Part shown: in pieces, positions 1 to 64,000 of the stretch | Position numbering within the stretch: position 1 is the first letter of the stretch | How the letters are laid out: each line of letters opens with the position of its first letter | Source of the DNA: Lytechinus pictus | Lineage: Eukaryota | NCBI RefSeq assembly: GCF_037042905.1 | Contig: NC_087245.1 | Span: 24,554,001-24,618,000, forward strand | Reading direction: 5' to 3' | Length of the DNA stretch: 64,000 nt | Notes under the pieces: model-generated | The model's database searches: none | What the model saw: the letters and a program-made list of their open reading frames with translations, nothing else | What the model was told of the DNA's origin: nothing | Translations under genes and position numbers: made by a program

Positions 1-2239
1 CGTTTCTATGGGACAATTATGAGTACGTCAACACGTCAATGTCAAAGTGTAATATTTCCATTGATCTTTCTATTCCAATGCAGAGGGCATTGTTTCCCTT
101 CTATTCCGCGCCGTCCGTGATCGCTCGTCCCAAATCAAAGAGATGCGACATCGACGATTAGCGCCAAAGCTTTGATGGGTGCTCCGATGACAGTATCGTT
201 GTCCTGATCCATACACTTCCAGGAAGATTAATATCTCTGTATTAAGAGTTCCCTGAAATGCATCCTTTCTGGATGGACGTGTATATTCCGCGCTAGTGAG
301 GTTGATTCTCTAATTGCAGTGTTTGATGATGCCAAAGGCTAGGCATGCTCTATGATCTTGTGTCAATCACTGAAGTTACGTCAGAGATGATGAATTATAA
401 ATAAGGATAGACTGGTAAGCTCTAAGGTCGTATGGCAAAACTTCCTTACGATCATACATCCTTGATGACAAATATAAGAACATATCCTCAACCTTCATAC
501 AATTGATTTAGTGCATATTTCTCAGGGTAGTTTAGAACAGGCATTGCTACCACAAAGATTACTCTTTGACTGTAGAGCAATCAAGTCAGGAATACACATT
601 GGGATATTTTTCTTTGATTCACACCTTTTACCATGTTTACAGAAATTCATCGTCATTAACTTTGGGAATCATATATCGTTGGTTTTTATTGATAAAAATA
701 CAATAACCTAATAATTTATAAAAGGCTAAAATAAAAGCTAAGTTTTTAAACATCCGTGCATCCTTTACATTGACCGATGTGAAAACTTTCTTCGAAAAGG
801 TCGTAAGATTTTAAGAAATAGTAGTAGTGATGTCAATTCATACAAAGTATCCTCCATTTATTTCCTAGTTGACAACTCAGTGTACGAACATCGCCTTAAA
901 TGCCCATGACATTTACACTAATTGAGGGTAATGACTGTTTGATAGGAAATGTAGTTAAAGAGATCATCCTTAATGTGGACAATAATTACACTGATACCAT
1001 GGCAACGATGACTGTTTTTATCTATATATAAAAAGACACAATTATAACATCTTTATTAAGAGCGAGGACTGAACCTCGGTCTATACATTTTGGTCAATTA
1101 AATAGGTTGTTTATCTACACATATGGCAACTGTAAGCAGGGCAAGGGTCTCTGTTGTAAGTGTATGTTGTCTTGATAGAATTAAATTAAGAAATAGAAGT
1201 TAGAGAGCTGGTCGAAGGAAGAAAGACAAAGGAACGACTGTCTGCTCTTTGGCAGAAAGAATTTATCTGACAGGCCTGGTTGTACATATAGGCCTACCTA
1301 CATTCATTTTGGTCAGAAATAGTAGGTGTCCGCCTAACGTTCAGTCCATATCGCGTGTCTGAGGTCACGTCGAGCAAATGATAAGGTTAACCAAATATCT
1401 TCTCTTTGTTTCATTCAAAGCACCGATCTCGTAATTAACCTTTTTTTATCTGCGAGGTTCGTGATTACCATTAACCCACTTTTTTCATCAATATAAAGAG
1501 ATGATGAATTTACTTTGTGGTGTATTTATTATCAACTTTTTGTTGGAGGCAGAATATAAACGTTTTCAAACGTCATTGAGGAGTCTTTCAATCTGTATCG
1601 CAGATCATATTCAACGAAAGTCGCATTTCAGATCGAAGTTTGCTGTATCTTCTGTGCTTCCAAATGAGTTTATGTCGTCGTTTTCTTGACTTGACATTAT
1701 TGTCCTATTTATTAAGTAAATATGAATGTCCTGACTTCTGTTTGAGGTTATGGCATTTTGCAAGGTGTTGATGATGACGATGATGATGATGATGTTGAGT
1801 TATTATGCCTTTTCTAATTTTTCGTCTAGCTTCACGTCACGAGTTGTGTCTGAGATCATGAGATTTGACAAAGCTAATAAAAACCTTTCAAATAAGGATC
1901 ATGGGATAAAAATCAACACACACATATTCCCTGCAAGCAACATACTCCTGGGTTGGATCACGGAGCCCTGTTCATAGGACCATGAACCTGAATTGCTGCG
2001 ATGTAAGTCCCTTATGCAATTACGATAACAGTAAATATAAGTTCTGCTTCTTATGCCAAATCTTTGATGAACACGACCGTATGCGTTATGGGTTCGTCCA
2101 CATGATGTGACATCGTTGTAAGTAAACGTTCCAAGGAAGTGTAAATTGTCAAAATAATGGACCATCGGGTCTGTTCTTACTGTATAACCAAATGGAAAAG
2201 TCTAGATGAGCACTCTTTACAAGGTTTGCAATCCGTATA

Positions 2240-2400
2240 CACTGTAAAAAATGATGTGCTAATTTAGCACTTACAGTGCTTGTATAGTGACTGCACTACG
2301 ACTGCTGATTTTCTAGTTTAAATTTGAACTAGAACATCAGCACTCGTAGTGCAGTCACTATACATGTAAGTGCTAAATTAGCACTTCATTTTTTACAGTG
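2240..2400. mobile_element. Foldback MITE with CACTG termini (CMC/EnSpm-like), TA-flanked
   Basis: ta|cactgtaaaaaatga...tcattttttacagtg|ta. Almost the whole 161 bp is palindromic. Confidence 0.9.
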
Positions 2401-5400
2401 TATAATACTTATGATGATTTCTCTTTTTGTTTTGTAAGCGTTCATTGTGTCACACGGTCCGATGAAATCCACTAAATTGAAAGACATGCAAACGCCTGCA
2501 GAGTGACCTTGAACGCCTATGGGGGCTGCCAATAAAAAGCAATTTACATTTGCAATTGCATAATGATTATGCCATTCTCTTTCCCGATGGAAGGGATTAG
2601 TAAACGGAGATAAACCTACATCCCACGTAGAGGTTCTTTTCCTACCCAAACCTACAACCTTTTAAATGGCCAAACTTTTCGACGCATCCCTGTTTTCCGC
2701 AAATAAGCAGTGGAGCCGTCTATTAGAGCCAAGTTTTATCGATGTTTCATCTCCAATCATAAACTAATACCACTCTAAATGAAAATATAAACTGATTTGG
2801 GCTTGATAACTTAATTAAATTTTAGTAACGCTTGAAGCAAAAGGGGCTGGTTTTATCGCCTATTTGGTGACAAAATTCCGTAAATTCTCGTACCTTGTGG
2901 CAATTTATTAAGGGCATTCTTTTAGGGTTTACACGTACTTCATAAGGATCTGACAGTGTCATTGGATATCTGCTTCTGACCGTTTGTCGTCATCGAACGT
3001 AAGTAGTCTTTTTTCCAACGAAAGGTAAAATAAAGACCGGGAACAAGTGAATATTAGATGGGAGAGAGAAGAGGAAAGACGTAGTGAGCAAGAGAAGTGA
3101 GAAACAGGGGGAGGGGACGTTGAACGGAGGCGGGGTACAGGAAGGATAAGATATGAACTTTTTTTTCACTCGACTTTCTTCCCGAAGACTCGGGCACAGC
3201 GGAGTTAAATTACCAAGTGGGACCACTTGAATTTTTAACAAGCGCTTAAGGGGTCTGGCGCAGACGCGAGCGATACGTTCAGCGTGGAACGAGTAGGTCG
3301 CGTATCAAGTGGACCCACTTAAGTTGCTGGAAATAATGTTCGGTTGGGGTTATAATAGGGGTCTAGCGCCGCCAGGGGGGAAATATGGGAGGAGCGTTGG
3401 GATCAGAGAAATGTAACTGTAAATTCAAATCTTGTAAGCTTCTCTTTCGTGTTCTTATTTTGTTCATCAAAACAAGTAAATCAACTGTTATTGGACAGGG
3501 GGAATTGACATTGAGTGGGGATGGTTTTATCGCCGGAGGCGTATTGTACCCATATGTGGGAAGACTGCTTGGCATGTGCTTCAAACTGTGACTTTATGAA
3601 TTCCAGATAGACGTTCGAGTTCGTGTTGTGATGTTGAGGGGAATATATAATAGGGTTGACGTGCGTAGCTTGCGGTGCCAGACAAGATTGGCCGAATCTC
3701 CTCTGATTTGGATTTGATACCGAATCTCACACATCCAAGTATCGCGATCGCACGCGTGACAGGCATTTTCATCTCCAAATACATCCCTTATTTTTCAAAC
3801 GGCTCTAGCACTGCTCTATCCCGTAATACACTCAATTTCACCCGAAATCAGATTCACAGTATTTTTTCTCTTCATTGAAACTAAAATCCAAGTTTTCTGA
3901 GAGAGTGATATCGATAACTTTCATAACGCGTTCAAAGTTCAAATACTGATTCAAAATTATCATGTTTTGGCATGCCGTTTGTTTCGATGTAGACAAATGT
4001 CTACAAATTCTATTTTGATGGTTGACCGTTTTCGTCGAACATAAAGATTTCTTTCTTTCTTTTTTTACAAAGCACCACCTTGCCCCCAAAAGAAGATTTT
4101 TACCATTTTGTTCAAATTGATTTGGCAGCAATATCTCCTTTAGATATGAACCTACGAACCTCACCAACCCCCTCTCTCCCCCCCCCCCCCTCTCCATCTC
4201 TTTTTCCCTCCCCCCCCCCCCCTCTCTCTCTCTCTCTTTCTCTCTAATCCTTACACTATCCATTACCTTTATAAATTCAACCCAGAACTACATCTATTTT
4301 AATGTAACAAATGTTGGGCATGTTCTTAAAAACTTTTTGATTGATATAGAATGCTTATTTTTTTAACATTTAAACCTCAACGAATCAAATTCCATTATTC
4401 AAAATGTTAATAACAGTGTTATTGATGTAAATAAAAGCCCCAAATAAATGGGTTTTTGAACTAATATGTCGTTTAAAAATGATTGGGTTCTGGTTACAGT
4501 GCTCTCACTTCTAAGAATATTTCCTTCGTGTTCTTAGCAATGAATAAAACGCCCTGTCAGTTTTTCCGTCACTCGATCTATCAAGTCGGCCCCGTTCACT
4601 GAGAATGACTGCGTGCTTGGACTACAACAATGAGATCCATTAACATCACTGCATACATAGGAATGAGCCTTCCTTGGGGCCTTAATTGTCGTAATCATTA
4701 ATTGTCTCATTATTGTCTACATAAAGTAGCGAAATTGATTGGAACTAGAAAAGAATAAAAAGCAGGGAACAGGTGTACGGAAGAGGGAGGAAGATTGCAG
4801 ATTTCGATAATTACGGTCGTGATTTTTCACCGGGGAGACATTCGGCATGCTCTAACAGTCCATTGATGGATCTTGATTAATGACTTGAAAACTTTTTTTC
4901 AATTCATCGACGCGGATCCTATGAGCACGTAAAGCACATTAGTGGGTAGGTTGGTACGTCCTGCTTTAGTCAGCAAGGAAACCGTTGATGGAGGTGATGG
5001 GAGCCAAGTGACTAATTCTCGTTCCTGATGTGATTTTGGTCATTCATTAGAGTGTTTTCGCATGCGACGCAGTACGAATTCAAGAACACATAGTGTATGT
5101 ATTGAAAATGCATGTCAAATCACAGAAAACAGCTGAGAGGTCTATGTCGACAGTTGGTGAACTGGAAGAGCAGTTTTGTTCTAAGTTTTGGAGCAGACGA
5201 AAACATTTGCAGATATGTCGTTTGTTCAGAGGCTAGGACGGAACTGTTGTTTTGATTCACCATATTTCGACAAATACTTCTTGGTTGATCTTTGTCACGA
5301 AGGGCATTCGACAATACATTTTCTATGTTCTTGAAAGCGTTTTGGTTCGAAAACTCCCTGATTGCCGTATTTCAACGGAAAACCCAAGCTATCATGAATT

Positions 5401-5499
5401 GTTCCAATACACAGAGCAAGCAAACAGTCGAATTTCAAAAGAGAGCAGCGTCTTAAATTCTTCAGTTTCCTTCGTTTCCCGAAAGGACCGGTCGCACGC

Positions 5500-5622
5500 C
5501 TTATCCGACAAAGTTTAATCCAACGGTTACCATAGTAGCAACGCTTCTCAGTCAATCAAAACCAAGGAAAGTTTTCAAATCTGACAGCTTGTCAGACTAC
5601 AAAATGTTGATAAAATGCTCCC
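5500..5622. mobile_element. Partial copy of the 23685 MITE family
   Basis: ttatccgacaa...tctcagtcaatcaaaaccaaggaaag...ctgacagcttgtc...aaaatgttgat. Confidence 0.65.
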
Positions 5623-8600
5623 AATAACAGACTCCCTTTAAACACCGCCATGTAAAAGTAAAAGTAAAAAAAAACACGTTGGTATAGTATCATCATGCTC
5701 AGCATGGGCATTTTAGGAGCAACGGTTAACGTATTAAGGAGTGGGTGTGCGTTTATTGAATGATTTTATGAAGATGGTGAATGGAATAAAAATCAAAGAA
5801 ATTTTTTGTCGTCAGATAGGTGTTGGGTCTTGTGAGCAAACAATGCATTCTCTGCATGTGATAATATAAGAAGACTTGGAATTGGGGATAGAGGAGGGTG
5901 TGGTGTGGAATGATGAATATGCAGAAGAAGTTAAAAAAATATGTTTTTATTTCCTCTTTTCTTTATCTTTATAAAACATAAAAAAGGAAAGCAGAAAGAG
6001 ACAGACATGACATGCAATTCAAATGAATTTCTGGAGTCGGGGACATTAAAATAAACGAATTATTTCAGTTTGGGCGACGTCATGAGTCGATTGTCTAGCG
6101 AAACCTCGTAACCTTACACCTCAAATTCTTTCACTGGCAAAATCTCAGCGATAGAGTGTCCTTTGTATCATGTGAGGAAGCGCTAGAATATTTCATCTCA
6201 ACACTAATCCTTTGAGACACCGTTGACGCCGAACGAATGCACCAATTACTCGTTCCACCTCTTTCCCTTTGTAACTTGTTCCTTCTCATTGTTCGATCTG
6301 ACTATGGTATCTTCAAAGTTTCACGATGTTCTTTAAAATGCATGTAATCGCCAGAAGCATGACCACATTTAGATGCAACATGAACATGATACTGATAGGT
6401 GTCACTCCCTCCGGGGTTCTATGTATTCACTCGTAAACCGATTTTTCTATCCGTCTATCTGTTCGTTTCTTTAGTTAAGATTCTTAAAGGAAGAACTATT
6501 TTCCCTGTCTTTCCAGATTATTCCATGCATTAATATGTTTCAGAAAATTTCGGATATCTTGTCTTCTACAATAAATGGCGAAAATAATATATCATTTCAG
6601 ATTAACATTTCATAAGATATTCAATCGTGTGCTTGCTACTATAATTGTTTTTGCAGAGTTGTGTTTTGGTAGAAATTTAAAAAAGATACAAGGACTCAAT
6701 TTACAGGTCAAGAGTAAATTATCGAAGTGCAAGAAAAGTAAATTCACGATTAATAAATTGGATTAAGTTTGATAGTTCGAGGAATAGAATTACATTAAGC
6801 ATTGTTAATTTAGAATTATGTAATAAAGGATCATTATTATTGGCGTAAATCTAAACCAACATTGGCGACTCCGTTGAAACATCTAATAAATGTATTTCAT
6901 ACCCTACATCTTCTAACATACATAGTACTCTTCTCGTTATATGAAATATTCTGACTGTTTAGTAAAACATCGATGGATTGGTTTTGATATATTTCATGCC
7001 AGGAGCCAAAGTTTATTGAAGGGGGGGGGGGGCAAGAGTATACAAAGGGACATTATATTTCTCTGTACGATAAAAGGGTATTACAAAAGCTCGACACCCA
7101 TGTCCCACTTTTCGATAATTTAATGTTTTATGGCTTTCGGTTCCTATCCCATGTTATGTTGATTTTTTTATCCCTTGATTATAGGTTAAAGAGGTCAGTT
7201 GCCCTCTGCGCCCCACCCACTTTGCTTTTTATCTAAAGAAATTCAATTTGTGTCACTTGCTTCTTTTCCTATTTTGCGACAGATTAATAAGGCCTTGTAA
7301 ACTCTACAAAAAATATGGCTTTTGACTGATAGGAGAGCGCCCTCTGAGTTTATAACGAATCAAGAACACCACGATTCTAGCTGCTTTTATTATGTTTCAT
7401 AATACCAAATTTTATTATGTTTCATGATTCTTGGTAATGCATTAAGCATTTCATTTAAGTAGAAAATGAAGAATGTACAGACTTATACTTCCATCTAAAG
7501 TACAATGTTTCCCATGACATGTTTTGCACCTAGGAACATTAATTCAAGGATGATCTATTGTCTTCGTTATCGCGTTTAAGGAGTTCGTGGCAACATGGTG
7601 AATGTTTGATTGATTGATCCTGTATGAGACTTCTTAACCATCAAGACTCGATCTTTAACAGAAAACAATGCGTACAGGCTTCCAACCTGACCGAATACTT
7701 CGCCCTGCCATTCTCCTCTTTCCCCGGTGGACGAAAAACTAATTTAGCGACGAGTTAAATATTCATGGATTCGAGCGAGAAACATTAATTTGGACGGAAT
7801 GCGAGTTCGGGGACCCTAACCTTCCACCAGAGAAATAATTTAAGACGAGAGTTTTAGATATCGGTCACGTCTGTTTCATGGAGAACTATGAGAAACAAAT
7901 CAAAACAAATAAACTTTGGAATATGGATGCCTGGGAACAAACTGCTAACGGATAAAGAACGACGACTCGGGAATATTATAAACATTTTCTTTGATAGAAA
8001 AGTTGCCTTTCCGTCCTATAATTTTATGGCAAAGAAAGTGCACGAAATAAAGACTTAGCCAAGTATGCTTTTTTTTCGTTTAAAAAACGTAAGGGAGATA
8101 AAGTCGTTTTAGCTCCTTCTACCCCCCCCCCCCTCCTCTCTCTCTTTCTTTCTTTCTTTCTCTATCTCTCTCTATTTCCCTAACTCTAGATCTGACTCCC
8201 CAAGAATAAATGTTTTTTTATTCACATATTCTCATTTTGAAGAAGATAAAACAGCAACATTATCAAATATAATTTCTTCTTTTCTTTTTAATTCCTTGTG
8301 TCAAAAGAAAATGCATTTTTCTTTTTTGTTCTTTTTTTCCAACATGAGAAAATATTAGATTGGTGATATACTTGTATTCTATTACGCTTTTCATGCTTTG
8401 GCGCCTTCTGAAAAATAACTGTCATATTTTTTTCTTTCAGGAATTATAATATTAAGGCATTTCCAAGACGAAAACAGAATTTAATGTAGTGGATTAACGA
8501 CTTACAAAGCTTTTAAAAGTCGTTTCCCTTTACATTTTCAGTGGGGATTGCACTACCGTTAGTACTACCGTTAGTATTAATTATCAATCGATACAGTTGT

Positions 8601-9139
8601 CACTCTATTAACATTTGCTGATTTAAGAAATAAATGTATGGCAATGGGAACCTTCCTTGTAAATCTAACGATTTATGAGACAATCCAAATATAATGTCTG
8701 TAGGCCTGATTCAAGATTAATTTGATGGATGAACTGTCATCATCTCCACACAACACAACAATAAAAATATGGCTTATTGAATATTATCACATCCTTTAGA
8801 AATATGCTTTTAAGTTCTACTTAATCTGAAGGCGATTAAATTCCATTAAAGAATCCGATATAGGGTAAAGAGTTTTGTTACCTCACTTTATCGTGGAGAT
8901 AAACTTTCATTTAGAAGGCAATACGCAACAACAACAAAAATTGAAATATAATTTCATAAACTCTTTATTTTCTCAATATTTTCTACCCAGAATGCAACAT
9001 TCTCATCACAACTTGCCATCATGGTCTATTAAAATGTTTGCATAAATTGTGGGAAAATGTCAAAGAAATTGTATATGTTACATAACAATTTACTATGTTC
9101 TTTGCATACTTTGATCATGAAACAGGCATAAATCGGGTA

Positions 9140-9565
9140 CACCGTAAAAAAAAATATTGGGTAAATTTTTAACCAGCGCGAGGGCAATTATATGTCCAAC
9201 CAATTTGGGGCAGTATTTTACCCAATGCGGGAAGAATATTGTCCAGTAAGATTAAACAATAAACAGCAATTATTGGCAAAATTTTCATGACACTGGATGA
9301 ATAAAAATGCCCAAAAGAAATGCCCAATATTACCTTATAATGTATCTCGATTGATATTAGCATTGTCATTTTTAATGTCATTTTATTTATTCTATTTAAT
9401 ATATTGTGTAATGATATACATATATATGTTTTTACTTTGTTAATATGCTATTATGAGTCTTTGGACATTTGTAATGTAACCATTCACAATAAAACCGGAA
9501 TCAAATGTTGGCTGGACACATTATTACCCTCATGGAGCATTTTTACCCAATGTTATTTTAGAGTG
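9140..9565. mobile_element. CAC-terminal MITE (ttgggtaaa subterminal family), TA-flanked
   Basis: ta|caccgtaaaa..tattgggtaaa ... tttacccaatgttattttagagtg|ta. Related to the elements at 46146 and 54174. Confidence 0.7.
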
Positions 9566-11563
9566 TAACATTCCAAGATATTTACCAATTATTTGACGTA
9601 AGTGTGGTTATAATGTATTTTGAGTGTCAAATGATTATTCAAAATATTTGACGATCTGTTATTGTTCCTGATGAAATCCATTTCATTAGCACTACGATAA
9701 CAAATTACCGAGAGCCTAAATAACAGAAAATCATTACGGAATAGTGATATATAACAATTTACAAATCAAAATGTCATATTCAACGACTTGTCAACCCGAA
9801 GAAAGACTGAAAACGATCGATTACATTTGAAGTTTCCAGACTGACCACAAACAAGCAGTTTATGTTTGATTGGGGGAAATGTCGATATTATACCTCCCAG
9901 GAAAGAGACAACTGAAGAAAGATGGAAAAGCTTTGCCATCGATAAGAGAGTGAAAATGTCACAGGAAAATTGAAGCAAATTGAGGAAGCGACGTCACAAT
10001 CAAAAGTTGAATCAAAATTTCATATCTTAGAAATGGTTAAAAATAACCACCGAAAAACCTTTTCGTCTGCATATCCAGGTCCATTGAGATGATTCGGAAG
10101 TATCTAACATTGTAATTTAATCAGGTCACCCTCATTTTCTTTTTCTTTTACCTCATTGTCACTGTAAATGTGAACGTACTCTTCTTAGTGGACCGAACTT
10201 TTTTAGTTTTACAGCGTTAATACTTTTTTTTTATCCTTTGGTTAAATTCTGACCTATCCTTTCTTTCACCCCACCCTCCCCTTCTCTCTTGTCATTTGCA
10301 TTCATGTTTTGTCGGAATAGAGTACATCTCTTTGTGCGACAATTTTGGCTAATACTTTCATTACAATTTTCAGTTTAAGTACATTCTTGCAATAGATCTT
10401 CATAATATTTATAACTGAATAGATACTACATGTACTTCGAACAACTAAGGCGTCGAGATGACAATGTTTATCGTGTTGATAAACTGTTTTATAATTTGTT
10501 TTAGTTCTATATAGCTTGGCTTCGTCCTGAATTAGAATGGCAACTAAAATTGCATCAGAGGGCACATTCGCCCCCCCCCCCCCCCTGAGGACCATACCCA
10601 AATTATAATTATAATGGAAAACGTCGGGCATACGCAAGTAACGATTTTTTGTGTGTTGTTTTTCAGAACAAAAATTTCCCTTTGGATCCGCTCCTAAACT
10701 CCATCATAAGAAAATATCGATCTTTTTTGCCATTTCGCAATACTGTACACCAAAATAAGTTTATTTTATAGCAAATCATAGGTTTGACATAGGTTTGGTA
10801 CATTACACAGCCAAATCTAACTTACTTCCGGTCATCTTCCGGAAAGGGGCGCCAAGATGCAATAATCGTAGATTTCTGGTAGATTTGCAAAGGTAAATTT
10901 TTTGTGAAAGTATCATCAAAAGTTATGATTCATAACCCCAACACCTATAGTTTATAAGATTTCAAAGAACTTCTTTAATCAAAGGTTTTAATTCAATTGC
11001 TTAAATATGATAATTTTGGCCCGAAATGTGAATTGCTACCAAACAAAGATACAAAAATACCAGACAATTAGATTATTGGTTCGGTGATTTCATTCGTTAT
11101 TATTAATTTATCTATTTTAAGTCAATTCAATTTGATTGAATTTTATATTTCAAAAAAATCATTCCTCCATTTGTTTTCTTAATCAATTCACTTGTTTCCG
11201 TTACTTTCTTCAATCTATATTCCCATGTGTGGTAGGGGGTGTACAACGGATGGGCCAAGTACCTTTTGATGTCCCGCTGGGTAATGGTATCTTCTGCTAT
11301 CTATCAGGAGCCACGACCTCCAGTCTCGTCACGAACTGTATCTTGCAACAATTAATGTGATGCAAATGCTACACTTTCGTGGAGAAAAATCGATTTCGTT
11401 ATAAAATAATAATCACGAGCAAGAAGGAAAAAAAAGAACACCACGTTTTCTCGATTATACCGATTGACGATGGAAGATCAGACCTGAAGGCGTTTAAAGA
11501 GAAAAGAGCGATCTTTTACGACAAATGTCAAGGTCGAACACTCATTCATTGATCTCAGCGCTA

Positions 11564-11663
11564 CAGTCAAATCAACGAAACCGACTCCAGACCGATCACA
11601 GTTATTGTGTTTTAAGCATGGCATATCGTCCAGCGGTTTGAAGTCGGTTCGTTGATATGGCTG
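11564..11663. mobile_element. Short palindromic MITE; related copy at about 12988-13082
   Basis: cagtcaaatcaacgaaaccgactccagaccg / cggtttgaagtcggttcgttgatatggctg. Confidence 0.6.
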
Positions 11664-12242
11664 TCGCTTAAGATACCACACTCATTCTACCGAAGAATGG
11701 CTCTGACGAGAAAGTATAAAGTAATCTATTCAGATCGAAACGTTATCACGTTTTCAGCATTTGATATTTCTATTCCCGTGTGTCCTATTGATGTTATTCG
11801 TGGCCATGGGTCTTCTGCTGTGATTATGACAGTGAAGGCTTTCTTTATACGAGGTATAATGCGACTCTTAAAAAAAAATGAAGTTGCCACTAAGATTGCT
11901 GTTATCTTGGTTTTGCAAACCTCTCTTTGGCTCATAGGGATTCTTCTGTACGGAACAGGTAGAATTTTTTTCTACCACGGATTTAATAAAAATGGATATT
12001 GACCTTGCACCTCAGCAAATGCAATCCACATGAAAAGAAAATAGTTACGTTACATCAGGAATTTTTTACAAAAAACTCCCTGGTTACAGAGCTGTAATCC
12101 CTAAAGGTTTAATGATTATCAAGATGGCAGTCACATCGTTCTCTATTCCAGTAATGTAACACATGGGGAAAAAATGAAAACCCATATTTTATTTTTCGTA
12201 ATATAAATTTGAGAATATAAATATTTCGAAAAATTATTTTGC

Positions 12243-12405
12243 CCAAAGGACCGACAGCCACTGTGCAACCCAAGATCGACGTAGCTCTATCAGGGCAGCA
12301 GCGACTCCCATCTTCTAACGTCTCTTGGGTTGACGCGGCCGGGGTTCGGTTTGAACTCCCGAACTCCCTGTTGCGAGACGGACACCGTACCAGCTGAGCC
12401 AACAC
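12243..12405 (-). mobile_element. tRNA-derived SINE with a Meta-domain-like core (MetaSINE-like), truncated
   Basis: Reverse complement has A box TGGCTCAGCTGG and B box GAGTTCAAACC, then ggccgcgtcaacccaagagacgttagaagatgggagtcgctgctgccctg. This resembles the Meta domain as I recall it; not aligned. Confidence 0.65.
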
Positions 12406-12580
12406 ACATGGGCTTTGTAAGATTTGATGAAGAATCAGCTTCTGGGTTATTTCCCTCTCGTAACATGATGAAATTCATGTACCATAAAATCGTTATGAAT
12501 ATAAATGACACATTAACACCGTTCTTCATTGCATGATGGAAATCACGTGGGGTATAAACTTGATCGATTCTAGCTTTTAA

Positions 12581-12854
12581 AGGCTCGGTCCCATTGGCCG
12601 ATGGACACAAAACGTATACATAAGGACGAATGGACGAGCAAAATTTCGGGGGTGATGCCATCCGTTTTCATCCGCTCCAGAAATGGACAACATTGGCGAA
12701 AATCACAGTGAACGGATTTGGATTAGGGCGTATGGAACACGTATGCAATGAGTGCACAACCGATGCATTCATTGCGTTTTCCAACGGATGGCAATATTTG
12801 TTTACGTTTCACGCCCTCTTCGCATCCGTATGGAAGTGCAGTGGGACCGTGCCT
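12581..12854. mobile_element. PIF/Harbinger-type MITE, TAA TSD
   Basis: taa|aggctcggtcccattg ... cagtgggaccgtgcct|taa. Confidence 0.85.
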
Positions 12855-13323
12855 TAATCAGCGAACTCGAATCCCCGAAGTCTGGCAGTGTCCACACCGT
12901 TTACTCTATCAGAGCTGCTCTGAAACATGAGGTATACTTTCCATGGCCTTGGCAGTCCGTGCATGCATCAGTATGAACTGCCACATTCACAGCCGAGAAA
13001 CCGATCCCAGACCAACCAAATATATGACGTAATTTCACATGGCATGTCATCGGTCGGTTTGGAGTCGGTTTCGTGTGTGTGACCTTTGGTGTGACCGTAT
13101 CATTGCGCGTTTCTTTTCAAGGAATACATCTCCGGTCCTATACATATCCTCTTGACCTGACTTGGATGAATGTGAGCGCTACGAAGAACTACTCTGCGAT
13201 ACAGAAGTAGGATATATTCATTATAGATAGCGGGATTGAGAAAACTGATTGGTTGACATAACTAAGATGTTATAGGGTAATGAATAAAATATATTTTGAC
13301 AGTTCACCTTAAATGACAGATTC

Positions 13324-13923
13324 GGACAAGTCTACCACATCAGAAAGTTGATTTGAATAAGAAGAGAAAAAATACAACACTGAAAATTTCATCGAAATGG
13401 GATAAAAAAAAATAAGAAAGTTATGACATTTTGAAGTTAAGCTTAATATCACAAAACAGTTAGATGCACATCCTGGAGGGTATACAAATGAGAGGACTGA
13501 TGGCATCACCCACTCACTATTTATTTTGTGCTTTTTTATCTAAAATATAAAATATTTTGATTTTCACCTTATTGTCCTTTGAAACAAAGTTTTATTTCTC
13601 CCTGAATATGTGGAACTACCATTATTATAACATTTTATGGTTAGGTAAAGTTGGTCCTGAATGTCGAATCTGTAAAAATGAAAATATTGTATAATACAAA
13701 CAATAAAAAAAAAATCGTGAGTGAGGGACATCATCGACTCTCTAGTTTGCAGAACACAGAGTTGTGCATGTAACTGTTTTGTGAAAAATATTAAGCAAAA
13801 CTTTGAAATGTCGGAACTTTCTTATTTTACATCCGATTTTGATGAAATTGTGAACGTTATGTTCGTTTGATTATTCTCTATTGATTCAAATCAACATTTT
13901 CCTGGGCTGGTCTTGACCTCTAA
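13324..13923. mobile_element. Palindromic MITE of about 600 bp, TTAA-type (Kolobok-like), copy 1
   Basis: Arms ctgaaaatttcatc..aataagaaagttatgacatttt and their reverse complement. Same family as 42446 and 61499. Confidence 0.85.
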
Positions 13924-15038
13924 AACTCATGTTTCTAAAGAACGAAGGGATTTTATTTTGCAAAATGTTCCAATGTGTCACGATATCAAGAAGTGATATT
14001 ACTGATCGGTTCAGTAATAGACAACATAATGGAGTATAAAAGGTCAAGGGAACACACCCTTTCTTGCAAAACGGGCTTCTCTGAATAAAATAGGTTAAGG
14101 TATGAAACGGCAAATGAAAGCACTTTAAATGCAAATTTTTCAATATGATCCAAAGTCATGCGAGACAGGGTGTTATGTTTCTAACTATAAATGACTAAAT
14201 CCAAGGTCTTACAGACCCCTCTGTCTTCACATCTATAGCAAGTGGGTATAAGCGTGCTGGCGCGTGAGTCCCACGGCCTTGCATGATTGTCGGCCTTCGC
14301 AAATGAGATCCCATTTTAGGCAAATGATACCTCTGACTTTCCAGTTCTCAATTTCGAATTTCCATTTTTCGTGGAGGTAGATATGTCCTTACTAAAATAA
14401 AACGATTTAAAATCTGGTACTTTTGTGTTGTGGTTTTTTATCACAGATTTGAAAATGCGAATTATTTAACTAGCAACCCCTCACCTCCTATAAATTCCAA
14501 ACCCTGACCCTCCCCCATCAATCATAAGTAAGTCAAAATGAAGTTGGTAATGTTCATGGACTTAAGAGTTAAGAAATTATCAGATTTATCAGTACGTATT
14601 ATTTTCAGCTTCAAAATACACTGCCATCTATCCATTGATTCGATAAAAGGAGAGGGATTCCTGAAATTTTAGGCTTGTTGGTATGAAATGATAAAGAATT
14701 TCACTTTTTGTACGAAACACCTTAAGGCCTTCCTCCTCCCATTTTTTACACGGCCATTCCAAAGAACTCCACTGAACACCGATCAAAGGCTATTCCTTTA
14801 TTTCAAATGGCAAAATGTTGGTCGGTTTTGCTAATGTGACAGCAGTATAATGCTGATGTAATCTTTTTTAAAAGCTGAAATATTCCAATGCAATGACGTT
14901 GTGGTCCTACTTTTAAAGATGAAAATTATAAGGGGGAGAAAACATGCGATACAAATATATCATCAAATCCTACCATTACACCAAAATTGATTCGTAAGTG
15001 TACCATTCAGATATGACAATTGAATCTGAGCAGACCAG

Positions 15039-15182
15039 GACCCTGTTGCATAAAAGCTACCATTATGGTATCCTTGTGATCCAAAGGTAACTTGCATGGA
15101 ATCCTTGATTCTTATTGGCTATTGATCAGCGTTACCATTGGATGCAAAGTTACCATAATATTAACTTCGATGCAACGGGGTC
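15039..15182. mobile_element. Harbinger-type MITE, CAG TSD
   Basis: cag|gaccctgttgcat ... atgcaacggggtc|cag, with inverted arms around a gattcttattggct core. Confidence 0.85.
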
Positions 15183-15309
15183 CAGATACTAGTCGAAATC
15201 ATCAACGAAATCGATGGGCGAGGTGAGTCTCGAATCGCAATTGGCTCGGTAAAGCTGTATTCTTCAAAGTAGCTGGATTAAGCACCATTCAAAGTTGATA
15301 CTGTAACTA

Positions 15310-16079
15310 TTATGATTGCACGACAGGCTCTTTTAATCTCCGATCGCAATCGATTTCATCAGGTCACAAAAAGACAGTCACAATATTAATTTTTTATTAG
15401 AAGTGCCGACCAACGCGACTAAGCTCGTTTGATTAGCCGTGTGTTCACATGCCCATGTTGCACAAATGGATTGGCGCCAATCGTAGCCCATTTGCATGTT
15501 CGTGGGAGGGGACGTGTGACCGAGCGATCGGTCTCGCGATTTGATGGGACTAGTCTTTACGACTTGTATTACGATCATAAATACCTAGTTCCCATTGTAA
15601 CGATTTGCGCCACAATTCAAACGGCGTACTCAATCGTGGAGTAATCGTAGTGATCTTATCAGATCATTAAGATCAGTCGTGGCAATCGCATTGATCGTAG
15701 AAAATTTTTGAATGGTTAAAAAAAATCGCGATCGGTAGCGGCCACTTGTGCCTTTCGCAAAGGATCACACGACATTGGGAACGGGGTATAAACCAATTTC
15801 ACCATTGGTCTGCGACTATTTGCGACCTTTTGGTCGCACGACAGGCTGCAACAGGCGTCAATCTTTTTCTTTCTCATAAGATCGCAGAAAGGCTTTAACA
15901 AAATAAACAGCTGTCGTACAACAAACGTGATCAGTAAACACCGTTACACCAGTAAGTCGCATATGATCGTGCGAGTGGTCGTGCGTTCACGTACGAATGT
16001 TGCACGAGTGATATCGAGTCAGAAAAAAATATTGAAGGCGGTCGTAATCTAATTGGGGATCAATTGTAAAAGGGCCTTA
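15310..16079. mobile_element. CpG-rich decayed DNA-transposon remnant (Harbinger-like right end ...tgtaaaagggcc|tta)
   Basis: Dense cgat/atcg/tcgta motifs unlike the flanking DNA, ending in a GGCC/TAA-type terminus. The left end was not identified. Confidence 0.45.
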
Positions 16080-16786
16080 TGTGACAAAAATAATCTCTGA
16101 AAAACAAAGCATACACGCGAATGTTTCACAACAACCATCCACACATTGCGCAACAAATCGTGACGACCTCTGTGCATGCGAATGTCGCAGCATTTTGCTT
16201 TTTCTTTTATGATTTTTTTCATGGTCAAACTATAATGACAGTCTACAGTAATGGTCCCCAATTCGGGAGCGTTGGCATCATTATCACAAGGCGCAGACTC
16301 TTCGGTTTGCTATTGTAAAGATTGGATTAAAGTATTGATATATGTAATTTATGTCAAATACTACTGCTTTAGATCCTTGATCCTGAATGAGAATGGATTA
16401 AAGACTCTAACTAAACAATATTTTTATGCATTATTGCTAAAATGATACATTCCACAGTTAAGCTCGACATTATATACACATATATATTAATGATGAGATT
16501 GTGCCACGATGTGTGAGTTTAAGAGCATGCGTTGTTGATAATGTGGATAGGTGTTGTGTAACAGTCACACCATCGAGTCCGACACAAAACCTATATAAAA
16601 TAGAAATAGTCTGCTTCGGCATATTATGGAACAAAGCGATCACAAAAGGTTTAGTAAATGCCGTGGAAATAAAATAGATTTTGAAAGGAACATAACTCTC
16701 TCAAAATATGTATATATATATATATATTATATATATGCATCCATTGCCCCAACCGAGGGCCCCCACCAAATCCAACTAGCTTCAGT

Positions 16787-16832
16787 GTCCTGATGAGCCG
16801 CCCGTGATCGAGGCGCGAAACCATTGGTAGAC
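16787..16832 (+). ncRNA. Minimal type I hammerhead ribozyme motif (Penelope-like element/retrozyme type)
   Basis: Stem I GTC(16787-89)/GAC(16830-32). Core CTGATGA (16790-96). Stem II closed by G16797:C16816 with cgcc/ggcg pairing. GAAA (16817-20). Stem III ACC/GGT with an ATT loop. Cleavage triplet GTA (16827-29). Confidence 0.75.
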
Positions 16833-17033
16833 CAGAGGTGAGGAAATTTCTATATATATATATATATATATTATATATATGTGTGAAGTTATACATGTAC
16901 TACAGCTTTGGCAACTCTTTTATTTAAATATTGTGTGAAAGAAAGGGATGAAGAGAACAATGGTAGGCGTAGCTTAAATCAAGGTTCCCCAGAGCTATCT
17001 ACCCTTTTGGAAAAATTGGTGATGCCGAAAAAA

Positions 17034-17091
17034 TGTCTCTGCCGGGAATCGAACCCGGGCCCCCAGCTTTGAACGCCGGTGCCTTAACCAC

Positions 17092-17093
<2 letters not shown>
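17034..17093 (-). other. tRNA-like (Glu-like, TTC) Pol III unit, 5'-truncated; probably element-derived, not a bona fide tRNA
   Basis: Minus strand reads tagtggttaaggcaccggcgTTCaaagctgggggcccgGGTTCGATTCCCggcagagaca, followed by TTTTTT. It has a partial A box, a perfect B box and a T-run terminator. Confidence 0.6.
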
Positions 17094-17130
<37 letters not shown>

Positions 17131-17261
17131 TACGGCATGTGCGATGCACTTTCGTGAAATAAAGTGAAATCGCTTCAAACAAGTAGTTACTCTTTGCCTA
17201 CTCTTCCATCATCTTAGAAACGAAATATATTGACGGTATAATTCGAATTTCTAAATACCAG

Positions 17262-17533
17262 AACGCCGTCTTACAAAGAGTTACGATTGATCCGATCAAC
17301 CTCAAGTATATGGAAATCCATCAATGTCATGGGTTTTTTTTTTCTTCAGGAAAGTTGTACAATATCCTTTGTAAACAAAGAGAAGCACACTGGATTATCA
17401 AGTAAAATGTGAATATAATATATACATCATATCTAGAAATTATTTTTAAACAAACATATATTTTAGATGTTTTACGTTGCTGGCTTTCCATAGATATGGT
17501 TGATTGGATCAATCGTTTTGTAAGACGGGGGAC
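17262..17533. mobile_element. MITE with ccgtcttacaaa TIRs
   Basis: ccgtcttacaaa..cgattgatccgatcaacc / ggttgattggatcaatcg..ttgtaagacgg. Confidence 0.75.
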
Positions 17534-18149
17534 GGATGGATTTTCTGATATTCCAACGCAGCAGTGCGTGGACATATAAAAGGGCAATGTTATTCATAGG
17601 CTGAATAATTATGACATGATGTAAAGAAAAAAAAAAACCTTCGAACGGAAGAATGTCGTTTTAATATTTAATGTCCGGATATAAGTAAAGGATTGCTGAA
17701 TACGTTAGCTACATGAACCATGCATGCATAAAGAAGAATCGCCGATAACTTACCTTCCACTGCTTCGGTTTTCCTGACAGACCTCTGTTCCGAGTTTGGG
17801 CAGAATCCTTTTCTTTTTAAGAAAGTAATTTCACAAAATTTACCTATAGGGAGAAGACTCTTTTCAAGATGAGATGTTCTTGTGATGATGACTTGGGAAC
17901 GAAAGAATGCTGACGGTGATGCAGAATTACGTGGGTTAGATACGGTAGCAGAAAGGATGGATGGATTTCTTATCCCCTAATTCGTTGTCTTCAATGGACA
18001 TCCGTGGATTAACTAAAGTGACGGCTCACCAATCCAAGCTTGGGGTATTTATGCCCGCCCCACTAACTCTTTTGCCTTCAAAGTGACGTAGCTGCGCAGA
18101 CAACTCGAAGATGATTCATTTACCATCCTCATCTTATGCCCTCTTTCAT

Positions 18150-18151
<2 letters not shown>

Positions 18152-18182
<31 letters not shown>
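18152..18182. repeat. (CT)n microsatellite
   Basis: Directly visible. Confidence 0.9.
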
Positions 18183-18185
<3 letters not shown>

Positions 18186-18926
18186 TTCACTCACTCGATC
18201 TCCCTTGCCACTTGTTTTTAGTACGTAATAAATTACTAGTATTTCATTAATTTGTAGAATTCTGTATTAGATGTGTTTACCTTGTATTCATTCTTACAAG
18301 GAAAAGAAAAAGATGATTGTTAATAGCAATTATCATCATCTTTCACCTTGTCTTTCTGTACGTGTGTATCTGTCTGTTCGCCTGTCTCTGTCTGTCTGCA
18401 TCTCTTGCTAAAATGACTCTCTCTCTCTCCCTTTCTGACCTTCTCTCTCCCCATCTCCGTCTATCTTTCCCTCAAGCTCAACAGTACCCCCCCCCCCTCT
18501 CCCCCTTTCTGACGTTCTCTCTCTCTCCATGTCCGCGCCTTTCTCACTCTTATATATATAATTATGTTTCTCTTTACCCCCCCCCCTCCTTCTCACATTC
18601 TGTCTGCCTGTGTATGCGATATGCGAGGATCGTCATCTTTTAGAGTGCGTGGGTGAGGGATGTGTATGTGGGTGACTTTTGGTCCCCTGATTTTATCTCT
18701 CCTAATATCAGTCGCATCCAATTTACATTCATCCCCTCTCTTTATCTTTTACTTTTCTCTACTTCCCTCTGTATTCAAATCTCGTTTACCATTACTACCA
18801 ACTTTTTTTCTTTTTACACCTCCGCCTCACTCCCCCCCCCCTGAATTCTCTTCATTTCTCTCTAGTTTGGTCTGTCTCTCAAACATGTCATCCGTCTTTT
18901 TTTTTAGCTTTCCACATTATTCAAAA

Positions 18927-19160
18927 TAAATAATAAAGGATTTGTATAGCGCACGTATCCACCTTGCTAGGTGCTCAAGGCGCTCCTATATTACCCAGGC
19001 TAAGCTGTCGTCTGCTAGTTCCGGTGCGCACAGCTTTTTCAGGAATTACTTCCTGCCGGTACCCATTTACCTCACCTGGGTTGAGTGCAGCACAATGCAG
19101 GTGAATTTCTTGCTGAAGGAAAACACGCCATGGCTTGGAATCGAACTCATGTCCTTCATA
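18927..19160 (-). mobile_element. tRNA-derived SINE with the same head/core as 46354 but a different 3' tail
   Basis: Reverse complement contains GAGTTCGATTCCaagccatggcgt...cattgtgctgcactcaacccaggtgaggtaaatgggtaccggcagg, then the tail agcgccttgagcacc...gcgctatacaaatcc-tttattatt. Confidence 0.85.
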
Positions 19161-21254
19161 TTACATTTCCAGATGAGATAGTTAATATATTTTGTCCTTA
19201 GATATAAGATAATCGAACTGATTTCTGCCCTACTTTGGCAAAAGGAAGCAAGTTACAAAAGTATGATTTGTTGTAAATGAGTAATGTGTGTTCATCATTT
19301 ACGTAGGCGTCAATGCAATTGAGCAGCACATTTTCTTCATTATCTTTCCATAAAACAATCATTTCTTCCCCACGTGCAACATACAAAGGGTGTTTCAGAA
19401 ACAACAATAACTCAAATTTGACTGATGAGTCACTTGCTTCCTTTTGCCAAAGTTGGACAGGTTTATTCGCGATGTATTTGAGACATCTCGATGATGTATA
19501 CATGAATGATCATGATATCAAGACATATTTCTTATCAACGTTTCAAATCTATTTTTTATTACATGTAGGGCTTAAGATATATGATTCAAAATCATTTATA
19601 ATCTTTGCCATGAAATCTTCCGGGACACCCCCATGTCATGTGATTGAGTTATTACAGTACCCTTTAATTACACCGAAAAGAAATAAACCAACTTGGCGTT
19701 CCATACCTCTCAAGTTGCAAGTTGCCCGGTGGTCATGATCCAATTAAAACAAAAAGACGGAGTAATTTAGGACAGAATAAATTTGCTCGTATGACATAAA
19801 GGCATTTTCCATATTAATTTGTACACTTTCCCCTTCTTTGCTTCCATATTGACAATGACAAATCCTCGTGTTTTCTCTTCTTTCTCTCACAATTAAATAT
19901 ATAGATATGTATCTCTTCAAGTCCCGGGGGTGTCAAAGTATTGGTTTCAAAGTAGTATAACTTCATACATCTCCGTCTTTCATTGTTTCCACTTTCTGTT
20001 TCTGTTGATAGTGAGACAAGATATCAAAGTGTTCCATATTGCAAATACCTCACTTTTATACACCGCTCAAACATGCCAACAGAATTAATGGAATTATGGA
20101 ATATAACTAGAAGTTGTACAAACATCATTCAAAATGTATTTGGAGAGATCTCCCACATCAGTTCTAAACATTTGAAAGGTTTTATTCAAAAGATTCTTAT
20201 CTTACCTTTGTAAATGTCGTCACCCTTTGCGAACTCTCTTATCCCCGTGTGGAATAATTATGGAAGAAGGAAATCTGATTTATGTGACAAAATAGTGAGA
20301 CGAATAACTTTTTTTTTCATTCGATATGAGTAATAATAAACAATACACATGGATTTTGAAGGCACTGGAAATGCACTATAGTTGTCTGTGAAAGATCGCC
20401 TCAAGAAAATTTCAAAGATATCTTGAGCTCGTGTTAAAAATCTACGCTTGAAATAATAATTCCATCTCTTTTTTATTATTATTCATTAAAATAAAAATGA
20501 TGCATCACATTTTCATGATTCAGCATCAATCAACGTCATACGCCATTCAATTAGTGTCAATCTGACAAGAATCCTTCGAGTATAAAATTATGTTCAAGAA
20601 AATGTAACAATATTCATCTTTATTGCGAACGTGTCAACGAGGAAATTGAAAAGAAAAACGTTCGTTTTCCCCCTTATTTATTCATATTCACTTTTTATTC
20701 ACTGTAGCTTCCCCTGTTAAATAAATTACCACCCTCGAGCGCCCCATTAAAAGAACGCATATATCGTATTATTGCATAATCATGGAAAGCTCCTTTTTCT
20801 TTTGTTTTTCGTGAGAAGAAATACACTCACACAGGTATTAATATGCTAATCACCATTTATGTATTCAATACATAGAGTAAAGCTCTACTGGAGGGCATTA
20901 CGCTTTCCACTCGGCTATTACCTAGCAAGAAATAAAGTCCTGCTTGTTCTTTTGATTCAATATAGTCCACTTACTTTAATTTTTGCGATATGATTGGTTA
21001 TCGTAGAATGGTTGGCATGTCTTTCTTTATAGATAAAGGTGTGGATTATCAATAACCATTTTCGTTTCTGTTTGTACTATCATGGCTATGACAACTCCTA
21101 TAGGAACTCGGCGGGACAGGTTATTTGCTGGTATAACGCCAAGCTGGTGTATAACTAAATGTAATTACATAGGTAACACTGTACGTCTGAGTTAATCAGG
21201 CATAGGGTCTTACTCGGGTCTTTTTTTTTTTTAATCTAAGTGGAGACAATTTCA

Positions 21255-21317
21255 GAGCGGGGATCGAAGCTCACAACCGTACGATTAAGAGCCCAATGCT
21301 CTAACCACTAGACCACA
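21255..21317 (-). mobile_element. tRNA(Lys, CTT)-like SINE head or tRNA pseudogene
   Basis: Reverse complement gtggtctagtggttagagcattgggctCTTaatcgtacggttgtgagcttcgatcccc has an A box, a degenerate B box and imperfect stems. Confidence 0.55.
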
Positions 21318-22119
21318 CTTTTGATATCAGATCATGAAGTATTTTATCAATATTGTTCATCGAAAATGTTCAATCAAAACTATAGCAAGATTCATATTTC
21401 ATTTGAAATTAATTCCTGTAAACTGCAATCTCATTATTCCATAATAACAGTTTAAGCCTTCAAAAGAGGACAGAGGCTTTGAAGCAGGGATTGGGTTACC
21501 GACCCTAAAGATTATATGGAGAAAAAAAGAAAAGAGAAATATTAATAAGAATTAAGTACGAAACAGAGACGATTCGGTGGTGAATACAATAACCCAATTT
21601 TGTCATTTCAAAATTAACTGAAATCAGCGTTAGGTTATCTAGTCTTCCCCTCTTAAAACACAAGGGCATCTTCCCGTTAGATGGGGGGGAAACGCACTTG
21701 AATGCTAATAATACAACAAGCTATGTGATATTCAATTCATTGGATCATTAAAAGATTAGGTCAATCATCAGCAGAACCGAACTAAAAAGAGGAAGCGATT
21801 TACAAAATAAAGATAATTACAATGGTCTTCCTTGATTAGAGAAGCAGTCAGTGACGCCGACGCCTGTCAGACAAAAGTTTTGGAGGGGCGATAATTGTTT
21901 ACACACGATCGTTCGATCCTCTAAAGTTTGTCTGCTCGAGTTTTCCGGAAACAATAAGTTATGAATTGGAATATAATCATTATATTTCTCGTATTCACAA
22001 GATAACTTGAATTCGTGCTATATATTGTGTTCTTCCTTTGTGACGCCAATTAAGACACGTATATTACGGGGGACACGTGTTCTAATAAACATTCCGTTTT
22101 CTAGTCATTGTACACGAAA

Positions 22120-22910
22120 TACATTTCCTCGCGCTTCGAGTTATTATTGTTTTATGTAGTGACATTTTCTTCTTTTTCATGACTACTAAAACTGATTTCC
22201 CCATTTTAAGGTCTTAATATAAAACATTTCCATTCCGTGCTTACGCTCGCATTAGTAGATTGGTGAGATATGTTTGCTCTTCATGAATTCCTAAGAACAG
22301 TCCTTAAAATGTCCCTCTTTCTTGTCTGAATATAAAAAAATTTCAGCTCGCGCTTCGCTCCCCCATCATTTGGTGAGTGAAATACGTATGGTCCTAGTGA
22401 ATTCCTCCAAACGCCTTAGAATGTTCCTCTTTAGGTCTAAATTTCCCAAAAAAAATCAGCTCGCGCTTCGTGCTCGCACTTTTGATTAGTGGGATACGTA
22501 TTATATTAATGATTACAAAGACTACAGAAAATGCTTTATGTGTTTAGGTGTAATTCTAACAAAAGCAGCATGAGATGACTATGGTGAGATATATGTACTA
22601 CGCTCTTCATAAATTCCTAGAAACTAGTCCTTAAAATGTCCGTTCGGGGTCAATACATACAAACATTACTGCTCGCGTTCGTATTTTTTCTTTAGTGAGA
22701 CAGGTACGTACCATGATTACAAAACTTTGCTCGGTTTTTTAGGTCTTAATATCAACAAGTTTCAGCTCGCATTCTTTGATCAGCGAGATACATATCCCTT
22801 TAATCCGTACTTAAAATGTCTCTAAGTGACACAAATTTTTAGCTGGTACCCCCCCCCCTCCCCCCCCCCTCCCCCCCCCCCCCCATGCCGTGACCTACGG
22901 TATGCCACTG
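22120..22910 (+). mobile_element. Fragment of the GCTCGCGCTTCG tandem-unit element
   Basis: Repeated tcagctcgcgcttcg / ccttaaaatgtcc units ending in a C-run plus ggtatgccactg. Confidence 0.65.
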
Positions 22911-23684
22911 CTTCCTGGGAATAAAAGTGTGATAGCCTGTCAACACTGGTAGAATGCGTCACATTTGACTATCTATAGATAAATCGTGAGTTTAACTGCA
23001 AAACCTACTACCCCTTTCTGAACACTTGGAGAACTGCCTTTAATAGTCATCGAGTGAATTATCGAAAATGTTGCTTTAATGGCGGTAGTTTAAACGAATA
23101 CAGTACCCTAAAAAAAAACTTCATGTGCTTCACTGCCCAATAATCGGCAAAATCCCCTCGCTCATTTCACGCTTGGATTTAAGCTGCCACACCGTATCTA
23201 ATCAAAGCGTGAACACGTGAATAGCCAACAAACTTCGTCAAGCACACCTTGAATACAGACCAATCAATGATGACAGCACATCATTTCACTCTTACCCCAA
23301 GCATCGAACACTATAATCATTCTTATCTACTTTCATCATGTTCACCATCATAAATGGAATGTTATTTTGGACGAAACATCCCCAGGTAAATCGGAGAATG
23401 ATATTTATCATAAAGACTTGCATTATGAGATCCCTCATATCCCGCCCCAAGCGTGAAACACAGATTGATCCGCGTTGCAGCTAAGGCATACTCTGTCCAT
23501 TGTTGAACTTTAAATTAGATGTTGCGGCTATAGCAGGTAATAGCTTCCATGTTGTTTCACATGTGTTACCTGTATCAAACCCATATGTATGAGGTAACTG
23601 GATAAAAATTCCATCGACAGAGGAGGACTTTTATCTGGGCTGAGTATCCATCTGATTATTCTGTCCAATAAACATTCAGAACAG

Positions 23685-23839
23685 GGAAGCGTTTCATGAA
23701 AGGATTTGTCGGACGTTTTATCCGACAAGTATCATTTTATCCGAGTTAACGTGGTAACAATACCTCTCAGCCAATCAGAATCAAGGAAAGATATCAGATC
23801 TGACTGCTTGTCGAACGAAAATGTTGATGAAACGCTCCC
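23685..23839. mobile_element. Harbinger-type MITE, CAG TSD (gtttcatga family)
   Basis: cag|ggaagcgtttcatga ... tgatgaaacgctccc|cag. Related copies lie at about 5500-5622, 42201-42360 and 60775-60880. Confidence 0.85.
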
Positions 23840-24399
23840 CAGGACACTTCTACTGGGTGCAGCCGAGACTTGGTAATATCAAAGGTTTGATATTACTTAC
23901 AAATCAGCGAACGATAAGATGTGAACATGTTTAAAAGCAGAAAATATCTATCCTCATTGCTGATATATTCCTTTATTGATGCTCGGTGTCCTTAATATTT
24001 ATAATCAGTTCTAATCAAACCAAAATAAATTTAAAAGAATTCATGCCAAGTATCCAGATATTATGGTATGTATGATATAATAGAGATATCAGAGATATAC
24101 ATCTTAAGTAGATGTGAACATAATGCAGCAATTATGACAACGAATATACACAAACGTTAATTTGATTGTCACCTACTAACTGCCTCAACCAAAGCAGGGA
24201 AGTCATATGCTCACACTTTGTGGTTGTCACTGACGAATTCCTTTTCGACCAATTAGATGTCAGGATTTTGAAGTAGGTTTTTTATGTCAGTGAAAACACC
24301 GACAACTCGTTTCACATAACGCTTTCCATGTGTTCCTGAAGCAATTAATGGTACTGTACATGAAGAAAAGGTAGATATGTGAGTACTTAATGGGAAAGG

Positions 24400-24465
24400 C
24401 TGAAGAAGAAGTAGTAGTAGTAGTAGTAGTAGAAGAAGAAGAAGATGATGATGATGATGATTATG
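24400..24465. repeat. Compound trinucleotide microsatellite (GAA)(GTA)(GAA)(GAT)
   Basis: Directly visible. Confidence 0.9.
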
Positions 24466-25515
24466 CTATCGAATTATCCACAGTCCTCTATATATTTTAC
24501 ACCATGTAACTTGTGTAAGAAGAAAGTATTCAGAGCGATATGACGAAACAGATCAGATAAAAAAATGAATACGGTACGCTTGATACCAATCTGGAAAAGG
24601 TCAGATATAAGGTCTGTGAGACCGTACTCCCAGTAAGAGCGAGGATGTTAAAAAATCACTCGATTTTAAGAACGCTTTCAACAATAATCAAACCACGTTT
24701 AACCTCGATATGCATTCATGTTTTTATGGAACCGAAATTTTTTTAACGATTTGTATATTACCCCACAATTTTATCCCAGAATATTGAAAATTATGTTCCT
24801 TCTATTGACGAAAAAATGGCTTCACATTTTTCATACTCCAATTGTCCTAAAAGCCGACAGCTTTTCGAAAAGCCCTTATAAATTTGAGCACCATAATCAT
24901 TATTCCTTTAAACTGATTTTTACAAACATGCACAGTTGGCCTTGGGAGGCACTTAAATAGGCGGTTACATTCTGAATTGTCAAAACATATTGATTCTCCA
25001 GTAAATAACTAAAATATATTCTTTTCATGAAGAGTTTAATCGCAACACTGATAAAATTACATTTCATAAATGTTAAAACACGTCAACAAATCCATGTACT
25101 CAAAGATAGGGGGAGGGATATTTGTTTTTGCAAGCTTCTATTTGTGTTTCATATTTGAAAATTATTTAATGACAATAAGAAGAAAAAGAATTAGAAGAGA
25201 AAAATGAACAGATTTCTTTTTAAATACTCGAACACAACGATATTTATTTTTTTCATAAACGGATGCTCATTATTTGATAGGTCACTCACATCTAATGTCA
25301 TGATGTGTCATAATGTCAATCAACATGCATAAGTATAACTACGTAACAGGCACAATTCATGTCCCTTCATGACTGTGTACGCTATCAACCATTCGTTGAT
25401 ATCCAATTCGTCACCCTGCATCGAACCTCATTATCATACCATACATGTATCCATGGAGCTAGTAGATCCATGATGTATCTATCGAAACAAGGCTAGCTCC
25501 ATGGCTAAACACATT

Positions 25516-25701
25516 GGCCCGTATTCTGTGTAGGAAGTATAAATATATGACTGTCTTTACCATCGATGAATCAGGAAAGAGCACAGTAAACATAAGAAAC
25601 ATACAACTTAATAAAAAAAATTTTGATACTATTGGCTTCCCATACTTAAACCACAACTTTAAACCTGAGTTTAACTTAGACCCGACTTCAGAATACGGGC
25701 C
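25516..25701. mobile_element. Harbinger-type MITE (internally deleted), ATT TSD
   Basis: att|ggcccgtattctg ... cagaatacgggcc|att. Confidence 0.8.
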
Positions 25702-28699
25702 ATTGTCGTCTACCAGCATTTTTTTAACGCATTAAACATAACAAAGCTAATTATGTCCAAAGGTTCATTTTGATCGACACAATCACGAATGTTCACTTCC
25801 ATTGCGCAGGAGTAAATTGAAAACATTGCATTTTTAATGGACATTTTCTGTTTTGCAACGCATTTGTTTTCTTTTATTACACCGAAGCAGGTGGTCTTTG
25901 AAGTATAACATATTCTTACCTTGAATTTGAGCCTGAAACAGTATTTTCTGATAAAACGATGCTTTCTACCTATAATATATGGTTAATACCACCAATTTAT
26001 TTCAAATCTCTAGCAAACCACCTGTTTGTGTCAGAGGTAGAATTTATTTTGCCAAACAGCTATTATATATTTTTCTTAAAACTTCCATCGAGAGCAATGC
26101 TTTGAAGCTTTACAAAAATATAGAGTTCATGTTGCGTGAAAATACATATTTTTTATATATATATGATTTGATTGTTAAAAATCACCCATTTCTTTTCTTT
26201 GTTTACACATTACTTTTATATATTTTACCACCATTTAGACGCGTCATGTACCTCAAGATCATACAAACCTGTCAAACCTACTGATTGAAATGTAGACTGG
26301 AAACGGAATAAGCACTCGATAAATTTACTGCAAAGTCTACGGACGTATGAGTGATTAAAACATCTTAACATAGCACGATTGTCCATTTTTAAAAGTCAAG
26401 TTCATACTATCGAGTCCATCTCCTGCCGCCAGCGTCATCACCACTGGCAGAATTAGAAGTATGGTACTCGTAGTCCGGATACAGTTACCAGGTCAGAGGC
26501 GAATGGTACAAATCAGAGGCAAGATTTCCATGCAGAATTTTTATTCAAATTCGAACACGAAGCTTTGGTGCTTGTTATTATTGTGGTGGATCCAGGAAGG
26601 AGGGGGGGCTCCCCTTCCTTTGGATGATCCGCAAATTGGACAGAAGGTTGCGCTCCAGCCCCCCCCCCCGTCTTGATGTAGCGATCCTTTTGGCACCTTA
26701 AACAGGAAGTTATACTGGGATGATTCGTTATAAATTCTTTTTGCCGACGTTTGCGCAGTTTGCAAAGTTTAACGGCACCTTCTTCTGAGGTGGTCTAATA
26801 ACACTTCTAATCCCCCCTCTTCTTCTCCTTAAGAAAATCTTATATCCGATACTGACGGTATTTACAGAGAAAAGTAGACTGGCTAGCAGCACAAGCATAG
26901 ACCCCTAACCCTGACTCAGTCACGGAACCAATTATGGAACTATTTCTTAATATTTCGATATTAAGGCTCTGTAATGTAGTTCATGCTTTTAACCATTGGT
27001 TCGAGTCGCTCTCCATCTACAGTGGCTAGGATATACTTATCTGCCAACATGGAATGGTGTTTGTAAAAGTGCTCATTTTTGGCACTGTAAGATACCCAAC
27101 AATGATTATTTTGTCTCAGATTTTCTTTTTTACTCCTGTGGACAATCATCTTTTTACATTTGCCTTCTCGACTTTTCCCCATGTATAAAACTTAAAATGG
27201 ATAATTGTTTAAACTTTTGTCCTGTATTTTTTTTCCTGTTTTACAGGTTTAAGGACAAAGAACTTGAAACCTATTGTTAATCCTCACGAAGAAATAATCT
27301 GAGCTAAAATATCAGTTTGCCACAACAAACAACTTTCGCTAAATCTAAGTGAATTTTCATTTGTCATTAAAATAGGAAAGTTGATGGCGGTGACTCTTTT
27401 TACCCATACTGCACGTTGCAAACAATGGAGTCTCCAGAGATATGGGCTTTTCACCAGATTGATGAAGGATGTCATGCAGAGTATCATTTACAAACAATTT
27501 GACCCCAGAAATGTTATTGTGAGTTCTATTTTAGCCTTTACATAACATCTACAGTGCATGTAATTGTTATGCCATGCCCGTTAGTTGGTTGTTGTACTTG
27601 ACCCAATTCGTGCCAGGTGGAATCATGTTTTCTGTGATTGTCCATCTAATTTATGGTATATTTCGGTTTAAAGGACAATTTTACAGTTATTTCTGAGGTT
27701 AATGACCTAAAAAAAGAGGAACATCATAAAAATGACCATAAGTCAAATAATGATACATGAAGTTGCAGTAATGATAATGAAACAAGGACCATTAATGACA
27801 AATGATGTCTCACCCATTCTATTCGTCTGTCTCTGCATATCTGTCTGTCTTGTCTGTCTACCCACCACCCACCCCCCCCCCCCCACTCTCTCTCTCTAAA
27901 AATAAGACACAACACTTTTTATTTTGAATAAATCCTTTAAATTTTAATACACGATACATTACTGCAGGCTTCAGGAAAGATGGCATCACATCGATGACGT
28001 CATATTGATGACGTCCTATCTAAACAAGATATGAAGTAAGCATTCCTCTTGATGAACTCGTGTACAAGCCCTGAATATTTTAACCAGGTATGAAGAGGAG
28101 GAGGAAAACCGAGCAAAGTTCCACAGATCATTGGTGTTTTTTTCACGTGAGATGAGAGATTATATTACAAGTTTTTTAACTCCCAACAACTCGAACAAAT
28201 TACTTTCAAAGTTGAGTAGCAACTACCACATGACGTGTGTACTTAGTACGTGGCATAAACACATCAATGTACCAAATCCTTTTCTCTCTCTCTCACTTAC
28301 ACGCACACACTCTCTCTCTCCCTTTCTCTCTCCCCTTTCTCCATCTCTCTCTCTTCCATTTCTCTATCTCATTATGATGATTGTAGTTGAAAAGACACTA
28401 AGCCGAAACTACAAGCCAACATTGCAGTAAGTCCATCCCTCCCCCTCAAAATGTTATCATGGTGCGCCAAAATTCTGGGGCGGCCATCCCTCTTGATTTT
28501 TCAAGAAGCAAAGAAAAATATATTTTAAAAAGCGCAGAAATACAAAAATATAGGAGAGAAAATTAAAAGAGAGGTAACAGGGAAGAAAAAAACGAAAAAG
28601 TATATAAAAGGAGAGATCGAGGCCGCGTAGCTATGCATGTATATTAACCCTATAATTCAATTGCCCCCCCCCCCCGTCAAACCCTACCCAAAATATTAT

Positions 28700-28986
28700 A
28701 GTGTGCTACTTCATAGGTGTGCCACAGTGTAGAAAACAATGTGAAATCCCCTTTCACACTGTTAATAAGGATCATTCAATCAGTATGAAACACAACATTT
28801 TATTCATATAATCGACCGTGTGAACACGTTGTGAACAGTCACACTGTCGAGGTCTCCACAGTGTGAAAATATTTTCACACTGTTGAAATTTGAACATTTT
28901 ACCAGAGTGAATCATATCATCACAATAAGTCCACTGTGTGAACACACTGTGATCACACTGTGTGAAATTGTGTTCTTTCCAGCGGG
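28700..28986. repeat. CACACTGTG/CACAGTGTG-rich repeat, probably the subterminal region of a DNA element
   Basis: Many direct and inverted cacactgt / acagtgtg / tgtgaa motifs, ending ttccagcggg. Confidence 0.55.
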
Positions 28987-30476
28987 GAAATAACCTGGTG
29001 CCGCCTCTGTATACCATTGCTAACTTATCGCTTGTGTACCATTCATTTCATTTGCCAGAAAGACGTAATGATCACCTTAAAGTCACATGATCGATCGAAG
29101 TATCGCAAAATAAGAACAAAAAATTATTGTAAATCCCCAGCTTGTGTAGTTTGAAGTCGAAGGGAGGTATTCATTGCATATGATACATATAGCAAACCAT
29201 ATCCGATGGGGCTGCTCTAACCCGGTTAACCAGTATTGCTATCACTCTTTTATACATTCCAAAACATGACGCTAAAAGTATTACAATCTTACAACTCGAA
29301 ATATATCTTCGTTGCCATCGCTCATATCTCGCATTTGAAGAGCCTCGGGTTATTCACTCGATGTAGTCGTCATTAATGTCTACTGTATTTAGGGAAAGTT
29401 TAGATACTTTATCCATGAGGGAAGTGAAAGTGAGCATAGCCGCAGTAATTGCAAAATGCATTATGGTCACAAAGTAAATTTATCGGATTTCGATTATCAA
29501 AGTAAATGCACATTTCTGTTTTGTTTCTGAAAGCAATCATTTTCTTCGTCCCCCTTTCTGCGATTAACTCCATCTCTTTCTATCTCTCTCATTCTCTTTC
29601 TTTTTTCTTTCTTTCTGTCTTTCTTTCTTTCCTTCTGTATTTCTTTCCTTCTTTCATCCTCTCTCTAGCTTTCTTTCTGTATTTTTCTATATTTTATCCC
29701 CCTTGCTACTCTCCCATCCTCTGTTCCCCCTTGCTTTCTTTTTTCCCCAGTTTTCTATCTTTCTCCTTATTTCACTCTCTTTGTTATTTTCTTTCTTACA
29801 ACCAGAGAAGTGAATATGACGCAACTCCAAAACTTCACAAGCTTTTTACTGCATATTACTAACGCGCGCTCACCGATTTATCTCTCTATCCTCTCTGACT
29901 TGAACAATGCCCCCATTTGCGTGGCAAAAAAGAGAAGTTAGAAGCATGTGTAAGTATGCTAAATGAAATTTCTAGAGTAAGCAAGAAATTTGATGGGCAT
30001 ATTACAATGTGAAGATCAATCTCAAATGACTTATGTCCTTTCACTTCTGCCTAGATAAAATCACTGTGTTGAAAATACCGAAATTGTCATCTATTTCCTC
30101 ACAATTCCAAATACCCCCTACAGCCGCACTATTTACGTCCCTCTGTCATGTCTGTGCGGTCACTACAGACCTCGTTGCACCCTCCCTGGTAAATGCCCTC
30201 CTGCAACCGTCTCTCAATTTTAAAACATAATATCCAGCACCAATTATATAAGAGTCCCTGGTCATCCACTCCATGTATAATTGATCACATTTCTTGAAGA
30301 CAGGGTCTGATAGAAATGTGTTATCCACCTTTCGACGAACCTAAGTTAGATAGATGTAACAATGTTCCTGATATTTGAAAAGCTCCTATTTTTATATCAA
30401 GTTCTTACAGTAAAGAGAAAATCAGATGTTTAAAAAAAAGTTTATAATTTAATAGGGTAAGATTTAAGCTTTGAAT

Positions 30477-30714
30477 CAGGGGTGGATCCAGGATTTTCCC
30501 GAGAAAAAAATTGGAAAGCCCCCCCCCCCCCCCTAGCAAAAAAAAGGTTTTCAACCCAAAATTAAGTATATTTCGTCCACAAACAAAAGGGAGGGAGGCA
30601 CACTTGTGTTTTAACGGTATTTTTACATTACAAATTTCAATTGTGCCTCTCAAAGGGGGGGGGGGGCACGAGCCGGCTGTGCCCCCCCCCCCCGGCCCCT
30701 GGTGGATCCGCCAG
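30477..30714. mobile_element. GGCGGATCC-type G/C-run MITE
   Basis: caggggtggatcca ... tggatccgccagt. Related termini at about 26587, 50309, 52400, 62283 and 63740. Confidence 0.7.
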
Positions 30715-31165
30715 TACTTTGAATAAAGGTTACTATGTCTATATGTTTTAAACCAATTTTCTACTAAAAGTTGGTATGAATATTTCTTAAGTTACCCGAA
30801 ATGAATCCATTTTCCCTTTTTTACAAGAAAACATTTTTTTGTGTGTTTTTGCTTCAAAATTGCTTCAAAATGCAAGCAAACGCCTTTGCCATTAAGGTCT
30901 TTAAAAACTCTAGAAATACATGTAATAACAGATCTACTCTAGCACTGAACTTCATAATTAATGAAGGCATGATATGGAAATTACATCTAACCAATATTTA
31001 TACCATTATACTTCTGTCATCGTTAGAGGGACATTAAATGTTATTCAATATACACTGTTACTTCAAGTTAAACATAGACACAAACATTGTATCAATCTAG
31101 TGGGCAATATCGCCGCAAAATTGCGGATTCAAACGATTCTGAACACAACGTTGGAGTTCTCACTA

Positions 31166-31528
31166 CACTGCAAAAACTCCGGTGTTGATCTAACACCAGC
31201 CCGGAATCTATATATGTCCACACCATGCAGAGAAGTGTTAAACAACACCGGTTTTGGTACCAATTAGTTTTAAAACAGCATCGGTTTGATTCCAAACTGG
31301 TGTTGTTTCAATACTTCTCTGGTGTGGACATATAGGGATGCCAGTTGGAATTGATCAGAGGGCCTGAAAATCACCTATATAGAATACAATATTTTGTACA
31401 CAAAGGTGCTAAAACTATGGCCTGAAAATAAATTGCCAGAGCCTGAATTCAGGCTTTTGCCTGAAGACTGGCATCCCTGTATATAGATTCCGGGCTGGTG
31501 TTACATCAACACCGGAGTTTTTGCAGTG
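31166..31528. mobile_element. Palindromic CACTG MITE, TA-flanked, containing a nested element
   Basis: ta|cactgcaaaaactccggtgttgat...atcaacaccggagtttttgcagtg|ta. Confidence 0.92.
31333..31479. mobile_element. 147-bp MITE with (T/C)AGGGATGCCAGT TIRs
   Basis: tagggatgccagt ... actggcatccctg. Removing it restores the host palindrome with one extra TA. Confidence 0.85.
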
Positions 31529-34500
31529 TATCCACCACAAATTCCATTAGTCACCACAAAATAATTTCAGTGGAATTGAATTATAATGACATCCAAGATT
31601 CGCTATAACCACAAATATATCGTTTACATGCTTCAATAACCCATTATTTCAGTGTTTAACTACTTTTCTTCTATCCCAACCCTCCTAACAACGTGAATTG
31701 TAAATGGATTTGGTAATGTCGGGATTTTATCGTGCATTATAAATCAAACCCTATCTCATTATTCTTTTTTTTTTCAAACTACGATATTTTCTTTCAATAC
31801 CATATTATTTCTGAATTGATTGCATCCTTTTATTTGAAACCAAAATATCGACTCTTTTTTTTTTTTTTTTTTTTTTTTTGGAGAAAATACATTGAGTATG
31901 AATTTCAGAAGCTTTAAATACAATAGATGAAGGAAATATTTCGAACTATGGCCAGCATTACCTCGCAATTAGACAAAATATTGTAAAAAACACAACAACT
32001 TATCCCTTTCTTTATAAAATATCGAAATATTATCTTTCTGATTTCATTCGAAAGCTATCACGATCATTTATCATAGCTTTTCTTTTTTCATCGATTCGCT
32101 TGACACCAAATTATTCTTAATCACATTAATACTATAGTATAAATAATATGTCCTCGTCCTATTGATACAAAAAATTGCTATAATGATGATGATTGTGAAT
32201 ATAATTTCCTTTTGTTATGATCTATCTCAAAGCGCCCTAAATAGTGCGTTTAATATTTATTCATTTATTGATATATTCATATTCCACAAATCCTCAAAGT
32301 ACGTTTTCATATTGTGATTGTGTTTGATTGTAAAACCAATAAAACTTAAAAATAAAATGTAAAAAATATAATATTGTTGTTGTATACGAAGGATGTAAAA
32401 AGTAAGCCATTTTAAATGTCACTTTGTATATAAAAACGTTGTTATCGTAAACATTCCTTCGATCATATATTTTTTTAGAAAATTTGAACTGCTTTCTTTG
32501 ACCTGATTTTACATCTCTTCCAGAAAATTGTTATAGTTGATATAAAACAACTTTGAAACAGCCTTATTCAGAATCGATAGAAATGGAAATATGGGATTAG
32601 AGCAATATGGATCTTAGGGCGAGCCCAGGCGAGGCGAGCGTGACCGGATCTCAGTTGTTTGCAGTGAATCAACATGAACATAAATGCATTGGTGACATGA
32701 CAAAGTTGTATCGTTTCTTTTCCCATTTTGTCAGCACCTCTTGTATTCACGCGCTAAACTATTGTCCGGAACACTGGCACCCAGGGGAGAAAACTGCGTC
32801 TTCAAATTTCCTTCATTCTATCTGCATTCATTTCTTCACAAATGCCGTGGTTTCCTATTCGTGGAACGTTGCAATTAATCCCCTAAACAGTATATACCTA
32901 TGCCTATCTTTGACAACCGCTCTACATTTCCTCCCAACAATTTGAATCAAATCTCTTGTGGGACCTTGTAACGCGCCATCGTAGCCTGAACCCATTTCTC
33001 CTGATTTTCACAAAGGGAGGCTGATGATAAAGCCCTAACATTATTACCAGCGGCGGTTGTTGGCATCGTATTTCTAAACGGTAGCAAAAGGGGTCTTAAC
33101 GCTCCAAGCCTCTACACATCCAATTAGAAATTTGTTTATTTGTATGTGCCAAGAGCGACAGAAATGCGATACACGGCGAGTCCAAGCAGCCTATATATGC
33201 CAAGAAACTTGATTTTATTTTGACTCGGAATCATCTCAATTCCCTCATCGACAAAGTCGTCGTGAATTCATCAACTTTGCGACTTTGTGCAACTCGGCAA
33301 TGAATGATAAGGAAATATAGGGTTACAGTATCATTATACATCCTATTCAGTCCATGTAGTATACATGAATGAAGATACCACCCATTTTCTGCGGTGATAT
33401 TGAAATGAGGATGGCGTTCAAGGTGGGTAATATAGGCAGATATGAATCCTATTCCCATAGACGATGAGTCCTTCTTTACAAACTCTCTCACTCGTCATGT
33501 TAGATTATAGAGCGCGTTTCACTTCCCATTTTCTGTAACCAACCGAATGAGAACATCGCCAATTTTTCGTAAGCCAAATATCCAAGACGTATGTATTTTT
33601 GAAAGGTTGTAAATCATTTGAAATTGTGATTAATCAAAACGAAAATAATCCAGCTGATTGACCAGGCATGGCACAATCTTTATTTCTCTCTCAATAAAAC
33701 CACCCTTTGTGAGAAAGACTTGTTCCTGTTGTAACTGAATATTCATTCCTTATAATCTGACTGAATAGTAAGATGGAACGATTTACATATTTTTTTAGAA
33801 ATGAATGCATACAAAAGCAAATTTTAATCTACGATAAATTGTATAAATTTGCATGCTAAGAGTGCAAAAGCTAGCTTATTGCACCCTTTTGCACCCTTAG
33901 GTAAATGCACAAGTTTAAAATACAACGTCAAAAGATCCATAAATTAAAGGTCCCCATTTGCTACCGTAGAAGCAGCTCGGGTGCGAATTCGCGCCTAAAA
34001 ATCATGGATAATGCAAAATGCACAATTTTCATGCAAATATCAATTTACCATTGTGTCTATACTGCAAAATGGATATTTAGAGGTACAGGCAAGTAAAAAA
34101 CGTCATATAGCCTTCCTTCCACACAATATTGCCCCACAAATTTTATTTAGAATTACCACGTATTTCATTTTTCATTTTTCATTTTTTCCGAGGGTGAGAA
34201 TAAGTTTACAAATGAAAAGTTGCACCGAGTATTTAATTGAGGAAGACATCTTTCAAATTCACATTATACTCAACTCACTTTCTATATCTTAATATTCTTT
34301 ATGTCGTACACAATTAATGTCCAAACAAAACAACTATTATAGAATTCTATTGTATGCAGGGAAAGGTAATTAAGTTGCAAAATGACATAAGTTTGCTATA
34401 CAATATCAATTCTTTAATCATGCTATTCTGTTGCACAATTGATCTCACTTGACAGTTGAGAAGCAAAGTTTTATTCATAAACTCTTTCAATTTGGGCGGT

Positions 34501-36867
34501 TCAAGAGGACGCCTCTTTTGAAAAAAAAAGTAATTACTAGTACAAAGAAGATTTTAAAAAATCATCATTAAGGCCACTTGAGGCAGTGGACGCGATCTTT
34601 CGTATGTGCTTGAATAAGGCTTCATCTAATAATAAGTTATTGTTTTGTTTTGATTTGGATAGTTAACACGACTGTGTCACTTGTGTATTGAAATTACAAC
34701 AATAAACTTTTGGAATAGGTTTTTAAATTCTTCCCATCGTTTTTAACAAAGTAATATCAACTTGTCGAAATCTAAAATATCCATATTTTTTCCATGGAAG
34801 TAGCTTTCCTACCACACTTTCCATAAAAACTAGTATATAAAAATTGTCCCCCAAAACAGTTGGCGGTATCACACACACACACGCACAAATTATTATAAGA
34901 ATATTTCATACTGAAATTTCTATTGCAAGTATTGGGAAATTAGGATTGAATTCAATATTTTTTATTTGTTTTATTACGTTGAATGGTAATCCTCCCATTT
35001 CTCGGACTAGAAATTACTACATCATAATTGTCATTACCATTTTTATTAATACATGTATATCAATATGATTTTAAATTGAATATATTTAACATTTTACTTT
35101 TTTCAAACATAACATAAATCATAAAAACAAACATAATCATAATTTATTTTTGGTGTATAGTTCCATGGGCTATAAAGTCAAATTGTAAGGAGGTACAAAA
35201 ACAACAAAACACACGAACAGGTAGTTATGGTGCCAGTGCAGCAGTCTACAAACCGTCACCCGACGAAGAAACCTGGTAATCGTGAAAACGTGAACGGAAA
35301 TTCACATTTTATCTCGTCACACCTGCCTCGGGACAATTTCATAAAACTGAAATCAGTGGTTAGTTTTTTATCACAAACGTGTCCTGTTAGTCATTGAGTG
35401 TTTCCGCGATATCAGGAGTGTATTTCTATAGTTTGTGAATCTCCTTTCGCAATCTCGACGGGAACGGATTATACAACATAGAAAATCTATTAAATATGCC
35501 CGTCAAATCACAAAGTACAGCAATAAGAGGTCTTTGCCGAAAATTGGTGAAACGGGACAGCTGGTCGTCGTAAGATTCCGAACTGACGAATATTTGCAAA
35601 TGTGTCGTTTGTCCCAAGTCAGGGACGAACGTGAGGAAACTGCTGTTTTGATACACCGATTTTCGACAAGACTATGCTTTGTCATGAAGGGTTTTTGACA
35701 ATAGATTCTTTACGTTCGAGAAAGTGTCTGCGTATGTAGTGGTTGCCAATATCCCCTATTCTAATTTGTAAAAAATACGGTGCCGGGATATTTTGGTAGG
35801 GTCTAGGATGACCTAACAGTGACGTCATATTTTTTCTCCATCTGTCCATTGAGTTATATGGGTATTATAGAGTTACACGGCTCGTGCAGAATTCCCCCTT
35901 TCATTCTTTTCTTCCTTTCATACATGATATTTATATATTTCGCTTTCTCTTTCATTATGCATTTGATCATCGGTCGTTATAACATTTAACGGTGAGATTT
36001 TATTTCACTTGCTTTCCTTGCTTAAATATATCTAACTACATGGGAAATGGATTGATAAATAAATCGATAAACACACAAACGAATTAATCAGTAAATGAAT
36101 AGATAAGCAAAACTTAAGGAAATACATATAAATATAAATAAAGACAGACAGAAGGAAAGGGGAAAAAATCCGAGAATATAATGTAGAAATGAACAACTGT
36201 AATCAAATTTTATTAAAAAGGGTTTCGTCATCGTTCGTTACTTCAAGTTGTTCAATCGATCCAACTAATTTACAACTGACCTATTTGGTACTGACCCTGT
36301 GTCCACAATTTATTTCGACTTGATTAAACCAACCATTTTAATTACATTGCAATTGTCATAACATCTTATATATGCAAGAAACAATAGCATCCTCAACACT
36401 CATCAGCGTCTCCTTTGTGAAGCATCACTTGAAGGCGACGTTGTGCAAGGAGGCAATTTAATTTGAGTAGTGCTCAACAACAAAAAAAGATAATGCAGAA
36501 TATACGTGTCATTGCAAGAAGGCTCTTTAAGAAATGCTTTTGTTCGAAAATAATAATGTTGATCACACCCAGCGTGCATGGGTGGCTAAAATCCATATAA
36601 AGGATAGAAGTATTTATTCTCATTTGGGTGCACAATAAACACAATTACAGATTTCTTTTATTCCAGTTCACGAAAAGCCAGTGCGAAGTCTTTTGGCGCC
36701 GATAACTCTTTGGAACTAAAGAAAATTTAATGATTCAGTTTTATTTAAAAAAGTGTGGAAGGGAAGCAACATGAATTGTCCAAGAGTGAGGGAGAAATAA
36801 ATTGTGGTCGAAATGTGTTATTTATTTGTCAACGTTCACTTTGAGGCTAAGATATCTTATTCTATCT

Positions 36868-38485
36868 CATTCTACGGAATATTGCCTCCATCGCGTTATC
36901 GACGATTGGTTCCGAAGCATTGAATAATCATGAAATGGTTGGGGCATGTTTCCTTGACATATCAAAATGTTTCGGTAGTATAAACCATGTATTAATATTA
37001 TTTGAATTGAAGAAATATGGTATTATTGATATTGAATTCAAATGGTTTGAAAGTTATTTATCAAACAGAAGACAGTCTGTCAAATGTCATGGTCTTCAAT
37101 CTCAACTGGTTAATCTCGATATTGAAATTCCTCAATGGAGAGTCCTTGGCCCTGATCTCTTTCTGATTTTTATCAATGACATAGTCCAAAGTGTTTCAAA
37201 AAAGACTTGTAACATATTTGCCGATGACGTTATTATTTATTGTGCTGATCCATCACAAGATTGGAGAAAACTTACAAAATTGTATTAATGATATCAACAA
37301 CTGGTATACTGAAAACCGTCTCCAGATAAATGCTTCAAAGACTAATATCATGCTCATCTCTTCTCGTAAATCAAGAAGTAGATGAGAGCTTAAAATTGAA
37401 CTTGATGGAATTGAATTGAAATAAGTAAACAGCGTAAGATATTTGGGTGTTGAAGTTCATTGTAATCTTTTATGGGAAAATCATGTATATTAACTTTGCA
37501 GATCGTTATCGTTCAAAGTACAAGCACTATAAGTTTGATTTCAATACTTAATAAATAATTGTTAAATACATTGTACAAACCACACTAAAAACATGTATTG
37601 ACTATGCCTGTTTAGTCTCGAGTACCTACTCTGAAAAAACAAACAAACAGAAACTTTATTCCCAAACTTGAAAAAGAGAAGCCCGTATTATTACCGAACA
37701 ATTCGATTTTTCAGTAAGCAGCGCCGATCTATTCAAAGAATTAAAGCCATTTGAGAAAAGACGTGACGAGTATATCAGTGCATTTATGCGGTCTTGCACC
37801 TTTGAGATTGTGTAATGAAATAGAAATGTATTTTGACAGACATGATATCAATGCCAGGAATTAGAACTATTTAAACGCAGTCTTGCCAAAATCCAATACG
37901 GATTTTTTTTTTTTAACTCTCAATGGTCTTGCACCTTCGAGATTGTGTAATGAAATAAAAATGTATTTTGACAGACATGATAACAACGCGAGGAATTAGA
38001 ACTATTTAAACGCAGTCTTGCCAAAATCCAATACGGATTTTTTTTTGTACTCTCGTCTTAATACGCTGCTATTAAAGTATGGAATGCCTTGCCCATATCA
38101 ACCCAAAATATCCAATCCCTGCAGTCCTTTAAACGTGCGTATAAATTATAAAGATGCCTTTATTGCTTGCCTTGCTCACTTTTTGAATATTTCTTTGTCT
38201 ATTTGCTACCGATTTTTTTAGTGACTTTTTGATATATACTTTGTTTCATTTGTCATGTTTGTAATTTATTTATAGCAATACATTGTTTTCTCGTAATTTC
38301 CTATCATGAATTTTCCTATTGTCATTTTGTTAGATAAAAAAGTTAATGCAATGTTTTTGATGTTTTTAATATACAATTGATGATATCATTATTATCATAT
38401 ATGTTTTTTTAACTTATCGTATCAGGACCATGATATAAAACAGCTGTGCTGATCATGTTTTACCCTGTATAAATAAAATAAAATA
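36868..38485 (+). mobile_element. 5'-truncated, decayed non-LTR retrotransposon (L2/CR1 group): RT domain, C-terminus and 3' UTR
   Basis: Translated fragments HSTEYCLHRVIDDW, GACFLDISKCF, WFESYLSNRRQSV, IPQWRVLGPDLFLIFIND (GVPQGSVLGP-like), FADD, WYTENRLQINASKT and YAAIKVWNALP, broken by frameshifts and stops. Ends in a stem-loop followed by (AAAAT)n. Confidence 0.92.
37790..38048 (+). repeat. Tandem duplication of about 135 bp inside the LINE
   Basis: ggtcttgcacct...ccaaaatccaatacggattttt starts at both 37790 and 37925. Confidence 0.9.
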
Positions 38486-39148
38486 GAATCATAAATAATG
38501 ATAAATAAAAATCTAAAACAAAGGCGTCTATAGATCACCATCTTATATAATCTGCAAACTAAGTCAGACTTTGTTCAACGCCTTGCTTTATACAGTCCAA
38601 AACCAGCGAGTCAAGCGATTGAAACGTATGAATTTTCTAGATTCGTCACCAAAGTACAATGAAGAATAACGGAGAATACAATATTTGATGGCCTAATATC
38701 AAGGCTGGCATGTAATTGGGCATCTCATTGCTGAAATAAGTGTGATCGCTGCTCACTGCAGAAACCAACACATGCTCAACAAAACTTTGCGAACAAGCGA
38801 AGTGAACGAGTGAGAAAAATACTGAGAACAATAGGAGTTCAATCTTACCAAAATGATAATGTTGATAATAAAATAAGACATTTGCATACCACCATATATC
38901 AAAATATAATCTGATTTGCGTACTATATACATTGTTAAAGCTTTTGCTACATTCATCTGTTGACCGTGTGATGACAAACAGATCGAATGCAGATGTATAC
39001 TTGGAATTTTATTTTAAAACATTGGAAGATATCCCAAATTTTGTATAGGAGCCTTTCATCATCGACTAAAGACCTTACCAGGCTCTTGTATGCATTTTTT
39101 AAAATCAAAGTGTCTAATTAAAATCATGTTTTTCCGTTTGCTTCGTTT

Positions 39149-39172
39149 TGTGTGTGTGTGTGTGTGTGTGTG
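39149..39172. repeat. (GT)n microsatellite
   Basis: Directly visible. Confidence 0.9.
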
Positions 39173-39833
39173 CGAGGGAGGGTGTGGGTGTACGCGTGTG
39201 TGTGTATTATTCTGTCGTGGTTCTTTTGTCTATACGCTCTTATGTTTGTTAATTTTGTTGTTATATATTGCGGTCTTTGATTCCGGAAATAAAGAGACTT
39301 GAAACAAAATAAAATCGGGAAAATGTTGATTGTCATAAATGCTGTGGGAAAGTGGACTTACCAACCCTGGACTCTGGAATAATCCTTGAAATTACGTAAT
39401 ATTGCAGAGGATTTTATCAAGTAAAAAACCTTGTAAAGTCTTGAAACGCGGGTCATGATCAGCTCATATGGTGCCTTTCGTTTCATGGAGATTCGGACAA
39501 AAATGTGACGAGCGTGTTATATGCGCACTTTAATTAGTATTTCGCAAACTCCGTACGATCTCGCGATGAGTGCCCATCTGCCTGTGGCTTCGATAATCAA
39601 CACAATTCATTCATTTTAAATTATCCCGAGCTGAAGTCCCCCATCCCGCTTTCTAATTTATATGATTATTATCCAATCAGCGTGTCGTATGTGGATTGTG
39701 TAACTCAAAATGTTGAATACCACATGCAGTGCATTGTATTTTCGTCGTTATTTGTATAATTCGGTAAAGATATTTTGAATTTATCTTCAATTTTTTCCTT
39801 GTATAGTTTATTTGACGCTTGGATTTCATTAGT

Positions 39834-40189
39834 AATTTCGTAACTTTTATGGCCCAATTTCACGATGAAAATAGTGTAAAATGTATGAAAGACCCAAATT
39901 AACGGTGAAATCGGTGAAAAAGCCCCCTAAATTTTACGATAAACCGTAAGATTTAACTTGGAAAGTCGCGCGGCAAGTTGCCAGGAATTAACCGTTAAAA
40001 ATGAAAACGTTAATTCCTGGCAACATTAACTTTTTGCGCAACTTTCCACCGTAAATGGTAAGGTTTCTCGTAAAATTTTGGGGCCTTTTTTAACCGATTT
40101 CACCTTTATTTGATTTAGGTCTTTCATAAATTTTACACTATTTTCACCGTAAAATGGGGGCGTAAAATTACGATAATTTTTTTTACAGG
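39834..40189. mobile_element. Foldback MITE of about 350 bp, left terminus eroded
   Basis: Long imperfect palindrome centred near 40000 (gttgccaggaattaac / gttaattcctggcaac). The right end is ttttttacagg. Confidence 0.8.
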
Positions 40190-41769
40190 ATATGTTCAAC
40201 CTTTGATGAGGCATTTTCAACTACTAGTGAATCCAGTGAGCCTATATGGGGATCATCGAGACATGCGCGCCACCAGCTTCTGAAAGATGAGGGATGGGCG
40301 CTGAAGCGAGACATGCTGTGGAAGGGGGCTTGGGCTTGCCCCTCTAACGCTATGGACTTTTTTATTTTTGTCATCAAAATTGACCCTTTAATGCACTTTG
40401 TATATAGCATACATCAAACGAAGTGTATTGTCGTTCAAATTTTATGGAGTAGAGTCTCATAATAACGAGCAGCAATGTACATTCTCTCATAAGCCAAGAT
40501 TTTGCATCATTTCCCTCACCCCCCCCCCCCCCGGCCACTTCTGGGGATGAAACACGAAACATTGGCTTATGAAAGAATGTACATTGCCGCATTCCTTGAA
40601 TGATCACGATTTAAATCCTTTCTGTGAATTAAAACACACACGTTCACTCTTCAAAAGAAAAATAATACTTTTTTTATTTAAGATGGCCTGCACTTCCTTC
40701 TTAAGTCTGCTCTTGAATGGCGGTTCCCTGACGGAACAGATATGGGTTCCGGTATGGATATACACCACATTAACCATTCTACGGTGCACAATGGTGATTT
40801 ATTATCATCTCATGTTTCTTATGATGTATGGGGGTCTGCTGCTTACCTATATTTAGCATATATCATAAATGTCACCACTTCTATGTGTGACGAGATTCCT
40901 GTCCGGTCGCTTCTTTTTTTTTCTTTTTTCCGTTTTTTTTCGTTTTTCCCAGAATGATATTATTATGTATGATTAGATATGGATTTAATAATGTTACAAA
41001 AAGAGAAAACGGGGCAATGTACCATATACATGTACCTTGAAGTGCATGTATGGAAGCGTATTATGAAATGCAAGGGGGTGTCTCTGACGTCAAGTCGGTT
41101 CAAATAAAAGCAGAACAAAGAGGATTAGGGGAAAGCTGTCCCCCACATTCACATTGTGATATAAAATCACATTGCGAATACTAATAACGCAATTTTCACA
41201 GAAAATTGAAAGCGATCTTTATGTTCATTCACTGGATAATCACCCTCATCTTACACATATAAGTGCCTCAAGTTACAATAGAATAATGAAGAACCATTAT
41301 ATGCCATCGAAAATGGCAAGTTATGGAATTAATTTATAGCATGACGTGCCGTGGGCGACCTCCTATTTCACAGAAAAAAATATATATTTCCCAGTTTATT
41401 CCTCGGTGGATTCCCGCCAAACCTTTATTTTTATTTAGTTCTCTATTCTTTAATTTCAAATCAAAATCTAATAGGTATCAACATGGAACGTGATTAAAAA
41501 TTGGTATGAGGTCCACAGTGCCCCTCAATTCTACGCATAACAAATTTGGAGGCGTGACTTTTTGAAGTTTTTTGTTTCATCCCAAGAGTAACTGTTGGCG
41601 TTCTTTTTGGTGTTGATTCATCCATCTGGCAAAATGAGCTATCATGATTCATCAAACAGTTCGTAATTACCCCTTTCTTCTTCTTCTTCTTCTTATTTTT
41701 CTTCTTCCTCTTGTTCTTCTTCTCCCTCCTCTTCCTCCCCCTCTCTCTCCCTCTTTCTCAATGCTGTTT

Positions 41770-42100
41770 GCGAGGCCTTGCATACTTTCGGAGGCCAAGG
41801 ACAACGCCCAAGGCCAAGACAATACAGTTGTCGTTGAGGCCAAGTCAGGCGTCAAGAATTGCAGCATTACATAAAAGATCTATTGTCCTTTTTTTAAGTT
41901 TCCTGGCCCCCTCCAGTGACCTACCCCTGAAAACAAGGCCAAGAATTCATACTTCCGAGGCCAGGGACGTTGCAGAGGCCACAGAATTGTCCTTGAGGCC
42001 AAGGACGGACCCAATAACAAGGTTTTAAAAAATTCCCTAAACTTAGTATTTCCAAGACCAAGGACTTGACCCAAGGAAAATGACACGACCAAGGCCACAT
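41770..42100. repeat. GAGGCCAAGG-motif repeat (transposon subterminal-type)
   Basis: About 10 copies of (ga)ggccaag(g) within 330 bp. Confidence 0.6.
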
Positions 42101-42200
42101 TACTGTCCTTGCCATGCTAACAGCTCCATTCCCTTTCCATGCCATATCATATCGTTTCTTTCAATTGATTTTTTTGTTCTTCACAGTCTCGTTTAAACCT

Positions 42201-42360
42201 GGCAAGCGTTTCATGAAATGATTTTTTCGGATGTTTTATCTAACAAAGTGTTTTTTTATTTATTTTGACGGTTACTATAGGAACTGTGCTTCTCAGCCAA
42301 TGAAAATCAAGGAAAGACGTCAGATCTGACCACCTGTCAGTCGATATATTAAAGATTCTC
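42201..42360. mobile_element. Diverged copy of the 23685 MITE family
   Basis: gcgtttcatgaaa...ctcagccaatgaaaatcaaggaaagacgtcagatctgac, matching the 23685 copy. Confidence 0.7.
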
Positions 42361-42445
42361 CAAACTTTTGTACTCATTCCACATGAAGTTAGAACTAGGC
42401 AGTACTTATTCGCTATCGTCAAGGTGCCTATCAAAAACGCCATCT

Positions 42446-43044
42446 CAAGTCCACCCTCAGAAAATGTTTATTTGAATAAATAGATAAAAATCAAACAAGC
42501 ACGACACTGAAAATTTCATCAAAATCGGATGTAAAATAAGAAAGTTATTACATTTTTAAGTTCGCTTATTTTTCACAAAACAGTTATATGCACAACTCGG
42601 TGATATGCAAATGCGAGAGTAGATGATGTGCCTCACTCACTATTACTTTTTTTATTGTTTTAATTATACAATATTTCATTATTTATATATTTGGCAATAA
42701 TGACCAACATGACTGAACCACATTATGTAAGGACAGTGGTAATCCACATGTTTAGGGAGTATTTTTTTTCTTCACATGACAATGAGGCAGAAATTTAAAT
42801 ATTTCATATTTCATAATAATGAAATACAAAAGAAATAGTGAGTGTGTGATGTCATCAGTCCCTCATTTGCACACCGACCGGGATGTGCATATAATTACTG
42901 TTTTGTGAAATTAAGCGATTCTTTAAAATGTCATAACTTTCTTATATTAACATCCGATTTTGATGAAACTTCCAGTGTTATGCTTGTTGGGTTTTTCTCC
43001 TTTTATCCAAATCAACTTTTTGTTGGGGTGGACTTGTCCTTTAA
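42446..43044. mobile_element. Kolobok-like MITE of about 600 bp, copy 2
   Basis: caagtccaccc ... ggggtggacttgtcct|ttaa, with long inverted arms. Confidence 0.88.
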
Positions 43045-43619
43045 CTCGTTTTCTTTAACAATTTGTTCACTTACTTACAACAGATGATTATGTATACTTT
43101 CGAAAGTAAAACTGAGTATTTGTTATTTCGTTATATCAAACATACGAATATTCTTCTAAGTTTTTGTTAAATGGGTTTTTATGTGAAAGTTCATTTCCTG
43201 CATTGAGTGAAGATGTGGGAAGTCTGTCAGTAGGGAACTAAATTAAAACAATACTCAATATTGCAATCCTGATTTTATTGCGAGTTGTTGAAACTAAAAG
43301 CAACAGTCATAAAGACCATAAAAACATCGCTTATTATCAGCATGACAATACTCCTTTCACGCTATATTTCCTTCATTTCACTGCTCTGTCTCTGTCTCCC
43401 CTCTGTCCCTCCCTCCCCCTCCCTCTCTCGCTCTTTCTGTATTTTGCCCCCTCCCCCGTCACTCATACTTTCTCTCTCCAAAGAATATCCCCTAAGCGTG
43501 AACTCATTTTTTTATTATTATTATATTGACAATGGAGTGGCTGCATTTTTTTAAGGTGTTAACTTTTGCTATTTTTGTCCACCCGGCATCTAATCCTAAT
43601 ACCAAAGAAAGAGGGAGAA

Positions 43620-43644
43620 AGAACGAAAGAAAGAAATAAATAAA

Positions 43645-43679
<35 letters not shown>
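43620..43679. repeat. (GAAA)n microsatellite
   Basis: Directly visible. Confidence 0.9.
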
Positions 43680-46308
43680 TAATAGTCAAGGAGGGGGAGG
43701 GTAACACACTCTTAGACAAATTTAGATGGAGATCCAAGGTTTTAACAGAAAGTGGATAACATGCTGACTGTGAGCCTATTTAAATCTTCCAACCATACCA
43801 TGTTATGCAAGGAATCTCTTCCGACTTCTACCGCAGTCAACTCAGGTTATATCGATTGCGCCATCTATTGGGGAATATGGACGTAATTACAGCAAGCAAT
43901 TTTGATTCACCAAGACCAACAGACCAAACACAACTGATGAAAAAGAGGTGAAAACGAAAAAAAAAGGTGAACAAAAAATATTAAAAAATAAAGAAGCGTA
44001 TAATATAAATATAGGTCTTGCAGGTTTATGATATTCAATGGGAAAAATATCACTTTTAGGACGCCCTCATAATACGCCCTCATAATACTCTAGAAGCGTT
44101 CCAGAAAGAATATTTTGACGTCAAGTTTGCTTAAATAGAAGCAAGATGAGCGAATTATATGTAAATCACTCCCAAAAATTTATTTATTAAATATAATTCA
44201 TAAAAACAGATAGATAGCCATTTCTAATGTACATGACGAGATATGTATAATATAATTTTGTGACTCCAGAAATCAAAATTAAAACTCGAAAAACATTGTT
44301 GAAATTGTTTTCTGAACGCATGATCAGTTTATGATTGTTTTAAGTTGATAAAATAGGAACTGAAATCGAATTGTGATATTTTAGATGAAATCTGTTTCGG
44401 TAAATCTGACGATAGAAATTCCTAGGGACGAAATCTTTCATGAAATGATAATAATGACCGTTATGATGGGCATGATATTTCAAAAAGTACAATCGTGCAC
44501 TACATATACACTCTATATACATTTCTGTCCCGAATCCATATTATATACATTTACATGGTATGACACTGTCGGGACAATCGAAATAATTCCGACAGAAAAT
44601 CACTCAATCACCTCTTGTATATATACACATTAGAATGATATTTAAAAAAAACAGAAAATTTGCTAAGTGTTATTATAAACTAGGGCCCGTTTTTAAGAAC
44701 TTGTTACAATAACAAATTTACAGAGTAACAGTGTAAAGCTCCTTAAGTCATTCAATTTGATTAGCTTATGTTACAGACATGTTCATTTTATTCGTTTAAC
44801 AAGTACTTATGAAACGGGATCCATGTCTTTAAAAAAATCCTTTGCAATAAACATATTCATTTTCGTAAAAAATAATATTTAGAACCTTTCGTGTTTTCAT
44901 GTACGCGACAAGAAATGTCAAATATCTTTTTTTTTTTCAAGAGTGTTATTGATACAGTACAAAAATAGATCTGATATTCTCAACAATTAAAATATGAGTA
45001 TAATAATTATCAACATGTGCAGTACACCGGTAATTTTGATAGCGGGCATAACAACCAAAAATGTGGGTCCTTAGAATATAAGTATATTGTATCATTAAAC
45101 AACCAACAAATCACGTTCCCCTGCTATTTCATTCATATTCTTCATCCACCTCGTCTATGCTCCTACATTTTTTCACTTCTCAAAAAAAAAAAAGATAAAA
45201 TCATAGCGAGTGGTCACCCTATATCCGATCCCTGTAGCGCCGCCCCTGTATAGCTTCTCCATTTTTTTTTACTATAATTATTTTGACCTAGAATCCACTC
45301 TGCCATCGGTCAGCGAAACCAACAATACCAAACTGCATGAGATTCCCCTTATTTTATTTCCTTCCTTGTTTGTGACGTTTTGACGTTGGTTTAGGTCTTA
45401 TGATATCGCTACTATTGCTACATTCATCAAGTCTACTACTCTATAATCTTTGGTGTCCAAACGTACCGGATCTGCTTTGGCTTTTACACGGTATGGCGAA
45501 ATAACACTTCAAAGGAATGAAAATGATGCGAAATTGAAATGAACGATTCAACTACATTTTTTCTCTCTCTGTTCGTAGGTATATATCCGCGTACAGACTG
45601 TACTTTATATCTGGAGTGGCGCTTATTTCAATCTCTTTCAAAATAATCAAATAAAAAATACATGTCTGAGCATCGATGTGCATCATATTATATACAATTT
45701 CTAGAGAGTGAAAAATGTAGGGTTTGATATCGGCTAATGTACAATATTATTGCCTGCATAGATCATTCATGACGTCAACCATATTTACAGTGCCCCAAGC
45801 CTCTGTAAAGAATATTTAATTCTTGTAATTCTAAGATAAATTCAATTCACTTTCACAAAATAAATTATTGTATGTATTTAATGCATTTAACATAACAGAT
45901 GATAGTCAAAAACTTGCCATGAAAACATTGAATCGAAATATTTTAGCAAAGCTGCTCAATACTTTCCAAAAAAAAAAACATTCTAAAGTCTCTATTCCCA
46001 AGTATCTTTACCGATTACTTATTTACTTTAGGCCTATTTTACTATTGCTTAGATGAACGCATGATCTTAACTAAACGAGGTTGCCGTGGAGATTCCTCAG
46101 TCGTATTATTAATCTACGCGACAAATCCACTATTTGGACGTCCTACACTCTTAAAATAGTTGGGCAAAAATGCCCAACTTTAAACCAACCCTGGGCAACA
46201 TACTGTCCACACAACTAGTGGTTAAAATCTGTCCAAATTGGGTAATAAAAACTTATAATTGGGTAATGAATTTGCTCAATTGGATAATGATTGCCCAGAA
46301 TATATATA

Positions 46309-47394
46309 CAATGTGTCCCACAAAAAACGAAACCGAGATTTAGCGATGATTTAGTGGATTAGTGGATTAGTCTTCGGACTTTGAAACAGAGGGTCGTGGG
46401 TTCGAATCCCAGCCATGGCGTAATTTCCTTCGGCAAGAAATTTATCCACATTGTGCTGCACTCGACCCAGGTGAGGGAAATGGGTACCCGGCAGGATTAA
46501 TTCCTTGAATGCTTGAGCGCCTAGGCATCCCAGCTAAAGCCGGGGTAATAATAGCAGGGCCCGCTGGGAGAACAGTTTTCGGAACTGAAGCGGCTACCCT
46601 GGGTAAATATACCGCTATTATTATTATTATTATTAATCATAAATACAATAGACAAATGACCTACCAATGTAAAGCTTAGAATCCCTTCTTTCACCTAAAA
46701 TTACTTCCATTATTCCTCACTCACGCATGAGCAAAAATAATTTGAAGAATGGATACCAAACACTCATTTGGCGGGGGGTATCTGAATTTCAAAAAGAAAA
46801 TCACATGCCTAAAAAGTTCAATATCTGCTCTTTTATTTGATACCGTAATCAAAGAAAATTGTCAAGAAGTAAAAAAGTTCTGTTCCCTCGAAACAATGTT
46901 TGTTTTTCCATAATTTCATTAAATAAACGTGTTTTCACCGGTTTCCTACAGAAGTTATCACACGGTTAACAACAAACTTAATACATGGCTGATCGTCAAC
47001 AAAACGGAGTGTCGGGTGAGTCTGGACCCTAGCCTGTAAAACCTCTTCATTTTATGAAATTATTGACATTCAAGCCTTGTTTCAAATATCCAGAACTTTG
47101 TTATTACTTGACCATTATTTGTAATTGAGGTATCAAATTAAAGAGCATATATTGAACTTTTTAAAAATGAGGTTTTATTTTTTAAACCCGGCCAGATACA
47201 GCCCGCCAAGTGACATTTTGGTAGTCCCTCTTCAAATTGCTTTTGCCCTCTCATCCGTGAATGTGAAATAATCTAGGTAATTTCAGATGAAAGAGGGGAT
47301 TCTAAAATGGTAGGTAATTTGGCTATTGTATTTGTGATTAAGTTATAATAAATCATCGATAAATCCCGGTTTCGTTTTTTTGTGGGACGCACTG
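46309..47394. mobile_element. Tc1/mariner-type non-autonomous DNA element with long TIRs, flanked by TA runs
   Basis: caatgtgtcccacaaaaaacgaaaccgagattta / taaatcccggtttcgttttttttgtgggacgcactg. The inverted match continues beyond the SINE insertion. Confidence 0.85.
46354..46633 (+). mobile_element. tRNA-derived SINE (Deu/Nin-like core, LINE-type tail, (ATT)n end)
   Basis: B box GGGTTCGAATCCC, core ...cacattgtgctgcactcgacccaggtg..aaatgggtacccggcagg, a 3' stem-loop and an (ATT)n tail. It is inserted into a MITE arm. Confidence 0.88.
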
Positions 47395-47530
47395 TATATA
47401 TATACATATTTACCAACATACATTACCCAACACAGTGGACAGTATGTTGCCCAACATTTTAAAGTTGGTTCATAAAGAGAGAGAAAGAGACTCTTATATG
47501 CGGATGAAAGACATATATAATTGGCTGTTT

Positions 47531-48760
47531 TTAATTTTCAACACACCTTTCACATCTGACAAACCATTTCCTTTTATCGCCTTTGCATCGATCAAGCTGC
47601 AGGAAGTAGCGAAAGTTTTTGCGAAAATGGACGTTGAAAGCAGCATAGATCAGGGGATTGATGGTCGAGTTGCACCAGGCCAGAACCTCGGTGACTTCCC
47701 AGGTAACATCGGAAACACATTCAGATCCACATATTGAAAAAAACACCGTCATGATCTTGTACGGTAACCAGAATGCCATGAAGGTCCCCGTGAGTATGGA
47801 CAAAACTATGGCTGCTTTTCGGTGTCTCGCAAGGGCCATTTTCTCCTTTTTCACAGTCCTTGCGATTTCGCTGTAGTCGGGCAGGCCTTTTTCCGGATGA
47901 GACCTCGGGATTTTACGAGTTGGCGTCGGGTTGTTTTCAGGCCTGACCTCTTGGACATGCTCGAGGCAAGCCGAACCTTCAGAAGGTGTGTAACGACAGG
48001 ATGACTCGTTGGTGTCTTGATCCACGGAGTGGCTTGGGGTATTCTTGTTGCGATACGGAGGGCTGATCTGTCTTCCTTTAGATCTTCGATAGATGTTGAC
48101 GTAGACGGACACATTCATCGCGATCGCAATTGACAGCAAGGCACTGAATGGTAGTAGGTTTATGTAGAGTGGGGCTAAACGGGTGTAATTGAACTCCATT
48201 CTGCATGTGACACCGTAATTAACAGCATCCATCTTCCTAAAGGGACCCCAGGTGAAAGCGATCAGGGTCCAGTAGATCACGACGAATATCCAACAGATGA
48301 TGAGGATTGACCCTACACGATGCTTCGTCTGGTAGGTCTTATACTGGATGCCCAGCCTGACCAGGGTGTAGCGATCCCAACTAATCAGGACAATCGTGAT
48401 GATAGACATCCAGCACACGGTGAAGTCCAGGATAGTCCAAAGCTTGCAGAGGACCTCACCGTACGGCCAGAACCCACGTACGAACCTTGAGAAATTGAAA
48501 ATAAGACTGAACACTCCCACGATCAGATCCGTGATGGCGAGATTTAGAATCAAGAGATTGGCCACCTTGTCACGGATGCGAGGATCCCGACAGTAAGCAA
48601 GGATCACAAGGATGTTGCCAGTCACTGTCAGGGTTATAATGATAGAAACGACCAAATATATCAGCACAATACCGGCTTGGGTGTAAAGTTGCTGAGGACC
48701 GTCTGAGGTTGTCATCATAGACATAGTTGTATTTGTCGCAATTTTCCCTTCTCCTTCCAT
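47531..48760 (-). CDS. Intronless rhodopsin-family (class A) aminergic GPCR, histamine H3/H4- or muscarinic-like, 409 aa
   Basis: Uninterrupted ORF with 7 hydrophobic segments. Motifs: TM1 GNxLV, TM2 NLAITDL, WPYG + LCKLW, TM3 Asp (ILDFTVC, D3.32 position), DRY, long ICL3, TM6 FWLPY, TM7 WCNSTINPLIY (NPxxY), helix 8 FRKNF, and an N-terminal NTT sequon. Confidence 0.95.
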   Translation of the reverse strand: MEGEGKIATNTTMSMMTTSDGPQQLYTQAGIVLIYLVVSIIITLTVTGNILVILAYCRDPRIRDKVANLLILNLAITDLIVGVFSLIFNFSRFVRGFWPYGEVLCKLWTILDFTVCWMSIITIVLISWDRYTLVRLGIQYKTYQTKHRVGSILIICWIFVVIYWTLIAFTWGPFRKMDAVNYGVTCRMEFNYTRLAPLYINLLPFSALLSIAIAMNVSVYVNIYRRSKGRQISPPYRNKNTPSHSVDQDTNESSCRYTPSEGSACLEHVQEVRPENNPTPTRKIPRSHPEKGLPDYSEIARTVKKEKMALARHRKAAIVLSILTGTFMAFWLPYKIMTVFFSICGSECVSDVTWEVTEVLAWCNSTINPLIYAAFNVHFRKNFRYFLQLDRCKGDKRKWFVRCERCVEN

Positions 48761-48877
48761 ACTCGTGATATTCTATACACAGTACAATAATAGAGATGTT
48801 GTTTGCTCGACTGTGTTATTCTGATGAATTCTGGTTCAGGACCGAGTGCTGTTGGAAGGTGACTGCGTCAAAATGGT

Positions 48878-48919
48878 AACTGGAACTCACGTATTATGAT
48901 TGGATAAATCTCTTTTATA
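48878..48919 (-). promoter_or_regulatory. Candidate core promoter of the GPCR (TATAAAA plus Inr-like sequence)
   Basis: Minus-strand TATAAAA at 48919-48913, followed 32-38 nt later by GTGAGTT/CCAGTT. It lies about 160 nt upstream of the ATG. A second TATATAA lies near 49151-49157. Motif-only evidence. Confidence 0.25.
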
Positions 48920-49914
48920 TGGTATGATAATTGTAATTTGCAAAGTCTTTTAGTTTTTTTTATCGTCTTTCGAAGAAACTCCGCGGGTTTCTGCGACTAA
49001 TTATTGCGAAAACATGCAGAAACTTCAAAAACTTCTTCCTGGTCCAAATGGAGAATCGGACGTGAAGTAGAGGAAATATTTGAGGCTGGGTCAGCGAGAG
49101 CATCGAGCATCATTCTGTTAAGAGCACGCCACTACCATCAACAATCGCTCTTATATATCGCTTTCATATTTTTAATTTCCTAGATATGAAACAAGGAACT
49201 GATCACTAATTGATTGATGACACGTGATACACGTCATCCATCCATACACCAACACCATGATAAAACATTTTCTTTAAAACCTTTTTGACATTGTCGACTT
49301 CTGGGGGCTGCTGAGTCGTAAACCCGACTTAATAAGGAAATTATGTCATTGCAGTGGGAAATTGAGCGTGACGGGGTTACATGAACTTATCAGGTTCAAG
49401 GTGACCAATGCTTAGCTGGTATAAAATTCACAGCTCTTGATAATATTTCCCTCGCGTGAGTGACAGATTGCTTTACAGGGTTTGCGCAGAGCAGAGAATA
49501 GATAGCATGTTAAATTTCTTCTTTCAGTTTAAATTCATTCTCAATCACCATGGTATTGAACACTCATCTGTTAAACAAAGATATAGATTTTAATGAAATG
49601 ATAGCGCTTGATTGTATATCCATCGCGTGAGTGAAAACTGTTTTACAAGGTCTTAGGCTTAATTTGAAATAGATTATATATCGAATTTCCTTTCACTTTT
49701 ATGTCATTCTCAAGTGTCATAATATACATTATACTCATACCCTCACCAAGGCGGATATGTTTTCGATCGATATTTTTCATGGTAAGCTGACTTTACGTAC
49801 ATTATAATGATGTATTTTATTTGTTTAATTGACTTCATTATTTCACTTCGTCATTTCATTAGTATACACAATTTTCAAAAACTTAATTTTTAGCACTGCT
49901 ACATGGATTTCTTC

Positions 49915-50156
49915 GTACCGGGTACTCATTCAACTCACCTGGGTTAAATGCAGCACAATGTTTGTTTGTTTGTTTTATTTTTCACCATGCATAACAAGAA
50001 ATGAATTGACAAAATATAATGTTACATTGATAATAAAAATACACAGTAGGAACTAAGCATAAACAAAAATTTGGGTAACTTTCTTGCTGTTTATAGGAAG
50101 ACACGCCATGGCTTGGAATCGAACCCACGTCCCTCAGATTGAAATGCGAGAGTCAT
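49915..50156 (-). mobile_element. Third, partial copy of the SINE, interrupted by an insertion of about 110 bp
   Basis: Core ctcacctgggttaaatgcagcacaatg (to 49960) and head acacgccatggcttggaatcgaacccacg (from 50101) are separated by foreign sequence that begins (TTTG)n. Confidence 0.75.
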
Positions 50157-50308
50157 AAAAATTATAGTTTGGTCCCTCTATAGTTTCCCTTTAACCCAGG
50201 CATCTTTTTCCCCCTTAAAAAGGTCTTCCAATTATGTTCCCATTGTGTAATGATATGTGTAAAGTTAGCTTAATATGATTTATGTATTTGTTTAATCACT
50301 TCTAATTC

Positions 50309-52160
50309 CATAGGCGGATCCAGGGGGGGGGGGCGAGGGAAACGGCCTCCCCCCCCCCCCCCCCCCCCCCCCATTGGCGAAGCAAAAAAAAATGAGAAAA
50401 AGGGGAAAAGAAAAAAAAGAGGGGAAAGAAAGGAGGAAAAATAAGAGGAGGGAGACGAGTGAATAAAATAAGGTCAGGGGAAGACTTGCAATTTTTTTTT
50501 TTAATAGGGCCTATTTCATGTCACTTCGCGCTCGCATTGCCCGTTCGATGAGATACATAATTATCTTGCTCAATAGGCTGATATGTAGCTTAAAATATCA
50601 AGGTTTGAAGTCAATATACCAACCATATTTCAGCTCGGGCTTTCATTTATGTGTTTGATTTACAAATTGATTTGTTTAAAGTGCTCTGTAAAATGTCCGT
50701 TTTATGGTGTGAATATCAACATTTGCAGCTTGCGCTGTGCGCTCGTATTATTTGATGTGTAGGACTATTGTCTTTGTGTATTCCATAAGATTCTCAAAAT
50801 ATCCCTTTTCAGGTGTCTGATGGCCTATGAGCTATCGCTGTGCGCTATGTATAACTCTATATCAATTCTATAACAAACTACTTAAAACCCACCTCATATG
50901 ACAGTTTATCAAACAGTTCGGCTCTCGATTTGCGCTCGCATTAGTAGTTAAAAATATATCAACCCATGAATCCTATATATGATTACAAAAGTGCTTAAAA
51001 TGTCAATTTTTCAGGCCTCAATGTCAACAAATATCACGCACTCATTAAGCTTATTACAATATGAATATGATAATAAAATTTTCATTAATTCCTAATAACT
51101 TAATTGTCCCTTTTTCAGGAAGGAATAACGACAAGTTTCATATCGCGCTTAGGAAGAGGGATAGGAAGATAGTCATCATTTTCATATGATGACAAATAAT
51201 CCTAAGTCCTTCGCACTCGCATCATTTATTAAGGGCTATCCAAATCTACTTCACAATATCCCTACACAGTGCTTTAGATAGTTCTTAAATTCACCCTTTT
51301 CATATCGGAATATCAAATATTTTCAGCTCGCGCTTCGCGCTCGCATTATTGATTTTCATGATAAAAATGAAATGTATTCAGAATGCCCAGATTCTGTCTA
51401 ACTCTAAAACACGCGCACGCATGTTTATTGAGATACGCAGCTTGATCTTTATTCAAAATGTGCTTAAATTATCCAGTTTCAGATCACAATATCAAAAATT
51501 TTCTGCTCGCGCTTTGCGCTCGCATAATTAATGTTGGAAGATACCAAATTACCCATCCGTTTTCATGATTTACAAAACATGAATAGACAGTCTCGTTTTT
51601 TATCTGAAATCTCAATTCTTTTTTCCGCTAGCGCTTCGCACTCGTATCAAGCATTTGGTTATTATACCTATACCGTTAATGGTTACAAAAAGTGCTTAGA
51701 ATTTCATTTTTTTAGGTCGGAGTGTAAAAAAATAATTCTGCTCGCGCTTCGCGCTCGCAATATTTAAATAGGGCTTATGAGATTATTACACATTTATGTC
51801 ACTTGTTTTATAAGAATAAAGCTAAGAAATGACTGCTAGGATATGAGCGTTTTGCTTCCCCCCCCCAAAAAAAAAAAAAAAAATCACGACCAAGAAAAAA
51901 AAAGACAAATATTATTATTTTCAAAATGTTATGTCAAAATCTATCACAAACTTCGATTTTTGTAATAAAAAATTTAAAAAATGTCGAAATATTTGCTTGC
52001 TCGCTCGCTCGCAACTCCTTATTAATTTTACGCCATACGCCTTATCAAGCCCCCTCAAATTTGTTGGTTCATTACGCCACTGGAACAACCCCTTTAAAGA
52101 AACAAATAAATATCAACTTTGAGTGGCCGATCGGGGAAAATATGGGTGAAAAAAATTCGC
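50309..52160 (+). mobile_element. Large non-autonomous element with internal degenerate tandem units carrying GCTCGCGCTTCGCGCTCGC
   Basis: Starts cataggcggatccaggggg. The motif recurs many times (e.g. 50525, 51326, 51505, 51740). A CAGTGGCGTAATGA-family fragment is nested at about 51850-52082. Confidence 0.7.
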
Positions 52161-54173
52161 TTTGTTTTGGTTTTGGTTTTATTGTTGACAGGCTTATTGG
52201 TTATTCGGGCAATGGTGTTCATAAACCTTTATTTCAAAATTAGAAAAATCCCCCAGAGCGGCGTTCCAAAGTGCAACACTTACGATTAAAAACACTTCAC
52301 TCGCCAGACAACTCGTATTTGTGTTTTTGTTATCCAGAAAAAGTACTTGGATCGGAAATGTTGTTTGAATGGTTCGTTCTTAGTCATGTTAGTTTATACC
52401 AGTGGCGGATCCAGGGGGGGGGGCACATCCGGACCGGGATTTTTTCCCCCGACGAACCTTTCTTCCTCGCGTAAGAATAGTGTTTATTTTAGTCAAAGAC
52501 TACACATCATGACTGTTTACAAACACAAATCATATTAAAGCTAAAGTAAAAGTTAACGACTCGAACAACTGGTCAGCTTGGCGCAATGGGATAATCCTTG
52601 CGCTTACAGTGGCAAGGTTGCGGACTCGAAGCTCATAATAGGCAAGAACTTAGAATTAAAATAAAAATCCTTTCTGATAAAAAAATGATGAGATATCTTA
52701 AGCAAAATACAAATAAAAATCTTGTAGTCCACTTCGGCGTAAAATAAAAAGTACAAAAAATCGGAAGAAATAGCATCCGGCCCATTCCCCCCTCTCATTA
52801 TTTTGAGAGCCTAAAAAGAAAATAGTGGAAAATGTCGGGCATACGCAGTGGACACTTAGTACAACTTACAGACTTTTGACTAGTCAGGATGGTAAATCCG
52901 TTTCATTATTAACCAGTCAAAGACACTTTCAAAGTCATTTTTGACACAAGGAAGTTATTAGCGGCGATAGAGATATTAACAAAGTTACGCTTCCTTTTAG
53001 AAATTACGTTATAGGGCGGCGCCGGGATAGTTTCATATGGGGGAAAGACTTCCCAAAATGTGACGTATTTATTTCTCATTTGAATACCAATAACATGCGT
53101 ATTATAAAGTTACTCGGGCCTAGACCAATTCTTAGCATGGGGCCTACTCTTTTCTTCTACCTAGAAACTGTTATCCTCTTTTTTTCCCTCCCCCTCCCCT
53201 TCCCCGCTACTTGAAACTTTAAAGGGATGGTCGCCCCTGTGCCCCCGACCCTGATCAATGATGTTAAATAATTATGAAATTATATTATGTAACACAACTC
53301 TCCAATCGTATTCACTCTCAGTGTTTATTCTCTACTTGTAGTTCCTTGGTAATGTCCAAGGCTAACTGACCAAAAGCGAAAATGAGACTGGTTTTTTTTT
53401 TTTTTTTATCATTCTGTGCGTGTCAATAGTCTGCATCAGCCACAGGAAACGCACTTTAATAATTGTTTTTGAAGAGCACTTCTTAAACAAACAAATGACC
53501 ATAAATGACAAAAAATATTCTTTGGGAACTTCTTAAAGCGGATGACTTTCTGTTTCGGTAAACATGTCGTAGTTAATTTTTAAAACATGTTTATAAAGAC
53601 TTTCTTGAAAGTGTCATTGCATTAATGACTAAAATTGTAGAAATACAAATATTGACAATGTTAGTAATTATAATAATATTCATTATATTTTAATAAAGAC
53701 GATGATTTTCTTATTTTATTTGATTCAATCAATTTAGTCATTCAAGGGAAAGGCAGTATTAACTGTATATTGTTTTACAAAGTAGGGTCCGTGCCAAAAA
53801 AAATAAAAACTCGAATCACACATGACATTGAAATAAAAATGTAATGATGTAGAATTACCAATGAATACGCGATGAGCAAAGTGTGTGGGGGTAGGGTTGG
53901 GAGTTAATGGGAGGGTGTGTGCGGGTTGGTGTTTGTGTGTATGTATAAATGCATAGATTTGTATTTGAATTGGCAATTTGCTTGAATCGCTTAGCAATCC
54001 AATGAAAGCTTTTGTAAACATTGCCGAGCCTATTTTTACAAATAATTTCGTTTCTTCGGTATTAGGCGTGTCCAAACATAGCTTAATTCGAATGTTACTT
54101 ACCCACCCAAACTGTCTAATTATAACAATACCTCCTGACACTTCAAGTTTTTATTGATTACAAAATGCAGGTA

Positions 54174-54337
54174 CACTCTTAAAATAAAAAAAGGTTTACC
54201 CAATATTGGGTAAAATGGGAACATGCATTTTGGTTGGGTAAAATATATTGTAAATTTTACGCAATGTTGCGTTGAAATAGTAAAAAAAAATACTCAGCAA
54301 ATATGCATGTTCCCTTTTACTCAATGTTTTTTTAGTG
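54174..54337. mobile_element. CACTC-terminal MITE
   Basis: ta|cactcttaaaa...ttgggtaaaatgggaacatgcat ... atgcatgttcccttttactcaatg..tttagtg|ta (inverted arms). Confidence 0.75.
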
Positions 54338-55581
54338 TATATGTATCCGATATCCGATCCTCTGTATACCGGATGCAGTATTTGCAACCTTATTCAAATA
54401 CGGTAGACATTGGATATATTGCATATTGCGTCTTCTTCTGCCTAATCTATAAAGGTTTTATTTCTCCGTATTTACTACCCTTATTCTTTTCGAGAAAAAG
54501 AAACCGTTTTGAGATAGGAGTCCATACGGTTATACTTCATACTTGTCAATCAGTGGTTCTTTAATGAAACCGTTTGTATGTTATACACTTGATTTTAGGA
54601 GCGACTTGAACATGAGATGACAAAAATTTTACCAGGGAGGTTCTAATCAAAGAGGAACTAGATTTCTTTTTTTTTTCATCATAATTAATATCTGACAAAT
54701 GATAAACTTCGCATGGAGATATTTGTTATCAACGAGAACTTAATCTGCAAGATAAAAAAGCTAAGTTGAAACATTCTAAAACTGTTCTGAGTTGAAAGTG
54801 ATTTAGTATTTTGAAGGACATTCATGAAACATTGCCTGGTAAGTGGTAACACATATAAAACACACACACACAAATCCCATTATATTGCAACCCCCTTCTC
54901 TTCCACTGTGTTTGAAATCACTATCGTATCGGCTATCAGTTTTCCTGACACAAAACTTAAAAGGAACTATTAGATTACCAGTTTAAAACACTTATATGTA
55001 TATTGTCATTAAGTATAGGCCTTTAATGGAGAATTCCCATTTGTACATTTTCTTTTTCCGAATAGATGATTATTTACAACCACAAAGAGAGCACAAGATC
55101 TAAACTTGTTTCTGTTGTATCGGTATTAGGAATCGATAATTATTTATTACAGATTGTGATTAGGGGGAATCCTATTTTGAACAATTTTTAAAAATTACTG
55201 TAAGTTTCGAAGGTTTTTCAGTTTAATGTTGATTTTTACTTTAGTTAATTACAAAAGTGTAAAATGCATGCTCTGTTTATATACTGTACCTCAGTTCAGA
55301 AGCACAAAGTACGGTTCCTCACGCATCTAATGAAATTCTTACTGAATGATTACATGATCTAGTTAATGCTGCTTTTTCATAAGACTACTAATTATAAGCA
55401 AATAAAAAAGTGCTGGTTTATCCCATCAGACCTACCGCTCAAGCACAGCCCTGGGCGTATGGGTTGGTTCCCAGCCACGGTGTAGCAATTTTTTTTTTTT
55501 GCAGAGGGGGGAGCTTGATTTTTTTAGGTGTATCAAAATAATATGTTATGACTTTGAATGGATTCAAAAATGGATGAAGAG

Positions 55582-55835
55582 CAGTGGTGTACAGATGGAG
55601 TCCTGGGGCTCTTGTCTCCCCCTTAAAAAATCACGACCGAGAAAAAAAAAGGAAAAAGGAAAGATAATTAACGGGAGAAGGGTGAAGTATTATATTATTC
55701 TCTGAATATTATGTCAAAACCTATCACAAAATTGAATGTTTGTAATGAAATTGTCGAAATTTTTATTTCTTAAAATAAATTTTGCCCGATAAGCCATATC
55801 TGCCCCCTCAATTTTTTTGCCTCATTACGCCAATG
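55582..55835 (+). mobile_element. CAGTGGCGTA-type MITE; second partial copy at about 51850-52082
   Basis: cagtggtgta ... tacgccaatg. Shares aaatcacgacc and ttatgtcaaaa.ctatcacaaa with the 51850 copy. Confidence 0.7.
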
Positions 55836-55860
55836 ATAAGGACAAATATAATGTACCAAG

Positions 55861-56055
55861 CAGGGGATGCGGAAGCGGGCGGGGGGGGGGGGGGCTGGGG
55901 GCTTCAGCCCCCCCCCCCCACCCACTTTTTTCCAAAACCGTGTACAAAAACGTAAAAAATACCATATGATTTTTTTGCATGGTCAGCCCCCCCCCCCCAC
56001 TTTTGGCTCAGCCCCCCCCCCCCCTCACACTTTGAAAACCATTCCGCGGCCCCTG
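55861..56055 (+). mobile_element. G/C-run MITE with CAGGGGCCGCGGAA-type TIRs, 5-bp TSD CCAAG
   Basis: ccaag|caggggatgcggaa ... ttccgcggcccctg|ccaag. Confidence 0.85.
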
Positions 56056-56459
56056 CCAAGTTGGTGTTTCATAAAGCTGTTCGTAAGTTTACGAGTTACT
56101 TTACGCTCGGACTAATCAGCCTTTTGTGGACCTTCGCAGCTAAAATTGATCAATTTCAGTTGATTTTCAATATAACATTTTAATAAATTGCTTATTTTTC
56201 ATTTCATTAAGAAAATTCAAAGAAAATGTATTTATTTTTAGTCAATGACAAATAAAAAGTAGACATTTCAAGATTCATATTTTCATCTTTAAAACTATAT
56301 TATATCAATCAATACATAGGAAACATCTTCAAATGTACACATTTTTTCAAACATAATTTTCTTTAACCCAAATAAATTATTGTGCATTTTTTAATCAATA
56401 ATGTCTGATAATGTCTGAAAAATGCGACCTCATTGACTTTTGTTCAAGTTTTTTCAATG

Positions 56460-58951
56460 TTCATTAGTGCTGTTGGTGTTGCTGCTGCTGTTGTCATCGT
56501 GATTGCTGGAATTGCTGTTTGTTTTTGCTGCTCTTGGTGTTGTGGGTGTGGTTGTTGCATCTCCTGGTGCAATTAGTTATTTTTGCTACTGATGTTGCTC
56601 AAGGTGCTGCCTGTGTGGTTGCTGTTGTCATCGCTGCTACTGCTGCTGTTTACAAGTGTGGCTGTTGCATCTCCTGATGCATTTATTGATGTTGTTGCTT
56701 GTATGATTGATTGTTAGAATCCTTGCTGTTGACTTTGTTTCTACTGTCGTTGTTGCTACTGCTGTTGATGTTAAGCACTGTGGGTGTTGCATCTCTTGAT
56801 GAAGTTATTTATGTTGCGCCCGATGTTCCCTGCATGGTTGTTGGAGCTCCTGCTGCTGTTGATGTTGTCGGTGTGGTTGTTGCATCTCTTACTGCAGTTG
56901 TAGTTTCGGCTGCTGATGCTGTTGTTGCTCCTGCTGCTGTCCATGTTCATTGAAGTAACTGAAATGGATTTAATTTATAGAGCATGTGATATTTTATTAA
57001 TAAAGATATCAATTTCCATCATTATTGATATCAGTCATTTATTCTTAATTTAATTACCATTGTTAAAACTTACATTTTTTTATTTCTAATGTATGAAATA
57101 AGAACTTTAAGTTCTAAATGGTTGAAATATTTTCACCAAAGCCTTATTAAACAATGAAAACAAAAAAGTTAATAACAAAGAAATGCATAAGAAAATGATT
57201 AAAATTTCCTCTTTTTTTATACAAAATTGATTTTAATGACTTGGGTTTTTCTCATTGGTTTACCAAAGAAAGGGAGTCAAAATCCAAAATTATCACATTT
57301 GGTCTTTATTTCTTGAGCCAAATGCTGATTTCATGCAAGAGTCATGTTATCATATTAAATTAAAAAAAAACAACATCAGGAACAGCAGCATGATTTCTGA
57401 AGCGAGTGCACAATCAACAGGCAAGATCCTGAGGCACCCCCCCCCCCTACCAAGATAATTGAATTAATGAGGTTTCATGACTGCTTTTGTAGGCATTACA
57501 TTTATACAGGCCTACAAGAGATATAATTTTTTTTTTTTTTTTTTTTTTTTGGGGGGTAATCTCCCAGTGTTACTCCCATACAAAGCAGATGGTGATGGGG
57601 CGGGGGGGGGGGGGGGGGGGTCTAATATAAATGCAGAACAATGGAACATTCATTTACTACTTTGGCAATAGAAAGCAAGTCACACCATCTAGCATTGATT
57701 GATATTGGTTGTTTTACAACTGTCCAATAAATATCACCATTAATCAATTAAGCATCTAAGCACTTATAGATGTCATTGTTTTCAAATATTTGAGTAGACC
57801 AAATAAAGAAGAGAGCAGTACCAGTAATTTAATTTTTTTTTTAATGTGACTTTACTTTCTTTGCCAAAGTGAGGCAGTCATAATTAAGAGTGTTTTAACT
57901 TACAAGTGACATCACATGTCCTGCCTTCTTGTCTGGCTCTCCTAAACCTTCAACCATTTATACTTGTGTAACTTTGTATCTCATGTCTGTCTGAAAAGTT
58001 TGGTTGAAGCCTCCACCTGAAGGAAAAATAGTATTGAAATAACTAATTAAAATATTTGCCATAATCTGGTATTTATTCTCACATGTATATGTACATGTCT
58101 AAAAACAGGAAATAAAACATCTTTTGATTACCAGGTTTCATATAGAAGGGGGTAAATTAAAGGGTTCAAGTTTTTATTATGTTAATAAAAAATACAAACA
58201 ATAGTAAATGACATATGCTCTGGCTGAGAAACTTAAAAAGTGAAATTATTCCGTACAATGTAGCTTGTATGTACATACACATGAGCAAGTAGTGCTAAAT
58301 GGATTGAGGGGTGAGAGCAGGGGCTCCGGAAACCGGGGGGGGGGGGGGGTGCATGTTAGCTGCAGGGTCAGTGGAACGGTTTTTACAGTGAGCGGGCTGA
58401 CCATGCAAAAAATCGTAACCAGATGGTCATTTCATATTTTTCAGCCCCCGCACTGTTTTCCAAAACCATGTACAAAAATGTAAAATTGACCATCTGCTTA
58501 TGATTTTTTGCATGGTCAGCCCCCCCCCCCACTTTCAGCTCAGCCCCCTCACTTTCAAAACCGTTCCGCTGACCCTGCAGCTAACATGCAAAATATATTG
58601 AATCTATTATGTCTTTCATGCTTATGTAATGTTTGCATTTCAAACTGACTTTAAATAGAAAATCTAGTCACAGTCCGATTTCATTGTCATTGATGTGGGT
58701 TTTTATGATTTTACATTCTGCAACCAAAACAATATCCTTCATTATTTTTTAATCATTATCGCATTTTACTAGTCTACATGTTACCTGTGGTTGCATTTCA
58801 ATCTCAGTATTTCTTCACCCATTGCCAAATCTTCTGTCACATGTTCATCAGATTGGCCGCTGGCACATTCCTTGCTGTAGTAGACCAGTCAAAGCCTTGC
58901 TTTCTAGTTCCAGATCCGTCTTCTTCTGCATACTGTTCAAATGTCCATAGT
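56460..58951 (-). pseudogene. Decayed multi-exon gene, probably a Myb/SANT-like (Harbinger ORF1-type) protein with a Gln-rich tail
   Basis: AG/GT-bounded exons 58951-58785 and 58016-57904 splice in frame to LWTFEQ...FDWSTTARNV...M*QKIWQWVKKY*D*NATTGGGFNQ. A further acceptor precedes 56958 and leads into a Q-rich frame with stops. Confidence 0.5.
58318..58577 (+). mobile_element. Same G/C-run MITE family, rearranged
   Basis: Shares ttttccaaaacc.tgtacaaaaa.gtaaaa and tttttgcatggtcagccccc with the 55861 copy. Confidence 0.8.
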
Positions 58952-60968
58952 CTGAAATTAAAATATTAATAATATCACATTGTTATACATGTAGCAAAGA
59001 AAATATGTAGATTTACAGTGATCATTGAAAAATACTGCACTTTCAATAAATATTGTTGACATTTCATAAAGGGGAATGATCGATATACCAATCATTTTTC
59101 TTCTTTTATTATCCTGAAATTTCTAGAATTTACCAACAATCGGTCAACAATTTATCCTTGTTAATTCATATAATTTTCACTTGATTATAAACAAGACGGT
59201 AATTAACACATTAACCACACAAAATAGTAAAACAGCTTTTTTAATAATTTTTTTTTTAATTCAAAAATAAAAAGAACAGTTTTTTTTCTAACTCAATAGC
59301 GCTTGGATACCTTGCTGGTTAAAAGCCACGATCAAATTAATAAAAAATATGAATAGGCTCCTAATTCATAACTGCAGCAAATTGCATCCCCATCAAACTG
59401 TCAACTATTTCTGGACTGTGACCTTTGTTCAATGGAACTTTAATATGAGATTCAAGGCAGAAAAATACTTGGGATTGATGAGATCCATTGCATATTCTCC
59501 TATATTTTTTTCTAATGAAGAGACCTTTAACCTTTACATGCTATTTAAGGTTAGGTATGACTAGACTAACTTTATGTGGTACGACAATATTTTTCAAAAA
59601 ATAGATTAAGAGACATTATCAACAATAATTTAATTTATATACCCCAATAACACCGATGCTATTGCAGATTCATGAATGCTAAATAGTAATTGGTCTAAAA
59701 AATTGACTAAGAAAAATAAAAGCAAAACAAACTTCATAATCGCACACAAATGAAGAGCATTATTTCGTCACTTGGGTGCGCAAAGTCAAAGATAATTTAA
59801 GATAGATCTAGGCCTATAAGCTCTACCAGTACGGCCACGGGCCGGGTGCACTATTTAAAACTTAGATCTAATAATTTTTTTTTATCTAGATTTTAATTTT
59901 TATTGGGTGTGAACGCACCTCTGCCACAATCGCATCGCCCCCCCCCCCCCCCGAATCCTCGCCAGCTGTCGAGAGCCTTCACTTCATTCGACTTGTGACT
60001 TGCTAAGGCTAAGCCTACATTAATAGTTGAGAACATCCACTTTACAAATTTACCACTCACACTATTACCATGTGATTTAGCTCCTGTTCAATTCCAATAT
60101 CTGTAACACAGAATTAGGATGGCCCCATTGGATATGTGTACATTAACAATTGCACACGCTGGTTTGCTTGGTGATCAAGGATATCTCCGACCACACCGAG
60201 CAACAAAATTAATACAAAACCAAAGGAAATGAAAAAATATGATTTGTAACATAGAATGACATAAAGGTAGAACAATAAAAAGAATTCTCTTTGCAAAATT
60301 TATAAAATTGCAGCCATGTGCGGATCATAAAAACGTGACAGCCGTGAGCCATGTCGTTAGTTTGGACCCGAGTCTCTGAGATAGTTATACAGACACAGAA
60401 ACACGGGTATGGGACTAGACTGGATTATGTACTGTCAAGTTCACCGATCGTATCGACAGGGGTCCTGCCAGAAGATCCTCTTTTCTTGTAATTCATTTGA
60501 TAATCACGCACAACGAATAATTCAATCACCTTACGTACAATATGAACGTCATTTTGAAGGGTTTTACTTACGGTAAAGTCCTCATTCACCTCTTCGGGGA
60601 CCTTCGCTTCTACTTATTTCTTCGTTTCACTTCGAATCGACGCGGCGAAAACATCAACCAATTTTACATCTTCTTCACAACTTTGGGAGTGGGCGTGGCC
60701 TAATTAGTCAGCGAACCTCGTTCAAGACGATTTGTAAAATAAAAATTCACTGACAATAGTCAGAGAAGCTCCGAGAGTTTGATGAAACGAATTTTTGTCA
60801 GCGCTGACTAAATTGTCAGCGCTGACAATTTTAGTCAGCGCTGACAGTTGTCGGACGAAAATATTGATGAAACACCCCCCAGGATTACTCACTAGGAGAT
60901 ATAGAAAATTAATGATGAATTTTAAGTTGTCTGTAAAGGTTCAACGTTTGATGTCGCTTACACGATTA

Positions 60969-61179
60969 GGCCTACTGTATCGAAAACGGGGTGGAAATCT
61001 GATTTTTTTTTTTTTTTTCGTTTCGTTTCGATCTGTTGGGGAGACGTGTTTTCAGAAACAAACAAAAATTGACATGTTTTCAGAAACAAACGTTTAGAAA
61101 AACATGCGTGTTTTCAGAAACAAGGGTTTTCACGAGAAAAGACACGATTTCAGAAATCCGTTTACGGAAACAGAGGCCA
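60969..61179. mobile_element. MITE with subterminal GTTTTCAGAAACAA repeats
   Basis: ggcctactgtatcgaaaacgg / ccgtttacggaaacagaggcc imperfect TIRs, plus 3-4 internal repeats. Confidence 0.55.
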
Positions 61180-61235
61180 TGATTTCCTAAGAGTGTGACA
61201 CCGTGTGAGGGTGGAATAGAGTTCCATTGTTATGC

Positions 61236-61406
61236 CATGGGCCGCGGAACGGTTTTGAAAGTGGTGGGGCTTACCATGCACGCAAAAAACCACATTCAGT
61301 TGCTTATTTTTACGTTTTACGTTTTTTATACACGGTTTTGGAAAAAAAAGTGTGTGTGGGGGGGGGGGGAGGGCTGAAGCCCCTCCTCCCATTTCCGCGG
61401 CCCCTG
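61236..61406 (-). mobile_element. Same G/C-run MITE family, opposite orientation
   Basis: tatgc|catgggccgcggaacgg ... ttccgcggcccctg|gatgc (4 of 5 TSD bases match). Confidence 0.8.
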
Positions 61407-61498
61407 GATGCGAAGTGTGTTTGAATTTTTCAAAGTAAGGGTCATTTTGAATTCATAAAGTAACATCCCACAAGGTAGTCCGGAATGACGACCTATAT

Positions 61499-62107
61499 AA
61501 GTCCACCCCAACAAAAAATTGATTTGAATAAAAAGAGAAAAATCCAGCAAGCAAAATACTGAAAATTTCATCAAAATTTTATGTAAAATAAGAAAGTTAT
61601 GACATTTTAAAGTTTCGCTTAATTTCCCCAAACAGTTATATGCACATCCTGGTTGATATGCAAATGAGGGGACTGATGACGTCACCAACTCACTATTTCT
61701 TTTGTATTTTATATGAAATATGAAATATTCTGACTTTCTCCCCCTTGTCATGTGAAATCGGGTTTTGTTCCTTCCTGAACATGTGAAATGAACATGTTTA
61801 ACATTATGTGGTTCAATAAAAGTTAGTCCTATATAAATGTCAAAATGGTAAAAAATGAAATATTGTATAATTCAAATAATAAAAAAACAAAAGAAATAGT
61901 GAGTGATGGACATCATCGACTCTCTCATTTGCATGTTACTAAGTTGTGCATATAACTGTTTTGTGAAAAATAAGCGAAACTTTAAAATGTCATAACTTTC
62001 TTCAGTATTTTACATCCGATTTTGATCAAATTTTCAGCATTATTCTTGTTAGATTTTTCTCTATTGATTTTAATCAACATTTTTTATGGAGTGGACTTGA
62101 CCTTTAA
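61499..62107. mobile_element. Kolobok-like MITE of about 600 bp, copy 3
   Basis: aagtccaccccaacaaaaaattgatttgaat ... gtggacttgacct|ttaa. Confidence 0.88.
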
Positions 62108-62282
62108 AGATGAGTATTTAATCTCTTCTATAATCAGCTAGGCATAGTTACGCAATTTGGACATTTTTTTTCAAGCCTTTATAATAGTTTTATGAATCAT
62201 TCTGCCGTGAACAGCTATATTTAGTCCACATATTCATTGATGTGCCTTCTAGAATTCTATTTAAAATCAAATCATACATTAT

Positions 62283-63740
62283 CAGGGGCGGATCCAGCTT
62301 TCGCCATTAGCGAGGGGGGGGGGGACTATTTCCATCAATGTTTTTCACCATCCGGTCGTTAAAAGCCGATTTTGTTGTCGTTTTTGAGGGAGTAGTTCTT
62401 ACTAAATGAGTTATTTAACATTTGGCTATATTCCTATATACAAACAAGTTAAGGAAGATCTATTTCAGACAGCCAAATAAAATAATGCAAGCGCGAAGCG
62501 CGAGCTAAATTTTGGGGAATTTTATGTAGACCTATTTAACACTTGAAATTGAACATTAATCTGAACAGTTTTATAAGCATGAGTAGGATGGGTATCTAAC
62601 CAAACAATTGATGAGACCATTTTGAAAATTCTTAATTTTCTTACCATACACTTGGACATTCTAAGCACTTTTGGTGATCATGAACACGCATTTTGATGGG
62701 AGCACTTTAAGCTCAAAATAATTTTTTTTGATATTCTCGACCTAAAATGTGGACCTTCTAAGCACTATATTGTAACCATGCACAGGATGGGGATCTATGA
62801 ACAATTGTTGCGAGCGAGAAGCACGAGCTGAAAATGTTTGATATTTTTGACCTATTCTAGATGCGTATCCAACAAAACAACTTATTTGATATTGCAAATA
62901 CAAAGTGGGAGCTGGAAATATTTGATATACTGACCTAAAAAAAAGGATTATCCAAAGACAGTTTGTTGGAATTCAAGGATAGGTCTGCATACGTATCTCG
63001 GCTTATCATAAATAATGCCAGCGTTTTTTGTTTTTTTTTTTTACACCCAACATTTTAATCTTTGTAATCATGCGGATGTAGGCCTATATCTCGCTGAATT
63101 ACAATAATATATAATATGATGAAAACTCGAATTCCGGCAGAGCAGAGGAATTTGTGCATATTGACTTAAAACAAACGGGATATATATTAAGCCCCGTGTT
63201 CTTGAGATGATTATCCTTATACCTCCTCCAGGCAGCCGGCAATGATTATAATGACCTGACAGTTTGTTTATTTTCCAATATTTTCCCCTTCCTTTACTTC
63301 ATCAATTCACTTTTATCGATATCCCTCGACCCTTTTTTCTTTTTTTTTTATATCCTTCTCACTAGCGTACCTAAGGGGGGGGGGGACAGGGGGCAGACTG
63401 CCCCCCTGACGAATCACAATTTATGCAGGGGACGTACCCCTGCCCCCCTGACGAGTCACAACTGATCCAGGGGACGTCCCCCCCCCCCCGGTTGCTTGTC
63501 AATTTTTTTCCAGGTACGATATCCTTTATTTGTGGTTGAAGACCTTTTTTTTTTTTTTTCAAATTTTTTCGCTGACGAAATATCCTCCAAGATATATTTG
63601 CCCCCCATTTGGAAAATCTTGGGTACGCCGCTGATCCTTCTCCTTCCCTTTTTTTCTTTCTGTTTTTTTTTTTTTTGCACCACCAGTAAGGCGGGGGGGG
63701 GGTACTGCAGCCCCTTCAGCCCCACGTGGATCTGCCTATG
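62283..63740 (-). mobile_element. Composite of GCGCGAAGCGCGAGC-unit element and G/C-run MITEs
   Basis: Starts caggggcggatccagc and contains gcgcgaagcgcgagct units. An inner element runs ctagcgtacctaag...cttgggtacgccgctg (about 63362-63632). Ends ggatctgcctatg. Confidence 0.55.
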
Positions 63741-64000
63741 ATTACCCCCCCCCCTGGTATCTGTAAATTTTGACATGTTTTACTCTATATCTCGCTTTTT
63801 TTCCTTTCTTTTTCGACATTTCGGCGACACGTTGGTCGCGCCAAATTCAATTTTTTTTTTATCATGTAGGGCTTATAGCCTTAAGCTTGTCGCCTTTTCG
63901 AAGCACTGACAGATGACGTCTGGTTCTTCTGACATAATTTATAACTACAGCAATGGTCCTCTCCTTCAACCCCTGCCTTTCGGATATATGGTACGTTTAT

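Follow-up and report, generated by a model that had tools for sequence, protein, structure and literature searches.

Two probably independent retro-insertions in one (TA)n microsatellite of Lytechinus pictus: the tail of a Penelope-like element and a truncated copy of a tRNA-bearing unit

Do a hammerhead ribozyme and a tRNA-like Pol III unit that lie side by side in a (TA)n array belong to one element? The locus in question is part of a 64,000-nucleotide stretch of Lytechinus pictus DNA—hereafter called the “window”—and had been described in a first-pass annotation as the remnant of a single element pairing both motifs. The two inserts belong to different families and lie on opposite strands (Table 1), which argues against that description. 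The character assigned to the element, a microsatellite-targeting and ribozyme-bearing retroelement, is right for the hammerhead insert; the tRNA unit also targets (TA)n, but no ribozyme was found in it. We favor, with reasonable though not full confidence, two independent retro-insertions: the tail of a Hydra-clade Penelope-like element (PLE; insert A), and a truncated copy of a tRNA-bearing, retrozyme-like non-autonomous element of ~407 nt (insert B). Both inserts at this locus are inert fragments.

Table 1. Features of the locus, numbered by position in the window
Feature	Position	Strand	Remarks
Left (TA)n tract, single TT interruption	16711..16736	none	sequence
5′-truncated 3′ end (pLTR) of a Hydra-clade Penelope-like element (insert A)	16737..16851	+	copies in the genome G000
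Minimal type I hammerhead within insert A	16787..16832	+	predicted cut after A16829
Hammerhead stem I, GTC/GAC	16787-89/16830-32	+	
Hammerhead core, CTGATGA	16790-96	+	
Hammerhead stem II	16797-16816	+	
Hammerhead core, GAAA	16817-20	+	
Hammerhead stem III, CCATTGG	16821-27	+	
GTA cleavage triplet	ends at A16829	+	
Middle (TA)n tract with TT interruption	16851..16880	none	boundary common to insert A and insert B
5′-truncated copy of the ~407-nt tRNA-bearing unit (insert B)	16880..17093	-	unit positions ~13-226
T6 run that immediately follows the tRNA and resembles a Pol III terminator	17028..17033	-	RNA reads cross T6
tRNA positions 13-72 of insert B	17034..17093	-	G32, 4-nt variable loop, B box
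TCA anticodon of insert B	17072-17070	-	read in register
Right (TA)n tract with TT interruption	17092..17127	none	

As the annotation had claimed, TA runs bracket each insert. Since all three tracts carry an identical TT interruption, we read them as two successive target-site duplications, one per insertion and in either order; the left tract is the probable duplication of the PLE insertion, and the right tract is probably that of the tRNA-unit insertion. The 3′ end of insert B meets the middle tract at one of the two ends that are usual in its family.

Is the motif in insert A a hammerhead? By its sequence, it has what defines the type I class: the conserved core, three stems and an NUH triplet. 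The full core, the near-palindromic stem III, the GTA triplet and the 3-bp stem I were all found where the annotation had placed them. The window contains one match to the full type I descriptor, and 150 Markov-simulated windows together gave just one, while the loose core pattern alone stays within chance (7 matches; shuffle mean 3.59, with 18 of 100 shuffles reaching 7). An Rfam search, which the annotation had proposed as a check, scored no hammerhead at the window motif, and the minimum-energy fold of the region is not the hammerhead fold (z from -0.2 to -1.5). Across four PLE families of the genome, stem I covaries (GTC/GAC, TGC/GCA, TTG/CAA and TCG/CGA), as do the arms of stem III, with a mismatch in one copy, L091; the stem covariation on which the annotation had staked its reading is thus present in other copies. 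Its view of stem II as a slightly mutated perfect hairpin does not hold, because the bulge on the 5′ side recurs in other copies: it is present in those listed, many of which have a T that gives five contiguous pairs. The 9-nt stem III region has no computed structure alone (0) and reaches a computed -8.9 kcal/mol as a dimer. If this minimal hammerhead is active at all, it probably acts as a dimer within tandem transcripts. According to Cervera and De la Pena (2014; PMC4209133), such minimal motifs are of the dimer type, with low activity in vitro. The metazoan PLE hammerheads described there share with the present motif the short helix I, the small palindromic helix III, the bulge at the 5′ end of helix II and the dimer-dependent design, and by sequence we see no notable difference between them. 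Elsewhere in the window, at 42796-42858 (minus strand) and 61673-61730 (plus strand), and also at locus L021, another repeat combines CTGATGA with a distant GAAA and has no hammerhead stems.

Which element left insert A? A search of G000 with positions 16737-16851 gave 41 matches, with 40 of the 61 candidates scored. Other copies are preceded by a frame that combines a reverse transcriptase (RT; YRDD) with a C-terminal endonuclease (EN), the latter with CxCx5C, CxxC and CxH motifs. The annotation had suggested a minimal type I hammerhead from a PLE pLTR and a link to a GIY-YIG/RT frame, and this RT and GIY-YIG-type frame upstream of other hammerhead copies confirms both. At L062, RT and EN share a single open frame that ends just before the hammerhead, and the EN motifs read CNCRVKEDC, CNLC and CRH, with no CCHH by eye. 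Because a Pfam search of the RT/EN frame named no family, the EN label follows the motifs given in PMC8557442. A member of the insert A family, L070, has a 5′ hammerhead followed by an ORF start with RWR and, further on, ADKT; the related L084 carries RWK, of which RWR is a conservative variant. The nearest long open frame, which is that of L072 with 736 aa, shows 63% identity across 409 aa and lies between hammerheads 2,374 nt apart. All 30 copies fetched run into TA, and their 3′ ends fall into two groups, 17-28 nt (18 copies) and 79-96 nt (12 copies) past the cleavage site; the window copy has the short end, at ~21 nt. Several copies form inverted pairs. No intact full-length copy of the insert A family was found, and RNA from the hammerhead tail reaches a depth of at most 6 in data set X21 and 0 in X22 and X24.

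These features place insert A, by sequence, as the tail of a Hydra-clade PLE, an element of known biology. As described by Craig et al. (2021; PMC8557442), the clade comprises PLEs with a C-terminal EN and a short single ORF of less than 3 kb, RT then EN; DKT in place of DKG; a CxCX5C linker, with CxxC and CxH around conserved E and N; a hammerhead in the pLTR together with (TA)n insertion; and a tail at one end with inverted 5′ copies. All of these have counterparts here, the DKT in the ADKT of L070. The clade has RWK, whereas the insert A family has RWR; the assignment is by motifs, and every motif tested points to Hydra.

Several observations on these PLEs stand apart from the locus. About 20 nt at the PLE ORF start (L070:330-370) correspond, in reverse complement, to the sequence immediately before the 3′ hammerhead (window 16737-16752), and the truncation of the window copy and of several others falls within that sequence; end-to-end pairing of the PLE RNA is a possible meaning of this complementarity. 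At G000:C15, ~1.88-2.02 Mb (L094-L097), decayed Hydra-like PLE frames form tandem arrays with periods of ~2.83 and 3.24 kb and more than 30 matches. Open Hydra-type frames of 700-810 aa occur in three other families (L072, L073, L081, L082 and L084), two of which have hammerheads; they are candidate mobilisers. L062:6832-7923 holds an open frame of 364 aa, which, from its motifs by eye, we take to resemble a Tc1-type transposase.

The hammerhead half of the locus is ordinary, and the interest lies in the tRNA unit. What is this unit? Its family gave 1,394 first-look candidates, 1,750 exact matches to a tRNA-arm pattern and 2,693 matches to a trailer 15-mer. Full units are 405-419 nt long, non-coding and tandem, and they hold a complete 72-nt cloverleaf with the anticodon UCA, a 4-nt variable loop, a 7/5 fold, a fully paired acceptor stem, and intact A and B boxes. 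Rfam scores this tRNA at 60.9 bits as a general tRNA, its best clan match. ARAGORN predicted 52 genes, spread over 24 of 25 loci that had been picked by likeness to the window or to the window hammerhead, and all 52 have TCA. In the window copy it found no tRNA, because tRNA positions 1-12 are lost; the A box is cut as well. Neither strand of the unit contains a hammerhead core, and Rfam named no ribozyme family in it at E values up to 5. The tRNA is the least diverged part of the unit (1.7%, against 2.2-5.0% elsewhere), and two distinct units are 99.4% alike when they come from one locus (10 pairs) and 96.1% alike when they come from different loci (425 pairs). At G000:C2, 8.866-8.883 Mb (L184 and L214), at least 41 near-identical 406-bp units form an array. 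Its start lies in (TA)n, at the 3′ end usual in the family, and it is absent 3 kb past the last unit seen; 14 of 19 sampled units are identical.

The insertion marks of the unit are those of PLEs, and are unlike those of SINEs or Helenus TRIMs. At 54 chromosome-1 loci (58 minus the duplicates L123, L125, L126 and L147, with four further chromosome-1 loci, including the window, left out), 74 of 90 segments have their 3′ end at one of two AT-rich spots, where (TA)n almost always adjoins, while the 5′ ends are scattered. Both orientations occur at 27 of these loci, and more than one unit at 17. A search by shared sequence for an autonomous partner among 30 Hydra loci gave only inserted copies and one 19-nt match (E 0.32), and a metagenome scan with the tRNA arm gave no match.

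Known systems resemble the unit in part. For metazoan retrozymes, PMC7229834 and bioRxiv 10.64898/2026.07.22.740005 propose a PLE-type rolling-circle reverse transcription of a circle. As described there, the non-LTR retrozymes have non-coding tandem units of 150-450 nt, abundant RNA, a highly self-paired predicted circle and a proposed mobilisation by PLEs, as the unit does. The differences are that each retrozyme repeat has a type I hammerhead, whereas the unit has a full tRNA and an anti-tRNA arm instead; that the unit targets (TA)n strongly; and that its circle is only predicted. The unit appears to work like a non-LTR retrozyme, yet it lacks the hammerhead by which that class is defined. 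Non-autonomous Chlamys and Naiad PLE derivatives (PMC8557442) likewise show pLTR-like head-to-tail insertions and microsatellite targeting without a canonical hammerhead; they usually share their 3′ end with an autonomous family, whereas the Hydra loci supplied none for the unit. Helenus TRIMs (Kojima 2024, PMC10886601) and tRNA-derived SINEs, Schistosoma Sm-alpha among them, share with it a tRNA-derived sequence, Pol III boxes and a short non-autonomous form. However, a Helenus TRIM has two LTRs, with a PBS and a PPT between them, and a 4-5 bp target-site duplication, while the units follow one another directly, head to tail, lack an internal part and have variable 5′ ends. A tRNA-derived SINE has its tRNA head at a fixed 5′ end and a 3′ tail, whereas the unit has scattered 5′ ends and an internal tRNA and is found in tandem or inverted copies. 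The unit further differs from this group in having no poly(A) tail and an intact cloverleaf. Among the titles and abstract openings of the papers listed in literature searches, none describes a tRNA-bearing, ribozyme-free unit of PLE type; Repbase, Dfam and the supplements of PMC8557442 and PMC10886601 may list such families.

What RNA does the unit make? Reads from two stranded rRNA-depleted runs of organism A, both from one study, were mapped to L024:1200-2330, a stretch that holds both families. It drew 90,144 of 8,710,588 and 74,955 of 8,252,136 records—about 1%, nearly all on insert B—and 99.9% come from one strand (antisense 0.11% in X21), which is the tRNA-sense strand under the usual library convention. 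Around the whole unit, the depth is ~23,000-44,000, summed over two reference copies. No start or end within the unit reaches one fifth of the local depth, and the pile-ups listed lie only near the edge of the reference. The largest of them (L024:2322, unit position 331; 1,205 and 1,004 molecules) is a 5′ G that precedes the tRNA by 79 nt; it occurs in both stranded runs and immediately follows bases left unpaired in the predicted rod described below. It fits neither RNase P nor TSEN cleavage, and may be an edge effect or otherwise technical. Allele frequencies in the RNA track those of the dispersed genomic copies (r = 0.95, with 18 of the 40 sites shown and near-fixed sites inflating r); therefore, organism A should be this species or one very near, with many subfamilies expressed. 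The C2 array cannot be the sole source, as about half of the RNA carries two alleles that it lacks. For organism B, a cDNA run placed 1,832 of 12,895,792 records on the stretch, from both strands and mostly 90-95% alike, which is not a controlled comparison. The share of about 1% of reads, on one strand, suggests that the unit RNA is a stable species.

Folded as a circle, the unit of L034 reaches -140.4 kcal/mol, compared to -98.2 ± 4.7 for 60 shuffles (z = -9), while for five control tRNA loci z lies between -2.8 and +0.2. In the computed rod, which all 30 distinct natural units adopt, 39-41 pairs join the leader to the trailer and to the D and T arms of the tRNA, and only the anticodon hairpin survives. 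Forcing the cloverleaf within the unit costs a computed 23 kcal/mol. In contrast, when the first 72-110 nt are folded alone, the acceptor, anticodon and T stems form. Of 203 variant cells in the rod, 68 stay paired, 10 of them by a double change, and G-U and A-C mismatches are equal in number (6 vs 6); both tests have low power, because the family is young. The even coverage, the lack of a dominant end and the rod fold are compatible with a circular RNA, although short reads give the same picture for a circle and for long tandem transcripts, as any junction would be seamless.

How could such a unit spread? From these data we infer, as the best reading, a ribozyme-free, retrozyme-like circular RNA that is copied by PLE enzymes and possibly cut and joined by tRNA-processing enzymes. 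Transcripts of tandem unit copies would be cut into pieces one unit long, and such a piece would close into a rod-shaped circle. Next, a PLE enzyme of the Hydra or Naiad type that targets TA would nick (TA)n, prime on either of the two AT-rich spots, and reverse-transcribe round the circle, leaving 5′-truncated, inverted or multi-unit insertions. In its full form the proposal is tentative: an abundant circular RNA parasite, in which a host-cut tRNA takes the place of the ribozyme and an anti-tRNA arm protects the ligated rod, is what the unit might possibly be.

The least supported step is the cut, which would most likely be made by host tRNA-processing enzymes on the nascent cloverleaf, either by RNase P at tRNA +1 or by TSEN in the anticodon loop; the unit has no recognizable ribozyme, and the cloverleaf is thus the obvious processing signal. 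The position of tRNA +1 at the tip of the rod would suit RNase P and a ligase. In the TSEN variant, a dimer would contain a one-unit “intron” flanked by the 5′ half of the first tRNA and the 3′ half of the second. G32 would then form a pair with the C35 that belongs to the following copy, three bases ahead of the 3′ cut (37/38). The rest of that helix is weak in the unit. G32 is lost in 17 copies, each at a separate place, whereas the loss of U33, described below, recurs within loci; this lends the variant weak support. According to a tricRNA study (10.1101/497545), it is the strength and not the identity of the anticodon-intron pair that matters, and the pair alone is not sufficient. The reads that run across the tRNA 5′ edge and T6 are a point against this best explanation. 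If it is true, a retrozyme-like element needs no ribozyme, which bears on how Naiad and Chlamys PLEs thrive without hammerheads, and animals would have a second way, based on a tRNA, of making small circular RNAs in very large amounts.

Could the tRNA be a Pol III promoter and nothing else? The unit would then be a PLE-mobilised tandem repeat, its RNA a linear read-through from many tandem loci, and the rod a fossil inverted junction without a role. The intact A and B boxes have precedents as promoters in SINEs and Helenus TRIMs, inversions are common in the family (27 of 54 loci), and long concatemer transcripts would equally give even coverage. The rod shows no covariation support and no excess of G-U over A-C, and may for this reason be the relic of an old inverted junction. 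However, T6 follows the tRNA directly, and a run of this type should stop Pol III. The paired acceptor stem and the low divergence of the tRNA exceed what a promoter needs, and the one-stranded abundance suggests a stable species rather than read-through. We regard the promoter-only reading as doubtful.

A true retrozyme, with a self-cleaving ribozyme of a type that the searches miss, would account for the size range, tandem layout and abundance, which are those of metazoan retrozymes (PMC7229834), and it could explain the 5′-end pile-up at position 331. Against it stand the possibly technical origin of that pile-up, which lies near the reference edge, the lack of a hammerhead core on both strands and the lack of Rfam ribozymes, and it is unlikely. 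An HDV-like fold starting at position 331 gave no fit by eye.

Is the tRNA itself functional? The annotation had called the insert a tRNA-Glu-like B-box unit with a T6 terminator; the B box and T6 are borne out, while the Glu type is wrong, as the anticodon is TCA. Host Glu genes (56 matches) resemble the unit in the D and T arms (75-81% over 58-61 nt) and differ from it in the acceptor and anticodon arms; a straightforward Glu derivative fails on the anticodon and acceptor stem, and the unit tRNA may descend from a Glu tRNA. Two further patterns for a parent tRNA gave only family copies, an unrelated stretch (L114) and a single-copy relative. This relative (L108:1488-1563, minus strand; G000:C1 near 40.798 Mb) is a cloverleaf 78% like the unit tRNA, with the same acceptor start and a different but fully paired anticodon stem; its loop is read as Arg(CCT), and the CCA that follows it may be part of a target-site duplication.

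A tRNA-Sec has the UCA anticodon together with a long variable arm and extended acceptor/T stems. The unit is no tRNA-Sec, given its 72 nt, 7/5 fold, general tRNA as best Rfam clan match and, above all, a variable loop of 4 nt; ARAGORN nevertheless labels it “SeC,” because the anticodon read alone sets the label. One genome holds over a thousand UCA-anticodon cloverleaves that tRNA finders mislabel as selenocysteine tRNAs.

Over a thousand loci might instead yield a working UGA-reading (opal suppressor) tRNA. The 72-nt cloverleaf, its Rfam score, the uniform TCA and the T6 immediately after the tRNA agree with this, and a mature 75-nt tRNA would escape standard RNA libraries, so the run data are compatible. 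On the other side, position 32 is a G, whereas this position in tRNAs is nearly always a pyrimidine; the long variable arm of tRNA-Sec is lacking; and the cloverleaf is predicted to be hidden in the unit-length RNA. Furthermore, U33 is missing in 22 copies, 16 of which have A33, at 10 loci, and four of these loci repeat A33 in two or more units. The variant therefore spreads, U33 seems dispensable for spreading, and this counts against decoding. We consider a suppressor role very unlikely.

Finally, do the two families form one element after all? Schistosoma Sm-alpha repeats hold a tRNA promoter and a hammerhead in one unit on one strand, and the annotation had likened the locus to them; the insert B unit has no hammerhead of its own, belongs to a separate and far more abundant family and lies on the opposite strand. 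None of the classes considered—SINE, TRIM, Sm-alpha-like repeat and tRNA-Sec—accommodates the unit. For INDEPENDENCE, insert B lies within 1.5 kb of 5 of 26 distinct hammerhead loci, or 4 of 25 without the window, compared to 11 of 68 TA loci from the initial 8 Mb of C1 (4/25 vs 11/68, p = 0.59). The families thus meet only as often as any TA tract carries the tRNA unit, contrary to the co-occurrence that the annotation had expected, and the shared TA target explains the pairing. A single composite, in which the tRNA promoter drives a hammerhead-bearing, TA-targeting unit, accounts for the adjacency in the window and the few joint loci and is otherwise largely refuted: a TA tract of its own separates the opposite-strand inserts, the co-occurrence equals the background, the relative orientation varies among loci, and the RNA levels of the two families differ more than 1000-fold. 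Moreover, among 30 tRNA-unit loci only that of the window carries a hammerhead, and L076, which belongs to a different Hydra family, likewise has the tRNA unit as its neighbor.
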